Source of the DNA: Parasitella parasitica NRRL 2501
Taxonomy: Eukaryota > Fungi > Mucoromycota
DNA: 64,000 nt
Reading direction: 5' to 3'
Assembly (NCBI GenBank): GCA_025201805.1
Contig: MU619246.1
Span: forward strand, 51,627-115,626
The notes below the pieces were generated by a model. That model saw only the letters and a program-made list of their open reading frames with translations, had not been told where the DNA came from and did no database searches. Below are positions 1 through 64,000 of this stretch, one piece after another. Made by a program: the position numbers and the translations under genes. How positions within the stretch are numbered: position 1 is the stretch's first letter; each line of letters begins with the position of its first letter.

Positions 1-1185
1 GCATCCATTCTTTTTTGCGATGCATCTTTTTTTGGTTTATTTTTAGAGCCTGCAAGACGGCCACGACCTTTGCCTGTAGATTTTGTCATTGTAAAAAGAT
101 TTTAAAGATGTTGTCCAAAGTAAAGCTTTCGTAAATTTATAAATTTAAGCGTTGTATCCAAAATTTGTATATATTTTGAATCTTTCCAAGTGAGACAGCA
201 ATAAACCAAACCAACGCTTATTTTATACACTTTGTGTGCCCCTCGCTTCATGGGTTTTGGGACAGCGCATCACAATTGACGATTGATGTTGTATTTTGTG
301 ATCCAGGAGATATGATATTAATTGAACTATTTGAAACCCAATAACCTCGTTTTGAGCATTTTCATTGGTCGTTTAGAATTAATTGCTCAATTTTATTGGC
401 TTAAAACCACATTTAAACCCAATAACCTGTAAACTAGAGGTTATGATTGGATTACAGGACCCCACTTATGAGCAGTGAGCCACCAAAAAAAAAAACCACA
501 AAATTAAGAATTTACAAGATATTTTCACAACTTGCAAGACAAAAAGTATTTTATGATTGTTTCTAAACCCTCTTTTTTTTTCTTAGTCAAACCATGTAAT
601 TTATAGACACAAATTTGAGTGAAAAATACATTTTATTTGCAAAAAACCAAAAATATGTCTTTTGAAAAAAACCCTATAGTTTTGGTACATTCTCAAATAA
701 AACAACGTCTATCAGTTTTCTTTTTTATTATATACATCTCAAATGGTTATTCGTCTTGCTAGCTTGATTTTTTGTTGATATATTCTCTTTTTTTCATTTT
801 TGGCTCTTTTTCCCTTACCACTCCCTCATGCAGCTTATGTATGAAAATTCAGAGTTTTTGGTTATAGCCGTTTATTACTAGCAATTGTAGCCTCGTAAAG
901 TGTATAGTTTTACTATTTTTTGAATGACTCCGTTTGCCCTCGTTCAAAATTTGATTAAAAGTTGCCAGTAATTGGCATATTTGTTATCCAAACATCTATT
1001 CTGACTCACAAAAAAAAAAAAAAAGTGATGAACAGTTCATGTTGCATGCAGTTTATTCCGGTATACTCTATCCTTTGAGCGGAGACGTTTCAATTTGGAC
1101 TATCAAACGTTTTTTTCTTTTTTTTTTTTTCTTTTTTGACAGAGACATTGCATATCAAGAGGTATAGCAGCATTGTCGAGGACCG

Positions 1186-3508
<2,323 letters not shown>

Positions 3509-4193
3509 CATTTGAATTCTGAAGCGGTACATTTTACGAAAATGAAATACTACCGCGCGTCATGCCAAATGACTTTGGTCAAGATTAAACTACATTAAAT
3601 CTATACGTAGCTGTTATTGCTAATAATTTTAATCTTGGATTTACATGCTCCATAGTTATAATTGTTAACAATGTCTCTACTACATACAAACTCTAGCAAA
3701 AGTGCACCCACATTTTCAAGCAGAGGAATTGCTATTAAAGGCACTGATAAAGCTGCGGAGTTTATTTTTTATTTTTTTATTAGCAATGTATTGTAGCGAC
3801 CATATAGATGCTTCATGCACGAATTTAATTAAGGCAGCAATGTCTGTGCCGATATTTTACAATAATAGGCTGTACTAGCAAACGTGGCATACAGTTGACA
3901 ACATTTTAATTTATCCAAATATACAGCCTCAATTAATAAATTGACCTAAAAATGATACCGGATTTTGGTTTAAATTTCATCAAAATTGAGCAATAGCCAT
4001 ATTTTATTTCGTCAGTTTCCAAACTTGATTTCGTCAAGATGTAATAATGATGAGCAGTTCGTCATTGAGATGGCACTTTTTCCAATATGTCCTTTTCAGT
4101 GTTACCATACCAGTGTTTTTAGTTAGAAGGATTTGTTCTTAGAGTTCATCTCTCTCTTTCTCTACTTTCATCATTAATTTTTAAGCTTACAAA

Positions 4194-5260
4194 ATGGTTA
4201 TACTACCCGCAGAACTTCAAACGAAGAAAACATCAATAAACAAAAGTCTCCCTTAAGAAACCATCATAGGGGTCCAAGAGGGGCATACAAAAAGCCCCCT
4301 CAAGAATTAAGAGACCTGGCTTATCCAATATTGTGATACTATGGACGTTAAGACAATCTCTCAGGCTGCTAGAGGACTGGGTGTAGTACCCAGGCAAATC
4401 TTTACAAGCAGGAAGGTCGTAGTGAGCCCTTGAAAAGAGGAAGAAGAAAGGGGCAAACCACCAAATTCAATGACGATTATTGGCTGTTTTTACAAAAAAC
4501 TCTTCTTGACGAGGATTGCACTCAAATGCTTGAAGTATTAAGAGAAAAGCTAATGAGGAGCTTTTCTAATCTGGCAGAGAAGAAAATCTCAGTCAGTGGC
4601 CTTTGGAGATTTCTTGTAGAGCACATTGGCTATACTCTAACTCGCGTCAAGCCTCTTGAAGAGCGAAGAAACATAGCCGCCACAATCGAGGCCAGATATG
4701 AGTATGTCAACAAGTTGTGGACAAAAGGCATTGCATACAACAACAATTGTATCTTTGTCGATGAAGCTGGTTTTAATGCCAATTTGGTTCGTGGGGTTGG
4801 ATACTCCAAGGAGGGGAGCCAGAGCGTTGTGGTTACGCAATCCAAGAGGGCTGTCAACGTCTCCATTCTTGCAGCCATTTCGTATCATGGCGTTGAAGAT
4901 GTCTCTGTCAAGAAGGTCCAAGGAAGTACAACTGGCGAGATCTTCAAGGAGTGTATCCAAGGCATTATGAAGAAATTGGATGACACTGGGGCTGGTTCAT
5001 ACCATTTCGTCATGGATAATGCCTCCATCCACAAGGCACCCATGGTTAAAAGAGTCGTTCAAGAACTCTCAGCACCAAATGTGCCTTTTGCCACTGTACT
5101 CTCCCTTCCCTCAATCCGATTGAGGAATGCTTCTCAAAGCTAAAGACTTTAGTCAGAAGAAATCCTGGTATGAGAGGTACTCATGTTTTGGTTGAGCACA
5201 TAAGGAAGAGTACACTTATGAAGTATCTGCTGAAAATTGCCAAGGATGGGTCTACATTGT
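4194..5260 (+). mobile_element. Degenerate Tc1/IS630-superfamily DD34E transposase (frameshifted, no TIRs found)
   Basis: IFVDEAGFN, FVMDNASIHK; removing two +1 insertions (~5050, ~5110) restores LPLYSPFLNPIEECFSKLK with 34 residues between the second D and E; N-terminus also broken. Confidence 0.9.
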
Positions 5261-5264
5261 CAAA

Positions 5265-6113
5265 ATGACGAGCAAATTTAACTACAGCATCTATTACTAT
5301 ACCTTTTGTGGCAGCCTAACCAGATCACAAACAGAAGAAAAACTAAAGAATGACATTAGTAATAGTGTCTTTGAATTTTCTGATGATCCTGCTATTGACA
5401 CATGGTTACAAGAACAAAATAGATTTGATTATCCTGCAATTTTCTTTTATTATTATAAGTAATAGTGCAAACACAAAACTTCCAGTATAAATTTGATTTA
5501 TTTCATTATTTTAAAAGATTTTATAATCATCAGAGGCTGAAGCTTTCTGGTTAGAACATACAGAACGCGAAAAATTTACCACATCAAAACAAAATGATGC
5601 GACACGCTATTTGCTTTATGAGCGAGAGACTCACAATCGGCTTAAAGAAAAAGAAAAGAGCAAAGAAGAGAAGGAGCTGAATAGGCTAAAAGAAGATTTG
5701 AATTATGTAAGTTCAGTGCCTATTTATCCATATTCATTTAACATTCTAATTATAAATTTTAAATTACATCTTATAAGAACATCATCGAAAGTGACATGTT
5801 ATTAAGATTTGACAACAGATCCATAGGCTCCATTATAAAATCGTATGGAAAGAAACTCTTTGATTCATATGAGAATCTCAATAACGCAAATAAAGCCCTT
5901 TGCGTCTATTGCCTATGTGGAATACTTGACTTGACCAATGAACTACCATCAGGGCAACGTCAGATATTTACCGAGGATCAACGGGTATTATTGAAAAGAA
6001 TATTCAACTCAAGGACATTGAAATTTCTAGACATAAAAGAATCAATCATTTTTGGGTTAGTGCCATTAAATTTTTTGGAAAGTGACATTTATTTTTTGGT
6101 TACGGACATATAA
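5265..6113 (+). pseudogene. Fragmented hypothetical protein next to the transposase (possible TE-associated gene remnant)
   Basis: Short coding-like segments (5265-5462, 5611-5705, 5796-6060) separated by GT..AG-like gaps; no recognisable domain. Confidence 0.3.
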
Positions 6114-6923
6114 TTTTCTCAAACTGACAAAATTTACCGTTCTCACTGTATTTGTGCATCATTATGCTTAAATTACGATATTTGTGAATTAAACATTTCC
6201 CTCCATACCCCCTTAATACAATGTTTTTGCAATTGTCTATATTTATAACAACAGAGATCATTTGTGCTTCCTGGCAACTAAATAGGGCCAAGTGTAACAA
6301 AGTAAAGAAACATTAACATTCATACAATACCGTATGGTTACATAACTCGATCATTGTTACAGCCGCAGGTTCATGAAACGGACGTTTCCCGATAACCAGC
6401 AACAGGCTGCTTGAAGTGCAGCAACAACGCTAATAACGCAAATTAACTAGGTCGTTTCTTTATTCTTTCATGTACGTTGCCCTATAGAAGCAAACATGTG
6501 CTGATAAATTCAATCAAAAGTAAAACGAGCAGATCGTCATGTGGTTTTTTTCTGAATTCCTTGATGAAATATGAGCAGGCGAGAGAGAGAGAGAGAGGGA
6601 AAGGGAGACAAAGGGGATTCATCGAGAACGGAGGTTAGTATATGGATGCATTCCAACAAAATACTTGATAAAAATGCCATTTGGTTTATTTATTTGGACT
6701 GATAAAACGAAAACGTATGAACTAAACCATACAAATATATCATAAAAAAGAACATGCAACTTTAAAATGTTGGACAAGGAAAAAGAATATACAACTACTA
6801 TAGTGGAAAAGGAGTGATAGAGGAAGAGGGGGGGGGGTATGCATTTGAATGAACCAAACTTTGAACAATTAACAGTGGAGAAATAATGTGATAACGGTAT
6901 GAATATGGTGAACTTCTGGGGAC

Positions 6924-7961
6924 TTATAGAATGTTTACTGGTGATGATGAAGATGCAGAAGATGATGAAGTATCTTCAAGTCTCTGTTTTCCCTTGTCTT
7001 TAGACATATACTTTGGTGGTGACAAAGCTCTCATAAAGCGTAATTTGTGTGGTTTTCTACCAGCTAAACTCATCTTTTTCTTGGCTGGTAGATCTTCAAT
7101 GTCTGAATAATAGTCTTCTACCTTGATCTCTCGTAGTGGGATTCTGCTTTGCACAGCGTTTTCTTCTTCTTGAGGAGATGTACGTCGAATTTTCTTTTCG
7201 TACTGTTGTCGGCTATGCCAATGGCGAGGAGGTCGATTTTCGTCGTCATGTTCTTCCTTGTTGGAATGCTCATTGGTCTCGAGGGTGTTACTGTTGCTTA
7301 TGGCATTGTCCTGGAAAATGCAGCTCAGCCATGAGGAGGTTGGGTCATAGAAATCTCCGTAATCGACATTGCTCATATTCTCGTCGTCGTTGTCGTCGTT
7401 GTCGTCGTTGTCGTCGTTGTCGTCATCATCATCGTTATCATCGTCTTCGTCAAAGATGGATCTTTGGAGCTTGTGGGCAAGAGGTGATGGCGGGTGGTGC
7501 ATTGGTTCGTCGTCAAAGATTGATTTTCTAGTGATTGGGTGTTCAGGCGAAGACATTGGACATAAGCTAGAGGAAAATAGCTCTCCGTCGTCTGATTCTT
7601 CGTCTTCAGAGAAGGAAAAGTCTTTTGAGGATTTGTTATCCATCATACTGATTTTGTCCGCGTTTAAAAACATGTCTAGGTTTGGATGATTGGAGGACGA
7701 TTTCGCAACTTGTTCTTTTTCCTCGCGTACAACTTGCATCAACTTGTCGTTGAAGCTTGTGGCTGGAAGCTGATACTCTACAGCTGCCCTCATTCGGGAG
7801 CCATTGGACTGAGAATTGATTGTCATGCGAGAAAGTCGAGTGCACGGTGTGAATGTAAAACATGGGTTTTTTGTACTGTCCACAGGCGTTGCCTCGGCAT
7901 CGTCATCAAAGATGTTAAATGTTGGACGTCGAGGTGTCTGTAAACCTTGATGATTTGACAT
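6924..7961 (-). CDS. Hypothetical acidic, low-complexity protein (345 aa, single exon)
   Basis: Long uninterrupted ORF with ATG, D/N-rich repeat, SP/TP sites and basic clusters. Confidence 0.75.
   Translation of the reverse strand: MSNHQGLQTPRRPTFNIFDDDAEATPVDSTKNPCFTFTPCTRLSRMTINSQSNGSRMRAAVEYQLPATSFNDKLMQVVREEKEQVAKSSSNHPNLDMFLNADKISMMDNKSSKDFSFSEDEESDDGELFSSSLCPMSSPEHPITRKSIFDDEPMHHPPSPLAHKLQRSIFDEDDDNDDDDDNDDNDDNDDNDDENMSNVDYGDFYDPTSSWLSCIFQDNAISNSNTLETNEHSNKEEHDDENRPPRHWHSRQQYEKKIRRTSPQEEENAVQSRIPLREIKVEDYYSDIEDLPAKKKMSLAGRKPHKLRFMRALSPPKYMSKDKGKQRLEDTSSSSASSSSPVNIL
7380..7445. repeat. Coding (GTCGTCGTT)n 9-mer repeat encoding DDN repeats on the minus strand
   Basis: Tandem gtcgtcgtt units. 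Confidence 0.8.
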
Positions 7962-8772
7962 GGTCTTGTGTGTACGGATAATGAAAATAGAAATAACAAC
8001 NNNNNNNNNNAAAAAAAAAAAAAGGGAAAAAGGGAGAAAATAGGAAAAAGGAGATGAACGGCTAGAAATATTCCCTTGGGAATATCATGGTTCCATTTGT
8101 TTATTCTACACCTGCCCAATCAACATTGCTAAACTACCAGATGAATCACCTTATTAGGAAATCAGTTGGGTTTTTACGCGTCAGGATTGTGCAAGAAGAT
8201 GCTTCCTTCCTATCATGGTCTACTGGGTGACGCATGTTGAGTGTATCTAAAATGTAGCAAATGTGCTTTGGGCAGCCCTGAAGATTTTGCTAATCTGCAT
8301 GAGAAAAAAAAAAAAAATCCACAGCGCTTTGATGCCTGTGTCGATCATTCCAAGATTTTTTCCATGTGCCCCGAATTCCATTTTTTTACATTATTTATTC
8401 AAGGGTGTAATCAGATGTAGCAAATGTATTACCTGGAACAAGCTCACATTACATTGTCAAGTTGGTTGCCATGATGATGATAAGACGGAGTTGTATAAAT
8501 CACTGCAGCATAAAGAGGTATTTAGCTATCCATAGTGTGCCTTACATGTCCTAGCCTTGGTTGCTAGGCATGTTCAAAAGATATCTACTACCATTGTGAA
8601 TTTTTAGCGAAATGCGAAAAAGTGAAAAAACGAATATACACATACACATACACACTTTCACTTCTATCATCCGTGTAACGAGAATAAAAAGATAAAAATA
8701 CCTGGTATCCTAGTATAAAAGATCACAGAAATTGCACTTTTCTATTTTACTCTTTAGCTTTCAACATATATC

Positions 8773-9305
8773 ATGTCTTCTCCTACTCATGAGCAAATAC
8801 TGAAACATCTTGCCCGTACTGTCCAGGTTGCATCGAGAACAAAGAGGTTTGGTCGCCATCCTTTTGGCAGTGTCCTGGTTGGCCCTGATCATGAAACCGT
8901 CTTGCTAGAACAAGGCAACATTGATACACTACATCATGCCGAAAGCACGCTTTGTCATGTAGCTTGTAAGTGCAGTGTTTTTTTTTTTTTTTTTTTTGTA
9001 AACAATCTGTTCCAGGGACCAATTTCTCTCCCGAATATCTGGCTACTTGCACTCTCTACACCAACTTTGAGCCTTGTGTCATGTGTGCTGGATCTTGCTA
9101 CTGGGCCAACATTGGCAGGGTTGTGTATGGCATGGCTGAGGAACGCTTGCTGGAATTGACAGGCAACAGCGAGGAAAACCCCACCATGTCGCTGCCATGC
9201 AGAAAGGTGTTTGAAGCGGGCCAACGTAAAGTTCAAGTGGAAGGACCTTTTCCTGAACTCGAAAAGGCAATCATAGCAGATCATTTAGAATTTTGGGCGA
9301 AATAA
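8773..9305 (+). CDS. Cytidine/nucleoside deaminase-like Zn protein, intron 8966-9015
   Basis: PFGSVLV, HAE and EPCVMC zinc motifs, WANIGRVVYG. Confidence 0.9.
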
Positions 9306-9418
9306 AATCATGCATATAAAACCCGCAAATTTCACAATGAAATCTTTCTTCTCCCTTTCTTCTCTATATTCATTATCTACTTTTTGTCTAAAAAACCAAC
9401 AATCCAGCGTCAACAAAA

Positions 9419-10702
9419 ATGGGTCAATGCTGTTCATCAAATGAAATTAATAGTGAGCGAACTATTAACAAGCTTCGCGATCAAGAGATCGAGAAACAAC
9501 TGAAAAAAGACAGAGATAGCATGGTCAACGAAGTGAAATTACTGCTGCTGGGTAAGATTGTTGTCGTTACTGTTTTGTCTGCGCATAAACTTACGTCTCA
9601 AAAGGTGCTGGTGAATCTGGCAAATCGACACTTTTGAAGCAAATGCGTATTATTCATGATGGCGGATTTCAGACAGACGAAAGACTGTGCTTTCGTGAGA
9701 TTGTATTCAGCAATGTCATTGAATCCATGAAATCCATCATTAATGCCATGACAAAATTCAATATCCAGCTTGCCTCGCAAGATGAGGAGCACACAGCAGC
9801 GCTGTCTTTTGTCAACAATTTGGCAGAGCACATGGAGTGCGACTACCATTTACCATCAGACATTGCATCAGCCATTAAACTGTTATGGAATGATGAAGGT
9901 GTGCGACGAGCTTACAAAAAGAAAAATGAATATCAATTGCATGCGTCTGCAGAATAGTAAGTTTTGGACTCCTTAAATTTGTAAATCTGTATACATAGAA
10001 CATGCCCCTAATTTTTTTCAAACTTTGTTTACGCTAGCTTTCTTGATGCCATCGACCGTATATCTCAGCCAGAATATGTTCCTAACGACCAAGATTTATT
10101 AAGAGCAAGAGTAAAGACCACAGGCATCACAGAGACAAAGCTCAAGGTGGGCGAATTAACCTACAGAATGGTGGACGTTGGTGGGCAGAGATCAGAGCGT
10201 AAAAAGTGGATCCACTGCTTTGAGGATGTTACTGCCATCATCTTCATGGTAGCCATATCCGAGTACGACCAAGTCCTATTTGAAGACGAAACTGTAAACA
10301 GAATGACCGAATCATTCGCACTGTTCCAATCCATCTGCGGAATGACATGGTTTTCAAAGACTTCCATCATTCTGTTCCTGAATAAAACTGATTTGTTCAA
10401 GGAAAAGCTTGTTACAAGCCCGTTCAACCTGTATTTCCCCGAGTATAAAGGTAAGCCCATACATGGTACATGCTATTTCATCAACGACTCACACGTACAT
10501 GTCTCTAATAGGCGAGAACAAACCAGAAGGTGCCTGCCGTTACTTGATGGAGCAGTTTGAAAACTTGACGGCAAAAGACTCCCCGAAAAAAGTATACACA
10601 CACTTTACATGTGCGACAGATACAAAGCAAATCAGATTTGTCATGAACGTAGTCAATGACCACATCTTACGAGCCACGCTAAAAGATGTTGGGCTGCTAT
10701 AA
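9419..10702 (+). CDS. Heterotrimeric G-protein alpha subunit, 4 exons
   Basis: MGQCCS lipidation motif, [37 protein letters not shown]. Confidence 0.95.
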
Positions 10703-11030
10703 ATCCTTATTTATCCATATATACATATACATTATTTCCTTTAATAAATTAATTGTCGTTTTTTTAACAAAATGCATGCTTATAAATGTCCCCCCCCCTC
10801 CCTCTATGACAAAGCTGTATGTACATAACGTCAATATTTTATTTTCTGAAACAAAAGACAACGCAGAAGCATTGATGGCACAAAGCACACATGATTTTAC
10901 TTTGAAACACCTGATAATCCATCTTGATCATTTCCACATTGCAACAATGCTGCACATATATTTGCAGTACAATATTTTGCAGTGTGGCTTGTATACAGTT
11001 AGCTGAAGACAGCTTTTTTCAGTCTGTTAT

Positions 11031-11062
<32 letters not shown>

Positions 11063-11128
11063 NNNNNNNNNNNNNNNNNNNNNNNNNNNNNNNNNNNNNN
11101 NNTCATCTTTCAACAACTACAAGCCGAT

Positions 11129-14100
11129 ATGACTGACAAGATGGATCACGATCATGAAGAGCATGAGCACGGACAGGACCCGTTTGAGCCTTTAAAGGCA
11201 GAATTTTACGAGGGCAAGCATTTGTCTGCCCCTGTCAAGGAAATCCAAGCAAGTAAATGCATCACCTGAATTAAAACAATGATTAAATGTTTTGTTTTTT
11301 TTCGTAACTAGGACAAGTGGAAATTATTGCCTGCATTCCTAAAGGTCAAAGGTCTTGTCAAACAACATATCGACTCTTTTAATTACTTTATCAATGTGGA
11401 TCTTCGAAAGATTATCAAAGCCAACGAGAAGGTTACTTCAGATGTTGACCCGCATTTTTACCTCAAGTAAACTACTTATACAATTCTCCAAAGAGGTAAA
11501 CTCTCACTAAATGACTATATTATTCACAGATACACAGGTATTCGTGTGGGTAGCCCAGAACGCACTGATGCAGATGTCGCCAACCGCAGTTATACGCCAC
11601 ACGAATGTCGCCTTCGTGATTTAACCTACTCGGCAAACATTTTTGTAGATGTAGAATACACTCGAGGTCGCCAAATTGTCAAAAGAAAGAATGTTATGAT
11701 TGGTCGATTGCCCATCATGTTACGTTCTTCTCACTGTATTTTGACAGGCAAAAGCGAAGCAGAATTAGCCCGCATGAAGGAATGCCCTCTTGATCCAGGA
11801 GGTTATTTTGTCGTCAAGGGCACAGAAAAGGTCATTCTGGTGCAAGAACAGTTGTCCAAAAATCGTATTATTGTCGACGTAGATAAAAAGAACAACATTA
11901 TCGCCAATGTCCAAAGTTCCACCCATGAACGCAAATCAAAGACGGCTATCTTTGTCAAAAACAACAAAATTTACCTAAAGCACAATTCGATTGCAGAGGA
12001 CATTCCAGTTGCCATCTTTTTAAAGGCGTTGGGTGTACAATCCGATAGAGAAATCGCCCAGTTAGTGTGTGGTAACGATCATGATTTGAACGACGTGTTT
12101 GCCATCAATATCGAAGAGTCGTCTCGTCTGCGCATCTTTACTCAAATGCAAGCTCTGGATTACATTGGTGCCAAAGTCAAAGTCAATCGTAAACTATCGA
12201 TTGTGCGCAAGACTTTGGCCGAGGAAGCGCTGGAAGTACTGGCAACTGTTATTTTGGCTCACGTGCCCGTAGAAAACTTGAATTTCAGAGAAAAGAGTAT
12301 TTATGCTGCTGTCATGATCCGCCGTGTATTGGTTGCCATGACGGACGAAGTGCAGGTAGACGACCGTGATTATGTCGGTAACAAGCGTTTGGAATTGGCT
12401 GGTCAGCTGCTGTCGCTTTTGTTTGAAGATTTATTTAAAAAGTTCAATTCTGACCTCAAGTTGAATGCTGACAAAGTGCTCAAGAAACCCAACCGCACGC
12501 AGGAATTTGATATTTTCAACCAACTCGTATTGCACGGTGACCATATCACGAGCGGATTTATTCGTGCTATTTCAACGGGCAATTGGGTGCTGAAGCGTTT
12601 CAAGATGGACCGTGCTGGTATTACGCAAGTTTTGTCTCGCTTGTCGTACATCTCTGCGTTGGGTATGATGACTCGTATTTCATCTCAATTCGAAAAGACA
12701 AGAAAAGTGTCCGGCCCAAGAGCCTTGCAGCCATCGCAATGGGGCATGTTGTGTCCTTCAGACACTCCGGAAGGTGAAGCGTGTGGTCTGGTGAAGAACT
12801 TGGCTCTCATGACGCACATTACAACTGACCAAGAAGAGGAGCCTATCCGTAAAATTGCATTTGCACTGGGCGTTGAAGACGTCAATCTTCTGACGGGTGC
12901 TGAGCTCTACCTGCCCAACACATTCATCGTCCTTATGAACGGTGTTATCTTGGGTGTTACTCGCCGCGTGCAGCAGTTTGTGGACAGTTTTCGTCGTCTT
13001 CGTCGTGCTGGCCGCATCTCGGAGTTTGTCTCTGTCTTTGTCAATACACATCAGCGAACTGTCAATCTGTCTTCTGACGGTGGTCGTATCTGTAGACCCC
13101 TTATTATTGTTAAAAATGAAAGACCAAAAGTGACTCAACAACATGTCAACGATCTCATAGCAGAGAAACTCACATTTGACGACTTTTTAAAGATGGGCCT
13201 CGTCGAATACGTGGATGTAAATGAAGAAAGCGATGCCAACATTGCGGTTTACGAAAAGGACATTATACCACAAACCACACATTTAGAAATAGAGCCTTTC
13301 ACTATCCTCGGTGCCGTCGCAGGTCTGATTCCTTATCCTCATCACAACCAATCCCCTCGTAACACCTATCAATGTGCTATGGGTAAGCAAGCCATCGGTG
13401 CTATTGGCTACAACCAGCTCAATCGTATCGAAACACTGATCTATTTGATGGTCTACCCGCAGCAACCTATGGTCAAGACAAAGACGATTGAATTGATTGG
13501 CTATGATAAACTGCCTGCTGGACAAAACGCCACAGTGGCTGTCATGAGTTACTCTGGCTACGATATCGAAGATGCCTTGGTGTTGAATAAATCTGGTTTG
13601 GACAGAGGATTCGGTCGTTGCCAAGTGATGCGCAAATACGCCAATCTTGTTAAACGCTATCCTAATGGCACACACGATCGTCTGGCAGATCCTCCAGCTA
13701 GAGACTCTGAATCGTGGAATGAAAGCTTTGATGCTCTTGAGGCAGATGGTATTGCTGGTGTGGGTGAGCCTCTCGAAATGGGCTCGGTGTTTATCAATAA
13801 GCAAGTGCCTGTCAGTAGCGGTATCGATGCTGGCGTGCCTGGTGTTGCGCAAAGTGTTGCCTACAAGCCCCAGGCACAGCGTTACAAATCTCCCCAAACT
13901 GGTTATGTTGACAAAGTGCTCTTTACTACTACGGAATCTGATCAAACCCTAATCAAAGTAAACATTCGTCAAACCCGTCGTCCTGAATTGGGTGACAAGT
14001 TCTCTTCCCGTCACGGACAAAAAGGTGTATGCGGTATCATTGTCCAGCAAGAAGACATGCCTTTCTCTGATCTGGGTGTTTGTCCTGATATCATTATGAA

Positions 14101-14773
14101 CCCTCACGGTTTCCCCTCTCGTATGACTGTCGGAAAGATGATTGAGCTGTTGGCCGGCAAAGCAGGTGTACTAGATGGTTCGTTGCAATATGGCACTGCA
14201 TTTGGTGGCTCCAAGGTGGAGGATATGAGTCAAATACTGATCAAGCATGGATTCAATTATTCTGGTAAGGATTATGTGACATCTGGTATTACTGGCGAGC
14301 CACTCTCTGCATACATCTTTTTTGGTCCCATTTACTATCAAAAGTTGAAGCATATGGTCATGGACAAGATGCACGCCCGAGCAAGGTATGTTTTTTTTTT
14401 TTTTGCTACTATATTCATGGATGTGATGGATTAACTCGGTTATAACAGAGGTCCTCGTGCTACACTCACTCGTCAGCCCACAGAAGGTCGTTCAAGAGAT
14501 GGCGGTCTGCGTCTGGGTGAAATGGAGCGTGATTGTTTGATCGGCTATGGCGCCTCCATGCTGTTGCTGGAACGTCTTATGATTTCCTCGGATGCTTTTG
14601 AGGTTCACATTTGTGATAAATGCGGTTTGATTGGTTATTCTGGCTGGTGTCAATACTGCAAGAGTTCCAAATACATGAAGACTATGGAAATACCCTATGC
14701 CGCTAAGCTACTCTTCCAAGAATTAATGGCAATGAATATCTCTCCAAGGATGATTTTAGAAGATGCCATTTAA
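11129..14773 (+). CDS. RPC2: RNA polymerase III second-largest subunit; introns 11249-11311 (GC-AG), 11467-11529, 14386-14448
   Basis: [62 protein letters not shown]-terminal CxxC Zn ribbon. Confidence 0.97.
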
Positions 14774-15009
14774 GACAAGGACAAATCATTTTGCTCATAT
14801 ATTGTAAATAATAAAACAAAAAATCATAGTACTCTACTATTTCCATGACACTTTGCATGAATCTCAATGACGATTTCTTTCTGTTTCGAGAAACTCGCAA
14901 CTGATTTCTATCCAATCAACCATAACCAAGCCTTTTTTAAAACTTGTTTATAAAAAAAAAGACAAAGACGAAAACATGAGCACTTTTTCCTTTTCTCAAA
15001 CAAACGACC

Positions 15010-15402
15010 ATGTTCAAAATACTTGCCTGTTTATTGTTCTTGTTTGTCGCTTTAGCCAGTGGTAGTGTATTGTGTCATTTGACGTATGCACTCTCAACTA
15101 ATCTCCTTCTTCTCCAAAACTAGCTGCTGATATCGATTATATCATGGCTTTAAAATCACCAGTGACACCCAAAACCTACAAGGATGCGAGAGCAGATGTA
15201 GAATCTGCTGGTGGTAAAGTCACTTACGAATTTCGTGCAGCATTCAAAGCTGTTCTTGTATCCTTACCCTCAGAGCATGTTAGCACCTTGAGCTCGAAGC
15301 CTTATGTTGAGTTTATGGAAGAAGACAAGTCTGGTATGTGTATGGTTGTTTGAAATCAGTTTGAACCTGTCCTAACGTTCTATATCAGTCCATATTGCTT
15401 AA
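15010..15402 (+). CDS. Small secreted peptidase inhibitor I9 (subtilisin propeptide-like) protein, 3 exons
   Basis: Signal peptide MFKILACLLFLFVALAS; YIMALK...VESAGGKVTYEF...PYVEFMEEDKSVHIA. Confidence 0.8.
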
Positions 15403-16444
15403 GCGGGTGCTTCCTTAAACTGTAAATACATGGTAGCTCTATCGAAAATAAATATCACTATTCTTGTAAACTTTGCCCACCACCACTACTGAATAAAATC
15501 AGCTTTTCAGATGTTGATTGTCTTGTGAAAAGATATTTTATCGTATTATCTTTTACAAGCTCAACATTCTTCTCTCTTTAATGCTTATGCTTCTTTCTGT
15601 TTTTTTAAAAAAAAAAAAAAATGAATTAGTGTCAAGACAATACTTTGACTATTTGAACTTGAATGTGATAATCATTGCTTGCCTGTAGTAGCATCAGAGT
15701 ACATTTACAAGATTCTACTAAACGAAAATTTGCCAGGTTAAACTTGAAGTGTAGTGAATACAACCATTGTCCTGGAACCAATACATTATTCGAGCTTTTA
15801 TTGTCCAATGAAGAAAACCATTCCAGTCGTCTGTATACAGTTGTCTTTTTCTTGAAATACATGGTCCATAGTCAAAGAATTTTCCTAGGTTAATCTCCAA
15901 CCGATGTCGAAGGGCGATTGATGCAGGATATATTATTGAATTATATCCAATTTTGAATTTATTTGACGAAACAGGAGGAATTTGGTATATTTTGAAAAGA
16001 CAATGATTTTGGTTTCCTTTGATCAAGTAATCAATAATTTGTTGAGGGCATGCTTTGTAGATCATCTCTAGGCTCCAAAAAATTATTATTTGCGCACAGC
16101 AATTGATTACAAAAACATTATATAATATCAAGTAAAAAGCAAAAGGATGTCATATTTAATAGAGGGATAACTCTTATTGACACATGATATCTTCAATAAT
16201 TGTAAATTAAGTAACTCGTAAAAAGCAATTGTAACCTAGAAAGCTGACTCCAGCCGATCATCTACATACTATATATCATTCTGCATAAATAACATTGCTA
16301 ATGGCCTTTACCTGAGCATTTAAGAATACCTATCCAACTGTTTACTATAACACACTTATTATACAATATAATCAAAACTTTATTCATAAATAAAACAGAA
16401 AAGAAAAGCACAACAAGTGAAAGGCAGTGTGTTATAATGTACAA

Positions 16445-18808
16445 TTATATACCAACAAGCATCATTAACAGATACCCAAATGTGGAAATGCAAATCATGA
16501 TCAAGACACTGCAAGGCACACCATTTCTAATGAAATCTCTAGTCTTCAGGTAAGGTTCGCCAATGGCATTTTCTTGTGAGATGGCTGTCATGTTAGGAAA
16601 CCCTGATACTGGCAGCCCCATTGCTGCTGAGCACACAAAAGCTGTTCCCATCACAAGCAATCTAGGGTTGGGATCAGTCAACTGGGCACCTATTTTTGCG
16701 ACAATAGGCAATACAATCAGAGCCGCAACAGTATGGCTAATAAATGTAGCAATTACGAGTACCAGGCAGCTGAAAATAAACAAGACCTCGAAAGAAGAGA
16801 GGCCCATCACATGCTCCGAAATCTGGAGTGCAATTGTATGTAACAAGCCCGAGCTTTCCACGGCTTTCCCCAATGCAATGCCTCCCATGGCAAGTATGAT
16901 TACGTTCCATAAGAAGCTGTTGAACTCGTCCTTGGTCAAGACACCAGCGCCGAAAAATGCAATCAGGGGAATGATGGCAATGACACCCATATCACCCAAG
17001 ATGTCACGATAGGTATGCGCGATGCACCACAGTACGATTGTGAACAGTGTGACACAGACCACAAAATACTGTATTGGGGTCATTTTGAAACCGGTGTTTG
17101 TTGTTGTTGATTTCGTGATCTCATGCTCATCATTCTTGATTTGATAAGACTGCAAGAGCCAAAGCCAAACAATGCAATTACCCAGCAAACAAAGTGGCAC
17201 CGATACACAAAACCAATCTGTCCACGAAGGCGGAGGCGACATGTTTTGGATGGCAATCACGTTTTGGGGAGATGCAATGGGAGATGCGATGCCACCCAAG
17301 TTGGAAGCTAGTGCAATCCCCATAATTAAGGATCGGCCAAACGGCGACCCTGCTGGTAGTGTGCGTAGGATAGGCTGGATCAGCGACAAACACAAAACAG
17401 GAGCTGCTACATTGCTGATCCACATGCTAGCCATGGAGGCCACCAACATGTTTACCAGCAATACTCGAGACGGACGAGTGCCTGCCTTGGACAGCACAAA
17501 AGAAGCCAGCGCTTTCGCAATGCCATACTTGTTGAGCGCAGCAGCTATCGCAAATCCACCCAAGAGCAGCATAATCACAGGCGACAACATGGAAGCAAAC
17601 ACAGCTTTGGACGCATCCATTGCACTTAACCTGTGATACACAATAGTGCCATCTGAAGCTTCTTGCTCTATCCGAATCACACGCAAGACGATAGCTAAAA
17701 AGGGGACCAGTAAAGCTGTGACAAACAATGGCATCAGCTGAATGTGCATTGTGTGTTAGTATCCGTATGTACGTTATATAAGGATATATTTACCTCAGTA
17801 GCCCATAGAACACTGGAAAAGACCAGAATGGCAAAGCACCTGCGCTGCTCTATGTGCTCGAACAAGGAGCTGTTGATCAAATAGACAAACAGCGCCAAGC
17901 TTGATGCCAAGCAGAACCACTTTTTCAGCTCAAAGCCTACTACCTCAGTGTCCTTTTCCTCTTCTTTGACCGATACATTCGCTAGTCGACGTTCTTGCTC
18001 AATACCTTCTCTCCAACTCAGCCCCCTGTCTTGTTTTAACCTTTCATGCAAGCAAGTGCTCAAGTCAACTGATTTTATATGTTGTTCGTTGTAGATGACC
18101 TCAACCTGTTGAATAAGCTCGTCTAAATGCTGACAGGTGGCTGGATTGAAGGGATGAGATTTCAAAAGTGTCGTGCAGGTATACGGCTTGCTGAGTTTGG
18201 CACTCATTAGTCTGTCGTACTTTTTCAAGATCTTGGCAAAGGCAGTCTGATTCAGGTACACAAAAGATTTAAGCTTTGACAAATAGATGTATAAATCGAC
18301 CAAGCGCTGGCCATCTTGCTGTTGATAGTAGTTGCTAGGTTGCACCATCGTATCCGCAGTAGACCCTTGTTCGTCGTCGAGACTGCAACTAGAAGAGGAG
18401 GCAGGTAATGATAGGTGAGGGCCAGCATCTATAAAAGGCTCATGGATGACAATGGCGATGGGGGCTGTCGTCGAGTGCGTCAGGATGTGATCCAACTCAG
18501 CATTGGCTTCGCTCTCTTTTTCAGTGTAAAATTGCGTTATATCAGCAAGCGATTTGTCTAATGCCTTGGCAAAGGCAGAATTGTCTTTGTCGTTGGCAGA
18601 TAGGAGAGCGGTGTTCTCGGTCAGAGATGCCGCTTTCTCCCTCTCCATCTTGTAGATCAATGATTTCAGAGTCGCATAGCTAAAGTCAGCAGAAAATTAG
18701 TGTACAGGCAACGAGTAAATGGACCCCACACACACACACACTCACGGCAAGTAATGGTCAAACCACTCAGGTACGGCGTTAAATTGCATGTGTCGAGAAA
18801 AGCTCATT
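16445..18808 (-). CDS. SPX-domain low-affinity phosphate transporter (Pho87/Pho90/Pho91 family), 3 exons
   Basis: N-terminus MSFSRHMQFNAVPEW, SPX FAKILKKYD, SLC13-type motifs SMWISNVAAP, SPIASPQN, GLPVSGFPN. Confidence 0.92.
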
Positions 18809-18891
18809 GTTTTAAGAGGATACAGAAGATAAGAAAGAGGCAAATCAAACGAAACCCACGTCTTTTTATTTGTTATTGCACAATGTTTGTC

Positions 18892-19877
18892 TCAAGGCTT
18901 ATTATAAATCTTTTCCTCTTTACCCTGAGATTGTGCTGCCCATCTTGCAGCATTAAATAAGAAATCACTTAATCTTTGATGTAACATCAAGGGGGAGGGG
19001 GAGGAGGAGGATAAAAAAAAAATAGATGTCATAATACAATTAGTAAAAACAAACAAACAAAACAGAGTGATGGAAGTTTCTTATTACCTGTTTAAAAATA
19101 TGGCAACTGAATCATCGCAAAGCTGGTCTCGAACCAGAGGCTGAACTCGTCTTTCTGCACGACGACATACAGAGCGGGCAACATGCAAACTCGCGCTTGG
19201 TTTTCCTCCGCTGGGCAAGATGAATTTGGTGAGTTTTGGTAACTGCTGATCATACTCGTCAATCCAATCCTCCAGCTCCTTTACATGGCTCCCTTCGGCG
19301 TCGAATCTAGTGCGTGCTTTTTTTTTTATTCGGGTTGGCTTTTAGACAGTGCTATTGTAAAGGCATGTACATGTATGTTCTATACCTAATCGAGCTTCAT
19401 TAGATTGCTCACGAGGTGTCGCAAGGTTAGAGCCTACGTCTTGCAAGAGACATTGAATCTGCAAGGCAAAAATGTTCAGCATTATCCTGTTCACTGTGTA
19501 ATGATGTATCCACTCTTCTTTACTTTTGTCAACTGTTCAATTAGTCCATTTCCCCAAGCAGCTTCTTCCAGAAATTCCATTGCAAGCCTATCTCCCTTTC
19601 TGCATTACTACTACTACACGTACAATGCATCCATATCACATATAGTACCCGAGATTTGATGTCAGTTCGTCCGTTGTGCCTATGCGCTATCAGCAAGTGG
19701 TTTTTCTCTTTTTTGTCTAAATTGTATGCTTTACCTAATGCTTCAAATATCTCGTCGTCTTTGTCTCTGCGCTCTCCATTATACAGACTGGATGTGCCTT
19801 TGCTTCATTCAATACACCGCACCGTTACGGATATTTGGACACATACCTTTATCCCCGGTTTTCGTATAGATTTTCAT
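18892..19877 (-). CDS. MMAB: ATP:cob(I)alamin adenosyltransferase (PduO/MMAB type), 7 short exons, not in the ORF track
   Basis: Manual splice gives [66 protein letters not shown]../..[42 protein letters not shown]. Confidence 0.93.
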
Positions 19878-20287
19878 TTCCAAGATGGAATCAAAACCAA
19901 CTTTTTTGCGTGTCTCGAACCCTTGTTACCCCAGTTTATGAGCGCGTTCTAGTGGTACAACAAAGGCTGGACTCAGCCAGATAATTTCATGTGAGCCTTG
20001 TCACTGATAGTTTTTCAGGTCAAACAGTAATGTGTTGCCAGATGAAAAAAAAAATCATCAGCGTACTAGAGATCTTTTGTTAAATCTATTCAAAGCTCAA
20101 ACTCTAATCTTCCTTGCTTTCGCACTGACTAAAAAACCCTTTAAAAAAGCTAAAAAATAATAATGAAAGCCAGTTTTTCCCAGAACCTGTCGAATGACGA
20201 ATTATTGAAACATACAGAAATTTCTAAATATATAATCGAACTGATCGTGTTAGGCTTTCTTTTTCGAAATCCATCACAGTTTGAAAA

Positions 20288-20860
20288 ATGACAACACAAC
20301 AAGAAAAATCAGAGAAGCAAAAAATGATGGCTGGTGAGTGGTATCATCCCGGCCACAAGGAGCTCTGTGACGACAGACAACATTGCCAAGAGCTCTTGAA
20401 GCAATACAACAACTTGCCCAACGGTGAAGAACGCACGCAGGTTGCTCGCAAGATATTTGGCTCTTATGGAGAAAAATCATTCATCAACCCCGCTGTCAAG
20501 TGCGACTATGGCTACAATATATTCATCGGAAAGAACGTCGAGATCAATTATGATTGTGTATTTTTGGACATCGGTAAGATTGTCATTGAGGATCATGTTT
20601 TTATGGGCCCTGGTGTTCATATCTATGCCGTGAACCACCCTCTGGATCCTACGCAAAGAAAGACAGGTCTAGAGATTGGCAAAGATGTTACTGTTGGTAA
20701 TGGCGTTTGGATTGGTGGTGGAGCAATCATTTGCCCTGGTGTCACTATTGGCGCAGGAACGACAATTGGCGCTGGATCTGTTGTCACAAAGAACATACCT
20801 GCCAACGTACTTGCTGTCGGAAACCCTTGCAAGGTTATTAAGGAGATCACACCTTCATAG
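20288..20860 (+). CDS. Maltose/galactoside O-acetyltransferase (hexapeptide repeat), intronless
   Basis: SEKQKMMAGEWY, CDYGYNI, HPLDP, WIGG, IGAGSVVTK, VGNPCKVIK. Confidence 0.92.
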   Translation: MTTQQEKSEKQKMMAGEWYHPGHKELCDDRQHCQELLKQYNNLPNGEERTQVARKIFGSYGEKSFINPAVKCDYGYNIFIGKNVEINYDCVFLDIGKIVIEDHVFMGPGVHIYAVNHPLDPTQRKTGLEIGKDVTVGNGVWIGGGAIICPGVTIGAGTTIGAGSVVTKNIPANVLAVGNPCKVIKEITPS

Positions 20861-21004
20861 ATGCAATAAATTTTTTGGTTCAATGAACTCTGTTGCGCAC
20901 ACATGTAATGCAACGATTTTTATTCTCAGAGAACACAACAGCCACCATGTAAAACAAGGGCCAAATCTTTCAAATAAACGCTTGTTTATTCCTACTTTCA
21001 TAAA

Positions 21005-22069
21005 ATGACTCGTCCCATCATACGGATCAAGAGATCCTTGCCTTTTTATACACAGAAATCAGTGTCATACCGATTGAAACTTACACGGCCACTATCCCTA
21101 TCGCTCGTAAACGATAAAAGAGAGCACGCCCTTTGGTCAACTGCACCAATCACCAGCATGACAATAATCAATGACACAACCACTGACACCGCATTGCCTG
21201 CTGTCCTAGCTGCCAATGAATCTATTCTGTACAGCATACACAATACAGGGATGCCTTGGTGGGCTACTATCGCTGCTAGCACCTTGTTATTAAGAACAAC
21301 CATGACATTACCAATCGCAATCTACCAGCAGCGCAGTATAGGAACAATGATCAATTTAGCACCCATGGTCCAAAGCTGGGCAGAGACTCTCAAAGTCCAG
21401 TTGGCCAAGGAAAATAGACAGCATGGCTGGCCATACCAGAAATACCAGCAGGAGTTGCAAAAGCAATACAGACGAAAAGTAAAATCAATATATGCACATC
21501 ACGGTTGCGCGCGCTGGAAGCTACTCTTGTTGCCATGGATACAAATACCTCTGTTTGTGTCCATGTCCTTGACACTGAGGCATTTGACAGCCTATCCGTT
21601 GCCTTGGCTGGGACAGACATCGGACCTGCCAGCGTCAGGATTATCAGATGGTGGGTTGGCTTGGTTTGTGGATTTGACAGCCGTAGACCCAACTATGGCC
21701 GTTCCCATCATGATAGGTGCTGGTAACCTAATCAACGTAGAGGTAAGCTTGTTAACAAGCGTTCATTTGTTCACTATAGATTTACATACATATACGTCCA
21801 CCTAGTTGAATGCTTGGTATGCAAGAGGAATTCAAGACAAAAGACAAAAAATCATGACCAATGCGTTCAGAGTCCTTTCAGTTGCGTTTGTTCCTATAGC
21901 AGCCAATGCTCCCATGGCCATTGGTCTCTACTGGCTATCATCAGCATGGTATAGTGTAGTCCAGAACATTGCATTTAAGATACCTCAAGTAAGAGCTGCT
22001 TTAAAGATGCCTTTATTAAATGCTCAAAAAAAAGGTGGATTGGATAATAAAGAAAACCTCAGTGTTTGA
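21005..22069 (+). CDS. COX18: Oxa1/YidC-family mitochondrial insertase, Cox18-like; intron 21743-21805
   Basis: GMPWWATIAASTLLLR..TLP, QIPLFVSMS, WFVDLTAVDP, LYWLSSA..QN; basic presequence. Confidence 0.85.
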
Positions 22070-23852
22070 TAAGATAGTCTTTGCTGTAGTCAACCTTTTT
22101 GCTCAACATGAAAAAGAAACTGGTTACAGTCTTTGGCCAAAGGAATTGGATCTCGCCTGCTTGCTTGCTAAGGTACCACGATTTGCAGCCTGTGGTCCAT
22201 GTTGTTCCTTTAAAGTCTTTTTGCAGCTGAGCAGAAAACTCTTCTTGCACGTGCTTTTTAGGATCCATGCATTTGATATTGTTCTTGAGCATGTACTCAA
22301 CCAATTTGATTCCATAGTCAATCTGACTGTATTAACATTATTCAAGGTTAATAGATTTGGACACACGTATATGCGCACTTTACGAAACACGCTTACCATT
22401 CGATCATTGTGACAACAGAATTATGTCCAAGGCCAGATCCAGGACCAAGCATCATGAAAAAGTTGGGAAATCCATGGATATTCACAGTTTTATAAGTATT
22501 TGTGCTACTTTCATCCCACAACTTGTTCAGATGCACGCCATTGCGGCCATACACTTGCATATGGCCCAAGAATCCGTTAACATTGAATCCTGTCGCTAAA
22601 CAAAGCACATCCACCTTCGTTTTCCCCCCATCTATTGTGGTAATTGTTTGGCCTTGGACACTTGCAATAGGCAAAGTATTGACTGTAACGTTACTTTGAC
22701 ACAACGCTTGCAAATAGTCGTCAGAAATGCCAACACGCTTGCATCCTGGCCTGATATCTGGGATAAGCATGTCGATCAAATCAGATCGACCTTGGGATAC
22801 AAGCACCTGCGTCATATGCTTTTCTAATCTTTTTCTGAAAAGCTTTGCGAACCATGAATTAGCATCGCCCCAAGCGCTAAATCGAAGCTCACGTATAAAG
22901 AATTGATAGGCTCGGTACATTCGCATGAAGAAGGGGATGAAATTGAACAACTTCTTGGTGAAACCGGAGTAGTGGTAATTGTTGCGAGGACTAATCCACG
23001 TTGGCGTGCGAAGGTAATTGTGGAGATGTGCTGTTTTGGAAGCCAAATTGGGTACAATTTGCACAGAGCTATGTATATAGTGTTAGATTACAACGTTAAT
23101 TCTTGTACAGAAATGTATGCCTCGTATAACATGCCTTGTTCCACTACCAACGACAGCTACTGTCTTGCCTGTAAAGTCATAATCATGATCCCAATACGCA
23201 GAGTGAACAATTTTCCCTTGGAAAGATTGGAATTCTTTGGGTATATTTGGGACACGAATAGCTCCTACACCTGAAAAGCTGTACAATATGTTTATTAGAT
23301 GGAAGAGAACAAAATTTTGTATCATATTTACATGTAGTTATAGCGTCTGATTTGCATTTCTTTAGATCCACTTGTTTTCAATTTGATTTCCCATTCATTT
23401 GCCTCTTCTATCCATGTAGCACAAACCACTTCCGTATTGAATTGCGTTTGCTCGTAAATGCCGTGTTTTTTAGCAACATTGCGCATGTATTCGTGAATCT
23501 CCTTTTGGCCACTATACTGTTGACTCCAATCTACATAAATTGACAAAATTACTATATACTCCGGTGCAAATGCTTAAAAGACACTCACTAGGATTCAACT
23601 CAAAACTGAACGAGTACAGATGGCTGGGAACATCGCAGGCACAGCCGGGATACTGATTGTAATGCCACGTTCCCCCAATATCCTCGGTGGACTCAAAAAT
23701 ATCGGCAGAGAGATTTAACCTTTTTTTGAGCTGAATAGCTGTAACCATGCCGCTAAAGCTAATTCATGGAGCATAAGATAAATATGTTTCACTGAAATAT
23801 AATCAAAAAGCAATTACCCTGAGCCTATGATGGCAATTCTTGGATGAACCAT
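22059..23852 (-). CDS. Type I Baeyer-Villiger/flavin monooxygenase, ~6 exons
   Basis: IAIIGSGFSG, GGTWHYNQYPGCACDVPSHLYSFSF, fingerprint FQGKIVHSAYWD, second Rossmann motif VAVVGSG, LATGF. Confidence 0.9.
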
Positions 23853-25641
23853 GGCGATCTAATACAAGAAAGAAAATGAAAAATTGCAGGATTTTCTGCA
23901 CCTGAATATATTTATACCTTCCATTAAATGCTAATAATTTACAAATGCACAAATATGGAATAGATTTGGTGATACAAGAGCAGTAAATGCTTGTTATTAT
24001 CCAGTTTTCTCAATTTCTTCTACGCCATGCAATGGTATATACATTTACAGAGTTTACGACGAATTGATATACATCAAACTCATAACCTTTCAGATGTTTA
24101 TAGCATGGTTTGAAAATATTCTATGCGTTTATTGAGATAGATATACATTTATGTTGCACTCATTAATGTCGATATCTGTGTGAATGCATCACATAATGTC
24201 TAACGCTCTTTTTATGGAAAGGGTTGCCCTCGTCCGAAAGGTTTAGGCATTTCATGAGAAAATATTTGTTATCGTGTTTGGCCGACCATATTTATTGTAA
24301 GTAGAGTCGACAAAATTAAGTTGAGCTAATGAAAATAAAATTTGGTCATTTCAAAATTGAATTGGGACACGGATGCGAAAATGGGACAAAGAGAAATAAA
24401 GACAGAATGTTAGTTTCTATGGATGAATCGTAATTGTAGCTTCTTACCTGCAAAACCTCCAAGCCGTCAACCCACCGAAGTGAGTCGAGGCAACCATATT
24501 GGAGGTGGCATGTTGTCTTTGAAAGACATATGGGGGCCATTACCACTTCAGTATCGCTGCCAGTAGTGTGGGAACTTTTTACTAAAGATTAAGAAAGGCC
24601 CAAAAAATAAAAAATAAGTAGCCTGGCACTGTAGTCATTAGCAAATCCTTAAATATAATTGATATGAATTTACAACTTTATTTTGACATATACTATGGTA
24701 CAAATTACTCTTTTTTACCTAATTTTTATAAAATGCAGTCTTCAAACTTGACTCTCCCTCGTTATATGCAATTTTTTGTGGCTCAAAAAACTCAAGGAAC
24801 ATGCTACTTTATAATTTTGACGGCTTGATTATCAACTCAAGACAGATCGCCACAGAATCAAAAGATGGTATTTTTAGTTCTTTTTTTAATATTGCAAAAC
24901 TCTATAACATGTGTGAGAATCATGGGCTAGTGTTTGCGCACAATATGTATGTCATTCCTGGGCGAAAAACAGTGCGGATAAATCATAGTTCATTTACTCC
25001 ATCAGTATTATTTATGTTTAGTATGGTAATTAATGGCTAGGTAGCAATATTAGCAATTAGAAATGCCAACCTTTGAAATTGATTTTGTAAATCGTTCTAG
25101 ACATTCTATCAATTAATTATACTCCATCACACTTGCATTTGGTTTGTGGCAAAAAAAACAGCCCATAAAAATGCAGTTTTATAATATATCTTTATTACGT
25201 TAAATGTGTTGGTTCAACATTATGCGGCAGTAAACTAAAATCTGGTTACCGTGTGGCTTTGAGCCAAGAACTTTGAATTATCGTAAAGAGTATTTGGTTT
25301 TAGTTTCTAAACTGTCCACCACATTCATTTACTAACAACTGTCACTATTTTCTTGAGCGTTCACTCTTTGCAAATGAGTGTTGAAGCATGATGTGAAATA
25401 GCAAAGGAGATCAAGGTGCTATAAGTTTGTCAAAATGCAATGATCTGGCGTTTTGAGAAAATAAGATTTCAGGGACCTATTTTGTTTTTGAATTATCGTT
25501 TCACAACTTGGAACAAAGCCAGATCAACATGACGTACAAACAACAACAACAGTATTGTTTACAAACAACCAAACGCGTTCATAAAGGAAAGCGTAGTATT
25601 TATTTAATTGATCGTTGACAATGAATGTAGAAGTGTTTATA

Positions 25642-26269
25642 TTAGTTTGATTCCTGATAGTTGTATTAATGAAAAAAGACCACATGTGAAGAAAAACAAT
25701 ATGCCTTACCATCATCTTGGAAAACTCCAGGTAGTCAATCCTTCCATCGCCATCCTTATCAGCTTCTTTAATCATTTCATCAAGCTCCTGAGAAGTCAAA
25801 GTTTGACCAAGATTTGCCATCACAGCGCGAAGTTCATCTGGTGTGATATAGCCATTTCCGTCCTTATCAAACACCTTGAAAGCTTCAACTAACTCATTTT
25901 CTGATTCCTTGCTGTTCTCTTTCATTCTATTTTGTATAGGACATTATTACCAACACTGCATTTGCTGCATGTTTTATTCTCATACCTGGAGACGATGGTC
26001 AAAAACTCGTCAAAGTCAATGGTGCCATTCTCATCAGCATCAACTTCATTAATCATATCTTTTAGCTCTTCCTCAGTAGGCTTTCGATTCAAGGAGCGCA
26101 TAACTTGGCCGAGTTCTTTGATATCAATAACACCATTACCATCTTTATCAAACAAACTAAAAGATTCGCGATATTCGCTCAGTTGTTGTTCGTTGAGTTG
26201 ATCAGACTGCAAGTACAATAATACAAAAAATCAGTAAAGATGAACGTTGTACAAAAGTTTACATACCAT
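25642..26269 (-). CDS. Calmodulin-like protein (divergent paralog), 4 exons with ATG-only first exon
   Basis: Four EF-hand loops [48 protein letters not shown]; ATG|GTATGT at 26269. Confidence 0.9.
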
Positions 26270-26311
26270 TTCAAAGTTAAAGAAAGTTATGAAAGAAAAA
26301 AAAAAAAAAAA

Positions 26312-26686
26312 NNNNNNNNNNNNNNNNNNNNNNNNNNNNNNNNNNNNNNNNNNNNNNNNNNNNNNNNNNNNNNNNNNNNNNNNNNNNNNNNNNNNNNNNN
26401 NNNNNNNNNNNNNNNNNNNNNNNNNNNNNNNNNNNNNNNNNNNNNNNNNNNNNNNNNNNNNNNNNNNNNNNNNNNNNNNNNNNNNNNNNNNNNNNNNNNN
26501 NNNNNNNNNNNNNNNNNNNNNNNNNNNNNNNNNNNNNNNNNNNNNNNNNNNNNNNNNNNNNNNNNNNNNNNNNNNNNNNNNNNNNNNNNNNNNNNNNNNN
26601 NNNNNNNNNNNNNNNNNNNNNNNNNNNNNNNNNNNNNNNNNNNNNNNNNNNNNNNNNNNNNNNNNNNNNNNNNNNNNNNNNNNNNN
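26312..26686. other. Assembly gap (N run); smaller gaps at 8001-8010, 11063-11102, 35878-35892
   Basis: N characters, each next to an A/T homopolymer. Confidence 1.
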
Positions 26687-27165
26687 GCCAAATTTGGTAT
26701 AATTATATAAGAGTTATATTATTATGGACATGCATCAAGTAAAGAGGAGAGAACTGTATTGACAAATTAATACAATTTTTCTTAAAAGAAAAAAAAAAGG
26801 GGGGGGGGATAGATTGGGATCACTTTTTAGATTTTATTTTCAAAAAAAATAAAAAAATATATGTATATATGTATATATCTCTATAATAGTTGAATTTATG
26901 ATGATGTTGTTGCGCATATTTAAAGGTCGAAAGTCAAATTTATGAGTTGTATCGTAGTTATTTACACTTTTTTCGTTAGTTCATGTCATGGTGTTGAATT
27001 TACGTTGATTTCTGCAAAAGAAGAAAACCCAGGGGTAAAGAGTGATGTGGTTGCTTTTTTTTTTTTGCATTTGCTTAATTTTAATATTTTGTAGTTGGCT
27101 GTGAGAGGCATAGTATAGTGTTGACAATGTATAATAAAATGTGCATGGGTGAATGATTGAGATGC

Positions 27166-28907
27166 TTAAAACGTTTGATAATGATTGATCGATGGATCTT
27201 CATCATCCGAACTATATAAGGATGAATTGTTGGATGGTAATTGATATGGCATAGTGAGTTGCTGTTGTATTAGCTGCTGCTGCTGCATTTGCTGATGTTG
27301 CAGCATATATGGAGGTGGTGCATCATTAGCGCTATAAACTTGATAATTGTTGGGATGAACAAAACATCCAGGACAGATGCATGAACTGCCATAGTAACAT
27401 GTCACGATACGAGTCACTGCAGGCTTTTCCTTGGCTACGGCTGCCTGCTGTTCCTGATTTGAGAGAAGATTAGAGAGTGGCGTAATCGTTATTACAACTG
27501 ATTCTCCTTGATCCACAATGGAAGAGGCTGGTGGACAGTTTGAGTGAGGTGTAAAGCTTCCACACAGTATAGTGGGCTGTTGTATATGCTGCTGAGAATT
27601 AGAGGATGATGTAGTTGTTGATCTCGTCATATCAATGCCTGCTGATGTTCCTGTGCGATTGAAGCTTTCACTACTGTTACTATTATTAGCACCAGCACCA
27701 GCACCAGCACCAATATTAGTAGCAGCTGAGGCTGTGTTGCCATTGTTGTTCATCAATACATTATTCAACATTGCAGTTAGTTCGTCAGGGTCTGTCATAA
27801 TAAAGCCGCCTAATTCGTTAGAGCTGCTGATCATGTCTGCATGGATCGAATTTGGTGAATGCGAGGACAAGTTGGAGGAAGACGTCGATGAAGCAGAAGA
27901 CACATTATCACCAGTTAGTGCGGATAAGCTATTGTCATTATTCGATACTGCGCCTTTGGATTCCATTTCGGTAAGCTGCTGTTGTTGATTGAACTGATCA
28001 GTCAACAGAAAAGGTTGCATATCCATCATCATATCATCTTGCTGATTTGTTTGGAAAGGCATGGACACTGGCGCTGAACCTGCAGTTGCGCTAGCAGGGT
28101 GAGAAATTGTAGATCGTCTGCTGTTGCTTCCACTATTGGTTGAGGATCTTCGGGTCAGAGATGATCTACGTCTGGGAGACTTTGTTTGACCATCAAGGAA
28201 CCGGAGACTGGATGAGCTATGCGACTTTTGAAAGTTGTATGACCCAAGCCCGTTTTCCTCAATCATTAAACCCCGAGATCTGGCATTTAGCATAGGAGGA
28301 GTTTCTTGTAACTGTTGCTGGTGTGAATTAGAGTGAGCAGAACTCCAGCTTTCTTTGGGATAAAGTATCTTTGTGGCCGTCTCATGGCATGTACACTGAG
28401 AGGGAGGAAGAAGAGTAGTAGGGATTTGCTGGCCATCGGTCTGAATCAAATCTGAATAGGCAACGCTACCGCCGCTCTGCTCTTCTGAAAAGAAGGATTT
28501 GTTTGATGGACATTGATAACATTTTTTCTTGTGGTGTTTCTGCTGTGATGTGGCTGTGATTTCAATATCTAATAGACGTAATATGCCACTGTAAATCAAC
28601 TTGTATATATGTTTGCTACATAGTCTATGTGCTTACTTTTTGACTTGTCTGTGCACGAACATTTGATATGAACCTGTCTTGTTTTTCTGAGATCTCTGCA
28701 AAATGAGCATTGGGTAACTGGTCTTCCTTTTTTGCGAATTTCAAATAGAGGCCGTTCGATGTGATTGCAATTGGAAGATCGATGGCCCTAATTTTTTTTT
28801 CATGTAAATTAGCAAACAAATAGCAGCAGCAGCAGCAGCAGCAGCAAAATCAATGGTCGTACCTTGACACATGTATTACATGCAAATTTAATGCCGTTGA
28901 TAAGCAT
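27166..28907 (-). CDS. Copper-fist transcription factor (Mac1/Cuf1/Ace1 family), 3 exons
   Basis: MLINGIKFACNTCVK/GHRSSNCNHIERPLFEIRKKGRPVTQCSFCRDLRK..HIKCSC; C-terminal Cys-rich motif CYYGSSCICPGCFVH. Confidence 0.9.
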
Positions 28908-30109
28908 CTGTGGATATTAAACGATTTAGAGTGGAAAGAAAAAGAGAAGGATAAAGAAAAATGAGGCCTTTTTTTTTGTATACAATATATTAAGGAGAAG
29001 AGAAGAGAAACGCTTTAAAGATGAGCACTATAGAATTTCAAAATAATAATGAATCTCCCCCCATAAAAGAAAAGACAATTGTCTTTTTTTTTTTCTCGCT
29101 GGTTTTGCTGATACTGTTGAATTGTTTTGCAATATCTTGACTTACGATACAAATATCTATCATGCAGTATTTTTTTATATAAGTATTTACATATTATACA
29201 ACATCAAAAAGCCAAGACAGAGGAGAAAATGTTGGTTTTTATAGGAGCATGATTTGAGATTTTACACCCTTTGGAAAACCAGCATTTTCACCATCTTTTC
29301 AGCTGTTTTTTTGGCAATGGTATTTACCTTGTGGAAATGGCGATTGAGCAAGTGGAAAGGGAATTAGAATAAAAAAGAAGGAAAGAAAGAAAGAAGAGGA
29401 ATTCAACAGGAAAGTTATATATAAAGCACAAAAAATGTCGCCGTTCTTCGTTCGTCGTCCGTAAACCCCAAAGGGTACTATGATGCTTGCACATTTAAGC
29501 TCGAAATCAATAGTGGATAAAAAAAACTCCCCTTATTCAAGATATTTTAATTAGTTTGCACAACATTGTCTTTGTGTTTTATGTAATATTTCAATGACAT
29601 ATGATATACAACAGGGTCAATAAATTGTATTTCTTAGATGGCTAAAATCACTCATTTATCGCGCACTAAAAAAGGTCCCCCAATAAACCTCCCCTAATGA
29701 ACCTCTTTCAATAGCGATTTAGGCGCAATTTATTCTTAGGCACCTGCTTCCATGCCTAAAATTTTCATCTAGAGTTGCTCCCTATTTTCTCTCTCTCTCT
29801 ATTAAGCCAGATTATCATATATAGTGGGTGCACGTGTAAATTCAATGTTTTGGCTGCTTCACCCACATCATTTGAGTCACATTGATGGATATATTCTTGG
29901 TTGCTGGGTGCTGGGTGTTGGTGCATAACCCTACTATCTGCTGTCTACTGTCTGCTAGTTGCCGTTTTGTTGTGACTAGAGTAAAAAAACGTAAAATTGC
30001 CACGATTACAGTGTCGATCTAGTTTTTCATCCCCTCGTACACGTACATACCCACATATATATATATTTGTATATAATATATATATATAAACATATATAAC
30101 ATCAGCTAC

Positions 30110-32235
30110 ATGATGCAGTTGACTCTAGAAGGTTTACAGCATACATTGACTGAATTTTCGGCCTTTGTCCAGTTTTTTGTCGCCATCTTGGGTTTGATGG
30201 CAATACTACTACCGTTTTTTCAGAGATTATCAATCCATCACGATGATACAACGTACATTCTACCCAGCTATATTACTTCATTTTTGCACAAGATGTTTAT
30301 TCAACTCGGGATTCCGCAAATAATGATGTATATCAGACCACAAGAGTATTATGACAACTTGGCCAAAAAACTGAATGGTAGAGACAATAAACCCCTTTTA
30401 GAAACAAGTTTAACAAGAGCCATTACTCATACAATTGTCTAGAGAGCGAGTTGGCAAAGACTTCACAGGTTGCAGATATATGCTTAGCATCAAGCATTGA
30501 AGCAGATGACGATTCTTCATCTGTATCTGGCCTTGTAAACACAGGAAACACCTGCTTCATGAACTCTGTTTTACAAGCATTGTCGTCGCTACCTCATTTA
30601 CACAACTATCTAGAACATGTTAGTCATATTTCCACAGGAGTGCCATTGCCAGTAACTCGATCGCTGCTGAAAACCATCCGATCATTAACAGTGCCTTTAT
30701 ATCGTCGCTCGTCGTTCCGCCCTGTCGATATTGTAACGGCACTATCGTCAAACAGACGAGTCATTAGTCGCGAACAGCAAGATGCTCAAGAGTTTTTTCA
30801 AGTCGTGTCTAGCGCAGTGGACGCAGAGGGGCAGTTAGTTGCGAAAACAGAGCAGCTAGGCGGTGGGTTACGAGATTTGTTGAGCCAAACAGCCTTGAAG
30901 GGTGTTGTTCGTCCTCGGTGGGTACAGAAGCCTTCATGCACCACTACTGCAATGACGACTGCGAACGGTCATTTGGAGAACCCGTTCACGGGGCTTTTGG
31001 CAAGTCGGTTGTCTTGCATGCAATGTGGCTATACAGTCAGTATAAATGTCGAATCTTGTGATTTCTCGGTTTTAGCACTAAAAAGTAACCTTTTTTTCAG
31101 GGTGCAATTCGACACTTTTCATTCAACAACATCCAACTCAATGTGCCTAATAAGGTAACGTGTGGAGGAAAGCAGAGCATGACATGGCATGTTATACTAA
31201 CCGTCTTGTCAGTATACGGCAACACTGGAGGATTGTTTATCCCAGTTTACATCAATGGAATACCTACAGGATGCAGCCTGCAGAAAGTGCTCATTTGAGG
31301 CCACAGTACAAGCATTGACAGCAGAACTCGAATCTTTAAAACAGCACTCCTCCCGGAAGCAGAAAAACGACATAAAAAAGAAGCGAGAAGCAGTAGTTAA
31401 GCTGGTGTCCCTAGAAAGAGCCAAGCAAGAGATTGAGCATAGATTGCATGTAGGTAGAATCGAAGAAGAAAGCGACCACGACAAGGTGCCACTGTTACGC
31501 TCCGTCAGTCGCATGAGCAGTAAACAGGTCATGTTGGCCAAACCACCCAAGGTCTTGTGCCTGCATATCTCTCGATCTGCATTTCTAAGCACAGGCGCTA
31601 TTTACAAGAACACCTGTCAAATCTTGTTCCCCGAGTACTTGGATGTGTCGCCCTTCAGCACCAACGGCACATTACACACACAGCCCGCTATACCCATCTC
31701 GATCTCAAACGAAAATGGGCCTGACAGAGGCTTTTACTATAGACTGATGAGTGTTGTGGTCCACTATGGTAGCCATAGCTTTGGCCATTTTGTTGCTTTT
31801 AAGCGTCGCATTTATGCAGATCAATGTAAATGCTATCAGTGTGCCGGCACCCCTTTATCTGCAAAAGAAAAGGCTGAACATTGGAAATGCCAAAACTCGT
31901 GGTATAGGATATCCGACTCAAAGGTCGACGAATGTTCCATTGAAGATGTAAAGAGGTCGAACCCCTACATGCTGTTATACGAACGTATGAATGAGGATGA
32001 CATGGACGCTGGAGACCAAGAGTATGAAGACGAGGACGAAGAGTGGAACGACGAGGAACAAGGAACAGAAGAGACACCTGAGACTGATTCTGAGATGGAT
32101 GGCAGAGAAAACAATGCTGCAACGACTAATTACACTAATACTTTTAATGACTACAACAATATACCAACTGACGATGCTGCCAAAGAAGCATTGCGCATTG
32201 CTACTGCTTTAATAATGGAAGACCAAAAGCAATGA
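30110..32235 (+). CDS. Ubiquitin-specific protease (USP30/Ubp1/Ubp16-like) with N-terminal TM helix, 4 exons
   Basis: Cys box GLVNTGNTCFMNSVLQAL, QQDAQEFF, His box VVHYGSHSFGHF, WYRISD. Confidence 0.9.
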
Positions 32236-32547
32236 AGATGTGCTGCAGGCGGCGAGTAATTCACCACGAAAAATTAGAGCTTTTCCCTACTTTTGTATAT
32301 AGTATAAACGTGCATCGCTTTCTATTTTTTTTTTTTTTTTTTTATGTTGTTTCTGTTTGTTCATTCTGTCTGTGCATTAATCAATAAATGCGTGCAACGC
32401 AATCAGCCAACCACAACAGCTGCTATTGATTCCTGAAAGATTCGATTGTAAACAGGATCAGTCGACAGCCTAAATTATTCATGACAAACGCCTCTGCATT
32501 TCGTCCTTTGTTCATGTGGTCTACGATGCAAAATTGACTTGAACGCT

Positions 32548-32586
<39 letters not shown>

Positions 32587-32984
32587 GTAAATTACATCTA
32601 CAAAACGATATTACTGGTTTTAAAGGAAATTGACCATTGATATTTTTTAAGGCTGAAAGAGGTTCACTATTGACAAGCTCTGCAGGACTAAATCTTGCTT
32701 CTTGTTAGTAGCAAAAATCCAAGATGTTTGCTGCTATGAGCTCAAGTTCTAAGGTTATTCACTGGATGGAAATGTAAGGAGCTTGGTAGATGACCCAGAT
32801 ACACACATACATACACGCACAGTTGAATATGTATCCGTGACCATCATGAATATAAAATGTGCGAGTTGGACGGGTTGAAGGCAAGAAGCTGAGTTTTGTT
32901 CATACGGCCGAGTTGCGAAACAAAAATGAAGCTCACAGCGTAAGTTGTAGTACCCCCTCTTCCCGAACATCTACAACCTTCGAA

Positions 32985-33516
32985 ATGGTAAAGACTAACA
33001 TACGGCACATATCGATGATAGAGAAAGAGAGAATGACACGGATTTGTGGAAAGATGGATTTAGATGAATGTATCAATCTTGGATGGATTGATTGATTGAT
33101 GCGTTGGATACGATTAATTGCCATGCCAACAAACAAAGAAAAATCAACGGAATAAAGCAGGTTGTGCAGGTCGTCTCTTTTTCTCTATCTTTGATCAGTG
33201 CACAGTTTATAAACATGTGTGGCTAATTTACATTGTCATCATACAGCCAAAGCAAATTAAGGATATCAAGGAGTTCCTTGAAATTACCCGTAGAAAGGAT
33301 GCTCAATCTGCTCGTATCAAGAAGAATGCTGACTCTGTCAAGTTCAAGGTCAGATGTTCTCGTTATCTCTACACTCTCGTTGTCAAGGACAAGTCTAAGG
33401 CTGCCAAGCTCAGACAATCCCTCCCTCCTGGTAAGTTGTGTTGGCTCGATATTTGCTGTCGCGTATTAACTCTTTTTTGTGCCTACACAATAGCTCTTGC
33501 TGTCAACGAGATCTAA
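32985..33516 (+). CDS. RPL38: 60S ribosomal protein eL38; introns 32988-33246 and 33431-33493
   Basis: ATG|GT first exon; [42 protein letters not shown]. Confidence 0.96.
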
Positions 33517-33649
33517 ATTTAAGCAAGCCTATCATATATAACTTGTAGCTTCTTTTTATTGTAGTTCCTTTTTCCCCCCCCTTATAATTAAAAGCATTGG
33601 AGAAAAAAACAAACTCTTTTCCGAGATGACAACAACTTGGTATTATGAT

Positions 33650-34656
33650 TTACATGTGCATTTTTGTGTTTTCAGAGTCTTGTTGGCTGTGTGATGATTC
33701 GTTGCGCTTTTGAATATCCAGTTCCACCTGAATTGCAGTCTTTTGTCTCCATAGTTTCTCTAATGTCGTTTGAGGGGAGAAATGCTGGAATTCTATTCAT
33801 ACACACAAGTTGTTAAAATTGTCTCTTGTTGTATCCCAACGACCCATTTACCTAAGATCATCTCGTTCACTTCATCTGCTATGCTGTCTCGGTGATGTTG
33901 GCCAGACCGATCATGATTTGCAACATCAGTGTAGGCAATAAGCACCGTTACATCATTTGTCAATTCAGCATACAGTTTGGGGTGTGGACGGAAGTGCATT
34001 TTGGCAAACTGAATAGCTTCAATAGCACCTTGCGTTCGCAATGTCTCTACAAATTGCTGGCAGCGTAATTTGTAAATGGTATAGTGTGATTTTGGCAATT
34101 TCGATTTATCATTGATCACATTTTCCGTTCGATTAATTGTATCGTATGTCCTCAATAAACTTGAAAAGTGCTTTTCGATCAGTGCAAATGCCTTGTTGAT
34201 GTCGCCTTGTCCAATTGCGCTGTGGATTTCTATAGCGTAGGGTGAGCTGACCATTTATCTTGAAGCAATACCTAAATCCTACCTCTTCTTGCATCTATCT
34301 GGCTCCACTCAATTTCGACTTTGGCATTCAGCAATGAGATTTCGGCTGCTTTCAAGTGAGTCGTGTCAATATAAATCCAGTGTCATTAATTAATGCAGCT
34401 CTCTTACTCTTACGCTTAGAACTGTTTGCGGCATTGGCTGGTTTGCTATCTAAATGTACCAATTCTTTAGTATCTGGGCTGCTGTTGCTACGTGTGCAAG
34501 AGTTATACCTTGATGACTTGCACACACTGTTAAGCGTTTGGAGCATTCGTCTAAACGTTTCATCTCGCCTAATAGGGCTTTTGCTGTATCCTTGTAGCAA
34601 TAATGCAGGAGATATTCCATTATAATGTCTTTGCAATCTGTGCTCGAGTCATCCAT
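33650..34656 (-). CDS. LisH/CTLH/CRA-domain protein (GID/CTLH E3-complex subunit-like), multi-exon
   Basis: LisH IIMEYLLHYCYKDTAKAL; CTLH IHSAIGQGDINKAF..LRCQQFVE; CRA RDSIADEVNEMIL; internal exon edges uncertain. Confidence 0.8.
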
Positions 34657-35218
34657 GGTTGCTTCTCTGGCGGTCGTAGGTATTTTAAGGAATACGGTAG
34701 AAAGAGAAAAAATCGATATCTAAAATCGTCGCACAAATACCCAGCACCATATACACGCACACACGCGGTACACTTTTGCACACAGTGAAGCAATGAAGGC
34801 CAATCATATCATACTGACACCGTGCTCCAATGAAGCCCAACTTTTACTATTTTCCATGTCTGATTTATATTGAAGCTCGGCTCAATTAGTGGCGTGGTGT
34901 CGTATGCGATGCAGCACGAGTCTTGGTGCAAACGCTAAACAAGAATCTTGAATTTTGTGGTGGTAACCATGAAGGTGCATATTCTGCAATAAACTCGATT
35001 TGGCGTTTGGTGCAACTAATAATTCGGCTGACATGAACATGTATATTATTGAAATCAAAAAATCGAAAAAGAGAAGCAGCGGGGAAACATTTCTAATGCT
35101 TCAGACATCTATATTTTTATTTTATATAAAAGATCTAACTGATTTCTTTTCTCTCTCTCTCTCTCTCTCTCTTTTTGTCTCTTGTACTAATTAGTTTGCA
35201 AATTGACTTTTCTTCCAA

Positions 35219-36983
35219 ATGTCGGATAAAGTATCAATGGAAATCGAACGTCAACAAACACCCATTACAAAAGTCAATGCCTATGAAAAGGCCAAAGACA
35301 CATCGGTGACGTATGTTGATGGCTTCAAAGAGGAAGACCATCTATCAATTGAATCAGAGACGCAAGAGTACGTTCTGAAGCAACCGCCAGATGGCGGCAG
35401 GGCTTGGTTGGTTTTATTTGGCTGTTTTTGCGTAAGTGTTTATTTCTTGTTTTGCTGGAAATCCCGAGATTGGAAATATTAACTTTATTGAAACAGGGTC
35501 TTTTTTGCACGTATGGCATATTATAGTTCAGAACTTTACACTGTACCAACTAACATTTAATAGACAAGGCTATAACTATGTTTGGGGTATATTTCTGAAT
35601 TATTACAATCAGAATGTTTTTCCAGATCAAATGACGGCATTATCCTGGATTGGTTCCCTATGGCTAGCACTTGCCAACATCGTAGGCCCGTTTTTTAGCT
35701 GGTTCGTTGTCAAAGTTGGCTACAAATGGATGCTGATTTCGGCTGTTATTCTGTGGACGTTGGGCATCATGATGGCTAGCATTGCAACAGAGGTACAAAA
35801 TGCTAAAGGAATTGAATGGACCTCAAGAGCTGGAGGTAGCTAACCCTTTTTCTTTTCTTTTTTTTTTTTTTTTTTTTNNNNNNNNNNNNNNNAAAAAAAA
35901 CAAGATATGGCATCTCTATTTGACACAGGGTGTACTAATGGGCGTCGGTGCTTCTTTGGTGTGGTTCCCTTGTGTCAGCGCTGCTCAACAATGGTTCTCA
36001 AAACGCAGAGGTTTAAGTGTGGGTATTGCGATTTCAGGCTCAGGGTTCGGTGGTCTCATTCTCTCTAATGTGATACAAGCTGTTATTGACCATTTGGGGT
36101 ATCAATGGGCTCTCCGTGTTGTTGGCTTCATCTCGTTCGTGCTACTCATCATCGCTGCCTGCACTGTGCGACCTTTGAATGTACCTCAGAAGAGCGAAAT
36201 CAAGGTCTTGGACTTGCGGCCTTTCCGCAATTTCCAGTTTGTCTTGCTATTCGCTATCCAATTCATTGGCAATTTTGCCTTTAATGTAAGTATAAAGGGA
36301 ATGCGTATGCGTATGCGTGTGCGTGTGCGTGTGCGTGTGCGTGTGCGTGTGTGTGTGTATGTGTGTTTAGCGACTAACTTTTACCGCTGGAATAGGTTCC
36401 TTCTAGCTTTTTGCCCGGTAAGTGTCACTATAATATTAACGAATAGGGGTTAAACGTGCTGACCTGTTTACGTATAGCCTACGCCGACTATCTCGGTTTG
36501 GACCCCTGGATCGGTACCAACATGTCTGCTATTATTTCAGGCGTCATGATTGTAGGTAAAATTTCGAGTGGTTTCATCAGTGATTACATGGGTCGTGCCA
36601 ATATGACGTTTATTACCACCACCTTGACTGGCGTAATGTGTCTTGCTGTCTGGCTTCCTGCGACAACCTCAGCTGCTATCTGGGCATTTGCTGCCCTGTT
36701 TGGTTATTTTGGTGGGGGGTATCTCGTCATGGTTCCTGCATTATTGGGTCAAGTAGTTGGTATGGAGGATATTGAATCAGCTAATGGCTTGTTATTCTTT
36801 GCTTGGTTCTTTGGCGGGCTATTTGGTTCCCCTATTTGTGCGGCCTTGATAAATGACGCTAGTGACCATCCTACCTATAACCATGCCATCATCTTTGGCG
36901 GCGTGCTTATGGTTTTTGCTGGCCTACTGGCTTGGGTAGTTCGTGTGCTGAGAGCTGGCTGGGCACCTTTTGTCAAGGTGTAA
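35219..36983 (+). CDS. MFS transporter, monocarboxylate porter (MCH/SLC16) family, with micro-exons
   Basis: PPDGGRAW, QWFSKRRGLSVGIA.SGSG.GG, LGYQWALR, SDYMGR; multiple TM helices. Confidence 0.92.
36301..36367. repeat. Intronic (GCGTGT/GCGTAT)n microsatellite
   Basis: Tandem hexamers forming an alternating purine-pyrimidine tract. Confidence 0.85.
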
Positions 36984-38324
36984 CGAATGTGCTCATTACG
37001 ACCATTTCATTCAAATACCAATTTTTGTATTATCTTTGTTGTACATTTCCTTAGATCACAAAATACACTAAAATAGATGTAATTTATCATAATTCTCCTG
37101 ATTCTTAATAATAGATATTATACTCTACGCTAAACAACTTTAAGTAATTTATACTCTTTTTCACATTCGCTTTTCAGGAGAATCTTTGCATTTCATTACA
37201 CCAGTTCGCCACCTTAGATTTGGTGAAATAGCTAGGTGAGACAATTGATCACAGATCAGTGGCAGGCTAGATTCTTGAGGATCAAATTTATTGTGCGCTT
37301 TGGAATCGTCAGTGACCAAGTGTCGGTACAGTTTGATTGATATTGTCATCGATTTGGTTGCAAAATATTGATGTTGTCTCAGGATTTACAGACATAACTG
37401 CATTGTACTAGCTGCTCTACACATTCAACATTACTGAATACATTTAAAAGCAACTCCTGGTTTAATTGCGATGGGAGGGGGTTCATTATTGAGACGATAA
37501 ATAAATCTAGACAATCGCAAAAAATGAAAAATACAAATAAACTAGCTTTGTGATATAGACAAGAAGTAATAGGATTATTCTGTAGTGATAATGCCCAATC
37601 TCTCGCTACCAGTAAGAGGCTTTTGCACTGCGAAAAGCTTCACTTCAATTTATCAACCCATTATCTGCTCAGACCGTATTGTAAGTATACATAATACGGC
37701 GTTGCGCGTTTTCCTATGCAAAAATTTGACACGATTGCTGTCAGGCGTAGACGCCATCAGCACTTGCAACCTTCACTTTTTGAAACATCTCCTGCAGCCG
37801 TCGCTATTTTTGTAGCAAGGAAGAAGAGCGCCAAATTAGTAATAAAGCTTGATTGCAAGAATAGAGACACGCATGATTTGTCAAGCTCAATAGGCTCATA
37901 TCTGTTAAATTCCTATGGCGGCGCTGTCGAATCAATATGGCCTGATCTCTCGATAAAAGAAATAGTTATCAAGTTCCAGTAGACAAGCACTGATAATAAT
38001 ACGACTCTATTTCGTGTTTAGTTATTTCCAACAAAAAATAACAATACTTGAACAAAGGAAAATACCATTAGACTTGAACCCTAAAAAATGAAATCGTATT
38101 AGATATATATCAAGACAGATGCTTATAGAAAACAGGTAAAAAAAAACACATATTTTTAGATGTGATGATGGAACCGTCAAGTAAACAAAGCGCATTGATG
38201 GATAGTAGACGATAGAAGAGTTCCATGTAAATAAAACTCGCCTTGTCATTTGACAGGACCTCTGGTGAAACCTTATCAAACCAGACCGGGAGATGAAACC
38301 TGTGCAACAGACGAGATAATCGAT

Positions 38325-38589
38325 ATGAAAATGATGGACATTTTGAACCCGAAAGCCCATCCACTTGTTTCCTCTTCTTTTTTTAGACAATACAAAAATG
38401 TGCACAGAATTCATACAACTGGCGAATTCTTCTTTACCGAAATACCCCAATTTCTCAACAGTTCTAGACAACAGCAGCAGCAATCAGCAGCATCTGCTAC
38501 CTTATACCTCCCTTGTCTGTCGCTGTGCATTGAATAAGACACTTGCAGAGAACAGAGAATCAATTGATTCGGAGCAAGCATTGGTAGAA

Positions 38590-38632
<43 letters not shown>

Positions 38633-40095
38633 CCGCTGTTGTCACTCATAAAGAGGACGAGGTGAAATCAGGTATGTCTGACAAGTGTTTGTAGACACTT
38701 TTCTTCTCATTGTTGTCATGCATGCGTATCTAGGCTCAATCATAAATACACCTATCACTACACCAAAGCTCATTTTTACTCATAATCTTCCAGACAACTT
38801 TTTTTGTTCCAGCTCGCCCCCTGCGCCTATATCTCCTATCAGTAATCTTGCGTCCAGCGTGAATTCACCAGCATCATCTCCACATATCCATCCTATTGCC
38901 ATGAGATCTTACCCTACAATTGATCCAATTAGTGAGAGCACCGTGACAAGCGATTCAATAACTCCCTATTACAGCAGCAATATACCCGTACGCAAAGAAT
39001 ACAAACACAACCAAAACCATTACCACAGATCCCACCAACTCTCGTTGGGTGATTTCCTGATAAAGCAGACAGTAGGCACTGGCTCATCAGCCCGCGTCCA
39101 TTTGGCTCAGAGCAAGGTGAATGGCAAATACTATGCTATCAAAGCCCTGAATAAGAAGGATTTGGTTACCAAACGCCAGATAGAGCATGCCAACAATGAG
39201 CGGGATGTGTTGGGGTCTGTATCACATCCTTTCTTGGTAAAGTTGTGGGGCAGCTTTCAAAGCGAAACTCATGTATTTCTCGTCATGGATTACATTCCGG
39301 GCGGCGAACTGTTCCGCCAACTTCGCAAGGAAAAGGTAACTCGTGATGTAAAAAGCATAGAATTTACATATTTATGCCATTGCTCGATTAGAAATTTACT
39401 GAAGATGAGGCTAAGTTTTACGCTGCTGAGGTTGTGTTGGCCATTGAGTATTTGCATGGCATAGACGTAGCTTATCGTGATTTGAAGCCTGAAAACATCT
39501 TGGTTGATCGCCACGGCCATATCAAGATTACCGATTTCGGATTTGCCAAGAGAGTCATTGGCCGCACATGGACTGTATGTGGCACTCCGGATTACCTGGC
39601 ACCAGAAATCATCCGTTCTCAAGGTTATACAAAAGCTGTAGATTGGTGGAGTTTGGGCATTCTTATTTATGAAATGCTCGCAGGGTAATTATTAACACTC
39701 GACATGAATTCCATCATCCTAACACGCGTTATAGGAGCCCGCCATTCACATCAAAAAACCCAGTTGAACAGTACCAAAAAATTCTCGAATGCGACATATC
39801 ATTCCCTTCGTACATGAGTTCTGACGCAGTTGATTTATTACAAAGCCTGTTGAAGCTCAATCCATCCGAAAGGTATGGAAACTTGAAAGACGGAGCAAAC
39901 GACATCAAGAACCATGCTTGGTTCAAAAACATTGATTTCAACCAGGCAATGGCCCGTAAATTGACGCCACCATTTACCCCAGACATTAAATTTGATGGCG
40001 ATACCCACTGCTTTGCTTCTTATGAGGAAATGCAACTACCCTACCATTTGATACACACCAACGAGCCTTACTGCTCTCATTTTCCCCACTTTTGA
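38325..40095 (+). CDS. cAMP-dependent protein kinase catalytic subunit paralog with long N-terminal extension (start uncertain: 38325/38331 or 38398)
   Basis: [43 protein letters not shown]-terminal FPHF (FxxF). Confidence 0.88.
38592..38629 (+). repeat. (GCT)n coding microsatellite (poly-Ala)
   Basis: ~12 tandem GCT units. Confidence 0.85.
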
Positions 40096-42318
40096 ATGCT
40101 AATAAATTCTGTCGCTTGTACCGCTTTATTTTTAACAATAGTCAGAGTCTTCAGAACCCAAGCTGTTCAAATTTAACGGGGTATCTCATGACGCTGCCAA
40201 TGCCTTGAAAGCATCACGTACACCAAAGCAACACTTGCCTGACAAGCTACCCAAGAGTATACTATGGCCATCAGTGATGATGAAGCCAAATTACGTGTCT
40301 GTTTCGAAAAGTTAATAAAGAGCCTCTGTGTGGGGTTTGTTGTATCCATATAAAAGCTACGTATGTCATGTCTAACACAGTTATAATGTACGGATCATGA
40401 TATTCATTGTTAGTAATCCTTGTACAAACAAGGAATAAGCTACAAGTTGTGATTGAACCTCCTGCAAGGTTTTAGGCATAGTCAAAGATTACATCAAGAT
40501 CAGATCGCTGGAATTCAAGGACACAACTTGCTCACATCTTTAATGTAAGATAAAATAATAGGTCTGTTCCTGGAAATGCTGTGATTTAATAATGTCTGAC
40601 ACTTCCTGTCAAACATCAGATGTTATGTAGATAAAAATTGATTAGAATATATTTTAATATAAATAGAGATCATATCTTATATCAATAAAAGTCTTCAGTA
40701 GTGTATCTGGGTTAATTTAGAGAAAGCCTTATTTACTTTTTTCATACACCATCTATACAACAATTCGCTGCGCCCTTTACACTGGCACAACATGGATTAT
40801 CTCTATTGTAATACGCTATTTGTCCTCATAATTAGTCATTGTATAGCATGCAGTCATGAGCATATATCTATATCATTGCACATATTATACAAGTCTGCGT
40901 AGTACCAGAGAAGATATTATGGTTACCACTATTTCAACTCAGTTGTCATCATGGCAACCGTTCCTGATCGGATCAAAGGTTAAATGTAGTCAATATAAAG
41001 TCTTGTAAAAGTAACCATCTATTTGGGCTCCTTTACTGATTCTAAATTAGGAAACTTGTCGATGAAATTTTCACACTCATAATGAATATTAGAGATAGGT
41101 CCTGCTCTGACTACTGCTGTATTGACTAATTGTGAATATATATCGCTTTTTACTGCTTAAAAGTGTCCCATTTTGAGAGATCCAAGCAGGTTATTCCAAC
41201 TTTTTTTAATTAAAAAATCCATCTGTTTACTCGTTTTGATTAACTCTAAACTAAAATGTATTTAAATGTTATTATACTTCAGATGTTGCAGATTATAGTC
41301 GTATTATTCTCAATTTTTCGATTTTTTACATGATTTTAAATATTTTCCAGAGTTGCGTAACAAGATATTTTACGGTATTAATTTGATGAAATACCCTCAG
41401 TGCAATTTATTATCTTTCTCGCCATTATTTATTGCTATTACTTTGAGAGTAACATGATAAGAAATCACAGAAGTTAAAAGAATACGTTCGTATTAATCGA
41501 AAATTTTTCACTATTTTCTGTTCAATTTCAAGTGATTTTTGAATATTGACTATTAAATTTACATTTTGTTGCTTTTAACATACCTATAGTTTTTGATATA
41601 AAGAATTTATTATAAAAAAAGGTGCAGTCTTGCCTTTTCGAAAGCTACCCAACTAGAATAGAATTGAAAAACCAAACAAATACATTATGGCTTTGTTTTC
41701 ATTTTCAATGCTCTTGTGATCTTGTGAGTATACATGCCGGTTATTTCATCGAATAAGCTTTATTTATTAGATGGTTCTGATTTTTCGCTACATCCTTTTT
41801 CTCTTGGGTAAAGATTTCCTCTTGATCTTCTGAGGGGCCTTCCAAAATTGTTAGAATAGTCTCTGCTATTACTCAGTTTGAGGTTCTGCCATAATTTGAT
41901 CAAAATATTGCTTGCTGTAGTCTGCCGATGGACAATGGTTTAAATACATTTGGCTGTTCTTCCGTCATCTTGGGCATTTTTACTCTCCAGACGTTTAACG
42001 CTGGCTGGCACTCCAAGTGCATTAGTTGTATAGTCTCTGGCTTTTATGTCTTGGAATTTTTGCTGTAATGGTACTTGACATGGTTTCTATGAGGTATTTG
42101 ATATGTTTTATTCAATACTGCGTATATAGCAAAATGCTGATGAACGTTTTTGAGCAGAGATGGATTACATAAAACTTGATTTTACATCAAAATCGCCTGA
42201 AGAACTCAAAAACTCGGGGAGATACAAGAACAGCTTGTCTGATTTAACAACAGACAGTCTTTTCTTTACCTTTTTTTTTTCTTTTTCCAACAATACATTT
42301 TACATTTACTTGAGCAGA

Positions 42319-43518
42319 ATGAATGATTTCATGGAATATTGTCTTAAGCAGTTTTATCGTTCATCAGGCTGGAACGAAGAAAACCAATATTCCAATCTTT
42401 GCTCATGGTCTCATGCCATTCTCGACTTTCACACGCCCAAAGGGCTCTCGCTTGGTATGTCCAAACTGCCAACACCCCAATTCAAGCCCTCATATACCTT
42501 GAATGCTTTACCGACGCTAAATAGCAGTCTTGGATACTTGTATACATCTAGAAAACTGGACATTGGTACCAGTGCCACTGTGGATTTCCAAGATATGATT
42601 GATCGATTTAGAATTGTGATTAAATCACCAGCGTCCAAAGGCGATGATTACAAAGGTAATACGCATCAACCGATTTATCAGAGTCCATTTAATCATCGAC
42701 GGTAGTGAACCCTGATTACTTACTGTACGGGAGGATGTTCTTTCCTGGAGCTCGGTTGGAAGCAATGTACGTCCGACGTATTTCAGAACATGTTCAATAT
42801 TCTGCAACTGCTGTCAGCAATGCCCGTGCATATGTGTCTCCCCAACTTGCAATGCAATTACAGTACGATGTGGGCAAATGGTGCTCAGAGTGCTCTTATA
42901 CATCAGACGACGGCTTGTTGGGTTTGAGGGCGCTGTATAATTTTGGACAGCTAGCATCATCAGGACAGTGGTCCGTTGGCACTGAGTTCTATTACGGCGT
43001 GCTTGATAAGAGTGGTGGATGTAAGTGCACAGACAGATAAAACACACAGGTACAGAATTGACCAACAGCGCTGTATAGTGTCTACTGGCATCCGCTACCG
43101 TACATTGCCATCATCCTATGCACCGCCTATCAGCTTTACTTATACCTTGAATCCTATTGTCGGACACATGTCAACGAGTTACGTAGCCAAAGTTTCGGAT
43201 CAATTGGTCATGTGCTCACGATTTGATTTCAGCATCTATTCATACGAGAGTGATCTAGCTGTTGGATTCGAGTATCGCACCAAAAACCAGAAGCCCACTA
43301 TAGAGACTGAGGTAGATGACGGCATTGTAACCCTGACTGCAGATCGCACCGAGAAACTAGAGGGACTGATTAAAGCAAGATGGGGGTTTGCAAAAGGATT
43401 AGCGTTAATGTGGGAGGGAAGATTCAAGAATACGCTGTTTAGTCTGGGATTAACAGCAGATCTTCGAAGCACAAGCCCAATTCGTACTATTGGATTAGAA
43501 GTACAATATTTCTCGTAA
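42319..43518 (+). CDS. MDM10: Mitochondrial outer-membrane beta-barrel Mdm10 (ERMES/SAM), 3 exons
   Basis: MNDFMEYCLKQFYRSSGWNEENQYSNL, YLLYGRM, QYDVGKWCSE, LNPIVGH, SRFDFSIYSYESD, GLEVQYFS beta-signal. Confidence 0.93.
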
Positions 43519-43579
43519 ATAATGCTATTAAAAAAAAATCCCTCCCTCTTTTGTTTTATTTTAAATTTATACAAATATC

Positions 43580-45463
43580 CTAATGACCATGGCCATCGTC
43601 CTCAGGATTGCCTCTTTGCTCAGGAGCAACCTTGATAAAGTCGTCAATTCTTAAAATAGCAATAGCAGCTTCGGTAGCACTTTTTAGTGATTTGATCTTG
43701 GACATTGTAGGCTCCAAAATACCAGCCTTGACATTATCGCGGACAGTGCCATCGATCAATTCGAGACCGTACCATTTAAGTGCACGCTTGCGGTCATCAG
43801 CATCAGCATTGAGGGCGGTATTATGATAGGCACGAAGCTTTGCAACCAGCTCGGTGGAATCCTTAGCAGCATTGACAGCAAGTGTCTTGGGGATGACAAG
43901 CAAAGCATTGGCGAATTCAGCTATAGCAAGTTGTTCACGAGAACCCAAGCTAGTCGCAAAATTTTCAAGGTATATACTCAAAGCGGATTCAACAGCACCA
44001 CCACCGGGAACAACACTGTTGCTCTCTAATGTTCTCTTTACCACACAGAGGGCGTCATGAAGGGATCTCTCCATTTCATCCAACATGTAGTCATTAGCAC
44101 CACGCAAAATGACAGAGGCAGAGTTTTGAATCTTTGTACCCTTTACTAAAATACATTCGTCATCAGAGATACGCTCTTGGACCACTTCTTCCGCTTGACC
44201 AAGAGAGCTGGCCTCGAAGGTTTCTTCGCCCTCCAAATTGGCCAAAGAAGAAACCAAAGTAGCGCCGGTTGCCTTGGCAATACGCTTCAAGTCTTCCTTT
44301 TTACAACGACGAACAGCCATGGCGCCCGCCTCTACAAAGAGCTTGAGACATAAATCGTCAATGCCCTTTGTTGTTAAAATAACATTGGCGCCAGTATCCA
44401 AGATCTTTTGAATACGTTCAGTTGTAATCTCGATTTCTCTTTTGCGAATGTCTTCCAGCTTGTCGGGATCATCAACAACAATATTAACACCAAGGTGCAT
44501 ACGTGCCTTTTGTAAATTCATATCTAAGCATGCAATTTTGGCGTTCTTGATTTGTTTTTTCATGGCTTGAGATGCAACAGTGCAGTTCAAGGCATAGCCA
44601 CGAACAAATTGCGATTCGAGGCCAGATTTACCGTGAGCCTTGAGGATGTTGACAGCCTTGACGGGGTACTTGGTCTCGCCGCGTGTGTTGGTAGACTTGA
44701 CAGCCAAGATAGCCTCCACAGCAAGGTTAGCAAAGAACTTGGAGTCGCTAAAAAAAAACACATACACACACACACATTTTATTAGAGCCACTTGTTCTAC
44801 ACACACAAACACGAACTATCTGCAACTTACGATCCAATAATCTTTGAGCTCATGGAAGTCTTTGCAGCATTGATAAGGCATTCCTTGCCGAGAGTATCGA
44901 CTTTGATTGACATTTCGTTGGCAATGAAACGACAGGCTTCCTTGGAAGCTAAACGATAGCCGGTAATGATAGTCGTGGGGTGAATCTTGTTCTTGACGAG
45001 TTCGTTGGCACGCTTCAACAGCTCAGCAGCAATGATAACAACAGAAGTAGTGCCATCGCCGACTTCGCGATCCTGCTGCTGGGCAAGTTCAACCAAGACT
45101 TTGCCAGCAGGATGCTCGACTTCGAGCAATTGGAGAATAGTAGCACCGTCGTTCGTGATTGTAACATCCTACAAAACATGTTGGTTCCTGAATTTGAGAT
45201 TTTTTTTCCCGAGTACTATGCAAGGACTTACACCAATTTCGTCAACGAGCATTTTATCCAAACCCACAGGACCTAAAGAGCTCTTGACAATGTTGGCAAT
45301 AGAAGCAGCAGCAAGGACTGCACAAGCCCAGCGGTTTGATCTGTTAGATAGCAGCACAACAAGACGCGTCAAATGTCAACTTACTGTTGCTGGCACGGAC
45401 ATCTTGGCCAGTGGTGCGTTCACCTCCCAAGAAGAGCGAATTATTTTGGTCTCGTTGATACAT
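43580..45463 (-). CDS. TCP1: Chaperonin CCT/TRiC subunit alpha, 4 exons
   Basis: [46 protein letters not shown]. Confidence 0.96.
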
Positions 45464-46147
45464 GATGTGTTGGAAAACCTAAAGAAAGATGAACTGATGT
45501 GGCGAGAATACGAACTCCACCTTTTAAAAGAAAAGCTACTGGCTACCTTTCAAAATTTTCTCCCTCACTCTCGTCTAACACGTCGATTTCGGCAGCCTTA
45601 TTAATAGGGGGGCTGTCTATCTCATGGTGGCTTTTTTTTTGTGGAAGTTCAAGGAACAAACCCGAATAATGAAATCGCAAGCCTAGTCTCCCATGTTTCC
45701 TGGATCGTATAAAAGACTGCAGCTTATTTTTTTTGGGTGTCACTTTTCTCTCTTTTTGCTGAAATTGCACAATGCCGTTTGCCCATCGAAGACGGTAGCC
45801 ATTATTCATTTCAAGGCAGCAATGTTCCCTAGAGCATATATGGCAGATCAGTGTACTTTGACCGACTTTTATTGCGCTTGAAGAGTCCTGATTCAGTCAT
45901 AGCTTAAAATTACAGCAGCCGCGTGTTGATCGTGGATCAGTATTAAATTTGCGCATCACAAAGCTTTCTTAATCGAGGTTGCGTATCAACAATGAGAGCC
46001 ATAATTGCTGCAGGAACAATTTTCACTTGGATCTACCGTTATCCAAATTGACATGTCATTTCAAGTTGGTTTTTATTGTGTTGAAAGGATGTAAAGTTTA
46101 AAAATACAGAATTAACAAAGTAGAGTACGTGGATTCGTTGTGATAGA

Positions 46148-47309
46148 TTACGACGACGGCTCCAGTGCATCATCTTCTGCGCCCACGGGAGAAGGATTCT
46201 ATATAAAACCAGTGTATTAGTCTTTCTGCCATAACCAAGAGAAAAAGAAAAAAAAAAAAAAGTAGGCTTACAATAATACTACCAAGCATTTGAGCCTTCA
46301 ATTCATCTGAATAGAAGAAATCGTTAATCTAGTTGCAGCGCGCACTCTATCACAGAGCCGACGTACCAAATTTAGCATCACTCAATGGCGAAAAGCGAAT
46401 TGGATTATTGATATCTTCGGGATGGTCGTATAAGAAGGATTCTGTTACTGAAAGTTGCGCACTTTGATAAGCCAGCTTGGCAAAAATAGCAATGTCATGA
46501 CGGTATCTGTTTTGTATTGCAAAAGTCAATCAATCTCTCGGACTATAGACATCACGCTTTATACATACAATCTGTAGGCATCCTTGTCGTAGCAGTATTT
46601 ATCATTCAATCCGTCGAGCACAACCTTTTTAAACATGTTTTTTAGATAGTGAAGCACATGAAAAGTATAGTCCTGGTAGGGCCTCCACACGGGAAATTGC
46701 TGGGATATACAGACATTGCCTTTGTTGTCTACGAGTGGGTGAAAAAGATCTGTTAAAAATGTGATTGATGGAGGCTGATTCGGATAGTTTTCTGGTAGAG
46801 TTAATCGAAATTTAAACGTCCCTGATTTGTAGAATCCCTTATGTACAAACAAGGCGCCATACCATACTAAACAAGCAAAATATTAGATCTTAATCATGCG
46901 GATCCTACTGTATATTACCATGCAAATTTGACGTGGAGGGCATTACATAGACACCCAAAGGGCAATGACTGGGATTTCGTAAATTGATGCTATGATTAAA
47001 AGAGAATCTTTGATGAGCAATTTGCTGACATTGGTACCTGATTAATAATTACAGCTCTGTCATGATTTCGTATTGCCGAAAATATTCTGATGGAAGTCCA
47101 GGTGTTTTAGAAGCGGGCTCGTCTGTACCGTCTTTGTCTTGATCGTATATTGAATGAGGAAACTGGCTAGGTGATTGCTCTTGCGGTTGCAGTGATTTTC
47201 TCCCAATACGCTCCAATGCAGCGCTTTTAGTTCTGTCAAACAAGGATCGTCTCGAGCTTGGATTCAGAGCTGCATTCGGTAGGCTGCTACTTCTTTTAAA
47301 GGCATCCAT
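46148..47309 (-). CDS. UBC-like (UEV) protein, AKTIP/FTS/crossbronx family, multi-exon
   Basis: CPLGVYVMP, WYGALFVHKGFYKSGTFKF..LPENYP..PP..FHPLVD. Confidence 0.8.
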
Positions 47310-48274
47310 AGCAAGAGAAAAAAAGCTTTGTCGCAAGTATAAGAATGAAATTGTGGTTAATTAAGTTGAGAATCTCTCAACGTTACATCGTGTCGTCGTC
47401 ACTTTTTTCTATTTTTTATTTTTTATTTATGTAGACGTTAAAAAGTGATTTTTGCTAGTTGCATGTGGAATAATCGTTCAGTTGATAACATCTCCCTATC
47501 ACATTTAAGAATTTTTATAGGCTTCCCAATGGGATCACCATCGAAAATGAGAAGCCTCGTCTACCTCCCCCCCCCCTCTCTCTCCCAATTGCCCACTGTG
47601 GCTGAAAAAAACAAAGCAACAAGCCTTGGCCTTTTCGAAGAAACAGAACCCAAACAGCCAAGAAATGAACCAAGCAAATGTGGGATTGTACTTCCGATTT
47701 AACTATTTATAACTTGAAAGATACTTACTAATTGCAAGCTAGACGGGTACGGTTTTGTACTCTTTCTTGGCTCAAGCACAGCAAAACAAAGCACGTATGC
47801 ATTTTGTATTTGTCTGAGGAGTAAAAACAAATGTGCATTATTGAATCTATTTGTAAAATAACGTTATCAAAATGGGTTCGAGTAAACGTGATACAAATAT
47901 AATGGTTAATTAGAGTGATATCTTGTATTTAAAGGTTTCTCTTAACACGTTAGCCCTCAACCTAATCCATATCTTGCCCATTTGCGTTTCACAACTAGTT
48001 GCTTGGCTATAGTTTTATCGAGGCATTTGTTGCATACACATTTGCTGATTTTCCCGTTAATAAATAGACTTCAAAGTCAGCATTTGATAGTCTATAACGC
48101 AGTGTGTGTGCCTGGCATTTGTGGAACTACTACATCATCTATTATTACGAAAATGGATTAAACGGGCTCCTTGAAAGAGACAAAGCTCGCTCTCCCTCTT
48201 TCTCTCTTCCTTTCCCTCTTTTTCTTTTCACTTTTCTATATTTTCATTATTTTGTTTATTTTTTTTGAAAAAAA

Positions 48275-50539
48275 ATGTCGATTGATACACCTCCTTTTGA
48301 TCCTTCTGACTATTCTTATGTGATTGGCATAGGTGAGTATGCCTCGATTAACAGCGCTGTAGATTGCTGATTTTCGTCTATAGATTTTGGTACTACTTTC
48401 TCTGGCTGTTGCTATGCGTTTTCGAAAGACGGAAATGACGAAATCATTGATATTACAAAATGGTACATACAGTAAAGTATTTGTAGCGTGATGGCACAAC
48501 TAATATCTATGAAATCCAGGCCAAAGCAGCAGAACGTATATCCCAAAACACCTACGCTTTCATTATATAGAAATGGCTCAACCAAGTTGGTTGCTTGGGG
48601 TCAAGACGCTAAAAAGACGGCAATGAAGCGTAACAACAACGATCAACTGCTGGCACGTTTCAAGTTACAGCTGGACGAAAACTTGAACCTAGCTCCATTG
48701 CCAAACGGCTTAACAGCTCTAGAGGCTATCACTGATTATCTCGAAGCATTTCACTCACATGTATGCAAGGATCTTCAGCGCGGATTTGCAAACAACTATG
48801 ATCAAAGTAAATTTCGTTACTGTTTAACAGTGCCTGCCATGTGGAGTGATCAAGCAAAAGCGACAATGAGAGAGGCCGCCATCAGAGCCAACATTATCAA
48901 TCGATGGGATCACCCAAACAGACTCATGTTAATCAGTGAGCCTGAAGCGGCTGCTCTTTACTGTGAAAAGAAATGCGACCAATTCAACCTGGGACATGGT
49001 CAGCGATTTTTGATTTGTGATGCTGGTGGTGGAACTGTAGATCTTATTGTGTTTGAAATTGATGACTCTGGTGAGAGGAGAGCCTTGAAAGAGGTGACGA
49101 AAGGTTTAGGTGACTCTTGCGGTTCTACATTTCTCGATATCCGTATGAGAGAGTATTTGAAGGACAGATTCTACCATCATGGCAAGGTCAGCGATACCGC
49201 CATGGAATCTATGATGGAGACATTCATTGATACCATCAAGGTAAGAAATGGAGAGAGAGGAGGAACCGCAAAATATTCCCCTTTTTGCGTGCTGGTTATT
49301 GTACTCCCCATTCTAATCCCCTATCCCTTGTTATAATAGCCTGAATTCGACGGAGATGAGGATCAGTATCTTGCCTTACCTGCAGCTTTAGGCATCGAAG
49401 GTGTTGATGACCCAGACGCTGGCATTGAAGATGGAACCCTCCATATTCCCTGCCATGAGCTTCGTCAGAGAGTGTTTGAGCCTGTCATCAACCAAGTCAT
49501 TGATCTGATTGAGCAGCAAGTGCAGCAATCCAGGACAAAGCTAGATGCCGTGTTCTTGGTTGGCGGTTTCGGTCAATCGACTTACCTTTACCGACGAGTG
49601 CTGGCCGAATTCCAATCTCGAGTAGGTTTTATTGGCGTCCCACCTCGTGGTGAGCTGGCTGTTGTCCGTGGTGCTGTTTACTTTGGTTTGAACCCTCATA
49701 TGGTGACAGAACGTGTATCCAGACGTACATATGGGCTTGAAACTAGAATGGTCTTTGATCCTCGTAACGATCCTCCCGAGCAGTGCATCAAGGGTGATGA
49801 TGATCGCCTGTTCTGTAAGCAGCGTTTCAGTGTTTATGTGCAGAAAGGCCAAACTATCAATGTGGATGATTGCGTGTCAAAGAACTTTATGATCGCCTAT
49901 CCAAACGACACAGACACAGGTTAGTACAATGAATAGGGACAAAATCATTGTTAAATAGGGTTTGAGAATGGATCATTAACTTACCCCTTTTTTTTAGATT
50001 TATTTGCTTATGATGGTGATGGCCCCATTCCTCGTTTGACAACACATGCTAATGTCTTCAAAGTCGCTCGTTTCCCTATCAAAATGCCTAAATTCAATGA
50101 CGTTAAAAATGGCCAGCCTATTTTCATGACAATCAAAATGTATTTTGGTCAAACAGAAATCAAGATTGAGGCTCACATCCGTGATCGTAAATTCACCTTT
50201 ACATCTGCATTCGAGACAATGGAAAGAGAAATGATGCAATCTCTGAACTCGCAAACAAATCTGCTCTCGATCAAACCTGATGAAAACAACAACAATGAAA
50301 GCGCATTCTCTAATAATGGCAGCCTCTACGGTTTCTCAGGCAATGCTTCAGGCTCTAATATCGGCTCTTCACGTCCTCCATCTATTCCTCCTCGAGATAA
50401 TGGATATCCTTCACCAATGTCAAATGCTCGTAGTATTAGGGATGAAGATGGCACATTCTACGATGGCGACTCGAGACACTCTTCTACAATGAATAGCTCT
50501 AGAAAGATATTTGGCATCAAGTTTGGCAAAAAACGATAA
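48275..50539 (+). CDS. Hsp70-like actin-fold ATPase (HSPA12-like fungal family), 5 exons
   Basis: VIGIDFGTTFSG, CLTVPAMW, SEPEAAA, CDAGGGTVD, CGSTFLD, LVGGFGQS. Confidence 0.9.
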
Positions 50540-51860
50540 ATCATTTTTTTCAATTACCTTATAATAATATTAATAATAACCTTTTTTTAATTAATAAAAA
50601 AAAATCATACATCTCATTCCCATAAATACATAAGCAACTAGATCTTTTAGCAAGTTCATCCATTGCGAATATAGTCAAGTATTGACTGTGCCTGAAAAAA
50701 GAAAGTAACACGATCTTGAGAAATGTGAAATAATTCACTCCGTTTAGACTTGACTTGCTGTACAATGTTTTCACTCTCAATTTACCGAGATTATAGGATG
50801 TTTGAAGTTCATTGACCAATTTCTGGTCAAATCAACAACAAATATTCTTTAAGCATTCAGGAAAGCAGTTGATAGAATACTGAATGAAGCTCTGCAAATT
50901 CTCAACAGTGATTAGAATACAGTAATAATATACAGGAAGAACTAGATGTATTTTATTGCACCGTTCAATTTTTTTTTGTTCAAAAAAGGCAAAGACTAAA
51001 CTCTGGCTAATTGAATACAAGTATTTATAGCTGTTGACAGTGCGGATATAAGGGATAGTAGATTTAGTATTGTGTAGGTTGTCAATATTTTCAAGAACCA
51101 GTTGTATAAACGATTGATACATTTGAACAGAAAGAGTATTATTGACGATCTCAAAAAAAAAAAAAGTAATTAATACATGAGATTTCCAAGACAAGTGATA
51201 AACAAGGAAAAGATGCATGGAGCCAAAACTGCAGCATTATTTAATTTGGTAGACCAAGAAAAATCGCTGGAGGATGAAATCCAATACATGTTGGATGTGT
51301 CATTAAAAGGCCTATTAACAGAAAAAAACTCAAGCGATAAACAAACGCGTTGCCTTTATTAGCTATTGCTGATGTGCCATTAAATATTGTAGATAGATTG
51401 ATTACTCAGGTAAGAGGTACGACGAAATCATACCACCAAGTGTAAAATTACGGATATCTTTTCTTTTATACACTTTAACTCGGTCGTAACTTTTTAAAAC
51501 AAGTTGTAAAAAATCGCGTGTCGAATTTACTTTAGGAAAGGGTCTATAAACAATTTTCTTTGACATTTTGAAGTCTCATTGCAATGAAAACTGTTGGATA
51601 TAAACGTCAGAAACATTTAAATACGGAAAGAATAGAAGAAGAAAAAGGGGGCAGAGTCATAATAACATCGATATTACTACTTAAAGACATAGAAACCCTT
51701 CAATCCCTTTTTCTCTTTCCATCTTTTGACAAGCTCGCACAAGCAACGACAAAGATATACATCGGAAAGAAAAACCACAACATTTAAAAACATGGGTGGG
51801 AAGGCTGCTGTCGTCTTCCCTGCACTCTGTGTATCTTTATTATACAAATCCGCTTATCAA

Positions 51861-52424
51861 TTAAGCAGATTCCAAGACATTACGTTCAGAAACGTAAATA
51901 CCATCCAAGAACTTACGGATATCCTTATTCTTGACGAGACAAGATTGTTGGATGTCAGCTGCAGATTGAGAGACGTTTTCCAAAGAGTTACCAGTCAAGG
52001 TAAGCTCGTCCTTTTGGCCAGTGGAGGCAGAGACAGAGACACCTTCACGCATGTTGACATGGAAGACAACCTTTTGACCCAAGAAGTTACGGATCTCGAC
52101 AGCATCGTTATTGCCGTTGATAATGACGTTGATAGGGAAATGTGCGTAGACATAACGCATCTTGTACTCGAAACCCTTAGTGACGCCGATAATCATGTTG
52201 TTGACCAAAGAACGAACAGTACGGATACAAGCAACGTGCTTACGGAGACCGTGATGAACGACAAACTTGATCTTTTGGCCTACAATGGTGATCTCAATGT
52301 TCAAATGACGCAGGTTCTTGGCAAGTTCACCACGAGGACCTTTGACGACAACTTGACGAGACTTGACGGTAACGGTAACACCTTCAGGGATGGCGAGTTC
52401 GTCTTGCTTGTAAATGTCTTTCAT
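51861..52424 (-). CDS. RPL9: 60S ribosomal protein uL6 (L9); CDS intronless, 62-nt 5'UTR intron 52427-52488
   Basis: [39 protein letters not shown]. Confidence 0.97.
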
Positions 52425-53986
52425 GTCTAGTATGGAAGATGGATTAATTTTCCTGTCTTTGTTTGATGGATGGATTCATCAATCTTACCAAATGGATATA
52501 CAAAGTAAGTTGCAGCTGGAAGGAAGGAAACCAAGGTTGGTACGCATGGGCGATCCATTAAATTCATTAGGAAACAAGTCGTTGCCTCACGGTCACTTTC
52601 GGCACCTATCCGGTTCGAACGGTAAAAATTATCTTCCAACAGCCAGGCTTATGGAAAACTTTGTTTCTGCTGGAACTACCTCACATCATCCATGAATCTG
52701 CTTTCTACCATTTGGGTCACATATGGTGTTTACAACGTACAAGCTTTGAGCTGATGCACATTGTTCTAAGCAATAATTGGCGATTAAAATTAGAGATTAG
52801 GCGATCTGAATGTATGCTGGCATAAAATTCTGGAAAATGGGACTCCCTTACAAATTAATCCACTATGCTTTGTCTTTTACCATATTGAGTCAGTACACAT
52901 TACTCTAAGCAAGCGCTGCGGTTTGTGGAGGTTTCACAATCTGAACGTATTAAACCAGTGTAATACATATTCAACAGTTTTCATTTCATGTCCTTTTCTC
53001 AGTATCAATTCTTCCAAAGCGTATTTGACGACTAGGAAAAAAGTCATGCTATATAAAAAGTACTTCATCAAGTGCCTGTTCCTTTGAAGGGTTTCGCTTT
53101 ATTAAGATACCAAATTCAGGTTAAATTTCTATCTAAATGAAACTGGGCTATAATTAAAAATGGGATCCAAGACCTGAGAGTATTTGGCTTCCTTTTTACT
53201 GAATAATAAAAGACACTACGTTCTCCGTGATTCAATTCATTATAGTATCTTAATTCATAATTTTACAAATTACTCTCACAATTTAAAAAATATAAACATG
53301 CCACAATATAAAGGGATGAATAAGAATTACGAGCTCATCTATTTACATGTGCACTGGAAAAGTGGGGAGTCTCTCATCTGAACTCTTAAATCCTCACTTT
53401 GATTTACCCACCAACAATGGTTCTGAAGCTTTAGCCACCACTGCTCCCAAACGCCTTGGACAAGATTGAAAAACACAAGCAATCAGTAAAAACCGACTGC
53501 CATCTTTTGACGTCGCCCAGTGGAAATGAAGTAATGTTCAGATACCCCTGGATCATGCCTGTTTCAATGAAGCTTTTTGCTGTGTATCAAAACGTATATG
53601 CATTTTTTATGTAATTTTATATGAAAAAAAGAGACCTTGTCCTCTTTGAGATGTTTAGTATAAAATACAATCGATCAAAACAAATTGAGAGAAAGTCTAG
53701 ATGTGATGATTGTAATCGGACATTACATAATAAGCGGCAAGCGAGCTGTTCATCAAGAATCCTACTATTTTTCCTAGGTTATATAGATACATATAAATGA
53801 ATAAATTTATCGTGAAACTACTGCACTGTATCCTACAGGAATGTTCAAGTGGAAGTAATTCAACCCATATCTGCGACATACTTGATTAATGATCTGTGAC
53901 CGCCCGGGGAGGGGGTACCAAAAACGTAGCTCTTTGGAGCAAACTTTTATTGTTTGCATATTTGCAACTTTCAAACGAAATCATAA

Positions 53987-55354
53987 ATGCCTCTTAGTAA
54001 ATTAAAACGGACAATTGTGCAAGAATTTCTAAAAGAGAAGCAAATTGAAAGTGATAAATGGCATTGTTGCGACACCGCATTCACATCCATCACTGACATC
54101 GGATATCATGTCAACCAATCTCATCGATCCGAAATTGATGCGAGAGAGATACAAAGAATAGAAGAAAAGCAAGAAAAACAGAGAAATCTTTGTCTATTGA
54201 AACAGAGGAGAGGCAAAAAGGTTTGTGTTTTCTCCATGTTACATATTGAACTGTTACTAATCGATAATATCAAGGGCTCCTCTGACCCTATAGCTACAGA
54301 ATGCCAGTGTCAACCTGAAAATTCCAAAGTGATATTATTTTATAAATATACATTGGTGAAGGATCCTGTCAAGTTTGCTTTAGATCATCAGCACTACTGC
54401 GCCAATATGACAGGCAAAATACGCATTGCTAGCGAAGGAATCAATGCAACATTGGCAGGTTCCAATCAAGATATTGATCGGTACCTAGACTGGCTTACAT
54501 TAAGCCAACCCTTCAATAATGCCGAAGATAGCCTGAAACACTCAGAAAGCCTTCGACTAGACAACACTTCCACTGTGCGCTACAAGTTTTTCAAACCATC
54601 ACAAGGATGCAGCCATGTGTTTTCGGAACTGTCTATCAAACTTGTCGATGAAATTTGCCCATTAGGTCAAACCACCGTCGTTTTAGAAAAGCTACAAAAA
54701 CCAGACCATGACCATGGAAAATTAAGCCCAAGCGACTTCCATAACATTCTCGCAAAACGGCATCAGGATGATTACATACTTTTGGACACTAGGAACTATT
54801 ATGAGAGTAAAATTGGGCATTTTGAAGGCGCTATTCAACCTCCCATTCGCAAATTCAGTCAGTTTCCCAGCTATGTGGAACGCAATAAAGATAGTTTGAG
54901 AGGGAAAACGATTTTGACGTATTGCACTGGTGGTATCCGCTGTGAAAAGGCAACTGCATTCATGCGTCAAGCGCTACCAGATGAAGACATATTCATGCTT
55001 GACGGTGGCATACACAATTATTTGGAATGGTGGAAAAGTAAAGGAGACGAAAAAGGCCAAGAGGACAATCCTATATGGCAAGGAAAAAACTATGTATTTG
55101 ATGCAAGGCAAGCATTGGCTCTCGATGATAAAAGCGTTGTTAGCCAATGTCAAAGGTGTAATCAACTTTGGGATAAATACAAGAAATGCGCATCTACGGG
55201 TTGCCATCTGTTGATTTTATACTGTGATGCGTGCTGTGCATCAAATCAGCCAGTTTTCTGCTGCACTGATTGTCAAAGTGGTCAGCAAAATGGACTTTGT
55301 GCCTGTGAGAAAGAACGTAGATCGCGGGAGCTGGAACAATTGCAAGTGTCATAG
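53987..55354 (+). CDS. Rhodanese-domain protein, TSTD2/TrhO (UPF0176) family; probable in-frame intron ~54221-54274
   Basis: LFYKY, GKIRIASEGINATL, LDTRNYYESKIGHF, YCTGGIRCEKA, LDGGIHNY, GKNYVFDAR, Cys-rich tail. Confidence 0.9.
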   Translation: MPLSKLKRTIVQEFLKEKQIESDKWHCCDTAFTSITDIGYHVNQSHRSEIDAREIQRIEEKQEKQRNLCLLKQRRGKKVCVFSMLHIELLLIDNIKGSSDPIATECQCQPENSKVILFYKYTLVKDPVKFALDHQHYCANMTGKIRIASEGINATLAGSNQDIDRYLDWLTLSQPFNNAEDSLKHSESLRLDNTSTVRYKFFKPSQGCSHVFSELSIKLVDEICPLGQTTVVLEKLQKPDHDHGKLSPSDFHNILAKRHQDDYILLDTRNYYESKIGHFEGAIQPPIRKFSQFPSYVERNKDSLRGKTILTYCTGGIRCEKATAFMRQALPDEDIFMLDGGIHNYLEWWKSKGDEKGQEDNPIWQGKNYVFDARQALALDDKSVVSQCQRCNQLWDKYKKCASTGCHLLILYCDACCASNQPVFCCTDCQSGQQNGLCACEKERRSRELEQLQVS

Positions 55355-55742
55355 TTGTCATGTAGAATATATATTTTTGAACTGGCAAAATTTCATTGAT
55401 TTCAAACAAACAAACAAAAAACACAATTACGATATAATTAATGCCCTGCCTTTTCGCTATGATATATGTAATGTCTATTATGCCTTAAGCCATTTTTTTT
55501 TTCCAGCACAATAGTTGAAGGATATCCTGTACTTGACGCTATCACTAATGGAATTAGTAGAAATTAAAAAAAGAAATATATATTTATAATAGACAAGATA
55601 ATAATAATCTTCAACGTTTAAATAAGGAAATTTTCTAGTAAGTTACATGGTTGTTGTTGTTGTTGTTGTTGCATAAGATAGTTGTTGTGTACTTGAACAC
55701 AATAAAGAAAAGATATGTATGTAAAAAAAGAAAGAAAGGGTC

Positions 55743-58085
55743 TTATAATGCAGCAACCTTCGTGGTATTAGTATTACACATGTTATCTTCGTCACTTTCT
55801 GGATCATCCATCCATTTGGTATGAGATTGTTGTATTTTCAGGCTGGCAGAGATGTTTTTACGAGGAGGAGGGATAGGAGTTGTGTGGTCAACTGATTCTT
55901 TTTCCAGAGGGATAATACGCGGTAATTGGTTATTTTGTTGATTAGTTGTGCAAAGAGACATATTAGGTGTTTCGCCACGAGCGACGGTATTGGACCTTGC
56001 ACGCCTAGGAGGTGGAATTATATTTCCATTCTGCTCTTGGGTAAAAGCAGATACATTAGGAGCAGAGGTGGTAGCATTATTACAGTTATGAGCAGCAGGT
56101 ACAGGGGGCAAAGGCTCAGATGGTGGAGGAGTAGGAGGCAGCATAGGCCAATTTGCTTTTTTCTCGTTGAAACGGCCATTGGGACTAATAACATTAGAAG
56201 CACTAAGACGACGGTTCACATCGTCCATTATATCTTGATTAGTCGTAGTAGATTCAGCAATACTACTACTCAAAGAGATGGGTCTTGTTTGTTGAGATTG
56301 GACAGAAGAGTAGGAGAAATGCTTAATTTCTGCAACCTTCTCTTCTTCTGCAGATGAATCAAAGCTGTTGGCAGACGAAGAAACACTTTCAGCTGGACTT
56401 TGCAGAGATATGTTTTCATGGGCCATCAAATGATGATATCGGCTGATATCTTGGAGGGCGTTGCCTTCGTCTTCACTTGAATAACGCAATTGCTCTTGCT
56501 CTCCTTCTTCATTGTCGTCAGAGGTATCATACATTGCACTACAGCTTTGAGACATTTGACGATGTCGAGTAGTATTTGCTGCTTGTTGTTGAATCAAAGC
56601 TTCTCTGTTATCGTTATTGCTGCTCAAAAGTTTCAAAAGAAAAGTATCCTTTTCCAAAATGGCCTGGGTGAGTTCCATTACTTGGGTGTCCAAAGACGCC
56701 TTTTGAGATTTCAAATCCAAAACGACCTTGTCTTTTGCTGCGAGCGCTTCAGTCAATAAGATGATTTGGTCACGAAGCGCCTCTGCTTCTTGGTTGTCCG
56801 TGGCATCAGAAGCAGACTGGTAGGCGGTAGGTGCAGCAAGCTTCTCCTGCAGGGCTCTCAATTCAGCTTCATGCTCCAGTTGCTTTTGCTTCAACACGTC
56901 CCTGATTTCAACGTTGATTTTATTCTTATATTTTTCGAAATCGTTCTGAATCTGGACAGAAACTGTCATCATTAGCTTCTTGTGGGCTTGGTTCATCTCC
57001 AGCTCTGCGTTGAGGGCTGTAACTGTGCTTTCCAACTGCTCCTTTTGCTTCTTGAACAAAGCTATTTCTTGGTGCAGGCTCTTCATTTCCGCTTGTGCCT
57101 CTTTTACATAAGTGGATTCATTTGCCAATTGCGCCAAAGTGTCCAAATTAAGTTGATATTCGTCTAATAATCTGTCTTGTTTGACAATGAGTTCGACCAA
57201 TTGACGCACACGAACAGCCTCCTTTTCTTTCTCCTCGATTGCATTCGCAATGCTTTGACGTGAAATTTCGCCTTGTTGTTCCAGTTGACGCTTGTAAAAT
57301 TCAATGTCTTCAGTGGCTTTATTCAAGCGAGCGTTGCTCTGGGCATATTGGGTCTTGAGTGTTTCGCATTGGAACCAAAGGGCAGCAGCCTCATCAGCAC
57401 TGTTCTTTGCAAAAGAAGTGCGGTCGGTCTCGACGGATGTACGGAGAGGGGGCGATGAAAATCCATTTGTGGAAGTCGAGACACTGGAGGATCTGTTGCT
57501 GTCCTGCATGTCGTTCAGATCTAGACTTGACATGGAACCTTTTGAAAAATAGCCCAGTGATTTTGGTTTTTGCAGGTGCTGCTGATCAATGGCCTGTTGA
57601 ATGTCATCAGTCATTGATTTGGTGCCTGAAAACGAACGGGATTTTTCGGTTAGAGATAATGTAGGTTGAATAGAAGAGTTGTTGCTGAAGCTTTTTCTGA
57701 TTCCTGTAGCTTGTATATAGTCAGCGTTAGGAAGAGGCGTTGTATTCACTTTGTTTATGCGTCGAGGGGATGGGGTAGGGTCTGATGATGGGTGTTGTAG
57801 TGGATTTAATGGAGGTGATGTTATATTAAAGTTATGGGGAGTAGGGGCTCTTTTATTTTCGCTACTACTACCTCCTGAATTATCTTGTTGAACAAACTTA
57901 TTCGACCAAACCGAGGATACTGCACCAATCTTTTTCAGACTGGCCAATTCTTTATTAACGACATTGTTTACGGCAGCTTGTGTGGTTGAATGATTCATTG
58001 CGGTTGGTTGCGATGTCGCATTATTAAATTGTGTTGTGCGTTGTTTTAACCACGAGGGTGAGGAGTCCTTCAGTGTGTCAGTCAT
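55743..58085 (-). CDS. Hypothetical coiled-coil protein with proline-rich (SH3-ligand-like) C-terminus, 780 aa
   Basis: Long single ORF; central heptad-rich region; PPTPPPSEPLPPVP, PPPRR and PPPRK motifs. Confidence 0.8.
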   Translation of the reverse strand: MTDTLKDSSPSWLKQRTTQFNNATSQPTAMNHSTTQAAVNNVVNKELASLKKIGAVSSVWSNKFVQQDNSGGSSSENKRAPTPHNFNITSPPLNPLQHPSSDPTPSPRRINKVNTTPLPNADYIQATGIRKSFSNNSSIQPTLSLTEKSRSFSGTKSMTDDIQQAIDQQHLQKPKSLGYFSKGSMSSLDLNDMQDSNRSSSVSTSTNGFSSPPLRTSVETDRTSFAKNSADEAAALWFQCETLKTQYAQSNARLNKATEDIEFYKRQLEQQGEISRQSIANAIEEKEKEAVRVRQLVELIVKQDRLLDEYQLNLDTLAQLANESTYVKEAQAEMKSLHQEIALFKKQKEQLESTVTALNAELEMNQAHKKLMMTVSVQIQNDFEKYKNKINVEIRDVLKQKQLEHEAELRALQEKLAAPTAYQSASDATDNQEAEALRDQIILLTEALAAKDKVVLDLKSQKASLDTQVMELTQAILEKDTFLLKLLSSNNDNREALIQQQAANTTRHRQMSQSCSAMYDTSDDNEEGEQEQLRYSSEDEGNALQDISRYHHLMAHENISLQSPAESVSSSANSFDSSAEEEKVAEIKHFSYSSVQSQQTRPISLSSSIAESTTTNQDIMDDVNRRLSASNVISPNGRFNEKKANWPMLPPTPPPSEPLPPVPAAHNCNNATTSAPNVSAFTQEQNGNIIPPPRRARSNTVARGETPNMSLCTTNQQNNQLPRIIPLEKESVDHTTPIPPPRKNISASLKIQQSHTKWMDDPESDEDNMCNTNTTKVAAL

Positions 58086-60233
58086 TATGTTGTAAGAAAA
58101 ATAAAAAATAAAAAGTTGTTGTCAAAGAGAAAAGAGAGAGAAAGAAATAGCCTTGCTGTAATTCTCAAGAGTTTTATATATAGAATCAATATTGGGTTAT
58201 AATCAGCGGAGAAAGCAGATTCTTTATGATACAAAAATATATTGCTTGGTATTGCGGAGAAGCTAGACATGGCTAAAAGGAAACAAAGCACATGCTTTTC
58301 CAGGAACACACACATCGCACCATAAAGAGACAGAAAGGAAAGGGAATCGATAACGATCCACAGGACAAGTTGACCTTTATGCTAATCACAGCCTAGTTTA
58401 TATGTTATATTTCAACAATGCACGCATTGTAATGAGGTCTATTGTTTGCTTTACAGTAGCCGGCGACTCTTTCTCTTCATATATATATCCGTGCTAATAG
58501 CTAATTTTAGTATAAATTATATGGATAAAGTATTGCCAGCCGAGCTTGGTGCCAGGGCACTTGGTGTAGTACATACGATTCTTTATTATAAAAGTTAGCA
58601 GAACACGAGTACAGAAATAGACATCCCCCGGGCGCACAAATCAAGTATCCAACAATTATGCTCATTTATTTGCATTGTTAAAAGCATACATTGGCACAAT
58701 GGTGCGGCACATAATCATGCCAGCATACTCTACATTTGTAAATCATTTCTATTTCACGAATTGACCCTGTTAATTAATTATATTATGCTAGATTCAGACA
58801 TTCACAGAAAATTTACTTTAATTGAAGGTATGTAAATACTATTCTAGTGATTCTATTAGTTTTTCTATTATTTTTAGAATGTAATGCTATCACCAAAACA
58901 AAGAAGCTAGTAGCGCTGTAAATCGCTCAAAATAGCCGTCGTTTCCCCTATTAATTATATTTCTCGAAGTTTTCTTTTATTCCTCAATGCAGCGTAAAAC
59001 TTGAATTTAATGCATTTCCCTGGCTTATTACTCTTGTGATTAGTTTGCGTAATTAATGAACAATTTCGGACTAGATCCCGACCAAAGCCAGATAGATATA
59101 ACATTAATCGGCGGTACGCGTAGCATAATGAAATCTTCTGTTTAAGAATAAATTTGTGAGCTATTAAGGCTTTTAAAAGCACATTGCGTCTCGGATCTAC
59201 TATATACTGCCATTCCAAGTATATTATCACTGAAACCTTCATTATCACTATGTGTTATAATTGTAATACGTATTTTCGAAACCATTCTGGTCAAAATCAT
59301 TTAATGACAATATTGGACCAAATGGCTGATTGTATGTTACACGATACATAAATCTGCGGAAGTCGCTCGATTTACACAACAATAGAACTTTGTATATAGG
59401 ACTATACAATCAATAAGCCAGAATTAGGTACAAAATTTCTATCGATGTAAGAAGAAATGATTACACTGATAAAAATTGCGCTAAAAAATACATCAATATT
59501 CGTACAGCTCTATAATAGTTTGTTTTTTTGAGGCACAACGGTGTACAAACTCTACCTCGGTAAATATGAATTAAACTGAAATGTAAAAATAATATCTGTC
59601 TATTAAGCTGCTTCAGGATTCAAATGATATTCACTATAGAATCTATTTTTTTTTTACGTACATACAAAATTCATTTATAATGTGTATAGGAATTGAATAG
59701 ATGCACATTTATTTCTTTTTCTTTTTTTTTTTTTCTTTACCAGATGCTGCTGGTTATCATATATTTTACATGGACGTCTCAACTTGATTGAACACTTGAG
59801 TTAGATTTAAAGATGTTGTTGTTTAAAACAAACGTATTTGCATTGTGAAGCGCCTGTTTACACAAAGAATCAGTGCCCCTGGACAAAAATGGAAATTATT
59901 TCTTGACATTTTGATCCGACGCATCATTGTATTTCAAATCTTCAAGGTCAATCTTCCCATTATGATGTACAGGCTAAGGTATCCCATTCGATATGATTTT
60001 GACATGTTCCGTACAGGCACAATAACATTAGTTTCAATGTTTCCATCCAATTTTTCCAAAATTCAGGTAACTAACAACGTAATTTGCGTGGATTCCTTTG
60101 CACTATGGAATAGCAAAACGACATGGTTATCAACAATTTTTTTAAAAAAAAGGGCCAGGTGACATGCAACAAAAATATGTTATTTATACATATATTTTTA
60201 ATATAATTTAATACACAAAAAAGCAGAGCAAAT

Positions 60234-60884
60234 TTAAACCTTGGAAGCCTCGCTGAAGTACTTGGCAAGAGGACCTCTTTGAGGAACAAACTTGACATAA
60301 CATCCATCGGGTCTGAGAGAACCAGCAGCGCGAGCTTCGACATATTCAGCACGAGTAAGAGGAGTGAAACCCCACTTCTTGGAGATGATGATCTTTTGCT
60401 GACCAGGGAACTTATACTTGCAACGTCTCAAGGCTTCAATGACAACAGCCTTGTTAGAATCCTTGGTACGGACAGAGAAAATAATTTGACCAATGTTGAC
60501 ACGAGCAACAAGGCCGTTGGGCTTGCCGAAAGCACCACGCATACCGGTTTGCAATCTATCGGCACCAGCACAAGACAACATTTTGTTGATACGGGTGACA
60601 TGGTAAGGATGGACACGGATACGCATGTGGAAAGAGTCCTTGCCGGAAGTCTTGGACATGTACTTGTTGGCACAGATACGACCAGCTTCAAGAGCTTCAG
60701 CAGACAATTGTTCATATTCGTTGGAAACCAAGTGGACGCAAAGAGGGAAGTCATCAACAGATGCCTTCTTTCGACCTAAATCGTAGATTCTGAGCTTGGC
60801 ATCGGGGACACCACGACAGTATCTAGACTTGGGATAAGGCTTATTCTTACAGTATCTGTAACAGCGAGCAGGACGACGACCCAT
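60234..60884 (-). CDS. RPL10: 60S ribosomal protein uL16 (L10); CDS intronless
   Basis: [46 protein letters not shown]. Confidence 0.98.
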
Positions 60885-60886
60885 TT

Positions 60887-61370
60887 CTGTAAATTTACGT
60901 ACAAAGAGTGAGTGAAAAAAAGTTGTAGAAAAGACATGACGGAATACAGCAGTTGCATTCCTATTTATTCACTCTGCTCCCCCTCCTGTGGACTACGACA
61001 TCTAATTAGTAAGCAATTCAGTGGAAAACACAGGTCACCTTCCCAGAATGACTAAATGTAGTAAAGTTGACCGATATTGTGAATTGCTGAATCAACTGAA
61101 ACTAACCGCAGTTCCTGTTGCTGTGCAATTGCAGGTTATTTACTACAGTCTGGTCATTGTGGGCATTTAGGCATCCTGCTTTATTCCAACTGAACTGTAT
61201 ATGACCACTCCCATATCACATCACCGCTCAGCAACTCTCCATCCATCCATCTATTTATCCATTTATATTCTACATATATATCTCCATCTCTAGGGCTCCA
61301 TCTATCTATCTATCCTCCTCTGTGTGTCTCGTCTGCGTGCGTATATCACAAATCAGCGCTGATGTCTTAC
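60887..61370 (-). promoter_or_regulatory. Predicted 484-nt 5'UTR intron of RPL10 with a structured element and an alternative branch point/3' splice site
   Basis: Donor TTTG|GTAAGA at 61370; acceptor TACAG|AA-ATG at 60887; nested inverted repeats 61014-61200; internal TACTAAT at 61011-61005 followed by three AGs. Confidence 0.7.
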
Positions 61371-61581
61371 CAAATAGTCAAAGTACAGATGATAAAGAAA
61401 GAAATCCACGACATTTCGTTATTGTCACTGTGCTGTTGGGTTCGCTTCCCCTCCCCACCCCCAACCCATACTCTCTTCGCACCACCCAAAAAACCACACC
61501 TTCTTCTATCTCATCCCCCCCCCATTTTCAGCAATGCTATATCGTCATCGTCATACTGTCTAAAAATGCGGTGCAAAAAAT

Positions 61582-62608
61582 TTATTTTTCATCCTTTTTG
61601 GGTCTAACCTGCGTGCGAACGGTCAATTTCAAACCTTGCTTAGCTAAATGTCTGGACAGTAGGCTTGTCTCTATGCGATTATATATGGTTAGCTTTTTTT
61701 TTTTTTCATATGCCAATGTCTGTATTACCTTTCATTCCTGGATACAACTTTGCCGAATACACAGTAAATGGATCCGAGAAAATTTCTTGGATTATCTTGT
61801 TCCTACAAGGACATGTCTATGAGCACTTGTCGCGCCTTGGCGTTAACCGCCCTCAACTAACCTTGCTAAATGCAACAAGCTGAATTGCAATCGGTACTGG
61901 CCCGTCATTCGTATACTCAGATCAGGAAATGCAAAATAATATGCTTTGTCATTGTTTAGATCTTTCAGTAATGAAGGTGAGCTCACAAGTGAGCCAAGTA
62001 AGAATCGAAGAGAGGTTGGTGTAGTCCCTTCGATGATGTCGTATTTTTTTGTCATATCAGTAGACCATAGCGAAGCATGTATGATATAAAAAGGGCATTC
62101 AATTAGGCTACAAGATTCCACAAAAGTCAGTATAAATATGTACAGTTATCTATGACAGCACCTACTCTTGCATGGATTTGTAAGTATCATCTACTACTGC
62201 AAGTCGGACAATAGGTGCAGGATCAATTGGTCGTCTGTCTTTTTCGCCATAGCCTGACATGCGACACTGCTGAGGCTGTTCAACAATATCCAGTCTATAT
62301 GTACTACGATGCAAAAATCAATAACTCTCTACTTTTATATCTCAAGTCATGTTTCTTTACGTCTTATCCTCAATTGAGGTTTACTTTCTATCAGGTTTAG
62401 AATGGCCGTGATCCGACATCATTTTCTTCAAATTTTCATTGTTCATATTGAATAATTCGCTTTGGTGATTTTTAAAAGAGAGCTTTGCCGATAGATCGGT
62501 ATGGGGTTCCAAAAATGTAACTGCAGGTTGTTGAGTTTGTGTGTCTGCAGTGAGCGGCTCGTCGTAGCTGATCAAGTTGGTAAATAGATCATCCCCTTCA
62601 GGTGTCAT
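61582..62608 (-). CDS. Velvet-domain protein, ~5 exons
   Basis: YRLDIVEQPQQCRMSGYGEKDRRPIDPAPIVRL, FAFPDLSIRMTGQYRLQFSL, SDPFTVYSAKLYPGM, LSRHLAKQGLK. Confidence 0.9.
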
Positions 62609-63001
62609 TGTCCAACAAAAAGAAAAAAACAAAGCAAAGGCGAATGTATTGAGAAAAAGCAAAAGCAGTGGAACCATAAAAAAATAAAAAAAAAAAACCT
62701 CATTTATATAAAGTAGTTAGAATTGCATTCGTTTAAAACTAAGACGAATAACACAGGAAATCGCAGATCTACAAGTGATTCAATGATTCGAAAAATGAAA
62801 TCACTTTCCAAAATAAGGGCGCATCATGTATAAACCAGGCTAACTCCGCGTACTCGTTTTGCTTGGAGTATAGTATATGGCTGAAAATAAAGAAATCGTT
62901 TGAATTGCAACTATCATTCAAATTGCTAGAAGGAACCTGTCAATATGTCGGCTTTTTTATTTATTTATCCCGGAAACAGAAAGCATCTAACTAAAATTGA
63001 A

Positions 63002-63435
63002 ATGGATTATAAAAATCAACAGCAACAAGGTGGGTACTACCAAGAAGCCAAGACCCTCCTCCTCCTCCGCCCCAGAATGTCTATTATTATCAACAGCAAC
63101 AAAATCAAGGTAGTTGGAATTATCTGATTCGATTGTGACACTATGTATGGATCGTGCACTCCTTAAAACATGTATACGTAATTAATAAATTATTATCAGC
63201 CTCAATAACCAATGTACAGCAATCAACCACCACAACAGCCAACAGCAGCAACAGCAGCAACAGCAGCAACAACAGCAACAACAGCAGAATTCCAGACGTT
63301 GCATGGGCACCTGTTTGACATGGTAAGGTGTATTGCTGACTGGTTGTGTGTAGTCTGTATTGATGTGATTGATATAGCAACTCTGGTGTGCTTTGCTGCT
63401 GCTTGGCACAAGAGTGCTGCTCTATGCTTGTTTAA
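63002..63435 (+). pseudogene. CYSTM (Gln/Pro-rich, Cys-rich tail-anchored) gene, apparently decayed
   Basis: QQQQGGYYQ..PPPPPPQNVYYYQQ..poly-Q..CMGTCLT..LCCCLAQECC; joining needs two frameshifts and passes an in-frame TAA. Confidence 0.6.
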
Positions 63436-64000
63436 TGACATTGTCACACTGCTGCATGCAAGGAAATGTCCAGCCTTTCAAAAAATAAAACGATGCCATC
63501 ATACTATGATGGTATGATTTTTTTTTCCCGATGCTTTTGTTCAAGTGTTACTTAATTATGGACATTTAATGATAAAATGTAAAGTTGCACAATAACTATA
63601 ATAATCTCCAGTATGTCATCTTCGTTGTCGGCAATCTATTTCCTCGTTTATGACATCGCAAAATATACATTGCATGCCCTGAAAAATTAAGGAGGTTGCC
63701 CGTCATATCACCATCTTTGCACCACGCCCCTCCCCCCTCTTTGAGTTTTACTTTATGCAGTATGAAACAGCGTTCAAAAATACACTAAATATTGAGATTC
63801 AAAAATAACGTTCTTTTGTTTTTGTAACTGCAGGCACTTAGATAACTCTAATAGTCGAACACATTAGACTTCTTGGACATACAGCTAAATAACCTGCAAA
63901 TAATGATTGTCAGCAAAAAATGCATACATGAACAAGGGCTTTGATGATGCATGGGTATAAAGTTTTCTAATTGAAAATGCAAACAAGATGACTCTCTATG

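Follow-up and report, generated by a model that had tools for sequence, protein, structure and literature searches.

One of three RPL10 (uL16) genes of Parasitella parasitica NRRL 2501 carries, directly upstream of its start codon, a long intron with a stable hairpin set around branch-site-like sequences. What does this structure do, and why does it accompany a single copy of the gene? We examined the question in a 64,000-nucleotide stretch of genomic DNA, here called the window. Its RPL10 coding sequence is a single exon encoding 216 amino acids (PF00252; 60884-60234, minus strand), and the protein is 99.1% identical to a Parasitella parasitica protein. The genome (32.8 Mb) holds three RPL10 paralogs, whose proteins are 99-100% identical. 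All three have a GT...AG interval directly 5' of the ATG; the hairpin is present in the window copy only, and the leader introns of the sister paralogs measure 170-260 nt and lack the element. The copies can be distinguished in relatives by whether the upstream neighbor is a Velvet-factor gene, a DEAH helicase, or RPS10. In the window the neighbor is the Velvet-factor gene, which makes this copy the Velvet-linked paralog, and the linkage is kept from Mucor through Cokeromyces and Thamnidium. Both a DNA search and a covariance model find the intron once in this genome, so the element is not a repeat; derivation from a MITE or another repeat is ruled out on the same grounds.

A first-pass annotation of these letters had proposed that the intron harbors an RNA switch controlling the choice among alternative 3' splice sites. 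Every coordinate it gave is correct. The intron is 484 nt long, which is indeed about eight times the local norm, since spliced joints in an RNA-derived run reveal two introns of 58 and 59 nt in the neighboring gene. The features of the locus are the following, from upstream to downstream of the gene.

61600-62320, minus strand: Velvet-factor gene, the upstream neighbor on the same strand, with introns of 58-59 nt.
61371-61403, minus strand: leader exon (exon 1), short and pyrimidine-rich, ending in ...CTATTTG; conserved in orthologs, with a similar form in the paralogs.
61365-61370, minus strand: 5' splice site GTAAGA, donor G at 61370; GGTAAGA is invariant or nearly so in the 11 orthologs whose contig reaches the site.
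61236-61330, minus strand: GGATAGATGGATGG repeat region, outside the fold; the 5' introns of RPL38, RPL9, and the other RPL10 paralogs are filled with this motif too.
61215-61229, minus strand: conserved block A, GAGCGGnGATGnGAT, with a core invariant in the Mucor group.
61183-61202, minus strand: 5' strand of helix P1, from the RNAalifold consensus; two pairs change from G-C to A-U.
61153-61163, minus strand: 5' strand of P2, CCCACAATGAC, which pairs with 61052-61042 in the minimum-energy fold and competes with P5.
61140-61150, minus strand: 5' strand of P3, GACTGTAGTAA, from the consensus; it holds UGUAGUA.
61065-61097, minus strand: P4 hairpin, AGTTGAT (61097-61091) with GTCAACT (61071-61065); 95% of cells are paired, with changes from G-C to G-U.
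61054-61064, minus strand: 3' strand of P3, TTACTACATTT, branch-site-like and followed by TTTAG; invariant in 12 species.
61034-61052, minus strand: P5 hairpin, five pairs between GTCAT (61052-61048) and GTGAC (61038-61034); both halves invariant in 14/14 species.
61008-61028, minus strand: 3' strand of P1, from minimum-energy fold and consensus; its last pairs overlap the TTAC of the branch-site motif.
61005-61012, minus strand: internal branch site TTACTAAT (TACTAAT at 61011-61005), found in 14/14 orthologs as TTACTAAT, TGACTAAT, or TTATTAAT.
60993-60997, minus strand: proximal 3' splice-site-like CGTAG; a YAG lies 7-18 nt past the branch motif in 14/14 orthologs, as CGYAG in 12.
60936-60992, minus strand: purine-rich tract, then ATAAATAGG (60968-60960) and TGCTGTATTCCGTCAT (60951-60936), conserved by ortholog comparison.
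60887-60935, minus strand: pyrimidine tract and distal acceptor TTTACAG, 3 nt before the ATG; a YAG directly precedes the ATG in all orthologs and paralogs.

The splice signals of this intron are split between an internal and a distal site. Downstream of TACTAAT, AGs end at 61002, 60993, and 60986. All three had been put forward as alternative acceptors and are present in the window, but only 60993 is conserved; 61002 and 60986 are not. Across 14 introns this proximal YAG lies 78-115 nt from the start codon, and it sits ~100 nt upstream of the acceptor that adjoins the ATG (AG ending at 60887, ATG at 60884). The internal motif matches the branch motifs of the neighboring gene's intron and of the RPL38 intron, CTAAC and CTAAT, and a canonical intron 3' end thus lies within the intron. 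The branch point of the distal acceptor is, as first described, weak: CTCAC in the window, and weak candidates only in most species. Upstream ATGs occur between the proximal YAG and the start codon in 8/14 species, which argues that the mature leader of so heavily translated an mRNA does not usually include this stretch, and hence that the distal acceptor is the productive one. In the window, one such ATG opens the 60-amino acid, out-of-frame upstream open reading frame (60958..60776) on which the proposed switch depended. The frame is real, but its consequence is not conserved: 6/14 species have no upstream ATG there, including the closest relative, Parasitella. Within the same stretch, between the proximal YAG and the distal acceptor, ATAAATAGG (60960-60968, minus strand) contains AATAAA and stop codons in two frames; judged by its letters, it may serve either as a poly(A) signal within the intron or as a stop, in more than one frame, for upstream ATGs. 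A model with two introns, 61370..60993 followed by a 60-nt intron from GTATTC at 60947, was rejected, as the GT reads AT in loci L021, L023, and L026 and the block is absent from distant species.

RNA that contains the intron exists in two species. In run X1, 100% identical to the window, a 581-nt contig, itself 100% identical, extends from 60776, in the coding sequence, through the whole element to 61356. The run behaves as RNA: the flanks 60000-60191 and 61408-61599 are free of contigs, and the neighboring gene shows spliced joints. A run matching the M. lusitanicus locus L007 yields a 520-nt contig of the same layout. Joints were seen at neither the distal nor the proximal acceptor. These contigs are built from 31-letter words, and with a leader exon of ~30 nt the acceptor joints are beyond their reach; contig depths were left out of the ranking of isoforms. 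Exon 1 is not covered by RNA contigs, as expected at about k-mer length.

Folding reproduces the nested hairpin of the first-pass annotation: P1, P2, P3, and the GTTGA/TCAAC stem are all in the minimum-energy fold of 61000-61210. This fold reaches -65.1 kcal/mol against -46.6 +/- 4.0 in 200 shuffles (z = -4.64; 0/200 as good); the stability of the whole intron is not unusual relative to shuffles (z = -0.36). The 215 nt that end at the branch motif score z = -2.0 to -7.0 in nine introns of the Mucor/Parasitella group, the window included, and -3.5 in Benjaminiella, -1.3 in locus L052, and -1.7 in Cokeromyces; M. mucedo and Thamnidium have no stable fold (z = -0.9 and -0.3). An RNAalifold consensus structure from nine sequences keeps four helices: P1, P3, P4, and P5. 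P2 stands in the fold of the window and is missing from this consensus; it is lineage-specific, confined to part of the Mucor group, and has GTCAT in common with P5. As modeled, the element is a three-way junction with P1 as its closing helix, a stacked P3/P4 arm, and the small hairpin P5.

How widely is this structure kept? The full element is found in Parasitella, five Mucor lineages (the species named are M. lusitanicus, M. circinelloides, M. velutinosus, and M. plumbeus), three metagenome/Logan contigs, Benjaminiella, and Cokeromyces; the last two genera we take to be Mycotyphaceae. M. mucedo and Thamnidium retain a reduced core of P5, branch site, and YAG only. The element is thereby kept in several Mucorales genera, and the branch site and YAG in 14/14 introns. 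Searches with the intron by blastn and nhmmer match Velvet-linked loci only. When the nine closest sequences are used to build a covariance model, it detects the element in L052 (E = 3e-10), Benjaminiella (1e-5), and Cokeromyces (4e-10), with no match in 80 RPL10 loci of other eukaryotes or in the DEAH- or RPS10-linked paralogs. A pattern scan of metagenomes yielded no further homologs, and a protein-seeded scan reached distant eukaryotes only, at <=80% identity and without the element. The P5 motif was also considered as a general regulatory hairpin and rejected, with one further match only in the whole genome.

Conservation is uneven along the element. Pairwise identity in the Mucor group is 80% for the 3' arm of the hairpin, 59% for the 5' arm, and 43-65% for the remaining intron. 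The invariant or near-invariant blocks are GAGCGGnGATGnGA, TTTCAGTTGATTCAGCAAT, GTnAACnTTACTACATTTAGTCAT, GTGACCTGTnTTTT, GAATTGnTTAnTAATT, CGnAG, ATAAATAGG, and TGCTnTATTnCGTCA. The P4 loop (TTCAGCAATTC...) is conserved in the Mucor group; the P5 loop varies in length and sequence across 14 species. Depending on the lineage, the 5' strand of P3 lies 57-141 nt upstream of its partner, and the two are complementary over 9-14 bp in 11/12 species, M. lusitanicus being the weak case. Some 95% of the pair cells hold standard pairs, a share that drops to 25-45% once the partner strand is offset by 1-3 columns. Compensatory changes comprise two P1 pairs (G-C to A-U) and one in P3 (A-U to U-A in L052, TGTAGTATA with TATACTACA); an extension of P3, read by eye, has G-C in L018/L048 versus A-U in L034. 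Significant covariation, however, failed to appear: the three or four compensatory pairs do not stand out from column shuffles (56/500, 40/500). Most helix columns are invariant, so constraint at the sequence level could alone account for much of the pattern. We take the fold to be real because pairing is retained, the thermodynamic z-scores are favorable, and P3 and P5 are kept despite varying spacing, though conserved sequence, and not covariation, makes up much of the signal. On this comparative evidence, the element is a genuine, previously undescribed, and paralog-specific conserved RNA element of Mucoraceae and Mycotyphaceae.

The element matches no known RNA family among those compared. 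A cmscan of 58000-64000 with all 4227 Rfam families (E <= 1, both strands) gave one chance miRNA match elsewhere, and no snoRNA or riboswitch family, TPP included, matches the element at that threshold. The exclusion of a known snoRNA, which the first-pass annotation had called for, holds at the level of boxes as well, neither C/D nor H/ACA boxes being conserved. The would-be C box GTGATGT at 61224 reads GGGATGTGAG in relatives, and the would-be D box CTGA at 61021 reads CCGA or TTGA; the sole conserved ACA, in TTACTACATTT, is paired inside P3, and the topology is a three-way junction rather than that of a box H/ACA RNA. Against the available rRNA fragments, ~390 nt from the 3' end of the LSU plus 284 nt of the SSU, complementarity shows no excess. 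Sense similarity to the LSU 3' end, including H89-H93, which could indicate mimicry of the rRNA site bound by uL16, is not above shuffles in 3/4 species. The assembly contains nuclear rRNA genes as fragments only, on contigs C61, C243, C60, and C92: the LSU 3' end twice and the 284-nt SSU piece, with no 5.8S above the cut-off. The nuclear rDNA array is unassembled or was removed from the assembly.

Intronic RNA structures regulate the splicing of ribosomal protein genes in yeast (PMC4838235, PMC5755908, PMC13630204). The present case has one feature of such autoregulatory introns, a conserved structure in uL16's own pre-mRNA near splice signals. It resembles the intron stem-loop of yeast RPL22B/RPL22A and the introns of RPL30, RPS14B, and RPS9, which likewise have a conserved intronic structure that differs between paralogs and lies near splice signals. 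It differs in that the protein is uL16, the hosts are Mucorales, and the structure is ~200 nt long and built around branch-site-like sequences. Intron structure guides 3' splice-site choice in S. cerevisiae. Introns of this kind, and the yeast introns that use zipper and downstream stems (PMC12350175), likewise combine helices by the branch site with several downstream AGs. In contrast, our element covers the branch site and the sequence upstream of it rather than the interval leading to the acceptor, and the branch-to-acceptor segment here has no excess stability. In fungi, the TPP riboswitch of NMT1, located in the 5'UTR intron, can hide splice signals or make them accessible, and its unproductive isoforms bear upstream open reading frames. 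That riboswitch (mentioned in PMC8216456) is likewise a structured domain in a fungal 5'UTR intron, but the RPL10 element has neither a match to the TPP model nor the signature of a ligand pocket, and its host gene is not metabolic. The intron-encoded snoRNAs of ribosomal protein genes share with it conserved non-coding sequence in the intron of one paralog; the lack of conserved boxes and of an Rfam match, described above, sets the element apart.

Several strands of the element resemble the partners of branch-site recognition. The 3' strand of P3, UACUACAU, is complementary, without mismatch or bulge, to the stretch AAGUGUAGUAUCUG with which this genome's own U2 snRNA binds the branch site, and UGUAGUA in the 5' strand of P3 is identical to 7 letters of that same U2 stretch. 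The 5' strand of P5, TTTAGTCAT, is complementary to the branch motif over 7-8 bp in the TGACTAAT lineages and over 5 bp elsewhere. The flank of the proximal YAG forms a 12-bp helix with upstream conserved sequence in Benjaminiella (-19.3 kcal/mol; 0/200 shuffles as good) and Cokeromyces (-17.2 kcal/mol; 2/200), where shuffles give -10 +/- 2; the sequence engaged, ACGGCATCTGAT, resembles block A GAGCGGnGATGnGAT. No helix masking this flank is significant in the Mucor group. There, pairing of the flank with the 5' splice-site region (TAAGACATC/GATGTCGTA in the window, ACACCTCCA/TGGAGGTGT in M. lusitanicus) was rejected as not above shuffles.

The branch site and YAG are kept in 14/14 introns, which makes an RNA-level role in splice-site choice the most economical reading, and we infer that the element alters splice-site choice or splicing efficiency. 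Our main reading, to which we assign a probability of roughly 0.5, is that the leader intron of the Velvet-linked uL16 paralog contains an undescribed cis-acting splicing-control structure organized around branch-site-like sequences. The 5'UTR intron would form a pre-mRNA structure of ~200 nt in cis. Its conserved 3' arm is largely splice-signal-like, comprising UACUACAU with UUUAG, the hairpin GUCAU...GUGAC, and the branch site UUACUAAU with its YAG; the faster-evolving 5' arm, which includes the U2 branch-recognition letters UGUAGUA, would act as an antisense mask over these signals. The fold would then decide among three outcomes: use of the strong internal branch site with the proximal acceptor, a stall with intron retention, or use of the weak-branch distal acceptor beside the ATG, which would give a short productive leader. 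The splice outcome would set the output of this single paralog. Free uL16 is the obvious candidate for a trans-acting signal, and uL16 feedback a natural hypothesis.

A more specific version, in which the element is a splicing gate that mimics U2 and responds to a trans factor, is rather unlikely in our estimation. Here, UGUAGUA in the 5' strand of P3 would normally neutralize UACUACAU, followed by UUUAG, as a bulge-less, high-affinity decoy for U2. Once released, the UGUAGUA strand would cover the true branch site UUACUAAU, which is complementary to UAGUAA; where the branch motif is TGACTAAT, the P5 strand UUAGUCAU would do likewise. The balance would respond to a trans factor, which may be free uL16, and productive splicing of one uL16 paralog would be set in this way. 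Such a gate, if real, would be a new design for ribosomal-protein feedback and the first for uL16.

Other explanations must be set against the splicing-control reading, chief among them a constitutive splicing aid and a noncoding RNA hosted by the intron. The fold may serve splicing constitutively, compacting an intron eight times longer than usual and presenting TTACTAAT to a distal acceptor at a distance of ~118 nt, while pairing between purine and pyrimidine tracts would hide the AGs in between. That P1 closes exactly at the branch motif fits such an unregulated aid, as do minimum-energy folds of the branch-to-distal-AG segment that reduce the effective distance to <=27 in 10/13 species. 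There is also precedent in the zipper and downstream stems of yeast introns (PMC12350175) and in the dedicated factors of fission yeast for branch-distant acceptors (PMC9508853). Yet the branch-to-AG segments are not stabler than shuffles (z -2.2 to +1.3), and the conserved proximal YAG, which this pairing leaves out, would be encountered before any other AG. The distance between 5' splice site and branch site also stays long, as ~170 nt separate the former from the beginning of the 5' strand of P1. A mere spacer, moreover, needs no high sequence conservation of loops and P5, and two sister paralogs cope with introns of 170-260 nt without the element; we consider this explanation unlikely. Alternatively, the element may be an independent noncoding RNA that acts in trans once splicing has set it free, either an orphan akin to snoRNAs or a stable intronic RNA, for which the RPL10 paralog is only the host. 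A ~100-nt stretch has strong primary-sequence conservation, apparent loops included, the single host paralog is usual for intronic snoRNAs, and introns of fungal ribosomal protein genes do host snoRNAs (PMC8476143). What makes a hosted RNA improbable is that Rfam gives no match at E <= 1 on either strand, that C/D boxes are not conserved and the only conserved ACA is inside P3, that the (partial) comparison with the available rRNA fragments showed no excess similarity or complementarity, and that the conserved core includes signals of the pre-mRNA itself, the branch site and YAG.

The switch as first proposed would work through two competing helices that divert splicing to an upstream AG and impose the upstream open reading frame, under the control of uL16 or a ligand. 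Both helices are present in the window. The one between 61020-61012 and 61088-61080 (AGCAATTCA/TGAATTGCT) beats shuffles there (0/300), does so in Parasitella as well (4/300), reaches a marginal value of 0.04 in M. circinelloides, and is no better than shuffles in the other nine species; it is not kept beyond the window/Parasitella lineage. The other, between the 5' strand of P1 and 60955-60944, can form in the window but is borderline against shuffles (0.055) and at chance level elsewhere; for want of significance, we rejected this association between the 5' arm and a conserved block downstream. The 60-amino acid frame speaks for the two-helix arrangement in the window, whereas neither helix extends outside that lineage, Parasitella and five other species lack the upstream ATG, and no riboswitch matches; this version of a switch is quite improbable. 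The conserved blocks might instead be transcription-factor sites of an intronic enhancer, their complementarity being incidental. The intron does carry an orientation-independent DNA motif, GGATGGAT, common to other ribosomal protein genes, but compensatory and wobble-preserving changes, stems kept across loops of variable length, a stable fold in up to a dozen diverged introns, and conserved blocks that are canonical sense-strand RNA splice signals all render an origin at the DNA level very improbable.

Ribosomal-protein feedback through intronic RNA structures is, to our knowledge, well worked out in budding yeast only, for a handful of proteins. uL16 is the last-loaded protein of the large subunit and a checkpoint of 60S maturation. 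Our literature search on splicing autoregulation of uL16 returned uL1/RPL10a and other proteins only, with no uL16 case of intronic feedback described, and two published screens for structured fungal RNAs mention neither RPL10 nor Mucor. The element adds, among early-diverging fungi, an instance specific to one paralog and retained in several genera. This group includes agents of mucormycosis: Mucor circinelloides, M. lusitanicus, and M. velutinosus, of which M. lusitanicus is genetically tractable. The splicing-control hypothesis would bear on the balancing of duplicated ribosomal protein genes and on the regulatory use of intramolecular mimics of the U2/branch-site duplex.

Additional motifs are shared among the ribosomal protein genes of this genome. 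TGGATGGAT occurs 4 times in the window versus 0.78 expected, with sites at 33080-33088 (plus strand), 52467-52475 (plus strand), and 61241-61249 (minus strand), and is also found in the upstream regions of L003, L035, and L049. Three of the 4 matches fall in first or 5'UTR introns, those of RPL38, RPL9/uL6, and RPL10, in either orientation relative to the gene, and in the other RPL10 paralogs the 5' introns are full of GGATGG repeats. From its distribution, TGGATGGAT is probably a DNA-level regulatory motif of Mucorales ribosomal protein genes. The 13-mer GGAATAAAGCAGG is common to the RPL38 and RPL10 introns (33149-33161 and 61175-61187; 2 versus 0.03 expected). We rejected it as meaningful: its place in the RPL10 hairpin, the inner 5' arm, is poorly conserved, the 13-mer is absent in Parasitella and Mucor, and its sharing with RPL38 is therefore likely due to chance. 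Finally, the 5'UTR intron of the RPS10-linked paralog (L004, G000:C7) contains TGATGA within GTTGATGAATGC, ~185 nt upstream of the ATG, a possible C box of an intronic snoRNA.
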